IMG/VR virus record: IMGVR_UViG_3300037421_000080
Location: 106,086-136,935 of that record
Direction: 5' to 3' (one strand)
Length of the DNA: 30,850 nucleotides
Source: a virus
Taxonomy: Duplodnaviria > Heunggongvirae > Uroviricota > Caudoviricetes
The translations under genes were made by a program, and so were the position numbers. The notes under the pieces were generated by a model, which worked only from the letters and a program-made list of their open reading frames with translations, was not told the origin of the DNA and made no database searches. Shown here piece after piece: positions 1 through 30,850 of this stretch (positions are counted from its first letter, which is position 1; every line of letters starts with the position of its first letter).

Positions 1-573
1 CTTCTCTGCGTCGTAAGATACATGGAACTCCGACTTATGTGGCAGGCGAGCATAGAGCCTGGCCTTGTTGCTGTTCCGCCACTTCTTTTTGGTCCCAGGC
101 GGGTTCTGTGGCACCGGCGGGTTTGCTGCTATCCTCGCAGCCTTCTCCTCTCGCCGCTTCTGCTCCTCCGCCTCCCGGACCTTGTTGTCAGCCGCTCGGC
201 ACTCAGGGCACTTCTTCTCGGTGAGCTTGAGCCTTCTCTCTTTCCGGAACTTGTCCTGCTTGTCAGGCCAGAGGCCGAACTGCACGTCGTGTCCACAGAT
301 AGCCTTCACGGTCTCGTAGGAAGTGAAGGGCGGGACGGGCTTCTTCACGAATGGCTTGGGCTTATCCTTGGGCTTCTTGGGAGGCGGTTTTGGGGAGCCA
401 TCAGCATAGGTGTTGGCGGATGGTGGAATGGACACCGGCGTCTCCGTCCTGGGCTTCTTGGGGACTTGAGCAGTAGGGACAGGGATGGGCTTCTCCGCCT
501 TGGGCAGCGGAGCGATGGGCTTCTGGACCTTCTCAGGTTTGGGTTTGTTGCGGAAGTCTTCGAGCCAGCTCAT
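1..573 (-). CDS. Hypothetical protein, Pro/Lys-rich N-terminus plus Cys/His cluster; runs off the window edge
   Basis: Read manually: ATG at 573 with AAAGGAGA RBS; open to base 1 (MSWLEDFRNKPKPEK...ICGHDVQF...KKCPEC...RLPHKSEFHVSYDAEK); absent from the ORF track because it has no stop in the window. Confidence 0.75.
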   Translation of the reverse strand, partial: MSWLEDFRNKPKPEKVQKPIAPLPKAEKPIPVPTAQVPKKPRTETPVSIPPSANTYADGSPKPPPKKPKDKPKPFVKKPVPPFTSYETVKAICGHDVQFGLWPDKQDKFRKERRLKLTEKKCPECRAADNKVREAEEQKRREEKAARIAANPPVPQNPPGTKKKWRNSNKARLYARLPHKSEFHVSYDAEK

Positions 574-588
574 TCAAATCTCCTTTGG

Positions 589-861
589 TTAAAATCGTTC
601 TTTGTATTCCAGCAGATCCTTCAAGTCCTTGACCATCTTTCCTGTGTCTTCGCCTTGTGATTCTTCCAAGCTGATGGCTATGAACTTGTCTTGAAAGAAC
701 CCTAGTTTTTGGACGATTTCTAGTCTCTCGATAGCCCGATTGCGAGCGATAGAAGCTCTAGCCTGAGCATCCTTGGCTTGCTGTAGAAGTTCACGAAAAA
801 TGCAAATCTCGTTGGCAGCGGAGCGGATTTCTTGGCCTGCCAGTTCTTCGGTCAGTGTCAT
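589..861 (-). CDS. Hypothetical coiled-coil protein
   Basis: ORF 589..915; likely start MTLTEEL at 861, just after the upstream stop. Confidence 0.6.
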   Translation of the reverse strand: MTLTEELAGQEIRSAANEICIFRELLQQAKDAQARASIARNRAIERLEIVQKLGFFQDKFIAISLEESQGEDTGKMVKDLKDLLEYKERF

Positions 862-865
862 GATT

Positions 866-1123
866 CTACCTCTTGTCGCAGTTGAACAGGATTTCACAGT
901 CGCAGTAGCCGCCATTGTCCTCGAACCATTCGCAGGACTCCTCGATCTCGAACTCGTTCAGACCCATATCGGTTAGGATCTTCTTGGCGAACGTCTTATC
1001 GTTGCCGCTCTTACACAGCCAAGTGATTTTGCCCTTGGCATCTTTCTTGAAGTCACAGCCCTCGGGGCCTTCCAGGCGCTCAAGGAAGGCCTGCCAGTCT
1101 GGGTGTTCTGAATCCATCATCAT
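866..1123 (-). CDS. DUF2695-like protein
   Basis: C-terminal motif WFEDNGGYCDCEILFN. Confidence 0.72.
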   Translation of the reverse strand: MMMDSEHPDWQAFLERLEGPEGCDFKKDAKGKITWLCKSGNDKTFAKKILTDMGLNEFEIEESCEWFEDNGGYCDCEILFNCDKR

Positions 1124-1329
1124 TATTTCACTCCTAGAAGTTCGTTGTCTCCCATGCTTTCTAGCTCGGAGATTCTCGTATCTCGGACATAGTTCGCTAC
1201 GAACCCGCGAAGGTCTTCAAACGGAACTTTGATTTCATCCGGAACGAGATCTCCGACTTGGATTATTACATCCCCATCGTATCCGCCATTATGGTGGAAG
1301 GTTGTTTTTCCTATTGTTGTTGAGTGCAT
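1123..1329 (-). CDS. Small hypothetical protein
   Basis: 3' part of ORF 1123..1509; likely start MHSTTIGK at 1329, overlapping the RNase H stop. Confidence 0.55.
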   Translation of the reverse strand: MHSTTIGKTTFHHNGGYDGDVIIQVGDLVPDEIKVPFEDLRGFVANYVRDTRISELESMGDNELLGVK

Positions 1330-1799
1330 CGGAACCCCTTCGCCAGTCGAGTACATTCTCTGTCGCACCACTGATTCCACTTCGACGTAGGTAGCCCGTT
1401 CCGTTTCCGGAAGCCCTGCTTCAATTCGATTTTCGTAGGATGGCCCGCTACCAGAACCACCTTCCACTTCCGGTTCCTTCGCAGGTCTAGTGTCCTTATC
1501 CGCAGCCAATCGGGGATGCCCTTGAAGCTATTGCTGGTGGTGAGGCGGAGCAGTGTGATGCGGGAATCGGTGTAGAGGATTCCGCCGAAGAAGTTGTCAG
1601 GCATTGCTTCTAGTGCTTCCGTTGCTGCGAATAGCTCCGAGAAATTGTTTGACGTGGGCTTTCCGCCGTTGGGGAACAGCTTGCCGGAATCTTTATCTAG
1701 GACTTTTCCATCTTCGGTCAGCACCCAGGCCCAAGTGCCCCCAAACGGGCTGGGGTTCTTTTTCACAACTCCTCCGTCGCAGTACAATTCAAGAGTCAA
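1311..1799 (-). CDS. rnhA: Ribonuclease H (type I / RNase HI-like)
   Basis: YCDGG, NNFSELFA, YTDS, AGHP and WCDR motifs supply the D-E-D-D catalytic set plus His; TTG start with GGAGG RBS. Confidence 0.85.
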   Translation of the reverse strand: MTLELYCDGGVVKKNPSPFGGTWAWVLTEDGKVLDKDSGKLFPNGGKPTSNNFSELFAATEALEAMPDNFFGGILYTDSRITLLRLTTSNSFKGIPDWLRIRTLDLRRNRKWKVVLVAGHPTKIELKQGFRKRNGLPTSKWNQWCDRECTRLAKGFRCTQQQ

Positions 1800-2058
1800 G
1801 GAACGCCCTCCGAAGTCTGGCCACCTCTTTCTTGCTAGCCGATCCAGGATCGGGCGAGTCGATCTCTATTCGGACAGTCCTCCCGGGATGGATTGACAGG
1901 GCTTCGCAGAGCTCCCTGGCTCGGTCCTGGGCTCTTGGCTCCGAATCGAAACATACAACTCTAGAAGGGTAAGCGGCCATTTTCTTAACTTGGGGCAAGG
2001 TCCAAGAAACTCCAAGAGTTGCAACAGCTCCCGGTCCAATGTTGATGGCATCACACAT
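1789..2058 (-). pseudogene. Orphan duplicate of the primase C-terminal TOPRIM half (displaced native 3' end)
   Basis: About 47 of 89 positions identical by manual alignment to the last ~90 aa of the primase at 2787..3662; lacks the EG of EGxxDA. Confidence 0.8.
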
Positions 2059-2782
2059 TCTCCATTTTTCTTTGTTTGGGGAGTATTCTCTTTATGGTTA
2101 CTCTTGACAATTGGAATATTTCCATCAATTTTTCAACAGACCATCCTATTTTTCTCAATGCTCGGATGGAGTTATTCCTTTTGTTGGTTCGTTTTTTGTT
2201 GTTGGCGGAGGCTAATCGCCGCATTGAAAGTTGCCTCTCCGGACTTATGTTGGCCCATCTTCTGATTATTTCTTTACTCTTTTGTTCTGTAGATAGGTTT
2301 TCCCAATATGCTTTTGCTCTACTCCTTGCCATTTCTGATCTTTGTTTCGCAGTGAATACGCTTCTGGAATGGTGATTTCCATTCTTGTCTCCAGAAGCGT
2401 GCTGTCCTAATTTTGTTGTTAATTCGTGGTGTTCTTCTGTCGTGATCCATTGCAGATTGTCTGCGCTGTCATTTAGCTTATTGCCGTCTTTGTGGTGTAC
2501 TTCTGGTTTGTTCTGGGGATTAGGCAGGAAGGCTTTTGCTACTAGTCTACTTACTTTGAACCAAAATTGCTTCCCATCCATTTTTCGAAGACCAACTCCA
2601 GCATACCCGTTTTTGCCTATTTTCTTCTTCATTGTTCTGGGCTTGAACCTCCTTGGGACTTTTTCTTTACTTCTGCCACAGAACTTCAGGCGAACTCTTC
2701 CCAGAGATCGAACTCCCCCTGAATTTGATACTTCGTATAAGTCCTCAAAATCTTCCACACTTGCCCAAATTTCTTTTGTCAT
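2051..2782 (-). CDS. NUMOD4-HNH homing endonuclease with C-terminal helical/HTH-like region
   Basis: EIWASVEDFEDLYEVSNSGGVRS (NUMOD4); VSRLVAKAFLPNPQNKPEVHHKDGNKLNDSADNLQW (HNH); AT-rich; ATG 2782 with AAGGA RBS. Confidence 0.9.
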   Translation of the reverse strand: MTKEIWASVEDFEDLYEVSNSGGVRSLGRVRLKFCGRSKEKVPRRFKPRTMKKKIGKNGYAGVGLRKMDGKQFWFKVSRLVAKAFLPNPQNKPEVHHKDGNKLNDSADNLQWITTEEHHELTTKLGQHASGDKNGNHHSRSVFTAKQRSEMARSRAKAYWENLSTEQKSKEIIRRWANISPERQLSMRRLASANNKKRTNKRNNSIRALRKIGWSVEKLMEIFQLSRVTIKRILPKQRKMENV

Positions 2783-2786
2783 AGGT

Positions 2787-3662
2787 TTATTCCTTGAAGA
2801 CAAATTTCCTGATTCTTTTGATTTCTTCTTTTTTACAAGAAGCGGGATCTTTTCCTGTATCCAATGTTATGGTTAAAGTTCTTCCGGGGAATATACTGAC
2901 TTCTTCGCTTAGTTTTCTGGCCATCTCTTGGGCTTTAGGTTCAGAATCGTAGCAGATTACTCTAAGTGGGTATTTACTTATTTTGTCAACTTGTGATCGA
3001 GAGTAGGAAACGCCTAGAGTTGCTACCCCTCCTGGTCCTATAGCGATAGCATCAAAAATGCCTTCCGTTACGATGATTGAGTGCAAAGCCTTGTCGCTAC
3101 CGAACAGCAAGCTCTTGGCCGGAATGCTCTCCTCTTCTGGCCTGGCATTGACGTAGCGGTAGCCCTCATCCATAAGGCTCCGAGTCGTCCACGATACTAT
3201 CTTGTTCCTATGCAATATCGGCAAAAAGAGCCTCCAGGAGAGCCTTGTGGCCATGCCGATTCCTTGTATTCCCCACTCCCTTGCCAGCTCGTCTGGATCG
3301 AAGTTCCTGCTTCGCAGATAGTCCCTGTGGATGGGCAGGAGAGGCCCCACTCCGTTGGGGATCACTAGCTTGCCAGTTGGTTTTTCGGCCCTCGGGGCGT
3401 CGGTATCTAACCCCCCTAGGAGGGCCTTTATAACGTGCCACGGCTTGCCGGAGGACTCGACCAGAGCTTCGGCTAGGCTATGGGAACCGCACTTCCAGCA
3501 CTTGGCTGCACGACTAGAGAGAGCGATGCCAAGGCCATACTTCCCCGTGCCTTCTCCGCACCAAGGGCAGATGATCCCCAGCCAGCCGACGGTGACGTGG
3601 GGAGTCTCACCGGCTTGCTTGTACTCTATCTCCAGCTCTTCGAGGATCTCGGTGATATTCAT
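2787..3662 (-). CDS. DNA primase (Zn finger plus TOPRIM domain)
   Basis: CPWC...CWKC Zn finger; VTEGIFDA and CYDSEP TOPRIM motifs. Confidence 0.85.
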   Translation of the reverse strand: MNITEILEELEIEYKQAGETPHVTVGWLGIICPWCGEGTGKYGLGIALSSRAAKCWKCGSHSLAEALVESSGKPWHVIKALLGGLDTDAPRAEKPTGKLVIPNGVGPLLPIHRDYLRSRNFDPDELAREWGIQGIGMATRLSWRLFLPILHRNKIVSWTTRSLMDEGYRYVNARPEEESIPAKSLLFGSDKALHSIIVTEGIFDAIAIGPGGVATLGVSYSRSQVDKISKYPLRVICYDSEPKAQEMARKLSEEVSIFPGRTLTITLDTGKDPASCKKEEIKRIRKFVFKE

Positions 3663-3967
3663 TTCTTATTGACTGTGAGATCGAGTTGTTCTTTATGCTT
3701 GAACGAGAAGGAGAATCCGCACTCTCCGCAGGAGCAGCGGTAGGAAACAAAGAACTCCCCGCCCCCGTCGGTCCCTAATTCCCAGTCCTCCCGGAGCGTA
3801 GCTCGTCCCTCTTCGTCGTTACCCGCTTCGAGTTCCTTCATCTTTTTCAGGAATTCCTTCTGCGGGATCTTGCCGTAGGACTCGTAGATCTCCTTCCCTA
3901 CTCTTTCCTTTTCGTCTTCCTCTTTCTTGATGCACGCGGGACAGCCAGTCCAGTTGTTGGCGCTCAT
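3659..3967 (-). CDS. Hypothetical Zn-binding phage protein
   Basis: CPAC near the N-terminus and CSCGEC near the C-terminus; ATGA-type coupling to neighbours. Confidence 0.68.
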   Translation of the reverse strand: MSANNWTGCPACIKKEEDEKERVGKEIYESYGKIPQKEFLKKMKELEAGNDEEGRATLREDWELGTDGGGEFFVSYRCSCGECGFSFSFKHKEQLDLTVNKK

Positions 3968-4188
3968 CTTGCTTTCCTTTCTTTGAGCAGTTTATGCGTG
4001 TCGGGCAGCAGCCTCTCCGCTATCTTGGAGGCACTGGCCCAGGTCACCTCCCAGCCATCGCTCCACTCCCCGTTGTCCTTCAGTTTTAGGACAGAACCGG
4101 GGATGGCGAATCTCTCCGGGAGCCAGGTGGTTTGGCGCTGGTTCCTGCGGGTCAGTTGACATTGACGGTAGAAGATTTCATTTGGCAT
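3964..4188 (-). CDS. Hypothetical protein
   Basis: 74-aa ORF coupled to its neighbours. Confidence 0.62.
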   Translation of the reverse strand: MPNEIFYRQCQLTRRNQRQTTWLPERFAIPGSVLKLKDNGEWSDGWEVTWASASKIAERLLPDTHKLLKERKAR

Positions 4189-4432
4189 CGGCGAGACCCT
4201 CCTTGATTATTTCCCCAATCGTTTTTTCGTCTGCTTCCTTGATGAATGTTTCAAGGGCAGTTAGTCCCCAGCGCTTGATTCGGTATCTCCTTAGTTGCTT
4301 GATGAAATTGGCTATTCCCTTTTTGAATCGCTTATCTCCGGGACTGTTGCAAAGTCTGTGGGCATCCAATAGCGCCAGTTGATCCCTCTCGGCGTAGATG
4401 CAAGCCAGCCGTAGCAATTCTTCCAGTTTCAT
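4178..4432 (-). CDS. Hypothetical protein
   Basis: ORF 4178..4444; likely start MKLEELL at 4432. Confidence 0.55.
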   Translation of the reverse strand: MKLEELLRLACIYAERDQLALLDAHRLCNSPGDKRFKKGIANFIKQLRRYRIKRWGLTALETFIKEADEKTIGEIIKEGLADAK

Positions 4433-4749
4433 CAGTCTAGCCACTCCACATCAGAGAAACGATAGTTCTCCTCGGCCTCCAGTTCCCAATCGTCTTCCTG
4501 TTGCTCATCTTGGATCTGCTCTACCAACCTCTTGGCATGGGGTATGGGCTCTTCCTTGTTCAGGTGGACGTTATCGACGATCTCTCCCTCTGGGTTGTGT
4601 AGCCTCAGCTCCGACCAGACCTTGAGGGAGCCAGCGAACAGGCCCATGACCCTGCGGCATTCCCACTCCGGGCCGCAGAAGATGCCTCGGGGCGGCCAAT
4701 TGTTGACTTTCATGATTACTCGCCAGAGATGGGGTTTTCCGTTTGTCAT
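4432..4749 (-). CDS. Hypothetical protein with acidic tail
   Basis: 105-aa ORF, ATGA overlap with the helicase stop, GGAGG RBS. Confidence 0.55.
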   Translation of the reverse strand: MTNGKPHLWRVIMKVNNWPPRGIFCGPEWECRRVMGLFAGSLKVWSELRLHNPEGEIVDNVHLNKEEPIPHAKRLVEQIQDEQQEDDWELEAEENYRFSDVEWLD

Positions 4750-6152
4750 CCTGCCTCCTCCGTTTCCTGTTCCTTTTGTAGCTCAATTGTCAGCAAGTCG
4801 AAGATGTCGTAGTTGTTCCCTTCGGTAGTTCCCCCATCTAACACCTGGTCGATGATCTCCTGCTTGTTTTGTAGGATCTCGACCAGGCGGACTTCGATTG
4901 TATCCCTTCCCACCAAGTACCAGTATTTCGATCTCATGCCTTCCTTGCCTCTGCCTATGCCCCTTGTTCTGCCCTCCGCCTGGGTGTGGGCTGTAGGCAC
5001 CCAGGCGAATTCTATCGTGGCGCTGTTGGGGACCCCCATGGCGGACCAGCCCTCACCTGCTGCCTTGATGTTGCCAAACAGTAGCTGGGTCTTCTTGGAG
5101 GTCAGGAACTTATCGTAGCTCAATTGACGGAATCTCCCTGTAACTGCTCCAGTCACCAAGACACTTTGCCTGTGGTACTTTTCGTGGAGGGCCTCCAGGA
5201 TCTTGCGGTGGATGCCAAATACGATTAGCTTCTCGTCACACTCCTGGAGGTAGTCGTCGATCCACTCACAGACTGCCTTGAGTTTGAGTTCAGACACGAG
5301 TTGCTTCAAATATGAAATCATTGTGACTCGTTCGGCTCTAGCTGATCGCCTAGCCTTCTCATGGCTGTACTTCTCAGCTAGCCATCTCAGAAACTCCCTT
5401 CGAGCGTAGTTGTATTGCTTGCGGTCTTCGATCTCCAAGGGGAGGATGATACGTCGTTTGGGAGGCAAATCTTTTAGAACGTCAATTTCTCGCAACCTCA
5501 AAAGACATTCTTTTCCAAGTTTGCGGTGTAATCTCGGCAGTTGGGTCGCTCCCTTAAACTCCCATTGCCCGAACCTCCCCCGCTTGGGATCGCAATAGGT
5601 CATGGCGTAGGGATAGAAGTTAGGGTACATATCAGGGCGGACGATATGCAGAGGGTGGTATAAGTCCGCCGGGCGGTTGGCCAGAGGGGAGCCGGAGAGC
5701 ACCATGACTGGATCTATCTCCTCTGCTAGTTCCTTGGCTGCTTTGGACCTCTTGCTCTCGGCATGGCAAACCGCATGACCTTCATCGAAGGCCACGACTT
5801 GGATTTTGAGTCTTTTCAAGTAGGGAAGCCACGCTGCCAGGATGTCGTAGTTGATGATAGTCAGAGGGGGCACATCGATCAGCTTCCTCCACTTTCTGGG
5901 TCTCATCCCCTCCAGAATCTCTGTTCTCATGCTGCAATGCTTGGCTGCCTCGCGAGCCCAGTTCCACTTCAATCCGGCAGGGCACACCACCAGAGCCGGG
6001 CGTAGCTCTGGATGGCATACGAGGTACATGAGATAGAGCAGGCTCTTGCCCAGTCCGTAGTCCCAGGCCACGAGGGCGTTCCCGCCGAACTGCTCCAGCT
6101 GCCACAGGCCCTCCTTCTGGTAGGGGTAGGGCTTCGTGTTCAGCTTCGGCAT
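4746..6152 (-). CDS. SNF2-family (HARP/SMARCAL1-like) helicase/translocase
   Basis: PYPYQKEG, YGLGKS (motif I), INYDIL, FDEGH (II), LSGSP (III), AAGEG (V), QAEGR (VI); likely start MPKLN at 6152. Confidence 0.9.
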   Translation of the reverse strand: MPKLNTKPYPYQKEGLWQLEQFGGNALVAWDYGLGKSLLYLMYLVCHPELRPALVVCPAGLKWNWAREAAKHCSMRTEILEGMRPRKWRKLIDVPPLTIINYDILAAWLPYLKRLKIQVVAFDEGHAVCHAESKRSKAAKELAEEIDPVMVLSGSPLANRPADLYHPLHIVRPDMYPNFYPYAMTYCDPKRGRFGQWEFKGATQLPRLHRKLGKECLLRLREIDVLKDLPPKRRIILPLEIEDRKQYNYARREFLRWLAEKYSHEKARRSARAERVTMISYLKQLVSELKLKAVCEWIDDYLQECDEKLIVFGIHRKILEALHEKYHRQSVLVTGAVTGRFRQLSYDKFLTSKKTQLLFGNIKAAGEGWSAMGVPNSATIEFAWVPTAHTQAEGRTRGIGRGKEGMRSKYWYLVGRDTIEVRLVEILQNKQEIIDQVLDGGTTEGNNYDIFDLLTIELQKEQETEEAG

Positions 6153-6319
6153 TTTTCTTTCCTCTCCGCGACGATGAGCTGCTTGCCGGAGATGATCTTG
6201 GGGAATGACTTTTCTGTCACCAACGGACCGCCCCTCACGACTCTGAATCTCTTTTCGTACAGCCAATCATAAACCTTGTTTCTGTCCGCATCCTTGCAAA
6301 TAATCTCAAGCCGAGTCAT
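6140..6319 (-). CDS. Small hypothetical protein
   Basis: ORF 6140..6436; start uncertain (6319 or 6436). Confidence 0.45.
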   Translation of the reverse strand: MTRLEIICKDADRNKVYDWLYEKRFRVVRGGPLVTEKSFPKIISGKQLIVAERKEKCRS

Positions 6320-6401
6320 ATTGCATTGTTCAGCTTTGGATTTTGGGAAGGCTTTCTCCAATTCTTTGGCTAGAGTGATCTCCTTCTTTATCGCTTCGTT
6401 T

Positions 6402-6629
6402 TCAGTTTCTGCGGTTGCCTTCTCGGCTGCGACCAAACTGGAACTTGTTGTCTTTTCGCCGCTTCAATGCCCGCTCGATGATTTTGACGCCCTCCTTGTA
6501 TTTGGCATCTGCTTCCTTGATAATTTTGAACTCTTCTTTTGTCAGGTCAACGGCGACAGCATCGTAGCTTCTCTGCTTCTTTTTGACTGTGTAGCAGAGC
6601 CAGTTATCTTCCTCTATCCAGAATCTCAT
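6402..6629 (-). CDS. Small basic hypothetical protein
   Basis: 75-aa ORF with AAGGAG RBS. Confidence 0.55.
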   Translation of the reverse strand: MRFWIEEDNWLCYTVKKKQRSYDAVAVDLTKEEFKIIKEADAKYKEGVKIIERALKRRKDNKFQFGRSREGNRRN

Positions 6630-6632
6630 GGC

Positions 6633-7169
6633 CTAGCTCCTTTCTCTCAGCGCTTGTTTGATCTCCCCGAATGCCTCCATAATCCTCTCCCCCGACCATC
6701 CCATGTCGAGCAGGAACCGGGTGATCCAGCTCCGGCGGCGGAACACGTGCGGCCGGTTGCAGTGCTCACTTCTGGCCGACATCATGGCTAGCTTGGCGAC
6801 GTAGCAGGCATCCTCGGATAGCTCTGAGAGCAGAGCCCCCAAGTTGCCGTGCCGTCGCTCTGGAGCTAGCTCCAGGGGCATCTCTTCGCCTTCTTGCTTG
6901 TAGAGGCTCAGGTAGCGGGCCTGACGGGAGTGGTAGTCCTTGAGGCCATTCAGCACCTTGATGGTGCACCACGTGGAGAAGCGGGCCTTCTCCGGGTCGT
7001 AGTTTTGCAGGGCACGGACGTAGTGGTAGTTGGCCTCGCACATCAACTCGTCGAAGTCCCCGCCGTGGAAGCGCTGGAACTTGTGGACGATCTTGAACAG
7101 CAGGCGCTGAACATAGGCGTAGTCGGTCGTGCGGCAGTTTCCGGTAATCGGGGCAGTAGCAGTGGTCAT
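6633..7169 (-). CDS. RNA polymerase sigma-factor-like protein (region 2 recognisable)
   Basis: DFDELMCEA...ALQNYDPEKARFSTWCTIKVLNGLKDY resembles sigma70 region 2.2-2.4; AAAGGAG RBS. Confidence 0.7.
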   Translation of the reverse strand: MTTATAPITGNCRTTDYAYVQRLLFKIVHKFQRFHGGDFDELMCEANYHYVRALQNYDPEKARFSTWCTIKVLNGLKDYHSRQARYLSLYKQEGEEMPLELAPERRHGNLGALLSELSEDACYVAKLAMMSARSEHCNRPHVFRRRSWITRFLLDMGWSGERIMEAFGEIKQALRERS

Positions 7170-7187
7170 CGGAATCGTCTCCTTTCA

Positions 7188-7514
7188 TTAGATGTAGGCG
7201 CTCTTACCTTTGCCCGTCACCCTCCCGTACCACTCGTAGAACCCAGTTAGGTTCTCGAATCGGTGCGGAGGCAAGTGGAGTTCTACTCTGGGTTCCCAGC
7301 TTGTGCACGATTTTGAAAAAGCGGCGTCCCATTGATTCTCACAGAATTCCCAAGTGACGGCGCATACCGCCAGTTGCAAGCGGCAGTCTAATTGCTCCTC
7401 CTTCCACCGGAAGGAGGATTCGATGTAGTCTCCCACCCGTGGTATTTCTGGCAGATCGGTGGGCCAAGCCTCGCATCGCTCTAAATCGAGGTTAGTATGG
7501 CAGCGAATCTTCAT
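7188..7514 (-). CDS. Hypothetical protein
   Basis: 108-aa ORF, GGAGG RBS, coupled to the upstream gene. Confidence 0.62.
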   Translation of the reverse strand: MKIRCHTNLDLERCEAWPTDLPEIPRVGDYIESSFRWKEEQLDCRLQLAVCAVTWEFCENQWDAAFSKSCTSWEPRVELHLPPHRFENLTGFYEWYGRVTGKGKSAYI

Positions 7515-7936
7515 GGCTTATCCTCCTGGCTGATTTCCAAGTTGAACTTCACCCAGCCGTGCTCGACGGCATGCCTCATCTCCTTCCAGACTCCTCCGGC
7601 GGTCTGCTTACTGGTGCGGAGGTATTCTAGCCCCTTCTCGGTGATCTTTACCACTATGGCTTCCCTGCCATCACCGTTAGTAGGCATAGTCCGCTCGATG
7701 GTTCCTTGCTTATGCATACTCCAGAGGCAGGCTTGCAGCAAGCGTCCCGTGCCGTACTTGATCTGCTCTGGGAGTTCCAGGAAGCTTGGATTCTTCCATC
7801 GTTTTACCTTCTCCTGCATGTAGCTGCGGGTAGCCATGTTTGGATTGATCCGCTTGCTCAGGTAAGGATAGAGCTCCTTCCAGGTCCGAGGCTTCCCGTC
7901 GGAGAGAGCCATAAGAACGCAATGGGATAGTTTCAT
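7511..7936 (-). CDS. Putative winged-helix DNA-binding protein
   Basis: 3' part of ORF 7511..8530, start MKLSHCVL at 7936 overlapping the upstream stop; GTIER...KITEKGLEYL wing-like motif. Confidence 0.6.
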   Translation of the reverse strand: MKLSHCVLMALSDGKPRTWKELYPYLSKRINPNMATRSYMQEKVKRWKNPSFLELPEQIKYGTGRLLQACLWSMHKQGTIERTMPTNGDGREAIVVKITEKGLEYLRTSKQTAGGVWKEMRHAVEHGWVKFNLEISQEDKP

Positions 7937-8901
7937 CGTTGGCCCTCCAGCATGCTTTCCATCTTGGATTGGACCGTGTGCCAGCAGCGCTTGAGCAACT
8001 CCAGGTCGGCGGAATCCGTCACCTGGAGCTTGGATAAGGTGTTGCACTTGTCTACGATCTTGGCTAGCCCGGTCAGGTTGCGGAAGAAAACGTCCCGCAC
8101 TGCACGCGGGAACTTGACTGAGCCCTTCTCCTTTTTCTTGGGGGACTTCCGCTCCTCCAGCAGCTTCTCCCATCGGCCCAACTCGGAGAGGGCCTGCAAC
8201 TCGGTGGAGTGCTTCCGCACATCCGCGATCAGGTGGTTGCATTCGTCGCCCTTGACCTCGTGCTCGCAGAGGACGCGGGCCGTGTTGCGGATGACCGAGC
8301 TGTTCCCAAGGGCATGTAGCTTTTGTAGGACGGACTTGGCTAGCCCGTTCGACTTCGGGATGTCGGCCACGATCTTCTTCGCTTCCGCCGCTGCGTTGGC
8401 GACATAGATCCACTGGGGTTGGAGGCCAAACATCTTGCACGCCTCGGCGGTCGGCATGCTGTGGTTCTCGATGCACCACCTCGCGTTCGCGACCTTCTCT
8501 TCCTTGGAGAAACCGATGCCGGATTCCCACACGTTGACCACGCGGGGGAACACGTCCAGCATCACCGGGTCCTTGATGCAGACGGTATACGCCTCAATGT
8601 CGGGTGCCTCTGGGTAGGCTAGCTCGAAGGCCGCTAGTCTGTGGTTGCCGGACCACGGCCAGAGCTTGCCCCGAGGTGGATGCTGGAGGATGGTCATCGG
8701 AAAGGCAGCCTCTGGTTCCAGCATCTTGAGGGAAAGCTGGAGGACATAGTCTTGGTCCAGCTTCCCAATCATGCGGGCTTGGCGACGGAGTCCTTCACCC
8801 AAGTCGTTGTTGTCTTTGGGAACTCGCTCCACTTGGAATGAGATTCCCATGTTGCGAAGGTTTGCTTCCACCTTCTGATCTTTCACCCAGCGAAGAGTCA
8901 T
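7933..8901 (-). CDS. ParB/Srx-like N-terminal domain protein
   Basis: FPMTIL...WSGNHRLAA motif (GxHR); helical C-terminal region; AGGAG RBS. Confidence 0.68.
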   Translation of the reverse strand: MTLRWVKDQKVEANLRNMGISFQVERVPKDNNDLGEGLRRQARMIGKLDQDYVLQLSLKMLEPEAAFPMTILQHPPRGKLWPWSGNHRLAAFELAYPEAPDIEAYTVCIKDPVMLDVFPRVVNVWESGIGFSKEEKVANARWCIENHSMPTAEACKMFGLQPQWIYVANAAAEAKKIVADIPKSNGLAKSVLQKLHALGNSSVIRNTARVLCEHEVKGDECNHLIADVRKHSTELQALSELGRWEKLLEERKSPKKKEKGSVKFPRAVRDVFFRNLTGLAKIVDKCNTLSKLQVTDSADLELLKRCWHTVQSKMESMLEGQR

Positions 8902-8931
8902 CGGAGTCTTCTCCTAAAAAGGAAAATGGAT

Positions 8932-9822
8932 CTAGTTTATCGCCGGAATCTTGGCGGTTGCGTGGTAGTTGAGATTGGTCAACTCGCCCTTGCGCCAGGC
9001 GTTCCAGGCGTGGATACACTTCACAAAAATCTCCCGATTGCCTGAGACTGCTTTGGTTCTCTTGGCACGATCTCCTCCAATCAGGCCTGTAGTTGCCAGG
9101 TAGCGAGCCAGCTTGCGATCAGGTGTGCTGGGGCTGTGCCCCGTTTCATCTCGGACCGAGGACCAAAACTCCAAGGCTGCCCCTTTCGCCTTGTTGTAGG
9201 TGGTGTAGATGGCGGCAGCTACGGGCATCCGCACTAGACCCATCTTTTGTTTCATCGAGATGGCTCCCCCTGTCAACAACTCGGAGAGCCATGTGATAAA
9301 TAGGGGATGGTCTAACAGGCACTCGGCTCGTTCTGCTGGCTGGTGGTTGTAGGTATCCTGGCCCCATTTGGCATAGGAGATACCGGCTACCGAAAGGTTG
9401 ACGATACTCGAAGGCACTTCTGCTAGTTCCGGGATGGTCGCCGCAAAGGAGAGGTTGATGTCCCTCGTAGTGCGGCTCATCATCTTGCTGTCGAACGTGG
9501 CATAGAGACGAGCCACATCCTCCAAGCTGTCACACTGGTATTCCTCCAGCGTGACGAAGAACTCAGGCAGCTTATCCAGCTCAGCGAACATGGTGCTGGT
9601 GTGCTTGCCATTTACGCGGTACTTTCCTCCCGTCTCGGTGCAGGCAGCTGAGGCCCATGTTACAGGACGGAAGGCACCAGAATCTAGGAGCTTCTGGTAC
9701 ACGGAGATGCGTCTCGGCGATAGTGGCCGGTCGTGCGGAGCCGGGTCCATCTCCGAGAACTCCTTGGCGAATTGCTTAGTCAGTTTGACGGTCTTGGGCG
9801 AACGAATCAGTTTCCAGGTCAT
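8932..9822 (-). CDS. Divergent ParB-like/DGQHR-like protein
   Basis: DRPLSPRRISVY...RVNGKHTS resembles the NRPL...DGQHRL pattern of phage ParB-like proteins. Confidence 0.55.
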   Translation of the reverse strand: MTWKLIRSPKTVKLTKQFAKEFSEMDPAPHDRPLSPRRISVYQKLLDSGAFRPVTWASAACTETGGKYRVNGKHTSTMFAELDKLPEFFVTLEEYQCDSLEDVARLYATFDSKMMSRTTRDINLSFAATIPELAEVPSSIVNLSVAGISYAKWGQDTYNHQPAERAECLLDHPLFITWLSELLTGGAISMKQKMGLVRMPVAAAIYTTYNKAKGAALEFWSSVRDETGHSPSTPDRKLARYLATTGLIGGDRAKRTKAVSGNREIFVKCIHAWNAWRKGELTNLNYHATAKIPAIN

Positions 9823-9834
9823 GAGAGCCTCCGA

Positions 9835-9864
9835 AAAAGAGAAAAGAAAAGGCCGTCCGTGGCC
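9835..9864 (-). terminator. Possible weak intrinsic terminator after DUF932
   Basis: GGCC-N6-GGCC stem followed on the minus strand by a long U-rich tract. Confidence 0.35.
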
Positions 9865-9879
9865 GAGAGACGCTTCTGC

Positions 9880-11187
9880 TTAGGCATTCGCCAGAGCCTT
9901 GGCACTAGCAAACGCTTCTTGCTTGAGCTGGTCACCAGAGCCGAACCAGACGTTCGATAACCGGGAGTCCGCCGAGCGGTATTCTTTCTGGTGGTCCACG
10001 TATTCCGATACACTGTTGAGGGCTGCCCAGGCCGTGCCCGCCATCCCCGGAATCGTATTCGTCTTGTCTTCGAAGTTCTCCAGTAGCTGGTCGAGGATTT
10101 TGCTGTTACGCTTGGCGATCCGCTCTGTCTCGGCATAGTGACCGGATAGCAATTCCGCCATCACTTCCTTCTCGGTGCCCTTGGCGGTCAGGATCGCGTC
10201 GAGTACCTGGGCTCCGTTCACGCCTTCCAGCTTCGGCTTCACTTCGACTGGGAAGAACTCGGTGAAGTATTCCTTCACCTGGTTGCTGCCCATCTGGACC
10301 TTGGCCAGCGCCTTCGCCTCTTCGGCATATACGTCCATTGCCTCTGCTGCCATGCCCAGCTTCCGGCGAGCTTCCTCGATCTTTCCCTTGAGGCTTCCCT
10401 TGCTGTGGCGGATTTTAAGGAAACCGCTCTTGCTGTCGGATAGCGCTTGCCTCTGGGTATTGGCGCAAACCACCCGCACCCCAGTTGCTCCGATTGTGAT
10501 GGCAAGGGAGCCATCGTGCCCGTTGCAGATCAGAGCATATGGCTTCACTGTATCACCCGGCACCACGTCGAACATGTTGGGGAGGAGGGCCAGGCCCCAT
10601 ACCCGTCGCCCGCCGTCGAGCGCTCCAGCGGTCTCCCACTTCGCTGCCCCGGTCTTGCTGACCTGGTCGAGAAAGCGGAACAGCTCGATGTTTTGGAGGG
10701 GTGTCCAGTTCTTGCCTACCGTGGCGACATAGGCCCCAGTGTCGGAGCGGAAGTTGGCGACCTTGTCGGGGATGTCAACGTCTGGGGTTCCGGAGGCGAA
10801 GGCGACCAGCTTTCGCTGCACGATGTTGTAATTGAGGCCGGAGAGGTTGTAGGCGTCGTCGGTCCCGCAGGCTTCTGCGATGTTTACTCCCAGCTCAGCC
10901 CATGCCGGTTGCCCAGCGACCATGACGTTGACGCGACCGTTGCTGGTATCGTAGCCCGCTCGCTTTATCGCAGCGGCGATCCCTACCTTGGTGATCTTCT
11001 CCCGCTCTGTGGCGGGCAGAGCCATGATGAGGGGAGTAATGCGGTTGCGGTAGGCAATGTCGTCTTCGTTGCCCAGGCGACGTAGCTCGGGGAGGTAGCC
11101 GCAGGAGATCATCTCTCCGGGGTCGCTCATGCCACGCACCCAGTTGATTGCGTTGAGATCGTGCTGCTCGGATACGATAGTTACCAT
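9880..11187 (-). CDS. DUF932 / TIGR03299-type phage-plasmid protein
   Basis: WETAGALDGGRRVW, NGHDGS and VRVVCANT motifs; start MVTIV at 11187 with AAGGAG RBS. Confidence 0.88.
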   Translation of the reverse strand: MVTIVSEQHDLNAINWVRGMSDPGEMISCGYLPELRRLGNEDDIAYRNRITPLIMALPATEREKITKVGIAAAIKRAGYDTSNGRVNVMVAGQPAWAELGVNIAEACGTDDAYNLSGLNYNIVQRKLVAFASGTPDVDIPDKVANFRSDTGAYVATVGKNWTPLQNIELFRFLDQVSKTGAAKWETAGALDGGRRVWGLALLPNMFDVVPGDTVKPYALICNGHDGSLAITIGATGVRVVCANTQRQALSDSKSGFLKIRHSKGSLKGKIEEARRKLGMAAEAMDVYAEEAKALAKVQMGSNQVKEYFTEFFPVEVKPKLEGVNGAQVLDAILTAKGTEKEVMAELLSGHYAETERIAKRNSKILDQLLENFEDKTNTIPGMAGTAWAALNSVSEYVDHQKEYRSADSRLSNVWFGSGDQLKQEAFASAKALANA

Positions 11188-11261
11188 CTTTTGCGTCTCC
11201 TTGAATTGGGGCGAAAACCTTTTTGTCCTCACCAAGTTATTCGCTGGCGGATCGGGATTAT

Positions 11262-11510
11262 TTAGCTCTTGTGCCGCAAAGCGTGCCCGAATCCCAGCAT
11301 TGCGATGGTTCGCATTGTTCGCTTGGCCTCGTTGGCTTTGTCGCTGCTGAGATAGTGGCCGAGAACCTTGCCCTTGAGTTTGCGGGCATCGTCCTCCGAT
11401 TCCGATTCAATCAGGATGAAATGGGAATCGGTGTAGGTGACGAAAAGGTTCTCTACGTTAACGGTTGCTTGGTCCAGCGGAACTCCGCCGGTTGAGAATT
11501 GATCAGGCAT
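11262..11510 (-). CDS. Hypothetical protein, first gene of the leftward arm
   Basis: ORF 11262..11525; likely start MPDQF at 11510 with GGAG RBS. Confidence 0.5.
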   Translation of the reverse strand: MPDQFSTGGVPLDQATVNVENLFVTYTDSHFILIESESEDDARKLKGKVLGHYLSSDKANEAKRTMRTIAMLGFGHALRHKS

Positions 11511-11548
11511 CGGGTTCACTCCCATTTTAGGCGTCTAGGCGTTCCAGT

Positions 11549-11577
11549 ATTCTATTATCTTCTTCGCTAAAAATCAA
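11549..11577 (-). promoter_or_regulatory. Leftward sigma70-type promoter
   Basis: Minus strand TTGATT-N17-TAGAAT in an AT-rich intergenic gap. Confidence 0.65.
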
Positions 11578-11590
11578 TCCATATTTAGCG
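11565..11590. promoter_or_regulatory. Putative operator (inverted repeat)
   Basis: CGCTAAA-N12-TTTAGCG straddling the leftward -35 box. Confidence 0.45.
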
Positions 11591-11673
11591 TCCTCCGCAG
11601 AATTATTCCCCTTTCTCCGGCAGGTACCGCCCTACGTTTTTCCACGTTTGCACGTCGATGGCATGGCGTACCC

Positions 11674-11702
11674 TTTACGACGGGAGGGAATCCGGGTACG
11701 AT
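11674..11702 (+). promoter_or_regulatory. Rightward sigma70-type promoter upstream of terS
   Basis: TTTACG-N17-TACGAT, 35 nt before the terS ATG. Confidence 0.5.
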
Positions 11703-11736
11703 AGCAAGTATTATCGCCTTCCCCGGAGTACCCACC

Positions 11737-12609
11737 ATGCCAAAGAAGAAGCCTGGACCTAAACCAAAGAATATACTCAAAGTAGTAAATCCCAAGGATA
11801 CCCCCCAGGGCGGCAAGGCGATGGGTAACAAGTTTGCCAAGGGGCAGCCTGCCGTTGCCGCTAGGCGAACCATCGAGGCCCACAACGAAGAGGGTCTCAC
11901 CCCTCAGCAGGAACGATTCTGTGAAGAGTACCTCATCGACCTGAACCAGGGCAAGGCAGCCCTCCGCGCTGGCTACTGCCACACCAACTACGGCGTCTCG
12001 CTTATGGACAACCCCCGTGTGAGAGCCAAAATCGACCACCTCAAGATGCTCCGCTCCAAGCGCATGGAGATCTCGGCGGACCGGGTGCTGGCAGAGATGG
12101 CCTGCATTGCCTTCTCGAACAAGGGAGACATCTTCGACTTCTCCGACGGCACGCTCAAGATGAAGCGGCCGAGCGAGATTCCCGAGCACGCGATTCGATC
12201 CATCTCCTCGATGAAAGTGAAGAAGTATCTGGAAGGCAATGGTGACTTCTCCGAGGAGGTGGAGACTATCGAGATCCAGCAGTACGACAAGCCATCCACG
12301 CTGGTAAATCTTTTGAAGCATGTTACGCCGCTGCCCGACAAGGCTCTGAAGGTCGAGGGCAATATCCAACACCAGCACACGGGGCAGGTGGCGACGATCA
12401 TGCACGACCTCTCGCCAGAAACAAGGAAGGTTTGGCTAGAGGCCCAGCAGAAGCTCCTGGCTGGCATGCCGCTGAGCGCCAAGCGGGAGATGCTGGAAAA
12501 GATGCAGAAGCAGCAGGATATACAGGCGGAGGGCCGGATAATAGAAGGAGTTGAGGCAAGAGTAATTTCAGATGAAAGGGAAGAAGATGAAGGCATGGCA
12601 ACTCCTTGA
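11737..12609 (+). CDS. terS: Terminase small subunit
   Basis: LTPQQERFCEEYLIDLNQGKAALRAGY...V..KI...K..R..R.EISADRVLAEMACIAF..YDK pattern. Confidence 0.9.
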   Translation: MPKKKPGPKPKNILKVVNPKDTPQGGKAMGNKFAKGQPAVAARRTIEAHNEEGLTPQQERFCEEYLIDLNQGKAALRAGYCHTNYGVSLMDNPRVRAKIDHLKMLRSKRMEISADRVLAEMACIAFSNKGDIFDFSDGTLKMKRPSEIPEHAIRSISSMKVKKYLEGNGDFSEEVETIEIQQYDKPSTLVNLLKHVTPLPDKALKVEGNIQHQHTGQVATIMHDLSPETRKVWLEAQQKLLAGMPLSAKREMLEKMQKQQDIQAEGRIIEGVEARVISDEREEDEGMATP

Positions 12610-12892
12610 TTCACCGGAGAAGTGGACGCAGGGCGTCTTCGCTCGGGACAAGCATGGATGGGAATGTGATTGGCGAAGCGAGGAGGCTGTCCGCTGGTGC
12701 GTCAAGGGAGCCCTGAACTGCTGCTATCTCAAAGTGGGAGATAGCGCTTCTGAATACTGCCGGATCCTCGACAAGATCTATGGCCATCTCAAAGAAAATG
12801 ATCCCGAGTTCACTAGTCTGACTGATTGGCAGGATTCTCCTCAGCGCAAGTTCGAGGAGATCCGTTCTGTCCTACAAGAGCTGGACGTTTGA
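12587..12892 (+). CDS. Hypothetical protein (DUF6197-like)
   Basis: WTQGVFARD..G...AVRWCVKGAL motif; start at 12587 or 12572. Confidence 0.55.
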   Translation: MKAWQLLDSPEKWTQGVFARDKHGWECDWRSEEAVRWCVKGALNCCYLKVGDSASEYCRILDKIYGHLKENDPEFTSLTDWQDSPQRKFEEIRSVLQELDV

Positions 12893-13006
12893 CACACGAC
12901 CGATGCAGCAGCAGGATGCCTTATTTGGATATCCAGGGGACTGGTGGGCATCTCCGGATTTTAGGCGTGTTCGGGCTGCATCGGCCATTTTATTGAGATT
13001 AGTAAA

Positions 13007-13165
13007 GTGACTGACCGCGAGCGAGCCGAGAAGCTGGTAGAAGATCTCTGGGGCTCGAACCTTGTTCACTATGAGGGTACTCTGGCAGAGATTCTAGAGA
13101 AGCAGTTCGCTGAGGTGCGGAAGGAAGAGCAGAAGCGGATCTTTGGAGATTACCGTGGCGAATGA
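13007..13165 (+). CDS. Small hypothetical protein (52 aa)
   Basis: Read manually: GTG start, MTDRERAEKLVEDLW...; below the ORF-track length cut-off. Confidence 0.48.
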   Translation: MTDRERAEKLVEDLWGSNLVHYEGTLAEILEKQFAEVRKEEQKRIFGDYRGE

Positions 13166-13166
13166 C

Positions 13167-13313
13167 GTGAACGATGAAGAGATGGCCAAGGCATTGATTC
13201 TCGGTCTCCACATTCCCGATTCGGAGGAGCCCCTGGAGCCGATCATGGAGGCGTTCAAGATAATCAGGGCGGACGAGAGGAACAAGATTTGGGACGAAGA
13301 ACATGGCCGTTGA
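13167..13313 (+). CDS. Small hypothetical protein (48 aa)
   Basis: Read manually: MNDEEMAKALILGLH...; overlaps the J-domain gene start. Confidence 0.48.
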   Translation: MNDEEMAKALILGLHIPDSEEPLEPIMEAFKIIRADERNKIWDEEHGR

Positions 13314-13998
13314 TCTCTACAAAACGCTCAACATCCGCCGCAACGCCAGCTCCTCCTCCATCAAGAGGGCCTTCCGCAAGCGCTCGATGGAGACCCATCC
13401 CGATCGTGGGGGTAGTCAAGAAGATTTCCAACAGGTCCAGCTCGCCTACTCCATCCTCTCCGACAGTGAGAAGCGGAAGCGGTATGATGTTACAGGGGAG
13501 ATCGACCCAAGCAAGATAGATAACTCTCTCGCTGAGATCATGCAGTTCGTCTCCACGGCCCTGACAGCTGTGCTGGAAGACTTGGCCTGCAAGGGTAAGA
13601 AGCCCCACCAAGAAGATATCCTGGCGATGATGAGGACGACCTTCAATGAAAGCCTTACCCATCTCCGCAACCAGCGGAAGCCCATTGAGCAGAAGCGGGA
13701 GAACATTTCCCAGCTGCTGGGTCGATTCACAGTGGAGGACGGGGGGGACAACACGCTGGAGGGCGCGATCAAGTTCCACATCTCCGACCTGGACAAGCAT
13801 TTGAAGCAGATCGACGACAACAGCGAGAGGATCAGGAAGGCACTGGAGTACCTGAGGAAGTACAGATTCCGGGCGGATCCAAAAGATCCGATGCCCGCCG
13901 GCTGGGCTCACGGGAATACTGTGAACGTGATGTTCAATGGTGTGGACTTGGGCAAGATGAACTGGAAACTGATTTGGGGATCCAATGGACAAGGCTGA
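13303..13998 (+). CDS. J-domain (DnaJ-like) protein
   Basis: DLYKTLNI...IKRAFRK....HPDRGG..EDFQQVQLAYSILSD..KRKRYD. Confidence 0.88.
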   Translation: MAVDLYKTLNIRRNASSSSIKRAFRKRSMETHPDRGGSQEDFQQVQLAYSILSDSEKRKRYDVTGEIDPSKIDNSLAEIMQFVSTALTAVLEDLACKGKKPHQEDILAMMRTTFNESLTHLRNQRKPIEQKRENISQLLGRFTVEDGGDNTLEGAIKFHISDLDKHLKQIDDNSERIRKALEYLRKYRFRADPKDPMPAGWAHGNTVNVMFNGVDLGKMNWKLIWGSNGQG

Positions 13999-14257
13999 GA
14001 TCAAGTTCATCTCGGATCTAGACCAGATACAGGAGACGACTTTGGAGGCACTCCGGGACCTGTATCGGGATATGCCGGTGGAAGTGGCCCTCCGCACACA
14101 TACCGCCTTCAGTGCGATTCAGCAGATCGTACACGATAGTGAGCACGCGACCGGGGCAGAGAGGGACGTGGCCTCGATGCTGGGCCAGATAGGGATCATT
14201 GGGTATCTCAAGATCTTGGAACTTTTCCGAGAGTGGAATGAACAAAAGGAGAATTGA
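13985..14257 (+). CDS. Hypothetical protein
   Basis: 90-aa ORF coupled to its neighbours. Confidence 0.58.
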   Translation: MDKAEIKFISDLDQIQETTLEALRDLYRDMPVEVALRTHTAFSAIQQIVHDSEHATGAERDVASMLGQIGIIGYLKILELFREWNEQKEN

Positions 14258-14259
14258 AC

Positions 14260-14814
14260 ATGAGTCTTGCTGAACAGTTTGCGAAGCAGTTTCTAGCATT
14301 TTGCAAAACGATTGGTGCGGAGTGCTATCCCAAGCCCAGCATAGTTGATGTAGTCCTCGACTTCGAGAAGCGACTGGCTGCTCTAGAGGCGAGCTTGAAG
14401 ATGCCGGAGATGGTGACGGGGAGCATCGGGAGTTTGCTGAGCAAATGGGATCAGGATCTTTATGGAAATCCGTCTCGGTTCGTTGCGGGGGAGCGACGCC
14501 GTATCGAAAATGGTGACCGAGTGAAGCATAGGCAGAGGAATGCCGAAGGCTATTTTACTGTCCGTGCTGTTGACTATCTTTGCAATGTGGCTCTGTGCGA
14601 AAACCCCGGATCAACGAAGAGATTCACCTTCGTCCTTTCTGAGCTGGAGAAGGTAGAGGAGGAAACCATCGCCGAGATGATAGCAAAACAAGAAATCCGC
14701 TTTGAGGATCTTGGTGTAGAAGCTGCCAATAACCAGGCAGTCGAAATCATACCATGCACCTGCTCTCTGGATGATCTGATGATCCGGGGATGCAAGTGCG
14801 GAGCGATGAAGTGA
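14260..14814 (+). CDS. Hypothetical protein
   Basis: AAGGAG RBS; C-terminal CTC...CKC. Confidence 0.58.
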   Translation: MSLAEQFAKQFLAFCKTIGAECYPKPSIVDVVLDFEKRLAALEASLKMPEMVTGSIGSLLSKWDQDLYGNPSRFVAGERRRIENGDRVKHRQRNAEGYFTVRAVDYLCNVALCENPGSTKRFTFVLSELEKVEEETIAEMIAKQEIRFEDLGVEAANNQAVEIIPCTCSLDDLMIRGCKCGAMK

Positions 14815-15242
14815 CACCCGATCTCGAAAAGGCGATTGCCGAGCGAGGCAGGGCGTCCTCCGAGCTGGAGAGGATCGACCAGGAGATTCACTCCCTGGGC
14901 GGATTGAGGCGGGCGTGGGCCAAGAGACTGGTGGAGAAGACAAGGCTGGTTGAGAGATTGCAGGGAGGCGAAGGCAACGTTCCCCTGGGTAGACTTCTGG
15001 CCGTTGGGTTTTGTGGAGTCTTGCTCATTGTATCTATTGGCGCTTTTGCCCTTCGGGCTAAGTGGATCAATGAGGATAACCCCAAGGAAGAGGCCATCTC
15101 GACGAAGGCGGTCACGATTGTTGCCCCGAAGCCAATCGAGCCAGTGGTTGCTCCATCGACGGTCGCCAAGCCTCAAACTGTTCGCGGGGACAAATCGGGA
15201 GTTTACGAGACGGATTCACTCGGGAACAGGATGCGAAAGTGA
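14811..15242 (+). CDS. Putative membrane protein (coiled coil plus one TM helix)
   Basis: GTGA overlap start; hydrophobic LLAVGFCGVLLIVSIGAFAL. Confidence 0.58.
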   Translation: MTPDLEKAIAERGRASSELERIDQEIHSLGGLRRAWAKRLVEKTRLVERLQGGEGNVPLGRLLAVGFCGVLLIVSIGAFALRAKWINEDNPKEEAISTKAVTIVAPKPIEPVVAPSTVAKPQTVRGDKSGVYETDSLGNRMRK

Positions 15243-15376
15243 AGATCCACCACTGGAATCGCCGCTCTCGCCGGGCTGCTGGTCGTGGTAGCAAGGCCCG
15301 CTATCAATGGCTGTGCGACCAGCATGTGGAGAGGCTTTTCCGTTTCGCCCTGGTCTATCGGAGGTCAATCAAGTGA
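15239..15376 (+). CDS. Small basic hypothetical protein (45 aa)
   Basis: Read manually; GTGA overlaps at both ends. Confidence 0.4.
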   Translation: MKIHHWNRRSRRAAGRGSKARYQWLCDQHVERLFRFALVYRRSIK

Positions 15377-15867
15377 ACAATTTAGAACAATTCCGGGATA
15401 TTTTCGCACGCTTCCAGAACGTGAATTTGCTGGCACTGATAGAGGACATTAGGCGTAGGAACGTAGCTAGAGAGGCTTGGCATGATTCTCACCTTTTCGA
15501 TGAAGTGAAAGGCCAGAATCATGACCTTTGCCCTGTGGCACACGGGTTCCTATGCGGTCAGGATACGGAAGATGTAGAAGACGCTGAAACATTTTCCAAA
15601 TCCACCGCTCTTGCGGCGAAGATCATCGGTGTGGCCGGAGAGGCAGTATTCAACTTCGTGACTGAGTGGGATAAGAACCACAAGGGCTCCGAGGAGTATC
15701 TCCTCTATCTCCTCCAGTCCATCTGGGATGAGCGGCTGGTGGATGCCGTGGCGACTCAGGAAATGATACAGATACCGGAGGAGGAAATGCTCCAGCGGAG
15801 CTTGGAAGACATCCGGGCCGGTCGTCTGATTGACCACGAAGACGTTAAAGCGGAGATGCTGGCATGA
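15373..15867 (+). CDS. Hypothetical protein, paralogue of 27473..27853
   Basis: Shared IFxRFQN, VARExW, LCPxAH, FVxxWD and IWxER motifs; GGAGG RBS before GTG 15373. Confidence 0.7.
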   Translation: MNNLEQFRDIFARFQNVNLLALIEDIRRRNVAREAWHDSHLFDEVKGQNHDLCPVAHGFLCGQDTEDVEDAETFSKSTALAAKIIGVAGEAVFNFVTEWDKNHKGSEEYLLYLLQSIWDERLVDAVATQEMIQIPEEEMLQRSLEDIRAGRLIDHEDVKAEMLA

Positions 15868-16025
15868 TGATGGAGATCATAACCCTAGCCCACGCCCTGG
15901 AGGCCAAGTGCAAGCAGCTAGAGGACGCCGAGCGACGGATTGATCTTGCTGTGGGCTTCCAGAGGGCGCTGGAGGCGGAGCGGGACGCCCTGCTGGAGAG
16001 GGTGAGGGAGCTGGAGGGGAAGTGA
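15864..16025 (+). CDS. Small coiled-coil protein (53 aa)
   Basis: Read manually; ATGA and GTGA overlaps. Confidence 0.52.
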   Translation: MMMEIITLAHALEAKCKQLEDAERRIDLAVGFQRALEAERDALLERVRELEGK

Positions 16026-16252
16026 AGAAAGTCTTCCGCTGCGACGACTGCTACGAGGCGGATCCCCCCATGTTCATGCTGAAGAACGACCTTTGGCTCC
16101 GGCTAACCGGCGGCGATCCCAGGAAGATCCTGTGCTTCGACTGCGCCGAGAAGAGGCTCGGCCGGAAGATTCGGTGGGATGACCTGAGGAACTGCATATT
16201 CAAGAAGGACATGGAGCTGGCCGTCAGAATCTGGAAGCAGAGTGAAGCATGA
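16022..16252 (+). CDS. Small Zn-finger phage protein
   Basis: CDDC...LCFDCAEKRLGR. Confidence 0.62.
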   Translation: MKKVFRCDDCYEADPPMFMLKNDLWLRLTGGDPRKILCFDCAEKRLGRKIRWDDLRNCIFKKDMELAVRIWKQSEA

Positions 16253-16328
16253 ACTCCTTCGGCGGCAACCTGCTCAAGTGGAGAGCCAAGCGGAAAATGA
16301 GCCGCCGGGAGCCCATATCTTTTTGCCA

Positions 16329-16357
16329 TTTACCTATCGCTAGGTAGTCGGTATAAT
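16329..16357 (+). promoter_or_regulatory. Internal sigma70 promoter with palindromic operator; probably gives a leaderless mRNA
   Basis: TTTACC-N17-TATAAT ending 7 nt before ATG 16365; palindrome TACCTA-TCGC-TAGGTA at 16331..16346. Confidence 0.68.
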
Positions 16358-16364
16358 TCTCCTG

Positions 16365-16559
16365 ATGGAAAAAGATCCCAATGCGGTAGCCCTCGGTCGT
16401 AAGGGAGGGAAAGCCCGTGCGACCAATCTTAGCCCGGAACGCCTCCGGGAAATTGCATTGTTAGGGGTCAAAGCAAAAAGGGAGAAGGCTAGATGTTACA
16501 GATCAATTACCAAGAGTACATCAAGAGCGACAGATGGAGAAGAAAGCGAGAAAAAGTAA
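16365..16559 (+). CDS. Small basic RKGG-motif protein
   Basis: KDPNAVALGRKGGKARA..LSPERLREIA pattern. Confidence 0.62.
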   Translation: MEKDPNAVALGRKGGKARATNLSPERLREIALLGVKAKREKARCYRSITKSTSRATDGEESEKK

Positions 16560-17113
16560 TCAAACGGGCTGGAGGAGTTTGCGAGGAATGCAGGAAGGGG
16601 CGGATTCGGCATGTCCATCATTTGACTTACAAGAGGCTAGGAAACGAGTGGCTGTCTGATCTATTGGGGTTGTGTTTTGGCTGCCATCAGGCTAAGCACC
16701 CCAACAGGAGGTTGAGCTTTGGTTGTAGGAGATCAGATATAAGAAAGGTAGAAAATCCGGAGGAGGTATTGGCTAGGGAAGAGAAAGAATTCCCGTTCAA
16801 TTTAGAGAAGATGAAAATCAAAGCGAAGCGAGAGCCTCTTCCCAACAAAGCCGACATTTACACGCCTCGTCTCCAGTTTCTTGTGAAAGTCTGTTCTCTT
16901 CTCCAGAAATGGTCTAAGAGAAAACCATTCTCTCTTCCTCTAAGGTTGGCCTCGAAAATAATTGGTGATTCTCCGGAAGGTTGCAAAGGGGGCTTTTACA
17001 TTCTCCAATCGCACGGTATCCTGGAGTTGGTAGAGCTAGGAAATAACTATGATGGAAAGGCGAGCACTTATTGGTATCGAGGAGAGGTAGAAGATGAGCA
17101 ACTTCCTCATTGA
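16493..17113 (+). CDS. HNH endonuclease with C-terminal winged-helix-like region
   Basis: YQEYIKSDRWRRKR...CEEC...HVHHLTY.RLGNE..SDLLGLCFGCH. Confidence 0.75.
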   Translation: MLQINYQEYIKSDRWRRKREKVIKRAGGVCEECRKGRIRHVHHLTYKRLGNEWLSDLLGLCFGCHQAKHPNRRLSFGCRRSDIRKVENPEEVLAREEKEFPFNLEKMKIKAKREPLPNKADIYTPRLQFLVKVCSLLQKWSKRKPFSLPLRLASKIIGDSPEGCKGGFYILQSHGILELVELGNNYDGKASTYWYRGEVEDEQLPH

Positions 17114-17741
17114 TCCTCACCGGGAAGAAGCAGCGGTCGCTATCGCCCAGCGAGAAGATCTTATCCGGGCGGTTGAGGAGCTCCGCTACAATGAAGGTGC
17201 TCTCCAGGCTGCTGCCTGTGAGATGCTTAACGAACTCTGCCAGCTTCAGAAGGAAAATGAGCACCTTAAGAAATCTCTCTCTGCTGCTCTTTCCCGATCT
17301 CGCTTCTCAGTCCAGGATCCTCCCGAGAAAAAGAGAGGACTAGTGATGAGGTTTGGGAAGCACAAAGGCAAGTTGGTCAAGGACATCCCCGTTGAGTATG
17401 CCCGCTGGCTGCTCAGCGTAAAACGGGACGATATTCTCCGAGATGGTTGCTTTGAGAGGTCCTCCGATATGCACCTTGGACCAGCCCTGATGAAAGTGGT
17501 GCTGGGCAAGGGCATTGCCAGGCTAGATGACGGCATCCGGGAGCTAGTGGTGGAACACAAGAAGAAGTACCGGAGCTTCGACGACCAGAGTTTCCTGGCC
17601 TGGGTTGGATCGAACAAGATGAGGAAGCTCCGGATCCTCTGGCTGGGCATCGCCTTCTACAATAAGCAAAGACATAAAGAAAAAGCGATCAAGAAGCTTG
17701 CCGAGAAGAGTGAATCAGAGCAGCCATGCCAAGTCTCCTAG
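17094..17741 (+). CDS. Hypothetical protein with DUF3820-like motif
   Basis: MRFGKHKGKLVKDIPVEYARWLL. Confidence 0.62.
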   Translation: MSNFLIDPHREEAAVAIAQREDLIRAVEELRYNEGALQAAACEMLNELCQLQKENEHLKKSLSAALSRSRFSVQDPPEKKRGLVMRFGKHKGKLVKDIPVEYARWLLSVKRDDILRDGCFERSSDMHLGPALMKVVLGKGIARLDDGIRELVVEHKKKYRSFDDQSFLAWVGSNKMRKLRILWLGIAFYNKQRHKEKAIKKLAEKSESEQPCQVS

Positions 17742-19954
17742 AATTCCCCCCAGAAGCCATCGACCAAGACGAGCTTGCCAAGGATGTCTGCCGGGCATCC
17801 TTCCGGGATTTCGTCAAGATGTTCTGGCATGCCATTCCGGGAGCCGGGAAGCTGATCTGGGGATGGCACATAGACATCTTCTGCCAGGAATTGCAGATAG
17901 TTGCAGAGAGGGTGTTCGCTGGTATTCCCGCCGAGTACGATCTGGTTTGCAACGTTAGCCCAGGTACAAGCAAAAGTTCAGTATTCAGTATTCTGTTCCA
18001 GCCTTGGACATGGACGAGAATGCCTCATGCCCGCCACATCAACGCATCCCACACAGAGTCTCTCGTTCTTGATCTTGCCAATAAATCTCGTGCTGTAATC
18101 AATAGCGATCTGTACCAGACACTATTTCCTGAGATTGAACTCCGTTACGACCAGGACACTAAAGGGTACTTTGCCAATACATTGGGAGGCTGTCGCTACG
18201 CTTGTACAGTCGGGGGGAAGAGTCCTATGGGGATGCATGCCCATTTTTTGAATGGGGACGATCTCCTCGATCCGCAGAAGGTTTTGTCAGAAGTTGAGCG
18301 TCAAACGGCAAAGGAGTTTGTCGAGAATGGGTTACCTACTCGCATGACTGACAAACGGGTCTCGGTTATTTCAATCGTCTCTCAGAGATTGGGCAAGGGA
18401 GACCAGACGGATGTGATGATCGAGGTAGGAAATAGGGAAGGAGCAAGGCATGTCAGGCATCTGTGCATGCCCTGCGACGATTCCTGGCCCATCTATCCGA
18501 CAGACGAGGAGTTTACGATCTATCGGGAAGGCAACCGAATAGAGAAGAAAACTCTTCCCGAGATGTATGAGGAAGGAGAAGGATTGATGGATCCGATCCG
18601 CCTTCCTGCCGATGTGTTGAAGGCGTATCGAGCTAGAGGGGAATACTATTATGCTGGCCAGTTCGGTCAATCTCCACGCCTTCGGGGCGGTGGGATGTTC
18701 AAGGAAGGCTACTTTCTCAATAAAGTTCGGTCAGCTCCTTTCAATTCAGAACGAGTCAGATTTTGGGATAGAGCTGCAACTTCTGATGGGGGCTGCGCAA
18801 CGGCAGGGGTGCTAATCGGGAAGCACGACGATCGGTATTATGTTGAGGATGTAGTATGGGGTCAGTGGGAACCGAATGAACGGAACAATCAAATTGTAGC
18901 GACGGCCCATAGGGATCGTATTCGCTACGGAAGACACGAGCCTACTCATGTTATTGAAGCAGAGCGAGGATCGACTGGTCTAGAATCCTACCAGAGGATT
19001 GCCGGTCGTCTTGCTGGATTCAAAGTGAAGGAAGATATGCCTTCTGGCAGTAAGGATGTAAGAGCAGAGCCCTTTGCAGACCAGTGCGCTGCGGGAAATG
19101 TATTTATTGTGGATAATGGAGAACACGCCGGCCTAGGAAAAGCAACATGGGATGTGAATGCTTATATCCGGGAATTGGTTGATTTTCGCCCGCTTCCGGG
19201 GAAGAGGATTGGTGGCAGGTGCGATAGGGTTGATGCTAGCAGTGGCAGTTTCAACCTCCTCTCCGGCCGCAAGAAGGCAGGCTCCCTCTACATCCTCGGC
19301 ACTGGTGTCAAGAAGGGCATGCTCAAGATCGTGGTGGTCTCCAGGGAAGAGCTGACTGACCTGGTGATAACGGACCATTTCTGCCTGTTGGTTTTATTTG
19401 AGGATCCGCCTTATGAAAAGCAAGAACCGGCATTCGGTGACACATCTGGAAAGAAAACCAAGACAGCCCTCAAAGAAGAGAAAAACGGAGTTGCTGTGGG
19501 GGCCATCGCCAATGGTCAAAATCCACCGGATGCTACGGGAATGGGAGCTGATGGACGAGTTCCTCAGAAGTATGGTCTCTCAAAATTATTAGACACCCTC
19601 ACCCTGACCTTCGCTGACCTGGACCCCAAGGACTTGCAGGACGTGTGGCACGATCCTGTAGAGCCGTGGGGTAAGCTGCCCTCCGAATTGATTATGACCC
19701 TGGACCACGGTAAGAAGCTCTGGGGTTGCCTGACCAAGAAACGAATGCCGCCCGCTGAGATCTGGGTTCTGTGCGACGAGGGCGGGGAGGATGGGAGGGC
19801 ACTAAGTGCAGCGATGGCGATGTGTGAATTGTTAAGATTGCCAAGACAGCAGACGATCCACGTGGTTAGCTCTCCAGAGATGAGCCATGACGGGGAGCCG
19901 GGGAATCAGCACGTGTTCAATCAGGTCAAGGCATCCAGGGGGCTGGTGATGTGA
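17726..19954 (+). CDS. terL: Terminase large subunit with C-terminal extension
   Basis: NVSPGTSKS (Walker A), LNGDDLLDP (Walker B), IVSQRL, AGQFGQSP, RFWDRAA and DRVDA nuclease motifs. Confidence 0.9.
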   Translation: MPSLLEFPPEAIDQDELAKDVCRASFRDFVKMFWHAIPGAGKLIWGWHIDIFCQELQIVAERVFAGIPAEYDLVCNVSPGTSKSSVFSILFQPWTWTRMPHARHINASHTESLVLDLANKSRAVINSDLYQTLFPEIELRYDQDTKGYFANTLGGCRYACTVGGKSPMGMHAHFLNGDDLLDPQKVLSEVERQTAKEFVENGLPTRMTDKRVSVISIVSQRLGKGDQTDVMIEVGNREGARHVRHLCMPCDDSWPIYPTDEEFTIYREGNRIEKKTLPEMYEEGEGLMDPIRLPADVLKAYRARGEYYYAGQFGQSPRLRGGGMFKEGYFLNKVRSAPFNSERVRFWDRAATSDGGCATAGVLIGKHDDRYYVEDVVWGQWEPNERNNQIVATAHRDRIRYGRHEPTHVIEAERGSTGLESYQRIAGRLAGFKVKEDMPSGSKDVRAEPFADQCAAGNVFIVDNGEHAGLGKATWDVNAYIRELVDFRPLPGKRIGGRCDRVDASSGSFNLLSGRKKAGSLYILGTGVKKGMLKIVVVSREELTDLVITDHFCLLVLFEDPPYEKQEPAFGDTSGKKTKTALKEEKNGVAVGAIANGQNPPDATGMGADGRVPQKYGLSKLLDTLTLTFADLDPKDLQDVWHDPVEPWGKLPSELIMTLDHGKKLWGCLTKKRMPPAEIWVLCDEGGEDGRALSAAMAMCELLRLPRQQTIHVVSSPEMSHDGEPGNQHVFNQVKASRGLVM

Positions 19955-19993
19955 AGCGATAACATGATATAGATTCAACAAAGGAAAGCAACG

Positions 19994-20998
19994 ATGAAAA
20001 CGCACTCACTAGATGAGATCGAGAGGCTGCTGGACAAGGCCCTTATGCCCCAAGATCTCTTCGATGTGATCCCCCTCAACGAGCTTCTGTTCTCAACCCA
20101 TCCAGACCGGAACCCCGGTGACAGCAGGGCGGAGATCCTGTTCAAGAGGATTAGTGAGTTCGCCTTGGCCAAAGACAAGCCAGCCCCAACGATCAAGTCC
20201 CCCAAAAAGAGAACCTACTCCCTTGTCAAGATGATCGAGGCTGGAGATGTAGCGGATATCTACCGGGCCACAGCGGGATCGAAAGACTACATTGTGAAGA
20301 TCTCCCGCGTGCCCGATACCCATTCCATGCTGGAGAACGAGAGGAAGGCTCTCACTGCCCTAATAACCGACGCGGGCGACCTGACATACCACAAGTACCT
20401 GCCCGTGCTGGTAGAATCCTTCCCTGTCAAGCAGAGAAACATCCAGCAGCGAGTCAACGTGTTCACCTGGCAGGAGGGCTTCCACACTGCCGCCAAGATT
20501 CACCAGCAGCACGAGGCTCTGGGAGGCAGGCACCTGGCCTGGATCTTCAAGCGCCTGCTGACTGCTTTGGGCTTCGTACACAAGCGAGGCTGGGTTCATG
20601 GAGCGGTTCTACCGGAGCACTGCCTGATCCAGGTGGAGAATCATGGATTGCAGCTAGTTGGCTGGGGGCAGTCTGTTGAAGTGAACCACAGGATCCACCG
20701 GATCTCTAGTCGATACAAGGAATGGTATCCGTCGGAAGTTCTGGAGAAGAAGCTGGTAGGCTCCGAGACGGATATCTACATGGCTGCCAAGCTGATGATC
20801 TATTTGGCAGGAGGGGATCCTGTGAAGGAGATCTTCCCCGACATCACCCCAGAGCCGATCAAGCGATTCATCCGCTCCTGTCTGCTGCCCGGAAGGCTGA
20901 TGCGTCCTGGTGATGCCTGGCTGCTCTTTGAGGAGCTAGATAATTTACTGAAGGCGATCTATGGTCCACCCAGGTTCATCAAGTTGGTGATGGCCTAA
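19994..20998 (+). CDS. J-domain-like plus Ser/Thr kinase-fold protein (predicted pseudokinase)
   Basis: THPDRNPG; AGDVADIY, IVKIS, ENERKAL, VHGAVLPEHCLI, YPSEV and TDIY motifs. Confidence 0.82.
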   Translation: MKTHSLDEIERLLDKALMPQDLFDVIPLNELLFSTHPDRNPGDSRAEILFKRISEFALAKDKPAPTIKSPKKRTYSLVKMIEAGDVADIYRATAGSKDYIVKISRVPDTHSMLENERKALTALITDAGDLTYHKYLPVLVESFPVKQRNIQQRVNVFTWQEGFHTAAKIHQQHEALGGRHLAWIFKRLLTALGFVHKRGWVHGAVLPEHCLIQVENHGLQLVGWGQSVEVNHRIHRISSRYKEWYPSEVLEKKLVGSETDIYMAAKLMIYLAGGDPVKEIFPDITPEPIKRFIRSCLLPGRLMRPGDAWLLFEELDNLLKAIYGPPRFIKLVMA

Positions 20999-21021
20999 CT
21001 TTTTCCAAGGAGTTTGCACTT

Positions 21022-22026
21022 ATGGGAAGCACACGCTGGTCTGACGACCACTACGACGACCGAGTCAAGCTGAGAGCTGCCACAGGCGTAGCTGCTTTCG
21101 GCTATCATGACGATGTGAAGACGGGGAAGACAGCGAACAAGGTCCACGACAAGCTGGACGCCAAGCGCCTGAGCTCTCTCGGCGCCAAGCTACGGGATTC
21201 GCGGGATAGTGACGCCCACCCAGAGTCCCACGGCGTTGCGATTGTGTTCGACGTGACGGGTTCGATGGGTGAGGTTCCGAGGATTCTCCAGAAGAACCTG
21301 CCCAAGCTGATGGGGCTGCTGATGCGTAAGGGCTATCTGGAGCACCCCTCCATCATGATCTCCGCTGTGGGCGATGCGACCTGCGACCATATCCCGCTCC
21401 AGATCGGCAACTTCGAGGCAGGTATCGAGATCGAGAATGATCTCACCAACATCGTGCTGGAGGGCGGAGGAGGCGGTCACATCACCGAGAGCTATGAGCT
21501 GGCGATGTACTATCTCGCCAAGTACACGGCAATGGACAACTTCGAGAAGCGGAACAAGAAGGGCTATCTCTTCATCATTGGAGATGAGACGCCCTATCCT
21601 GAGGTGGATCGAAGGCAGGTAAAGGACCTGATTGGGGATGACCTCCAGGAAAACATTCCAACAGCGGACATTGTGGAGGAGCTGACTCGAACCTACGATG
21701 TCTACTATGTCCTGCCGCACATGACCAGCAATTACAAGGACCACCGGGTCACGGACTGCTGGAAGAAGTATTTTGGCCAGCGAATCCTGCATCTGGAGGA
21801 TCCGAATACGGTCTGTGAACTGATCGCCTCCGCCGTAGGAGTAGCCGAGGGCAAGGTGGATGTGGATGGAGTAGCCAAGGACTTGATCGACTTCGGTGTT
21901 TCCAAGTCCACTGCCTCTGCCGTTGGCAAGGCTCTGGTCCCTGTATCCGCTGGAGCATTGAAGGTGAAGGGAGCTGAAGTGGATGTTCCCTCCTCCGGAG
22001 CTGGGTCGGGTGTTGCGACGCTGTAG
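21022..22026 (+). CDS. von Willebrand factor A (vWA) domain protein
   Basis: IVFDVTGSMG MIDAS-like motif, AVGD, EGGGGG..ESYEL, LFIIGDE; AAGGAG RBS. Confidence 0.82.
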   Translation: MGSTRWSDDHYDDRVKLRAATGVAAFGYHDDVKTGKTANKVHDKLDAKRLSSLGAKLRDSRDSDAHPESHGVAIVFDVTGSMGEVPRILQKNLPKLMGLLMRKGYLEHPSIMISAVGDATCDHIPLQIGNFEAGIEIENDLTNIVLEGGGGGHITESYELAMYYLAKYTAMDNFEKRNKKGYLFIIGDETPYPEVDRRQVKDLIGDDLQENIPTADIVEELTRTYDVYYVLPHMTSNYKDHRVTDCWKKYFGQRILHLEDPNTVCELIASAVGVAEGKVDVDGVAKDLIDFGVSKSTASAVGKALVPVSAGALKVKGAEVDVPSSGAGSGVATL

Positions 22027-22033
22027 GTTGGTA

Positions 22034-22080
22034 GGGGCGGGGTCCTGGCTGGAGTTTGGAGTTGGCCAGGATCCCGCTCT
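22034..22080 (+). other. Intergenic RNA hairpin between the vWA and PurA-like genes
   Basis: About 19-bp stem with six G-U pairs on the plus strand and no U-tract. Confidence 0.6.
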
Positions 22081-22104
22081 CTCCATCAACAATGGGATTC
22101 AACA

Positions 22105-23358
22105 ATGAAGCAGGCAATTATCACGGTAGGGATGGGGTTTGGCGACGAGGGCAAGGGAGCCACAGTGGACTACCTCTGTCGGGAGTTCAATGCAGACCTT
22201 GTAGTCCGCTACTCCGGAGGCCCTCAGTGCGGCCATAATGTAGAGCTGCCCGACGGCCGGCGGCACACCTTCTCGCAGTTCGGTTCTGGAACCCTCGTAG
22301 GTGTTCCTACCTACTGCACCAAGGAAGTGATTATTGATCCTCTGGCTCTTCGGAGAGAATCCGATTCTCTGCATGAAGTCTTTGAGATCAGGGATCCTAT
22401 GGTCTACTGGTCCGCCCACCCGAAGTGCCTGGTGAGCACCGTCTTTCATCAAGAGGTTAATCGGATCAGGGAGAGAGCGAGATGTGAGAACAAGCACGGG
22501 AGCTGTGGGCGGGGAGTAGGCGAGACCAGATCCTACAGGCTGAAACACGGCAACGATGCTCCTGTGGTGGGCGATCTGAAGAATAATTTGGTAGTTCTGG
22601 AAGACAAACTTCAACTCCTCCGTGAGCGGAGCTTGCAGGACGTGCAGGAGCTAGACCTATCGGATGCCAGCGGGAAATTGTTTGATCTTTCTGTGAAGGA
22701 AGAGGCCAGGAGGCTCTATTCGATTGGTTATTTGAACAATGACCTACCTCATTGCAAGACTGCGATCTTCGAGGGGGCGCAGGGCATCCTCCTGGACGAG
22801 TGGCGAGGCTTCCATCCCTACACCACCTGGAGTACGGTGACTCCAGAGGCAGCTTTGGATCTAGCGGCGGAGTATGGGGCAGAAGTTCTGGTGCTGGGTG
22901 TTACAAGGGCTTACATGACTCGGCATGGGGCTGGCCCATTCCCTACGGAGTGGAAGATTTCTACTTTGGAGGATAAGGGAAACCCTTATAATGAGTGGCA
23001 AGGCGACCTAAGATGTGGCTGGCTAGACTTCGCCCTGTTGGAGTACGCTCTCTCCGTCTGCAAGATTGACGGGTGGGCGGTCAATTGCCTGGATGATTTG
23101 AGGGATGTGGTCCCTTATGTCAACATGAGATATGGTGGCTACCAGCTAAAGGCACCTGCCTTGCCGTCCCTGAAAGCACAGGAGCATATGACCAGGGAAC
23201 TGAAGCATGTAAAGACTGAGCTGTTTCCTACGACTGTATCCAACATCCTTGGGCAGCTGGAGGGAATGGCCCCTGTGCTGGTGAAGTCCAATGGACCGAC
23301 TCACAAGCACCGGACAATGAGCAAGCTTCCTCCATTCAGGAGGGTGAAAAGTGCTTGA
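22105..23358 (+). CDS. purA: Adenylosuccinate synthetase-fold enzyme (divergent PurA-like)
   Basis: GFGDEGKG, GGPQCGHNV, FEGAQGILLD, HPYTTWS, TRHGAGPFPTE, RCGWLD and NCLD motifs. Confidence 0.85.
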   Translation: MKQAIITVGMGFGDEGKGATVDYLCREFNADLVVRYSGGPQCGHNVELPDGRRHTFSQFGSGTLVGVPTYCTKEVIIDPLALRRESDSLHEVFEIRDPMVYWSAHPKCLVSTVFHQEVNRIRERARCENKHGSCGRGVGETRSYRLKHGNDAPVVGDLKNNLVVLEDKLQLLRERSLQDVQELDLSDASGKLFDLSVKEEARRLYSIGYLNNDLPHCKTAIFEGAQGILLDEWRGFHPYTTWSTVTPEAALDLAAEYGAEVLVLGVTRAYMTRHGAGPFPTEWKISTLEDKGNPYNEWQGDLRCGWLDFALLEYALSVCKIDGWAVNCLDDLRDVVPYVNMRYGGYQLKAPALPSLKAQEHMTRELKHVKTELFPTTVSNILGQLEGMAPVLVKSNGPTHKHRTMSKLPPFRRVKSA

Positions 23359-23440
23359 CAGAGTTCACAAAATTGTCTGGACGCTCAGCTGGCTGGCCTC
23401 TATCAGTTTGGTGGCTCTTATCGCGTTCCATAGGAGATGA
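23351..23440 (+). CDS. 29-aa hydrophobic peptide
   Basis: Read manually: AGGAGG-N7-GTG; MLDRVHKIVWTLSWLASISLVALIAFHRR. Confidence 0.5.
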   Translation: MLDRVHKIVWTLSWLASISLVALIAFHRR

Positions 23441-23444
23441 TTCT

Positions 23445-23534
23445 GTGATAACAATCGAGAAAGAAGCGCATTTCTGGGAAACGACGATCTATCTCTTGAT
23501 CGCGATCACCTTTGTACTTCTTCTTATCCAATGA
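23445..23534 (+). CDS. 29-aa hydrophobic peptide
   Basis: Read manually: AGGAGA-N7-GTG; MITIEKEAHFWETTIYLLIAITFVLLLIQ. Confidence 0.52.
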   Translation: MITIEKEAHFWETTIYLLIAITFVLLLIQ

Positions 23535-23544
23535 AAGGAACATC

Positions 23545-24138
23545 ATGGATCCCATCAAAACGATTGGTAAGCTGCTGAATGGCCCCGAAGAGCGGGACTG
23601 CATCCACATCGCGATCATGGCAGCGCAAGCTACAGAGGATTTGCGGCCTGGAGATGAGGTCGGCCTGGCCTATGGTACAACGAACCAGATCAGGTCGATG
23701 GATTCGGTGTACGACCTCCCCGCCATAGGCATCGTGGATCCCTTCTACGGCTTGAAGAAGATGGTCGGAGACAAGTGGGTGAAGCGCTGGCAGGTCGAGA
23801 AGGGCCAGTGGTGCTGGGTATTCCTCTTCCCCGGCAGTATCACGGGACTGCGCCACAACTGGACGCATCCAGCGATTGATAATGTTCAAGCCCCCAAGAA
23901 TGAATCAGAGGAGTGGCTGAGGCGGTTTGCAGACAAATGGAACTTTGACTACAGCGAGATGGTCTATGAGTCCCAGACCGAGGAGGGCTACGTCGTGGCA
24001 AGAGGCATCGACCTACACAGCCGTGACGAGCTGGCTCCGGGTGATGAGGATCTGTTCTGGAAGCACATGGAGGCGCTGACGGGCAAGAAGTTTGGCGAGG
24101 AGCATCGGCTGGAGTTTGGGTGGTCGTGTTCCTGCTGA
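23545..24138 (+). CDS. Conserved-looking hypothetical phage protein
   Basis: RDCIHIA, GIVDPF, LFPGSITGLRHNWTHP motifs and terminal CSC; AAAGGA RBS. Confidence 0.72.
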   Translation: MDPIKTIGKLLNGPEERDCIHIAIMAAQATEDLRPGDEVGLAYGTTNQIRSMDSVYDLPAIGIVDPFYGLKKMVGDKWVKRWQVEKGQWCWVFLFPGSITGLRHNWTHPAIDNVQAPKNESEEWLRRFADKWNFDYSEMVYESQTEEGYVVARGIDLHSRDELAPGDEDLFWKHMEALTGKKFGEEHRLEFGWSCSC

Positions 24139-24146
24139 GGCAGACG

Positions 24147-24344
24147 ATGGAAATCGAACAGGGCTGGATTGACTGGTCGAATGGGGATGAGGCGCTTATG
24201 TGGCAGGATGCTGATATGTGCCGTTGCGGCTATTGCCGTTGCGATCGTGATTGGTTGAACAGAAAGATAGCGGCCATTCAGAGAAACGCTTTCTTGGCTG
24301 GAGTTCGAGTTGGCCTTGAAGTAATGAAACCAGAAGGAGCTTAA
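24147..24344 (+). CDS. Small Cys-rich hypothetical protein
   Basis: CRCGYCRC motif. Confidence 0.5.
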   Translation: MEIEQGWIDWSNGDEALMWQDADMCRCGYCRCDRDWLNRKIAAIQRNAFLAGVRVGLEVMKPEGA

Positions 24345-24345
24345 G

Positions 24346-24597
24346 GTGTTCAACTGGCTCTGGAAGAATATGGGCTATCATGTCTGTGAGGAGTTCACCA
24401 GGTGGGAGGATCACATGGAGAACTTCACGAGAAACCCAAGCATCGCCGAACATGCCTGTGGGATCGAGAAGGTTCTTTTCACGGAGGCTTGGCAAGAGAG
24501 GCGCTGCACGATCTGTGGCAAGGTCGAGCAGAAGAAACTGGAATATGCGAGAGGTCCAGGAAGCACGATCAGAAAAAGCAAGAAGGAGCAACCATGA
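24346..24597 (+). CDS. Small Zn-ribbon-like protein
   Basis: HVC...ERRCTICG; AAGGAG RBS. Confidence 0.58.
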   Translation: MFNWLWKNMGYHVCEEFTRWEDHMENFTRNPSIAEHACGIEKVLFTEAWQERRCTICGKVEQKKLEYARGPGSTIRKSKKEQP

Positions 24598-24761
24598 AAA
24601 TCAGCCCCCTTGAACTGGCGGTCCTGAGCAGGCGCCGAGATGAGCTTGTCGGTAGGGACGTGGACGGAGGCCTGAACGCCGAGGGCAGATTGGAGCTAGA
24701 GCAGCTCCAAAAGAAGCTGGATGAGATCATGGAGGAGAAGCGAAAAGAGGTGCGAAAGTGA
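24594..24761 (+). CDS. Small coiled-coil protein
   Basis: AAGGAG RBS, ATGA overlap. Confidence 0.52.
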   Translation: MKISPLELAVLSRRRDELVGRDVDGGLNAEGRLELEQLQKKLDEIMEEKRKEVRK

Positions 24762-24816
24762 AGCATCTGCTTGCTATCTCGATTCTCTACATCCTTGATA
24801 AGCAGTTGAGAGAAGG

Positions 24817-25203
24817 ATGAAAGTCACCGACGCACAATTTGACGTGGTGGACCAGATAGGTCCGGACCGCTCTGGTAAGCTGTTGGCCTTCTGCAAGGTG
24901 GTTCTGGATGATGTCTTGGTGCTACGAGATGTGAAGGTGATCATGGGCAAGAACCTGGCTCCCTTCCTCGCTATGCCAGCCAGGCGAATCGAGCTGCATT
25001 GTAAGGAGTGCTGGAAGCGGAACCCGGTGCTGGCTCGCTTTTGTGCCTGGTGCGGCATCGAGCTGAATCCGACGACGGAGCGAGTGATCGCCAAGGCGGA
25101 CGTGGTTCATCCGATCTGCCAACACTTTCGGCAGGAGATGGAGAGGGATGTGATTGATCGTTACTACCATCACAAGGAGAAGAGCTGTGAATCAGGAAGT
25201 TGA
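24817..25203 (+). CDS. spoVG: SpoVG-family protein with inserted Zn ribbon
   Basis: MKVTD...LLAFCKVVLDDVLVLRDVKVI....FLAMPAR...DVVHPI...RQEM; CKEC/CAWC insert. Confidence 0.8.
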   Translation: MKVTDAQFDVVDQIGPDRSGKLLAFCKVVLDDVLVLRDVKVIMGKNLAPFLAMPARRIELHCKECWKRNPVLARFCAWCGIELNPTTERVIAKADVVHPICQHFRQEMERDVIDRYYHHKEKSCESGS

Positions 25204-25360
25204 TGTGGAAATCGAGTACAAGGAAATCGTGAAGATCGCCAATAACGCAGCCAAGTGCGCTGATGGTGAGTTCAAGGGTGTGGCGTTCGAGGCAGTGTTG
25301 TGCCATCTACTCCACATAAAGGAGCACGAGTGCTGCGAGAACGAGCGTGAGTTCGAGTAA
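25187..25360 (+). CDS. Small hypothetical protein
   Basis: AAGGAG RBS before GTG 25187. Confidence 0.5.
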   Translation: MNQEVDVEIEYKEIVKIANNAAKCADGEFKGVAFEAVLCHLLHIKEHECCENEREFE

Positions 25361-25382
25361 AACTTGCATGGAGGATATTTCT

Positions 25383-25595
25383 ATGACAGACGACGAACTA
25401 GACTTCGCATTTAATCTCGGGTGCCAGTCCAGGTTGGAAGGTAAGTCCATCGCATCGAATCCCTATCTCGATAGGCTGGCTCGGAGTGCCTTCGATCATG
25501 GATGGGTTGACGTTGACCTAAACTGGAGTCGCCAGGTCAGGGGCCGCTGGCCAGTCCAGAAGCTGCCCTGTATCACTTATGGAGAAACAGCATGA
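25383..25595 (+). CDS. Small protein, possibly Rmf-like fold
   Basis: FAFNLG..SRLEG....NPY......FDHGW pattern; GGAGG RBS. Confidence 0.5.
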   Translation: MTDDELDFAFNLGCQSRLEGKSIASNPYLDRLARSAFDHGWVDVDLNWSRQVRGRWPVQKLPCITYGETA

Positions 25596-25789
25596 GGCTC
25601 AAGAAAAGAAACTGGATGTTCTGGGTTGGTTTCCTTGCTCTGTACTTGGTTGGCCCTGTGGGATTCCCGTTCCTTGAGGTGCACATGGACTGGCCCAAGA
25701 TGTCTTCCGTTCTGGTCGGAGGCATCTGGGGTGGGTGCGTCGGAGTCGCGTGGATCCATCTGGCTACCGAATCGAAGGTGAGAGCATGA
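25592..25789 (+). CDS. Small membrane protein (2 TM)
   Basis: Two hydrophobic segments. Confidence 0.58.
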   Translation: MRLKKRNWMFWVGFLALYLVGPVGFPFLEVHMDWPKMSSVLVGGIWGGCVGVAWIHLATESKVRA

Positions 25790-25950
25790 GAGACAACGAG
25801 CGCAAGATGCTGGTCGAGGCCATGGTCCCGTTCGAGGTCCTGTTCGGCCAGATTCTGCACCAGCCGTACAAGGAGATGTCCGTGGAATTCCAGAGACAGC
25901 TGGTGGAATCTGTCGCAGCGATGCGGGTGCTCCTTCTGGAGAAGAAATGA
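25786..25950 (+). CDS. Small hypothetical protein
   Basis: ATGA coupling on both sides. Confidence 0.52.
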   Translation: MRDNERKMLVEAMVPFEVLFGQILHQPYKEMSVEFQRQLVESVAAMRVLLLEKK

Positions 25951-26183
25951 GAAAAAGGACTAGCACCAACCCGTGTCCCCATCTGGGCTTCGGCTGGTGC
26001 CTGAGCTGCGTGGGGGAATTACAGCAAGAGCTAGAGGAGATGGAGGCCACCTTTGACCTGCGCTGGAAGGCCGACATGCGAGCCATCAAGCGCTGGAGAA
26101 AGGAAACAGGCGAGGAACTGGTCGGGCCCGACCATGCCGATCTGTGCGTCTGGTTGCTGGAGCAGAGGAAGAAGAAATCATGA
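25947..26183 (+). CDS. Small hypothetical protein
   Basis: CPH..GWCLSC plus coiled coil. Confidence 0.55.
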   Translation: MRKRTSTNPCPHLGFGWCLSCVGELQQELEEMEATFDLRWKADMRAIKRWRKETGEELVGPDHADLCVWLLEQRKKKS

Positions 26184-26680
26184 ACAACCTGAAAGAAGCC
26201 GTGCTTGAAATCGCTGACGAGATGGAGACCGCTGCCCAAGAAGCAGACATGAAAAGCACCCGTCTTGTAGTGACTTCTTGGGCCAAGATGCTCCGCATTG
26301 CCTGCAAGGCTGCCGGGGACGATGCTCCTGTTCCCGCAATGAACATGATGGGCAGCCCCCTGCTCACCCCCGAGGTTCAGAACCGCAACGAGATCGAGAA
26401 GGCCAAGGCCGAGTTCCGCAAGTTGAAGGCAGCTCAGGGGCCTCCTCCCGAGGACAAGATAACTGTCGAGGAGAAGTATGCTGGTCGGATGGCCGAGATT
26501 GTAGATGGGCCGGCGATGGACGGGATGGCAGTGGGCGATACAACCATGTTCCCTATAGACCCTCAGATGCCGAGCGGAGCCAAGTGCTTCGTGGAGGCTT
26601 GGGTGTACCAGCTGCGGAGGGACGGCAAACTATATTATGTGGGTGAAGCAGAGGCCAAGCCTGCTATCGTGGAAGGGTAG
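26180..26680 (+). CDS. Hypothetical protein
   Basis: ATGA overlap start; phage-like codon usage. Confidence 0.62.
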   Translation: MNNLKEAVLEIADEMETAAQEADMKSTRLVVTSWAKMLRIACKAAGDDAPVPAMNMMGSPLLTPEVQNRNEIEKAKAEFRKLKAAQGPPPEDKITVEEKYAGRMAEIVDGPAMDGMAVGDTTMFPIDPQMPSGAKCFVEAWVYQLRRDGKLYYVGEAEAKPAIVEG

Positions 26681-26682
26681 AA

Positions 26683-26874
26683 ATGAAATCACCAACGGTC
26701 CGCGTGTTTGCCTACACAAAACAGGGGTACAAGAAAGAGATCCTTCGTGTGGACACTCAGCAGGTCCGTCTGCGGGAAACCAACGTGGAGGGTAGGGTCG
26801 GCGAGCGAGGCATGTTCATCCGACCCAGCGATTTCCCGGAGATGGTGGAGTTCGAGATTCTTCTGGAGGAATAG
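26683..26874 (+). CDS. Small hypothetical protein
   Basis: 63-aa ORF between coupled genes. Confidence 0.55.
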   Translation: MKSPTVRVFAYTKQGYKKEILRVDTQQVRLRETNVEGRVGERGMFIRPSDFPEMVEFEILLEE

Positions 26875-27486
26875 ATGAAGACATTCCGCTTCCACAACGG
26901 CAAGGAATGGATCGAGCGGGACTGCGAGGAGATCCTCCGGCAGTTCGAGCAGATAGCCATCGAGATCACTTTCGAGGCGTTCGGCAGCAAGGACAACAAC
27001 ATCTATCTGGATGCGATTGGCAGGTTCAGGGAGATATTCGGGACTCCTCGATCTTGGTTCTCTGATTACTCCAGCAACAGGAAGCTCCTCTTCCCTGAGA
27101 CCGACCCGATCAAGCCGTGGCAGAATCCCCGGGACTACCCCGAGAAGATTGACTGGAGCAAGTTTCCCTGCATCCCGTTCCACTACTGGCAAGGGGAGAA
27201 TGCTCCTATCGGCGATCTTTTTGATCCAGATTGGAGGAGACTAAAAGATAAGGAAGTCCTCAGGCTGGTCGAGGACTTCTTCAACTTTTGCGGGGAGGAT
27301 ATGGATGCCATCGTGCGGCGGACCAAGGCGTCTCTCCGGCACGCTGTTGAAGTCTGCGCTGTCACCGAGGACGACATCAGGCAGATGCTGGCGATGGAGG
27401 GGCAGAAAAGCCCTTACTACTCCGGCATCCCGCTGCTGAACAAACTGCGAGAAATGATGAAGGAGAAAACCAATGACAACTCGTGA
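26875..27486 (+). CDS. Hypothetical protein
   Basis: 203-aa ORF, GGAGG RBS. Confidence 0.65.
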   Translation: MKTFRFHNGKEWIERDCEEILRQFEQIAIEITFEAFGSKDNNIYLDAIGRFREIFGTPRSWFSDYSSNRKLLFPETDPIKPWQNPRDYPEKIDWSKFPCIPFHYWQGENAPIGDLFDPDWRRLKDKEVLRLVEDFFNFCGEDMDAIVRRTKASLRHAVEVCAVTEDDIRQMLAMEGQKSPYYSGIPLLNKLREMMKEKTNDNS

Positions 27487-27853
27487 AATCTTTACACGCT
27501 TCCAGAACCTGAATATCGCTATCCTGATGGAGGATTTACGGAGGGGCCTGGTGGCTCGGGAGGAATGGATAAGCGCTCCGATGTCGGAAGACGATCTCTT
27601 GATCCTTTGTCCCATTGCTCACAGCTGTCGGAGCTTCGAGCATCTCCGCACCTGGATTGAAGGGACGACAAGCGAGATGACGGATGCGAATCCTGCGGCT
27701 TTTTTTGTCCGTGACTGGGATAACTATGACATTGGGACTCCCAAGCTGCTCTCCATCCTGGAGGAGATCTGGAAGGAGCGGATGGAGGACGCGGATGTGG
27801 TGCAGGCCGTATGCGAGGAGCCGAAGGAGGTGATGGCATGTTGGCCAAGCTGA
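27473..27853 (+). CDS. Hypothetical protein, paralogue of 15373..15867
   Basis: Motifs shared with 15373..15867; AAGGAG RBS. Confidence 0.7.
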   Translation: MTTREIFTRFQNLNIAILMEDLRRGLVAREEWISAPMSEDDLLILCPIAHSCRSFEHLRTWIEGTTSEMTDANPAAFFVRDWDNYDIGTPKLLSILEEIWKERMEDADVVQAVCEEPKEVMACWPS

Positions 27854-28026
27854 TGGACGATCATTTCCTGTTCGCTATCCTCTGGATGACAATTGCCTTT
27901 CTCTGGTTCTGTCCTCCCAAGGAGCCTAATCCGTGGCAGGCGGGGATGGCCCTGTTCTTCATGGCGGGGAACCTGCTGATCCTGCTCATGGGTTGGGAGA
28001 AGAAGGAAGGGACTAAAAATGGATGA
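27838..28026 (+). CDS. Small membrane protein (2 TM)
   Basis: AAGGAGGT RBS; two hydrophobic segments. Confidence 0.55.
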   Translation: MLAKLMDDHFLFAILWMTIAFLWFCPPKEPNPWQAGMALFFMAGNLLILLMGWEKKEGTKNG

Positions 28027-28576
28027 CCTATTTGAAGTAGAACAGCTAGCCGGCCAATCTCTCGTGGACCTGCTGGTCCTCACAAAGCTGGCGGAGTCCA
28101 AGAATGCTGCCCGCCGGGTGATCCAGCAGGGTGGTGTCAGGCTTAATGAGGTTGATTGGGATATGGCCGTCACTAATGTTGACTACGCCATCAATCCGGC
28201 TGATGTGGTCAATGGGGCTGTCTATCTGATGGTGGGAAAAACGAAGTCGGCATGGGTCAAGCAGGCGAAGCCGCAGGACTCCTCCCCCAAGCTACCTTGC
28301 TCCTATTGTGGTAAGCCTTTTGAGGGCCACGACGAGCTTCATCCCTATCTTGCTCCGCCTCCGGGAATTGATGTTGCAGCTCTCCGTTTGAGCAGACAAA
28401 AGGTAGCACGCAGCAACTTCCGAGCAGAGACAGCCTCCCGGTGCTTTGCCTATGCGGTGAGCAAGCGCCTCTCTGAGAACTGGCCATCGGATGTGTATCG
28501 AATAATTGCCAGGCAGGCCATTCGGGCAACAGATGTCTTCCTGCAAGAGTTGGACGAGGGAGGTGATGTGGAGTGA
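28019..28576 (+). CDS. S4-like RNA-binding domain (TyrRS C-terminal type) fused to an unknown domain
   Basis: SLVDLLV..KLAESKNAARRVIQQGGVRLN...YLMVGKTK. Confidence 0.7.
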   Translation: MDDLFEVEQLAGQSLVDLLVLTKLAESKNAARRVIQQGGVRLNEVDWDMAVTNVDYAINPADVVNGAVYLMVGKTKSAWVKQAKPQDSSPKLPCSYCGKPFEGHDELHPYLAPPPGIDVAALRLSRQKVARSNFRAETASRCFAYAVSKRLSENWPSDVYRIIARQAIRATDVFLQELDEGGDVE

Positions 28577-28816
28577 AGCGTCTCAATAACTGGGATCGCA
28601 TGCCGTATGAGCCTAGAAGGCCAGCGGGGAAATGAACCTCGCTGGCCTTTTTCTATGGGCATTCCGATAATAGTTCACGGGCATCATCTATCGGTGACGG
28701 TAGAGCATCCCAGGCAGGTCGGCCTGATCAAACGATACCACCTGGATAGGTACCAGGACATCTCTGGTAATGCTCGATTTCATTCTTGAGGGGCAACAAT
28801 TCAACAAGGAAATTCT

Positions 28817-29317
28817 ATGAGATGTTTTCGTTGTTCTCGATCTATTCATCTGGTCGTCAATAGCTCTGAGTTTGTGGAATGGCTGAGATTCCACGGCTGC
28901 CCCGAATGTTGGGAAGTGAAAGACGGGCAACCTCCGGAGGGGTTGAAAGTGAAGGTGAAGAATAGAATCACTGGAGAAGTCAGGGTCCTAGAATCTTGGC
29001 AGTTCACAGTGGGGATGGGAGAGATAGTCAAGAAGATCACAGACAGAGGAGTTGAAATTTGCACGGTGAGGGATCCGAGGTGGCCCTGGCGGAAGGCTGG
29101 AGAGAAAGGCCCTTGGTTGAAGCCTGACCTGGTGGCGCTTGCTGAGCGACTCAAGGACAAGAATCAACCTATCATCGTTGAATCTGGGGAGTGTGTCTTG
29201 TATGGGGATGGTGAGTCATCTATGGCAGCAATTTATAAATTTAAGGGGAAGAATAAAACAAAGCAAGGGAAGGAAGCGAAAAAGATACTGCGTCTGTTTC
29301 ATAAAGCATCCAGATGA
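28817..29317 (+). CDS. Hypothetical protein
   Basis: CFRC...CPECW; AAGGA RBS. Confidence 0.55.
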   Translation: MRCFRCSRSIHLVVNSSEFVEWLRFHGCPECWEVKDGQPPEGLKVKVKNRITGEVRVLESWQFTVGMGEIVKKITDRGVEICTVRDPRWPWRKAGEKGPWLKPDLVALAERLKDKNQPIIVESGECVLYGDGESSMAAIYKFKGKNKTKQGKEAKKILRLFHKASR

Positions 29318-29402
29318 GAGATGTTTGCCCATCCCTTTTTGGGATTTACTCGTCAGGAGGAAAAGGGGTATGATTTAGGCCAGAGATAATAGAGCAAGGA
29401 AA

Positions 29403-29502
29403 CCTGCCTCCAGGACGAGGTAGTCTTCCCGCTCGTCCCGGCTTGGCCAGCTCCCCCTGAGGTAAGAGGCAGGGAGGGGCTGGACTAAGCCCTACCTCTT
29501 AC
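29403..29502 (+). promoter_or_regulatory. Structured leader upstream of the recombinase (alternative hairpins)
   Basis: CCTGCCTC 29403-29410 pairs with 29466-29473; GTAAGAGG 29462-29469 pairs with 29495-29502; extra stem GGACGAG/CTCGTCC. Confidence 0.35.
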
Positions 29503-29507
29503 GGGCC

Positions 29508-30272
29508 ATGCCTCTATCCCATCGAGACCGCCAAAGACAAGAACAGAGAAGAAAGCAAGCAGCGGGATGGAAAAGGTCTGAAGACAACTCAGCCCACCCC
29601 GAACGCTATTACAACAAATCACTCGAACAACCCCTCCCAGCGGCAACAGGTGCTCTCTACGTCAGAGCCTCAAAAGGCGAGCAAGACATAAAACTCCAAG
29701 AGAAGGCAATTCTGTGGCTCCTGGCCAAGGAGGGAATCAAGATCCCAAAGGAAAGGATCTACAGGGATACGGGATCAGCCAAGGCAGAAGAGTTCAATTG
29801 GGGACATCGCCCTCAGCTGTTCAAAGCATTCGCCGACCTCTCCGGAACTGGCATTCCTCTATTCATGCCAGGAACAACAAGAGCAATCCGGTCCAACGCC
29901 TACCACCCCAGCCAGAACCCCTATGCTGTACCCACCAAGAAAGAATTCGAGAAGTTCGTCAAAGCAGCCAAGGGAGTAAACGTAATCTTCATCAATAACC
30001 CCGCTGCTACTCCACCCGAAGATGAAGCCTTTCTGAAGAAGCTCTACGCTGATTACAGGAACAGGCCCACTCTCAAAGAAAGGAAGAAGTACAAGGGGTG
30101 GACTAAGGACAGGGAAAGGGAATGCGGAGAGAAAGTAATACGGTGGAGGGAGCAGGGAATGTCCTACGGTAAGATAGCCCACCTGATCTACCTTAACACA
30201 GGCTTTGAAATTACTAGGGACGGAGCACGAAAAATGGTCAAGAGACTGGAAGCACTCCTACTCACCCACTAG
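29508..30272 (+). CDS. Divergent serine recombinase (resolvase-like) with C-terminal HTH
   Basis: ALYVRAS..EQ...Q, IYRDTGSA and RPQL motifs; GMSYGKIA HTH; DRLxR motif not evident. Confidence 0.65.
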   Translation: MPLSHRDRQRQEQRRKQAAGWKRSEDNSAHPERYYNKSLEQPLPAATGALYVRASKGEQDIKLQEKAILWLLAKEGIKIPKERIYRDTGSAKAEEFNWGHRPQLFKAFADLSGTGIPLFMPGTTRAIRSNAYHPSQNPYAVPTKKEFEKFVKAAKGVNVIFINNPAATPPEDEAFLKKLYADYRNRPTLKERKKYKGWTKDRERECGEKVIRWREQGMSYGKIAHLIYLNTGFEITRDGARKMVKRLEALLLTH

Positions 30273-30367
30273 TCCCCTGTTCTTATTCGGGTATTCGTTT
30301 TAGCTCCCCTCTGACCCCATAAAACCAAGAGATCTCGCTAAAAGGATACCTACGAGCCCTTTCCCCA

Positions 30368-30398
30368 TTGACCCAACCCTCCCCTTCTCAGGTACAAT
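30368..30398 (+). promoter_or_regulatory. Possible sigma70 promoter
   Basis: TTGACC-N19-TACAAT (long spacer). Confidence 0.33.
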
Positions 30399-30493
30399 TA
30401 AACCTAGAAGCAAGGATGAGCACTGGCGTGTTTCCTTCTCCTTCGACCCACCTCTAGTTTATTCATGGATGCTTGACCTTTGTGGAGAGGTTA

Positions 30494-30850
30494 ATGCTAA
30501 TCGCCATATCCGATGTAGTCTGGCAGGCAATCATTGCTGCTATTGTGACCGTTGTTCTAGCATGGATGGGGAGGAAGACTCAGCAGGCTGTTCAGAGGAC
30601 GCAGCAGGCAGTGGAGAGTGTAGGAGAAGCTGCTGCTGGCAAGGTCGAGGATGTCCGTAAGCAGGCTGTTGAAGCCGCTGTTCAGGTAGAGCGAGTTCGC
30701 AAGCAAGCTGCCCAGGCTGCTGTGCAGGTGGATGAAGTGAAGAAGACACTGGTTGAGACCACGGAGGAGACAGGCAAGAAGCTGGATGGAATTGCGGAGG
30801 TGGGAGTCGCTACTCACACCCTGGTCAATTCTGCGATGGGCACCCAGAAG
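30494..30850 (+). CDS. Membrane-anchored coiled-coil protein, truncated by the window edge
   Basis: Read manually: GGAGAGG upstream of the ATG, MLIAISDVVWQAIIAAIVTVVLAW, then 14-aa repeats; no stop before 30850. Confidence 0.68.
   Translation, partial: MLIAISDVVWQAIIAAIVTVVLAWMGRKTQQAVQRTQQAVESVGEAAAGKVEDVRKQAVEAAVQVERVRKQAAQAAVQVDEVKKTLVETTEETGKKLDGIAEVGVATHTLVNSAMGTQK

Follow-up and report, generated by a model that had tools for sequence, protein, structure and literature searches.

Probable replacement of the 3' end of a phage primase gene by a homing endonuclease cassette

Genes and translation signals at the primase locus

The window, i.e., the whole stretch of DNA analyzed (30,850 nucleotides of the 137-kb phage record IMGVR_UViG_3300037421_000080), carries on one strand a primase gene, a free-standing NUMOD4-HNH endonuclease gene (the HNH gene), a second copy of the primase C-terminus (the remnant) and an RNase H gene, all at the positions given in the initial annotation (Table 1). 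The primase, predicted from its sequence to be of the DnaG-like TOPRIM type (PF13155; 25.9 bits against a cut-off of 22.1), aligns over 98-100% of its length with homologues of ~290 aa and keeps every invariant residue of the family (C32, C35, C55, C58, E200, G201 and D239), E200 and G201 being invariant across 262 sequences. Its C-terminus is supplied in frame by the upstream of the two copies. The second TOPRIM half (D239-S-E241) lies in this resident 3' end, which scores 124.7 bits against the C-domain HMM of the family (at the family median, with all family-invariant residues kept) and terminates at a TAA (2789-2787).

Table 1. Features of the primase locus, in coordinates of the window.
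Feature	Position	Strand	Description
Primase, complete, TOPRIM	3662..2787	-	291 aa; Pfam Toprim_2 at residues 197-273
Primase, native 5' part (N-part)	3060..3662	-	residues 1-201: CxxC...CxxC zinc finger, core, up to Glu200-Gly201
Primase, foreign 3' end (resident end)	2787..3059	-	residues 202-291 and stop; 5' boundary uncertain by ~15 bp
NUMOD4-HNH-HTH endonuclease, free-standing	2051..2782	-	243 aa; NUMOD4, HNH_3 (I-HmuI-like), C-terminal HTH_7
Remnant, second primase C-terminus	1789..2058	-	intact 89-codon frame; homologous from D204 to the C-terminus
RNase H translation signals within the remnant	1797..1811	-	GGAGGG 1811-1806, 6-nt spacer, TTG 1799-1797
RNase H gene	1311..1799	-	Pfam PF00075, E 4e-6

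The HNH gene likely starts at the ATG at 2782, and its Shine-Dalgarno sequence (AAGGA, 8 nt upstream) sits within the final codons of the resident end. Its domains are intact: NUMOD4 (PF07463; 45.3 bits, cut-off 23.4; E 1e-11), HNH_3 (PF13392; 32.1 bits, cut-off 24.8; E 9e-8) and HTH_7 (E 1.2e-5). The closest homologues of the protein are at most 49% identical over about half its length. A promoter search for the HNH gene gave weak consensus matches alone, inside the gene, and co-transcription with the primase is assumed. An intein is ruled out by the primase TAA, by the HNH gene's own Shine-Dalgarno sequence and ATG and by the lack of a Hint domain. A group I or group II intron is likewise rejected: there is no Rfam match up to E=1 between 1200 and 3800 on either strand, and the primase reading frame is complete unspliced.

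The HNH stop codon (TGA, 2053-2051) overlaps codons 2-3 of the remnant, whose own ATG lies 4 nt before that stop. The remnant lacks the catalytic Glu, and its ATG is preceded by a GGAG at just 1 nt, a poor spacing. It scores 124.4 bits against the family HMM, again at the family median, keeps all invariant and nearly invariant family residues and shows no visible decay. The primase, the HNH gene and the remnant are three intact reading frames. As had been proposed, the second copy also carries the ribosome-binding site and start codon of the RNase H gene, whose start overlaps the remnant end by 11 nt. RNase H is also found downstream of the primase in five related loci (L026, L004, L005, L046 and L047).

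Composition and ancestry of the two primase C-termini

Aligned with primase residues 202-286, the remnant is identical at 47 of 85 positions (55%; E 3e-31), which bears out the ~53% that the initial annotation had counted by hand; the two copies share 56% nucleotide identity. A copy of the 3' end of the target gene thus lies on either side of the endonuclease ORF. The second copy had been said to begin exactly at the DA of the EGxxDA motif: homology does start at D204-A205 of EGIFDA, but the boundary has a margin of about two codons; the pair ahead of it (ATG TGT against ATT TTT) shares two of three bases in each codon. At the DNA level, the start of the remnant (2006-2058) repeats the corresponding part of the primase (3007-3059) with 75% identity over 53 nt, at a period of exactly 1001 bp. 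Just ahead of the onset of homology, I202 of the resident end is atypical of the family, since 225 of 262 homologues have Pro at this position.

Base composition divides the primase at the same place. The GC content at third codon positions (GC3) is 0.71 in the N-part, 0.31 in the resident end, 0.39 in the HNH gene, 0.52 in the remnant and 0.64 in the RNase H gene. The change point of primase GC3 (0.71 to 0.31; likelihood-ratio 21, permutation p<=0.005) falls at codons 197-201, no more than five codons away from the invariant Glu-Gly motif, where the remnant also begins. The resident end and the HNH gene form a single AT-rich island (2016-3115), one of only two such islands over 1 kb in the 137-kb record (genome GC 54.0%), and its composition matches that of the HNH gene (GC 0.41). 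The remnant, on the other hand, is intermediate: its GC3 is higher than that of the resident copy (p 0.002), in line with the excess of GC-ending codons noted initially, and lower than that of the N-part (p 0.003). Since its GC3 falls below that of the N-part and its 5' half is more AT-rich and nearer to the resident copy in composition, the remnant may be chimeric or itself an older import.

The histories of the two C-termini also differ. Across 261 homologues, identity to the N-part correlated with identity to the remnant (rho 0.36, p 3e-9) and far less with identity to the resident C-terminus (rho 0.10); after control for amino-acid composition, the partial correlations were 0.34 and 0.15, respectively. 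Moreover the remnant and the N-part share the same best-matching proteins, and the HNH-free relatives closest in the N-part have a single C-terminus, which is of the remnant type rather than of the resident type. The initial annotation had suggested separate trees for the two C-termini; in a quick tree of the C-domain, the remnant, and not the resident end, grouped with the nearest relatives of the N-part (P0003, P0011, P0007 and P0014), while the resident end lay elsewhere (with P0084, P0089, P0117 and P0065). An AU test on 87 columns did not reject the two copies as sisters (p 0.48), so with this few columns the tree alone cannot decide the sister question. On the backbone of the N-domain, placing the resident end at the position of the N-part cost 9.3 lnL (bp-RELL 0, c-ELW 4e-4, KH 0.064; not rejected by SH, 0.28), while placing the remnant there cost 4.1 lnL and was rejected by no test. 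The AU value of this placement test was degenerate (1e-32); therefore RELL, ELW and KH were relied on instead.

Thus three independent lines, namely composition, phylogeny and operon architecture, indicate that the resident end is foreign and the remnant native. They agree with the initial proposal that the resident 3' end and the HNH gene came in as one unit of ~1.0 kb, with 2058..1789 being the native end that they displaced.

Neither a near relative nor a donor was found among cultured phages (blastn and tblastn; best identity 26%) or in IMG/VR (queried with the primase, the HNH protein and the L055 primase). The closest primase among 5.8 billion proteins is 54% identical, and the best match to the resident end in the collections searched, where no donor was found, is 58% identical. 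An HNH-free close relative was likewise absent from these collections (best 54% identity), so the allele before insertion was not seen.

Origin of the cassette and competing explanations

The arrangement is probably the product of homing: a 1001-bp cassette, consisting of a foreign primase 3' end (~90 codons) and the NUMOD4-HNH gene, would have entered the primase gene at the TOPRIM Glu-Gly motif. By analogy with the mORF and WHO elements discussed below, we read this as 3'-end-replacing homing, in which the primase could be entered without being broken because a foreign replacement end was brought along.

We infer the cut site, the resistance of the junction, the repair pathway and the recency of the event as follows. 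In a cell co-infected by a phage with the cassette, the endonuclease of that phage would cut or nick an HNH-free primase allele at or beside the EGxxDA codons. The upstream break end would then invade the donor primase and copy the donor 3' end together with the HNH gene, and the new DNA would be rejoined to the downstream break end, which starts at the cut site. This last step could go through end joining, through microhomology or, as in WHO elements, through pairing with a piece of primase gene already lying behind the donor HNH gene. The product would be a complete chimeric primase whose active site joins the native Glu200 to a foreign half bearing Asp-x-Glu. The junction, recoded to 75% nucleotide identity over the 53 nt, would presumably resist the endonuclease, the HNH gene would be translated from the Shine-Dalgarno sequence in the new gene end, and the old 3' end would be left stranded downstream, still giving the RNase H gene its ribosome-binding site and start codon.

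Plain intronless homing of the T4 type was considered and set aside: a stand-alone gene and a putative conversion tract of ~270 bp are present, but a duplicate target end remains. A composite course would get around this: a free-standing HNH gene would have homed in the T4 style, the AT-rich 3' end being its co-conversion tract, and the second copy would have come either from a separate tandem duplication or from duplication in situ with later HNH insertion and divergence. Cleavage at a distance with co-conversion of the stretch in between is indeed known for free-standing phage endonucleases (PMC2988022), and exactly this pattern is seen in one relative, L055, where the AT-rich primase 3' end (GC3 dropping from 0.80 to 0.36) is followed directly by a NUMOD4-HNH-HTH_7 gene without a remnant; the unrejected sister relationship of the two copies also fits. 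However, the start of the remnant coincides with the compositional break within ~5 codons; one break serving both junctions accounts for this, while under a separate duplication it is an unexplained coincidence. Duplicates made in situ would moreover match in composition, which the two copies do not (GC3 0.31 and 0.52), the copies are 45% diverged in protein yet neither has decayed, and only the remnant tracks the N-part. We thus regard this composite course as unlikely.

A different question is whether the remnant is a retained functional gene, i.e., a TOPRIM half-domain with a modulating effect on the primase or on RNase H, or a frame that stays open so that RNase H translation can be coupled to it. 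Its intact frame, conserved family residues and median HMM score would suit such a role, as would the RNase H signals within its end and the proximity of its ATG to the HNH stop, which makes re-initiation possible. Against it stand the missing catalytic Glu, the poor GGAG-ATG spacing and the restricted distribution of the remnant: stand-alone homologues (48-156 aa) are absent from the 5.8 billion proteins, which fits the initial view of the remnant as a displaced gene end, and no second C-terminal copy occurs in 80 related loci (L003-L082) or in the 88 further loci scanned. The lack of decay is equally explained by a recent insertion. A functional remnant therefore has a low probability in our judgment; it concerns the later fate of the sequence and is compatible with its origin by 3'-end replacement.

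An assembly artefact, i.e., the tandem joining of primase 3' ends from two strains on what is an uncultured metagenome contig, is very improbable: i) copies with 56% nucleotide identity and a whole HNH gene between them are unlike collapsed or expanded strain variants; ii) two assemblies made independently, JGI/IMG and Logan, each contain the identical 291-aa primase, whose gene runs across the upstream junction, as well as the identical HNH protein, and the remnant is also encoded on a 1,034-bp Logan contig; iii) reading frames, overlaps and ribosome-binding sites are all coherent.

Known systems and recurrent use of the site

The nearest parallels to replacement of the primase 3' end come from fungi. 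In fungal mitochondria, mORF 'gene hybrids' are known from atp6 of Allomyces macrogynus and from atp6, atp9, cox2 and nad3 of Glomus (PMC3630166), and C-terminal duplications of cob and atp6 from Endoconidiophora (PMC6279837). As here, the core of the gene is followed by an inserted foreign C-terminus, then by the endonuclease ORF and last by the native C-terminus; the inserted end is likewise diverged while the native end resembles that of relatives, and neither intron nor intein is needed. The mORF systems differ in residing in organelles rather than a phage, in encoding LAGLIDADG or GIY-YIG rather than NUMOD4-HNH enzymes and in fusing the endonuclease in phase, whereas the phage HNH gene is a separate cistron behind a stop codon. 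Also unlike in mORFs, replacement in the phage affects one half of a catalytic TOPRIM domain, and the next gene has its translation start in the remnant.

In the yeasts Torulaspora and Lachancea, the target of the WHO elements is FBA1, whose 3' end is replaced upon homing (Coughlan et al. 2020, PMC7282813). These elements are built as the same unit, a resistant 3' end of an essential gene with an endonuclease gene behind it (the resistance being putative in the phage), and in both systems the phylogeny of the 5' part of the target disagrees with that of the 3' part. WHO proteins are intein-derived LAGLIDADG-zinc-finger nucleases that act in meiosis and stand in clusters with decayed fragments, in contrast to the one HNH gene and one undecayed remnant of the phage; cleavage has been demonstrated for WHO6, while for the phage HNH enzyme it is predicted.

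Among phages, the Seg and Mob enzymes of T-even phages (intronless homing and marker exclusion; PMC2988022) are also encoded by free-standing genes between essential replication genes, and like the phage HNH enzyme (at ~270 bp) they presumably cut a neighbor at a distance and co-convert the interval. In the T4 cases, however, both flanks recombine homologously without a duplicate target end, and duplication is unmentioned in the T4 review (PMC2988022); T4 Mob proteins are HNH enzymes with zinc-finger regions, whereas the enzyme here has NUMOD4 and HTH_7. In Aeh1 nrdA/mobE and T4 gene 39/60 mobA (PMC2988022), a homing endonuclease gene likewise lies within an essential phage gene with neither intron nor intein, but the host gene is split into two polypeptides that reassemble; the primase here is undivided, because a spare end was supplied. 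A description of the present layout in a phage was not found in the open-access full-text literature.

The same TOPRIM site is used recurrently in relatives. Six of the eight significant GC3 change points, including that of the window itself, lie within 12 codons of the motif, and four relatives beyond L055 have compositional breaks near it. Just ahead of (C/T)EG, P0158 and L127 carry in-frame inserts that are called intein-like from motif blocks alone and were not recognized as inteins by Pfam and PDB sequence searches. It is possible, and we put it forward tentatively, that phages carry a general class of WHO- and mORF-like cassettes, with the TOPRIM Glu-Gly site being invaded by inteins, by co-converting HNH genes and by remnant-leaving cassettes, and with the remnant acting as a downstream homology arm. 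Such an arm may let a cassette jump between phages that differ in gene order behind the primase; here its second role as carrier of the RNase H start would have kept it intact.

The cassette would represent a route by which a selfish endonuclease gets into an essential replication gene of a phage at its most conserved, catalytic part, with no need for intron or intein and with the gene left undivided; the price would be a chimeric active site made of a native Glu and a foreign acidic motif. Since several relatives show a compositional break at the same motif, endonuclease-driven replacement may be a regular cause of horizontal transfer, at the level of domains, in the replication genes of phages. 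Such replacement would explain mosaic 3' ends, and would also yield discordant trees and small 'hypothetical' ORFs that are displaced gene ends. In annotation, the 89-aa ORF should be labeled a primase 3' remnant. For enzymology, the junction offers a predicted recognition site for a new NUMOD4-HNH enzyme. This enzyme shares its NUMOD4 and HNH_3 catalytic architecture with the nicking enzymes I-HmuI and I-HmuII of the Bacillus phages SPO1 and SP82; it differs from I-HmuI, which is encoded in a group I intron, in being encoded outside any intron and in having a resolvase-type HTH_7 as its C-terminal DNA-binding part. The best DNA match of the region among cultured phages is likewise to an HNH gene of Bacillus phages.

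Gene layout and the two primase 3' ends

The IMG/VR record, from an uncultured virus, comprises 136,935 bp (estimated 79% complete; genome GC 54.0%, s.d. 4.8% per 300 bp); the window forms its final 30.85 kb, and all genes of its primase region are carried on the minus strand.

Features of the primase region, in window positions
Feature	Position	Strand	Details	Basis
Primase	3662..2787	-	291 aa; Pfam Toprim_2 at residues 197-273	
NUMOD4 + HNH_3 + HTH_7 endonuclease (HNH gene)	likely ATG 2782 .. TGA 2053-2051	-		Pfam, ORF listing
Remnant ORF (second copy of the primase C-terminus)	2058..1789	-	89 codons	ORF listing
RNase H	1799..1311	-		ORF listing, Pfam

The translated remnant was 55% identical to primase residues 202-286 (E 3e-31), and relative to 262 family members its homology began at D204-A205 of the EGxxDA motif. 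At the DNA level, 2006-2058 was 75% identical to 3007-3059, at an offset of exactly 1001 bp. Under a family C-domain HMM built with both copies left out, the resident primase end (2787..3059) and the remnant scored 124.7 and 124.4 bits respectively (family median 124.0), and all invariant residues were kept in the remnant; therefore the remnant was either recently displaced or is still constrained. An assembly artefact is unlikely: the copies are only 56% nucleotide-identical and flank a complete gene, and both the JGI and the Logan assemblies encode identical primase and HNH proteins.

Overlaps and translation signals were as follows: i) AAGGA lies 8 nt before the HNH-gene ATG, within the final primase codons; ii) the HNH-gene stop codon overlaps codons 2-3 of the remnant; iii) GGAGGG (1811-1806) lies 6 nt ahead of the RNase H TTG start (1799), within the final remnant codons. 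The Shine-Dalgarno of the HNH gene is thus located in the resident end, so that the two form one translational unit (the cassette), while the RNase H translation signals are located in the remnant; RNase H is also found 3' of the primase in several relatives, an arrangement that speaks for the remnant as the native end. ORFs, Pfam matches, alignments, the DNA repeat and the RNase H signals bore out every element of the arrangement described in the initial annotation. Two small ORFs 5' of the primase (window 3659-4188), one of 102 aa with many CxxC pairs and one of 74 aa, had no Pfam match.

Composition and ancestry of the two ends

GC at third codon positions (GC3) was 0.71 in the primase N-part (residues 1-201), 0.31 in the resident end, 0.39 in the HNH gene, 0.52 in the remnant and 0.64 in RNase H. 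A two-segment likelihood placed the primase GC3 change point at codons 197-201 (window ~3071-3060; likelihood-ratio 21, permutation p<=0.005), at most five codons from the remnant's beginning. Only two islands longer than 1 kb under 43% GC occur genome-wide, one of which (window 2016-3115) is the cassette. In-situ duplication, by which the primase 3' end would have been copied within this genome, is contradicted on two counts: the copies differ in composition, and their two junctions coincide.

The intermediate GC3 of the remnant rose from 0.42 in its first half to 0.62 in its second, and its first 60 nt were the stretch closest to the resident copy. Nucleotide identity to that copy was 67-73% in the 5' half (window 1924-2058) and 37-57% further on. 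Possible causes of this AT-richer, resident-like 5' half are the conserved GPGAVATLG motif, a crossover inside the remnant, an older import or gene conversion between the copies.

Hundreds of uninterrupted primase homologues (~290 aa, all metagenomic, at most 54% identical) were available for comparison. Among 261 of them, N-part identity correlated with remnant identity (Spearman 0.36, p 3e-9) and showed no correlation with resident-end identity (0.10, p 0.11); the contrast held after control for amino-acid composition (GARP vs FYMINK), with partial correlations with the N-part of 0.34 for the remnant and 0.15 for the resident end. The top remnant matches (P0005, P0011, P0003, P0008, P0007 and P0014) were top N-part matches too. 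In the C-domain tree the remnant grouped with P0003, P0011, P0007 and P0014 (SH-aLRT 92) and the resident end with P0084, P0089, P0117 and P0065; in the N-domain tree the window primase was sister to P0007 (SH-aLRT 83, UFBoot 89). When each C-terminal tip was regrafted onto the N-domain backbone, placing the resident end at the N-part's position cost 9.3 lnL (bp-RELL 0, c-ELW 4e-4, KH 0.064, SH 0.28, AU degenerate), and placing the remnant there cost 4.1 lnL and was rejected by no test. The phylogenetic evidence is limited by the 87 columns, over which an AU test did not reject the two copies as sisters (p 0.48).

The initial reading of the remnant as the displaced native end agrees with the closest N-part relatives without an HNH gene, which have a remnant-type rather than a resident-type end. 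Nor did the remnant prove to be a conserved stand-alone gene: among proteins of 48-156 aa a search recovered only the remnant itself, as encoded in another assembly, and a second C-terminal primase copy was found in none of 80 related IMG/VR loci tested and seen in none of 88 further loci scanned. The proposed intron-less, intein-less entry is likewise supported: the primase ORF is complete without splicing and window 1200-3800 gave no Rfam match, and the primase stop codon and the separate HNH start speak against an intein.

The Glu-Gly site in relatives

A comparable cassette was found in L055 (IMGVR_UViG_3300049070_000101, 4577-5544), a 61%-GC phage whose primase GC3 falls from 0.80 to 0.36 about twelve codons before the Glu-Gly (EG) motif (E200-G201 in the window primase). 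There a NUMOD4-HNH-HTH_7 gene directly follows the primase stop, with no remnant and ~80 bp to the next gene; the two cassettes are distant (C-termini 51% identical, HNH proteins 28%). Eight primases, the window's included, had significant GC3 change points, and in six (window, L055, L067, L037, L057 and L016) the break lay within 12 codons of Glu-Gly, in three of these within one codon. The breaks in L067, L037, L057 and L016 (primase at ~4001-4900 or 1401-2297 of the locus) were 0-7 codons from EG; no endonuclease gene was found downstream of these four primases, and the breaks may have been left by earlier replacements of the 3' end, the endonuclease since lost.

In P0158 (612 aa; insert at residues ~200-520) and L127 (3598-4578), in-frame inserts of ~320 aa lie between the residue preceding (C/T)EG and the TOPRIM motif itself. 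They carry intein-like blocks (CYxxDT..LT..GW at the start, TQNH, VYCCTVDTGFIVV.NG, and ...GN/C at the end, the slash marking the junction). Pfam and PDB sequence searches did not recognise them, so we infer only that they may be an intein family, unrecognised so far, using the HNH cassette's site. Judging from the relatives' sequences, the TOPRIM Glu-Gly site is a hotspot. In L109 (2591-3001), L127 (2351-3004) and L168 (2841-2960), NUMOD4-HNH genes also lie immediately 5' of the primase and extend up to its start codon; the primase gene draws this endonuclease family to its 5' and 3' ends alike.

Proposed route of invasion and related systems

The interpretation proposed initially, 3'-end-replacing homing into the primase by the resident end and HNH gene, is supported and in our judgement quite probable. 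In the simplest account, a cassette-bearing phage infecting the same cell would supply the HNH enzyme that makes one break at the TOPRIM motif, the upstream break end would invade the donor primase, and the donor 3' end and HNH gene would be copied and rejoined to the downstream break end, whose beginning is the cut site. The compositional junction and the remnant start would then share a codon because there was one break and the copy was rejoined at the cut. Homology between donor and recipient behind the HNH gene would allow ordinary two-sided repair that leaves no remnant, the pattern of L055 and of T4 intronless homing (PMC2988022); with no such homology, or with a donor that has a fragment of its own to act as homology arm (the WHO-element arrangement; PMC7282813), the old end would be kept. 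The resident junction is presumably resistant to the endonuclease through recoding, since it differs at 25% of nucleotides over 53 nt and I202 replaces the usual Pro.

Fungal mitochondrial mORF "gene hybrids" have the same layout of core, inserted foreign C-terminus, endonuclease and native C-terminus (PMC3630166, PMC6279837), and WHO elements likewise replace the FBA1 3' end (PMC7282813). Unlike in both, the host here is a phage, the nuclease is of the NUMOD4-HNH family and encoded by a separate cistron, and half a catalytic domain is replaced. What sets the window phage apart from homing by T4 Seg and Mob is the retained duplicate, and from genes-in-pieces (Aeh1 nrdA) that its primase stays one polypeptide (PMC2988022). 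Full-text searches of open-access papers gave no phage report of this layout; the window cassette combines a ~90-codon replaced segment, a catalytic-motif target and family-wide evidence of site reuse.

A second NUMOD4-HNH homologue is encoded in the same genome (G000:C1:32110-32478, locus L002; 34% identity, E 9e-10), outside any marked AT-rich island. The only other AT-rich island longer than 1 kb in the record (151-1450; locus L085:8-2149, G000:C1:8-2149) is an insert that interrupts a radical-SAM gene in frame, just after CxxxCxxC (CEFRCAFC/ILEGTKI ... THN/CCIS, slashes at the junctions); as it contains an HNH-like motif, it probably represents an intein that carries an HNH endonuclease.

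Follow-up and report, generated by a model that had tools for sequence, protein, structure and literature searches.

A widespread three-gene cassette carried by a large phage pairs a J-domain pseudokinase and a vWA protein with a PurA-like ligase whose acceptor pocket is remodeled

The three genes that follow terL in a large uncultured phage are one copy of a large, widespread and conserved cassette, which encodes a J-domain pseudokinase, a vWA protein and a paralogue of PurA. They lie in a window of 30,850 nt, by which we mean the whole stretch of DNA that was analyzed (IMGVR_UViG_3300037421_000080:106086-136935). Our best guess for the cassette enzyme is a GTP-driven ligase, which would use a nucleophile other than aspartate and would be linked to NAD/ADP-ribose stress. 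To the broader proposal, in which the trio would be one functional unit, a host-derived GTP-driven ligase module acting in NAD or nucleotide stress by the full mechanism described below, we give slightly better than even chances.

The three open reading frames are on the + strand, directly 3′ of terL, with spacers of 39 nt between terL and gene 1, 23 nt between genes 1 and 2, and 78 nt between genes 2 and 3. The features of the locus are the following:

17726–19954, + strand: large terminase gene (terL), the upstream neighbor; 742 aa; phrog_38 (E 1.9e-49) and Pfam Terminase_6C
19994–20998, + strand: gene 1, J-domain and kinase fold, predicted to be catalytically inactive; 334 aa; Pfam Pkinase, phrog_3043, AF2/Foldseek
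19994–20173, + strand: J-like four-helix N-terminal domain of gene 1, residues 1–60, assigned from the HPD motif, the model helices and the Pfam DnaJ matches of relatives
20594–20620, + strand: degenerate catalytic loop VHGAVLPEH; HGAxxPxH is universal in the kinase-like family
20660–20668, + strand: GWG in place of DFG; clade-specific, with DWC in most relatives
21022–22026, + strand: gene 2, vWA protein (integrin I-domain fold) with an intact MIDAS-type motif; 334 aa; phrog_2971, Foldseek
21022–21057, + strand: conserved N-terminal tail Met-Gly-x3-Trp-Ser-x3-Tyr, predicted to be disordered (pLDDT <50 for residues 1–11)
21250–21264, + strand: MIDAS motif DVTGS, residues 77–81; D77, G80 and S81 are invariant in two alignments of relatives
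22034–22080, + strand: hairpin between the vWA and PurA-like genes, in which 22034–22052 pairs with 22062–22080
22105–23358, + strand: gene 3, PurA-paralogue ligase with a remodeled acceptor pocket; 417 aa; Pfam PF00709, residue table
22141–22158, + strand: P-loop GDEGKG, residues 13–18 (equivalents of E. coli D13 and K16); D and K are each present in 213/214 members
22981–23013, + strand: rebuilt aspartate loop N-P-Y-N-E-W-Q-G-D-L-R, replacing E. coli G-N-E-F-G-A-T-T-G-R-R-R-R

Because the gap after terL is only 39 nt and a scan of positions 19000–24000 found no promoter-like or terminator-like site on the + strand, terL and the cassette probably share a transcript. The C-terminal extension of TerL had no match in Pfam and no sequence match in the PDB. 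The hairpin between genes 2 and 3 has a 19-bp stem and a 9-nt loop (ΔG −39 kcal/mol, z −3.5), none of 200 shuffled sequences folded equally well, and no T-run is present on its 3′ side. The corresponding site of Planctomycetota and viral loci, between the vWA and PurA-like genes, again contains strong hairpins, whose sequences are unrelated. An earlier sequence-only reading had described three co-oriented, closely spaced genes after terL, with HPD, DVTGS and GDEGKG/EGAQG motifs (EGAQG being residues 223–227 of gene 3), and a long hairpin between the second and third genes, and all of these were found where it had placed them.

The same reading pointed to similar gene clusters in bacterial genomes and suggested comparing their co-occurrence in phages and bacteria. 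Such bacterial clusters were indeed found, including chromosomal loci of Gemmataceae and other Planctomycetota. For loci found via the vWA protein, with the number of evaluable loci differing for each gene, the PurA-like gene followed the vWA gene within 1.5 kb in 71 of 74 bacterial (96%) and 24 of 27 viral loci. The kinase-like gene was adjacent upstream of the vWA gene in 63/76 bacterial and 20/28 viral loci, and the full order and spacing of the three genes was kept in 59 of the 71 fully evaluable bacterial loci and in 19 of 27 viral ones. The carriers are Actinomycetota, Planctomycetota, Bxz1-type mycobacteriophages and many jumbo phages. This co-occurrence across phyla and phages, together with the rebuilt aspartate site of gene 3 and the presence of a separate canonical purA in carriers, agrees with the proposal of that reading that the trio is a dedicated module rather than a part of purine salvage. 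In Vibrio and Rhizobium phages a Met-rich protein takes the place of the kinase-like gene, so the core function does not require the pseudokinase.

In a tree of the vWA proteins, the phage copy grouped with Gemmataceae/Gemmatales, Catera was sister to Actinomycetota, and one further locus (L090) was placed inside Pirellulaceae. The searchable literature yielded no paper describing a cassette of a J-domain pseudokinase, a vWA protein and a PurA-like protein. The Bxz1-type phage Catera has the same gene order in gp249 ("kinase"), gp250 and gp252 ("PurA-like adenylosuccinate synthetase"), which are 34%, 38% and 39% identical to the proteins studied here, and the HPD motif and HGA catalytic loop are common to both phages. 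The Catera kinase differs in that it keeps the catalytic-loop Asn and has DW(C) where our phage has GWG, and a small extra gene, gp251, which is missing from our cassette, is located between its vWA and ligase genes. No functional study of the Catera genes was found, and their annotation is by similarity only.

The HPD motif of gene 1 (residues 36–38, positions 20099–20107) is located in its AF2 model (pLDDT 96) in a loop between helices 28–34 and 44–59. The score of the phage protein against Pfam DnaJ was 15.6 bits, with a cut-off of 27.8, and helix II is shortened in this copy. On the other hand, Pfam DnaJ matched 16 of 41 aligned relatives at E≤0.01 (best E 8e-8), and 45/62 bacterial and 21/24 viral relatives (66/86 together) retain HPD, which supports the J-domain assigned by the sequence-only reading. 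J-domains recruit DnaK. The kinase fold was recognized by phrog_3043 "kinase" (E 2e-28) and by Foldseek, with PknB, Aurora and PLK1 as the best matches (E ~3e-13), while the Pfam Pkinase score was 30.5 bits with a cut-off of 31.7. The same reading called this protein a pseudokinase, and rightly so, as the HRD Asp is replaced by Ala, the catalytic Asn by His, and DFG by GWG. The HGA sequence and the catalytic-loop His are universal across the kinase-like family, and the DFG Asp is additionally lost in the clade of the phage copy, while the β3 Lys and αC Glu are retained. With the HRD Asp, the catalytic-loop Asn and the DFG Asp all absent, an active Hanks-type Ser/Thr kinase is ruled out, and to judge from these residues gene 1 protein cannot carry out classical phosphotransfer.

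The TerY-P triad consists of a TerY-like vWA protein, a Ser/Thr kinase and a PP2C phosphatase, and it is also listed as a defense candidate. The analogy with this triad, drawn by the sequence-only reading, holds at the level of folds, because in both cases a vWA protein is encoded beside a Hanks-type kinase fold, but it does not extend further, as the cassette kinase has no catalytic activity to be expected and is fused to a J-domain, no phosphatase is recognizable, and the third gene encodes a PurA-like ligase. Membership in the triad was rejected for the inactive kinase and the lack of PP2C. It is unlikely that the cassette is a conflict system of this type, serving defense, abortive infection or phage–phage exclusion, in which the vWA protein and the kinase would sense an invader and the PurA-like effector would deplete or poison the nucleotide pool. 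The kinase fold did match the PADLOC models MkoA (E 5.5e-14) and PD-T4-6, an integrase flanks the cassette in three loci (L006–L008), and the cassette occurs in phages and bacteria alike. However, the vWA and PurA-like proteins matched no PADLOC model, the regulator upstream of bacterial copies is metabolic (NAD) in type, and the carriers include lytic-type jumbo and Bxz1-like phages. In addition, the branching of the vWA tree for the best 80 bacterial loci matches family-level taxonomy within Actinomycetota, which suggests vertical inheritance rather than the turnover of defense islands. A role in counter-defense or exclusion, as also proposed by the sequence-only reading, is conjectural.

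Gene 2 had no match in Pfam, including its VWA models, but it matched phrog_2971 (E 1.7e-71), and its AF2 model (pLDDT 74) was matched by Foldseek to integrin I/vWA domains in the PDB (E ~6e-6, probability 1.0, target TM ≤0.69). The family comprises 886 clusters (50% identity, E≤1e-30) and is present in at least 549 species-representative genomes. The MIDAS set D77-x-T79-x-S81 is present, and S/T157 and D188 are conserved in the alignments; from this intact MIDAS-type motif, gene 2 protein is predicted to bind metal. The N-terminal tail of the protein has the family pattern Met-Gly-x3-[WYF]-[SD]-x3-Tyr. The N-terminal Met-Gly is found in 109/111 loci and in 133 of 150 representatives at 50% identity, the remainder being fragments or miscalled starts. 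Among matches starting at profile position 1, almost all begin at residue 1 of the protein, so that the tail is almost never extended N-terminally.

This conserved and predicted disordered tail is consistent with a reading in which the α-amino group of the N-terminal Gly of the vWA protein, after Met removal, would replace aspartate and be joined to a 6-oxopurine nucleotide, the modified vWA protein being the active product. In agreement with it, the vWA and ligase genes are almost inseparable, and the ligase has lost the residues that hold the aspartate carboxylates and gained W240, W300 and L/F305. The motif also persists in the vWA proteins of phages without the kinase-like gene, and therefore the partner of the tail is more likely the ligase. 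Against this, a conserved acidic residue of the tail could be a ligand of a MIDAS metal, in self-association or autoinhibition, or the pseudokinase or DnaK could dock on the tail, and we consider such protein–nucleotide ligation quite unlikely.

Gene 3 encodes the enzyme of the favored proposal, a ligase with a nucleophile other than aspartate. We compiled a residue table of 214 members and aligned the protein pairwise with PurA structures and with the E. coli PurA and phiVC8 PurZ sequences. Gene 3 protein matched Pfam Adenylsucc_synt (PF00709) with E 5.6e-56 and has the same fold as solved PurA chains over ~330 residues (E 6e-30). In comparison with PurA (EC 6.3.4.4; E. coli 1ADE/1CG0, Yersinia 3HID), it shares the GDEGKG motif as well as Asp13, Lys16, His41, Gln224, Thr239 and Asp333 (E. 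coli numbering). Of these, D13, K16, H41, Q224 and D333 cover the full requirement of PurA for GTP binding and γ-phosphate transfer. At least 99% of the 214 PurA-like members retain the residues of this GTP and phosphotransfer core, with D, K and H each in at least 213. The situation is opposite for Thr300, Thr301, Arg303 and Arg305, which make up the L-aspartate site of E. coli PurA: T300 is replaced by W in 209/214 members and T301 by Q in 213/214, R303 is deleted in all 214, and R305 is changed to L, F, I or M. A new conserved set, composed of Q38, C129, W240, H273, W300, Q301 and a hydrophobic residue 305 (E. coli numbering), takes the place of the aspartate-binding loop and, in part, of the IMP 5′-phosphate site; it includes the changes of Asn38 to Gln, Thr129 to Cys and Val273 to His, and Arg143 is lost. 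The phage protein carries this set as Q41, C134, W242, H274, W298 and Q299 in its own numbering. Because the GTP chemistry is kept but the aspartate pocket is lost, the enzyme probably makes a nucleotide product other than AMP.

It is very unlikely that gene 3 is a working adenylosuccinate synthetase of ordinary purine metabolism, which would raise the AMP supply for phage replication beside two unrelated neighbors. Although the PF00709 match is strong and all catalytic residues are present, all four aspartate-site residues have been substituted or lost in 214/214 members, the vWA linkage is 96% in bacteria, and the best score against the NCBIfam PurA equivalogs was 159 bits with a cut-off of 402 (TIGR00184: 136.5 and 395.6). 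PurA identity was rejected because of the replaced site and these scores. Unlike PurA, the cassette gene is always paired with a vWA gene and is a second copy beside canonical purA, which was present in 5/5 bacterial carriers examined (566–610 bits, with the paralogue at 172–205 bits). A formyltransferase gene near the cassette in one locus (L119) and an adenylosuccinate lyase gene adjoining it in one related phage (L117/L118) could fit purine metabolism, but the phage record and 108 other loci yielded no gene for adenylosuccinate lyase (PurB). Against the favored proposal, the lyase neighbor in L117/L118 would fit a succinyl-type intermediate.

Like PurZ of phiVC8 and S-2L, gene 3 is a phage-borne PurA paralogue with altered substrate choice, and its PHROG label is "2-aminooxy adenylosuccinate synthetase", but it is extremely improbable that it supplies a modified phage genome with the 2-aminoadenine (Z) precursor, made from dGMP: it scored 35 bits against NF038379 (cut-off 300); it keeps an Asp (Asp14) at the position of PurA Asp13, at which the Ser that defines PurZ selects dGMP (bioRxiv 10.1101/2025.10.22.683976); it also keeps the guanine-specifying Asp333 (Asp330 in gene 3), which is Asn in phiVC8 PurZ, with its ATP-type base pocket; it shares neither the use of ATP nor the retained aspartate site, with the Thr/Lys-rich loop that the PurA-like family lacks, nor the company of DatZ and MazZ; the 137-kb phage record (79% complete) has no HD-type DatZ, and its sole MazG-like match is sub-threshold (17 bits) and 18 kb outside the window; and the same cassette occurs on bacterial chromosomes.

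The proposed link of the ligase module to NAD comes from the neighborhood of its relatives. A co-directional gene with NUDIX and NrtR_WHD domains is located upstream of the cassette in 66 of 80 bacterial loci and in 5/28 viral loci, so that bacterial cassettes sit directly behind a NrtR-type NUDIX-wHTH regulator with palindromic boxes, as in the NrtR regulon. The promoter region of one such locus (L006) coincides in part with two TTAGTGT-N7-ACACTAA palindromes in tandem. Regulators of NrtR type sense ADP-ribose. Phages also have NAD+ reconstitution pathways, NARP1 (Adps and Namat) and NARP2 (Nampt and Nmnat). Some phage cassettes adjoin NAMPT or NMNAT genes, while no NARP enzyme is part of the cassette: NAMPT is adjacent in 2 viral records, but is encoded anywhere in only 5 of 28 cassette-bearing viral records, and NAD-salvage genes are upstream of the cassette in Rhizobium phage TM61. 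For the phage copy, the 30,850-nt window yielded no NrtR box, the 137-kb record (79% complete) no NUDIX gene, and the surroundings of the cassette no NAD genes. The PurA fold is not known to carry out NAD-related chemistry. The NrtR link of the bacterial copies, which the sequence-only reading had not noticed and which is absent from the phage copy, is the sole functional lead testable here.

In the mechanism that we propose, the ligase would spend GTP to phosphorylate the oxo group of a nucleotide-type substrate, and the phosphate would then be displaced by a nucleophile other than L-aspartate, so that a non-canonical nucleotide or conjugate would be formed. As an obligate partner, the vWA protein would use its metal site and its free, conserved N-terminal tail to act as scaffold, activator or acceptor. 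The pseudokinase would be a nucleotide-sensing or scaffolding regulator, able to recruit host DnaK via its J-domain. As the sequence-only reading proposed, the pseudokinase and the vWA protein may control the enzyme. Because a NrtR-type, ADP-ribose-responsive regulator is located upstream, the bacterial cassette is probably switched on during NAD+ breakdown. The phage copy has shed this control and probably rides on the terL transcript. It would then be a host-derived auxiliary module, which pre-empts or repairs NAD or nucleotide depletion in infection. If the vWA glycine were itself the acceptor, which we regard as a long shot, C6-linked "N-terminal purinylation" would be a previously unknown protein modification of bacterial NAD/ADP-ribose stress, borrowed by large phages.

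The three co-oriented genes that the sequence-only reading had placed directly 3′ of the large terminase gene (terL) were recovered as ORFs on the plus strand, and the long hairpin noted between the second and third genes was also found.

Features of the cassette and its surroundings (window coordinates)
16493-17741: region upstream of terL, with a gene for an HNH endonuclease, hit by several PHROG HNH families (E 3e-11 at best), and an ORF of 215 aa whose matches are all weak
17726-19954: large terminase, terL, 742 aa (phrog_38, E 1.9e-49; Pfam Terminase_6C)
19994-20998, plus strand: gene 1, J-domain pseudokinase, 334 aa
21022-22026, plus strand: gene 2, vWA protein, 334 aa
22034-22052 paired with 22062-22080: hairpin, 19 bp, 9-nt loop
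22105-23358, plus strand: gene 3, PurA-like ligase, 417 aa
23512-24138: 208-aa ORF, matching PHROGs of unknown function only (phrog_11912, E 3e-22)

The window is the final 30.8 kb of a 136,935-bp IMG/VR virus record with an estimated completeness of 79%. Gene 1 begins 39 nt after terL, and the spacers between genes 1 and 2 and between genes 2 and 3 are 23 and 78 nt long. Consensus scans of the plus strand from 19000 to 24000 returned no sigma-70 promoter-like or intrinsic terminator-like site, so the cassette is probably read through from terL. It is common for packaging genes to be arranged with an HNH gene beside the terminase. The terminase itself continues for about 220 aa past the nuclease domain at its C-terminus (19283-19954); the idea that this extension is a phosphatase found no support in sequence searches, which gave no Pfam or PDB match even at E 10. 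The 208-aa ORF was rejected as a module member because it has no homologue beside the cassette in 108 other loci. The 10-mer GATTCAACAA is present in exactly two copies, one lying 13 nt ahead of the ATG of gene 1 (19972-19981) and the other overlapping the gene 3 ATG (22096-22105); as a start-codon-linked element it was not significant, since 9 of 100 shuffles reached the same count at one mismatch.

To define the unit, loci were collected by scans seeded with the vWA alignment and scored with one HMM per family; the best 80 of at least 549 confirmed bacterial matches and 28 viral loci were used, and only loci with room for a downstream gene were counted for the PurA-like protein. The data showed that the vWA gene is followed within 1.5 kb by a PurA-like gene in 71 of 74 bacterial loci (among the best 80 of at least 549) and in 24 of 27 viral loci, while a kinase-like gene is adjacent upstream in 63 of 76 bacterial loci from the same best 80 and in 20 of 28 viral loci, and downstream instead in a few viral loci. 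The linkage is seen in phages and bacteria alike, and the bacterial clusters that the sequence-only reading had mentioned do exist, in ordinary chromosomal surroundings that include a 5.37-Mb Planctomycetota contig and Gemmataceae contigs. Of 50,697 phage records searched by tblastn, 220 encode the vWA protein and 237 the PurA-like protein, with identical phage taxa (201 Mycobacterium, 10 Rhizobium and 6 Vibrio phages). In the Bxz1-type mycobacteriophage Catera the order is gp249 (labelled "kinase"), gp250, the small gp251 and gp252 ("PurA-like"). Vibrio phage SRILMA and Rhizobium phage TM61 carry the vWA and PurA-like genes behind a Met-rich, non-kinase protein; hence the vWA protein and the ligase form the invariant core of the cassette, frequently joined by the J-pseudokinase as a third member. 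In the Vibrio and Rhizobium phage loci L002 (4102-4821) and L003 (3657-4448), the protein in the kinase-like slot is of low complexity and rich in Met and Gly. These Met-rich proteins, Catera gp251 and the small inserted ORFs of loci L117 and L119 have no homologues among the other loci compared, so none of them belongs to the core. The vWA family comprises 886 clusters (50% identity, E ≤ 1e-30) and reaches at least 549 bacterial species genomes, and the cassette ranges over Actinomycetota, Planctomycetota, many jumbo phages and Bxz1-type mycobacteriophages. This conserved unit is a real system for which full-text literature searches yielded no description, its phage copies being annotated by similarity only.

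The relationships of 111 vWA proteins were analyzed with FastTree, as a quick, midpoint-rooted tree of the best-scoring loci only. The vWA protein of the window groups with Gemmataceae/Gemmatales (support of 91, which is not strong; best identity 60%), which suggests a Planctomycetota host for the phage. The Catera protein is sister to an Actinomycetota clade (95), that of locus L090 is nested in Pirellulaceae (99), and the virus label requires at least 3-5 changes on the tree. The bacterial part tracks families (Nocardiopsidaceae, Streptomycetaceae, Micromonosporaceae, Thermomonosporaceae). We read this pattern as pointing to repeated host-phage exchange with apparently largely vertical descent in Actinomycetota, which is more in keeping with a physiological module than with a defence island of rapid turnover.

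Gene 1 scored 30.5 bits against Pfam Pkinase, slightly below the cut-off of 31.7, and matched PHROG 3043, "kinase" (E 2e-28). Its AF2 model (41 relatives; pLDDT 96) was closest to PknB, Aurora, PLK1 and TNIK (E ~3e-13). The β3 Lys and αC Glu are conserved, while the catalytic loop reads VHGAVLPEH, with Ala for the HRD Asp and His for the Asn, and GWG replaces DFG, so that gene 1, unlike active Hanks kinases, lacks the catalytic Asp/Asn. The HGAxxPxH motif is universal among 86 relatives; the Asp within the DW(C/S) motif is retained in most Actinomycetota and many viral copies, and is also lost in the clade of the window. In the model, residues 1-60 form four helices, and the HPD motif (36-38) falls in the loop that joins helix 28-34 to helix 44-59. 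Pfam DnaJ matched gene 1 of the window weakly (15.6 bits) and 16 of 41 aligned relatives (best E 8e-8), and HPD is retained in 45 of 62 bacterial and 21 of 24 viral homologues. Given the DnaJ matches in relatives and the conserved HPD, J-domain pseudokinase, as the gene had been called from its motifs, is a fair name.

Gene 2 had no match in Pfam, NCBIfam or PADLOC, and matched PHROG 2971, of unknown function (E 1.7e-71). Its AF2 model (pLDDT 74, pTM 0.77) resembled integrin I-domains, collagen vWA and NorD vWA (E ~6e-6, probability 1.0). The MIDAS motif D-x-S/T-x-S corresponds to D77-V-T79-G-S81, and S/T157 and D188 are also conserved in the alignments, in agreement with the proposed vWA domain with a DVTGS MIDAS. 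The pairing of vWA and kinase proteins had been likened to the TerY-P conflict systems. The cassette was negative in the tests that define the TerY-P triad and its kinase is dead, and a TerY-P-like conflict system is therefore unlikely. The observation was confirmed and its interpretation partly supported: the dedicated module stood, and the TerY-P parallel did not go beyond the fold.

An unexpected feature of the vWA protein is its N-terminus, Met-Gly-x3-[W/Y/F]-[S/D]-x3-Tyr in 109 of 111 loci. Among 150 cluster representatives (50% identity), 133 also have this Met-Gly-x3-aromatic start, and the other 17 are fragments or have miscalled starts. This tail is predicted to be disordered (pLDDT below 50, residues 1-11), and almost all matches that begin at profile position 1 do so at protein residue 1. 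The N-terminal glycine, conserved, flexible and always free, resembles a motif for docking or for use as a substrate. The same properties would suit N-terminal protein-nucleotide ligation with the vWA N-terminus as acceptor, a new protein modification if it occurred, which we regard as quite improbable. In some Bxz1-type phages, as in Mycobacterium phage Sauce (locus L125, 1501-3288; gp259), the vWA gene is a single 595-aa ORF labelled "HNH endonuclease". Relative to Catera gp250 it contains an in-frame insert of about 255 aa, which starts with Cys directly after KGY and ends in ...SSN, followed by Cys-IFIGDE; this is the signature of an intein, which would lie in the strand leading into the MIDAS Asp. 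Two vWA representatives, of 581 and 595 aa and each matched in two stretches, look alike in this respect, and about 12 of 60 phage records among the matches listed have a split, two-piece vWA match.

Gene 3 has the PurA fold ascribed to it, matching Pfam Adenylsucc_synt with an E value of 5.6e-56. To compare its active site, 214 cassette-type PurA-like members were aligned with E. coli PurA and phiVC8 PurZ. At least 99% of them retain Gly12, Asp13, Lys16, Gly17, His41, Gln224, Thr239 and Asp333 (E. coli numbering), of which we take Gly12, Asp13, Lys16 and Gly17 to be the P-loop and catalytic base, His41 the catalytic acid and Asp333 the guanine-recognition residue of E. coli PurA. At least 97% are changed alike at Asn38 (to Gln), Thr129 (Cys), Ser240 (Trp) and Val273 (His), and in the aspartate loop at Thr300 (Trp), Thr301 (Gln), Arg303 (deleted) and Arg305 (Leu/Phe/Ile/Met); Thr42 is Asn in 198 of 214, and Arg143 is not retained. 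This pattern, with the core kept and the pocket changed alike, indicates an enzyme under purifying selection. Judged from these residues, it is one that keeps GTP binding and phosphate transfer, with a second-substrate pocket rebuilt to be more aromatic and hydrophobic. Plain purine salvage would account for the GTP and phosphotransfer core common to PurA and gene 3, but the defining aspartate site is lost across all 214 members, the best NCBIfam PurA equivalog score is 159 bits against a cut-off of 402, and all five of five carrier genomes keep a canonical, full-scoring purA elsewhere (566-610 bits versus 172-205 bits for the paralogue), which makes salvage very improbable and supports the earlier view of a dedicated module. 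A PurZ-type pathway, despite the fold, can be dismissed as exceedingly improbable: the NCBIfam PurZ score is 35 bits against 300, Asp13 is retained where PurZ has a Ser of confirmed role (bioRxiv 10.1101/2025.10.22.683976), the Thr/Lys-rich aspartate loop kept in PurZ is lost in this family, and a search of the phage record (79% complete) found no HD-type DatZ and, for MazG, a single match of 17 bits. This sub-threshold match lies about 18 kb before the window (87952-88104 of the full phage record), where a 176-aa frame scores 17.2 bits (E 8e-4). The labels "PurA-like adenylosuccinate synthetase" and "2-aminooxy adenylosuccinate synthetase" on more than 200 matched phage records are probably wrong. 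The best single point for succinyl chemistry by the PurA-like enzyme is a complete adenylosuccinate lyase gene (PurB; Lyase_1 and ADSL_C) divergent beside the J-pseudokinase gene in phage locus L117 (7120-8505, minus strand) and likewise in L118, which recurs in 0 of 108 other loci. In the L117/L118 phage contig, the vWA gene is separated from the PurA-like gene by three additional small ORFs.

The hairpin between genes 2 and 3 folds with a ΔG of -39 kcal/mol (z -3.5), which none of 200 shuffles equalled, and no U-tract follows it. The vWA gene overlaps the PurA-like gene or lies less than 30 nt from it in 62 of 104 related loci, and a gap of 30-400 nt separates the two in 36, of which 17 fold at z ≤ -3 versus mononucleotide shuffles. 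All 17 are Planctomycetota or viral, including one MAG labelled "Ilumatobacteraceae" that falls within the Planctomycetota clade of the tree, and their stems, of up to about 30 bp, are mutually unrelated in sequence. Conservation of position without conservation of sequence suggests that the hairpin sets the ratio of upstream to downstream product through transcript processing, stabilisation or U-less termination.

Clustering of flanking ORFs revealed one dominant neighbour, co-directional and upstream, in 66 of 80 bacterial loci (the best 80 of at least 549) and 5 of 28 viral loci. By Pfam it consists of NUDIX and NrtR_WHD domains, also in loci L006-L008, a domain composition that matches NrtR, the NAD regulator that responds to ADP-ribose. 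In L006, two tandem TTAGTGT-N7-ACACTAA palindromes cover the promoter region directly upstream of the NrtR-type gene, and in bacteria the cassette is predicted to be under NrtR-type control. Two viral records have a NAMPT gene inside their cassette locus, and Rhizobium phage TM61 has phosphoribosyltransferase-like and NMNAT/NUDIX genes about 3-4 kb upstream; NAMPT is encoded by only 5 of 28 cassette phages. The jumbo-phage loci L099 and L115 (viral records of 416 and 208 kb) share the order NrtR-like, vWA, PurA-like and, downstream, kinase-like, with NAMPT in the same 13-kb locus. In the window, the Planctomycete palindrome gave one match at three mismatches, below chance, and no PurB, Hsp70, NUDIX or HD genes were found in the phage record (79% complete).

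We propose that the ligase would use GTP to phosphorylate an oxo group of a nucleotide-type substrate and would then couple it to a nucleophile other than aspartate. The vWA protein may be its obligate partner. Complex prediction for the PurA-like and vWA proteins, which weighs neither way on their binding, gave a median score of 0.07, the mark being 0.32, and a single run of the three reached 0.38. The pseudokinase would regulate or scaffold the complex and recruit DnaK. The bacterial cassette may be induced when ADP-ribose signals NAD+ breakdown, and the phage, expressing a host-derived copy without NrtR control, could keep NAD or nucleotide supply intact in infection. Taken as a whole, observed and deduced parts together, this mechanism is plausible and, on balance, slightly favoured; its structural and genomic parts are near certain, while the NAD-related role is tentative, with a real but minority chance of being correct.

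The cassette is large and old, and its presence in Bxz1-type mycobacteriophages opens it to genetics in M. smegmatis; it is well suited to experiment in these phages. The PurA-like enzyme represents a fold of central purine synthesis that has been adapted to a different reaction, comparable to PurZ at a time when the synthesis of Z-DNA had yet to be explained. The NrtR link offers a testable entry point, and if the cassette answers NAD+ breakdown, it may form a new branch of NAD/ADP-ribose homeostasis, as well as of the contest between phage and host over NAD+.
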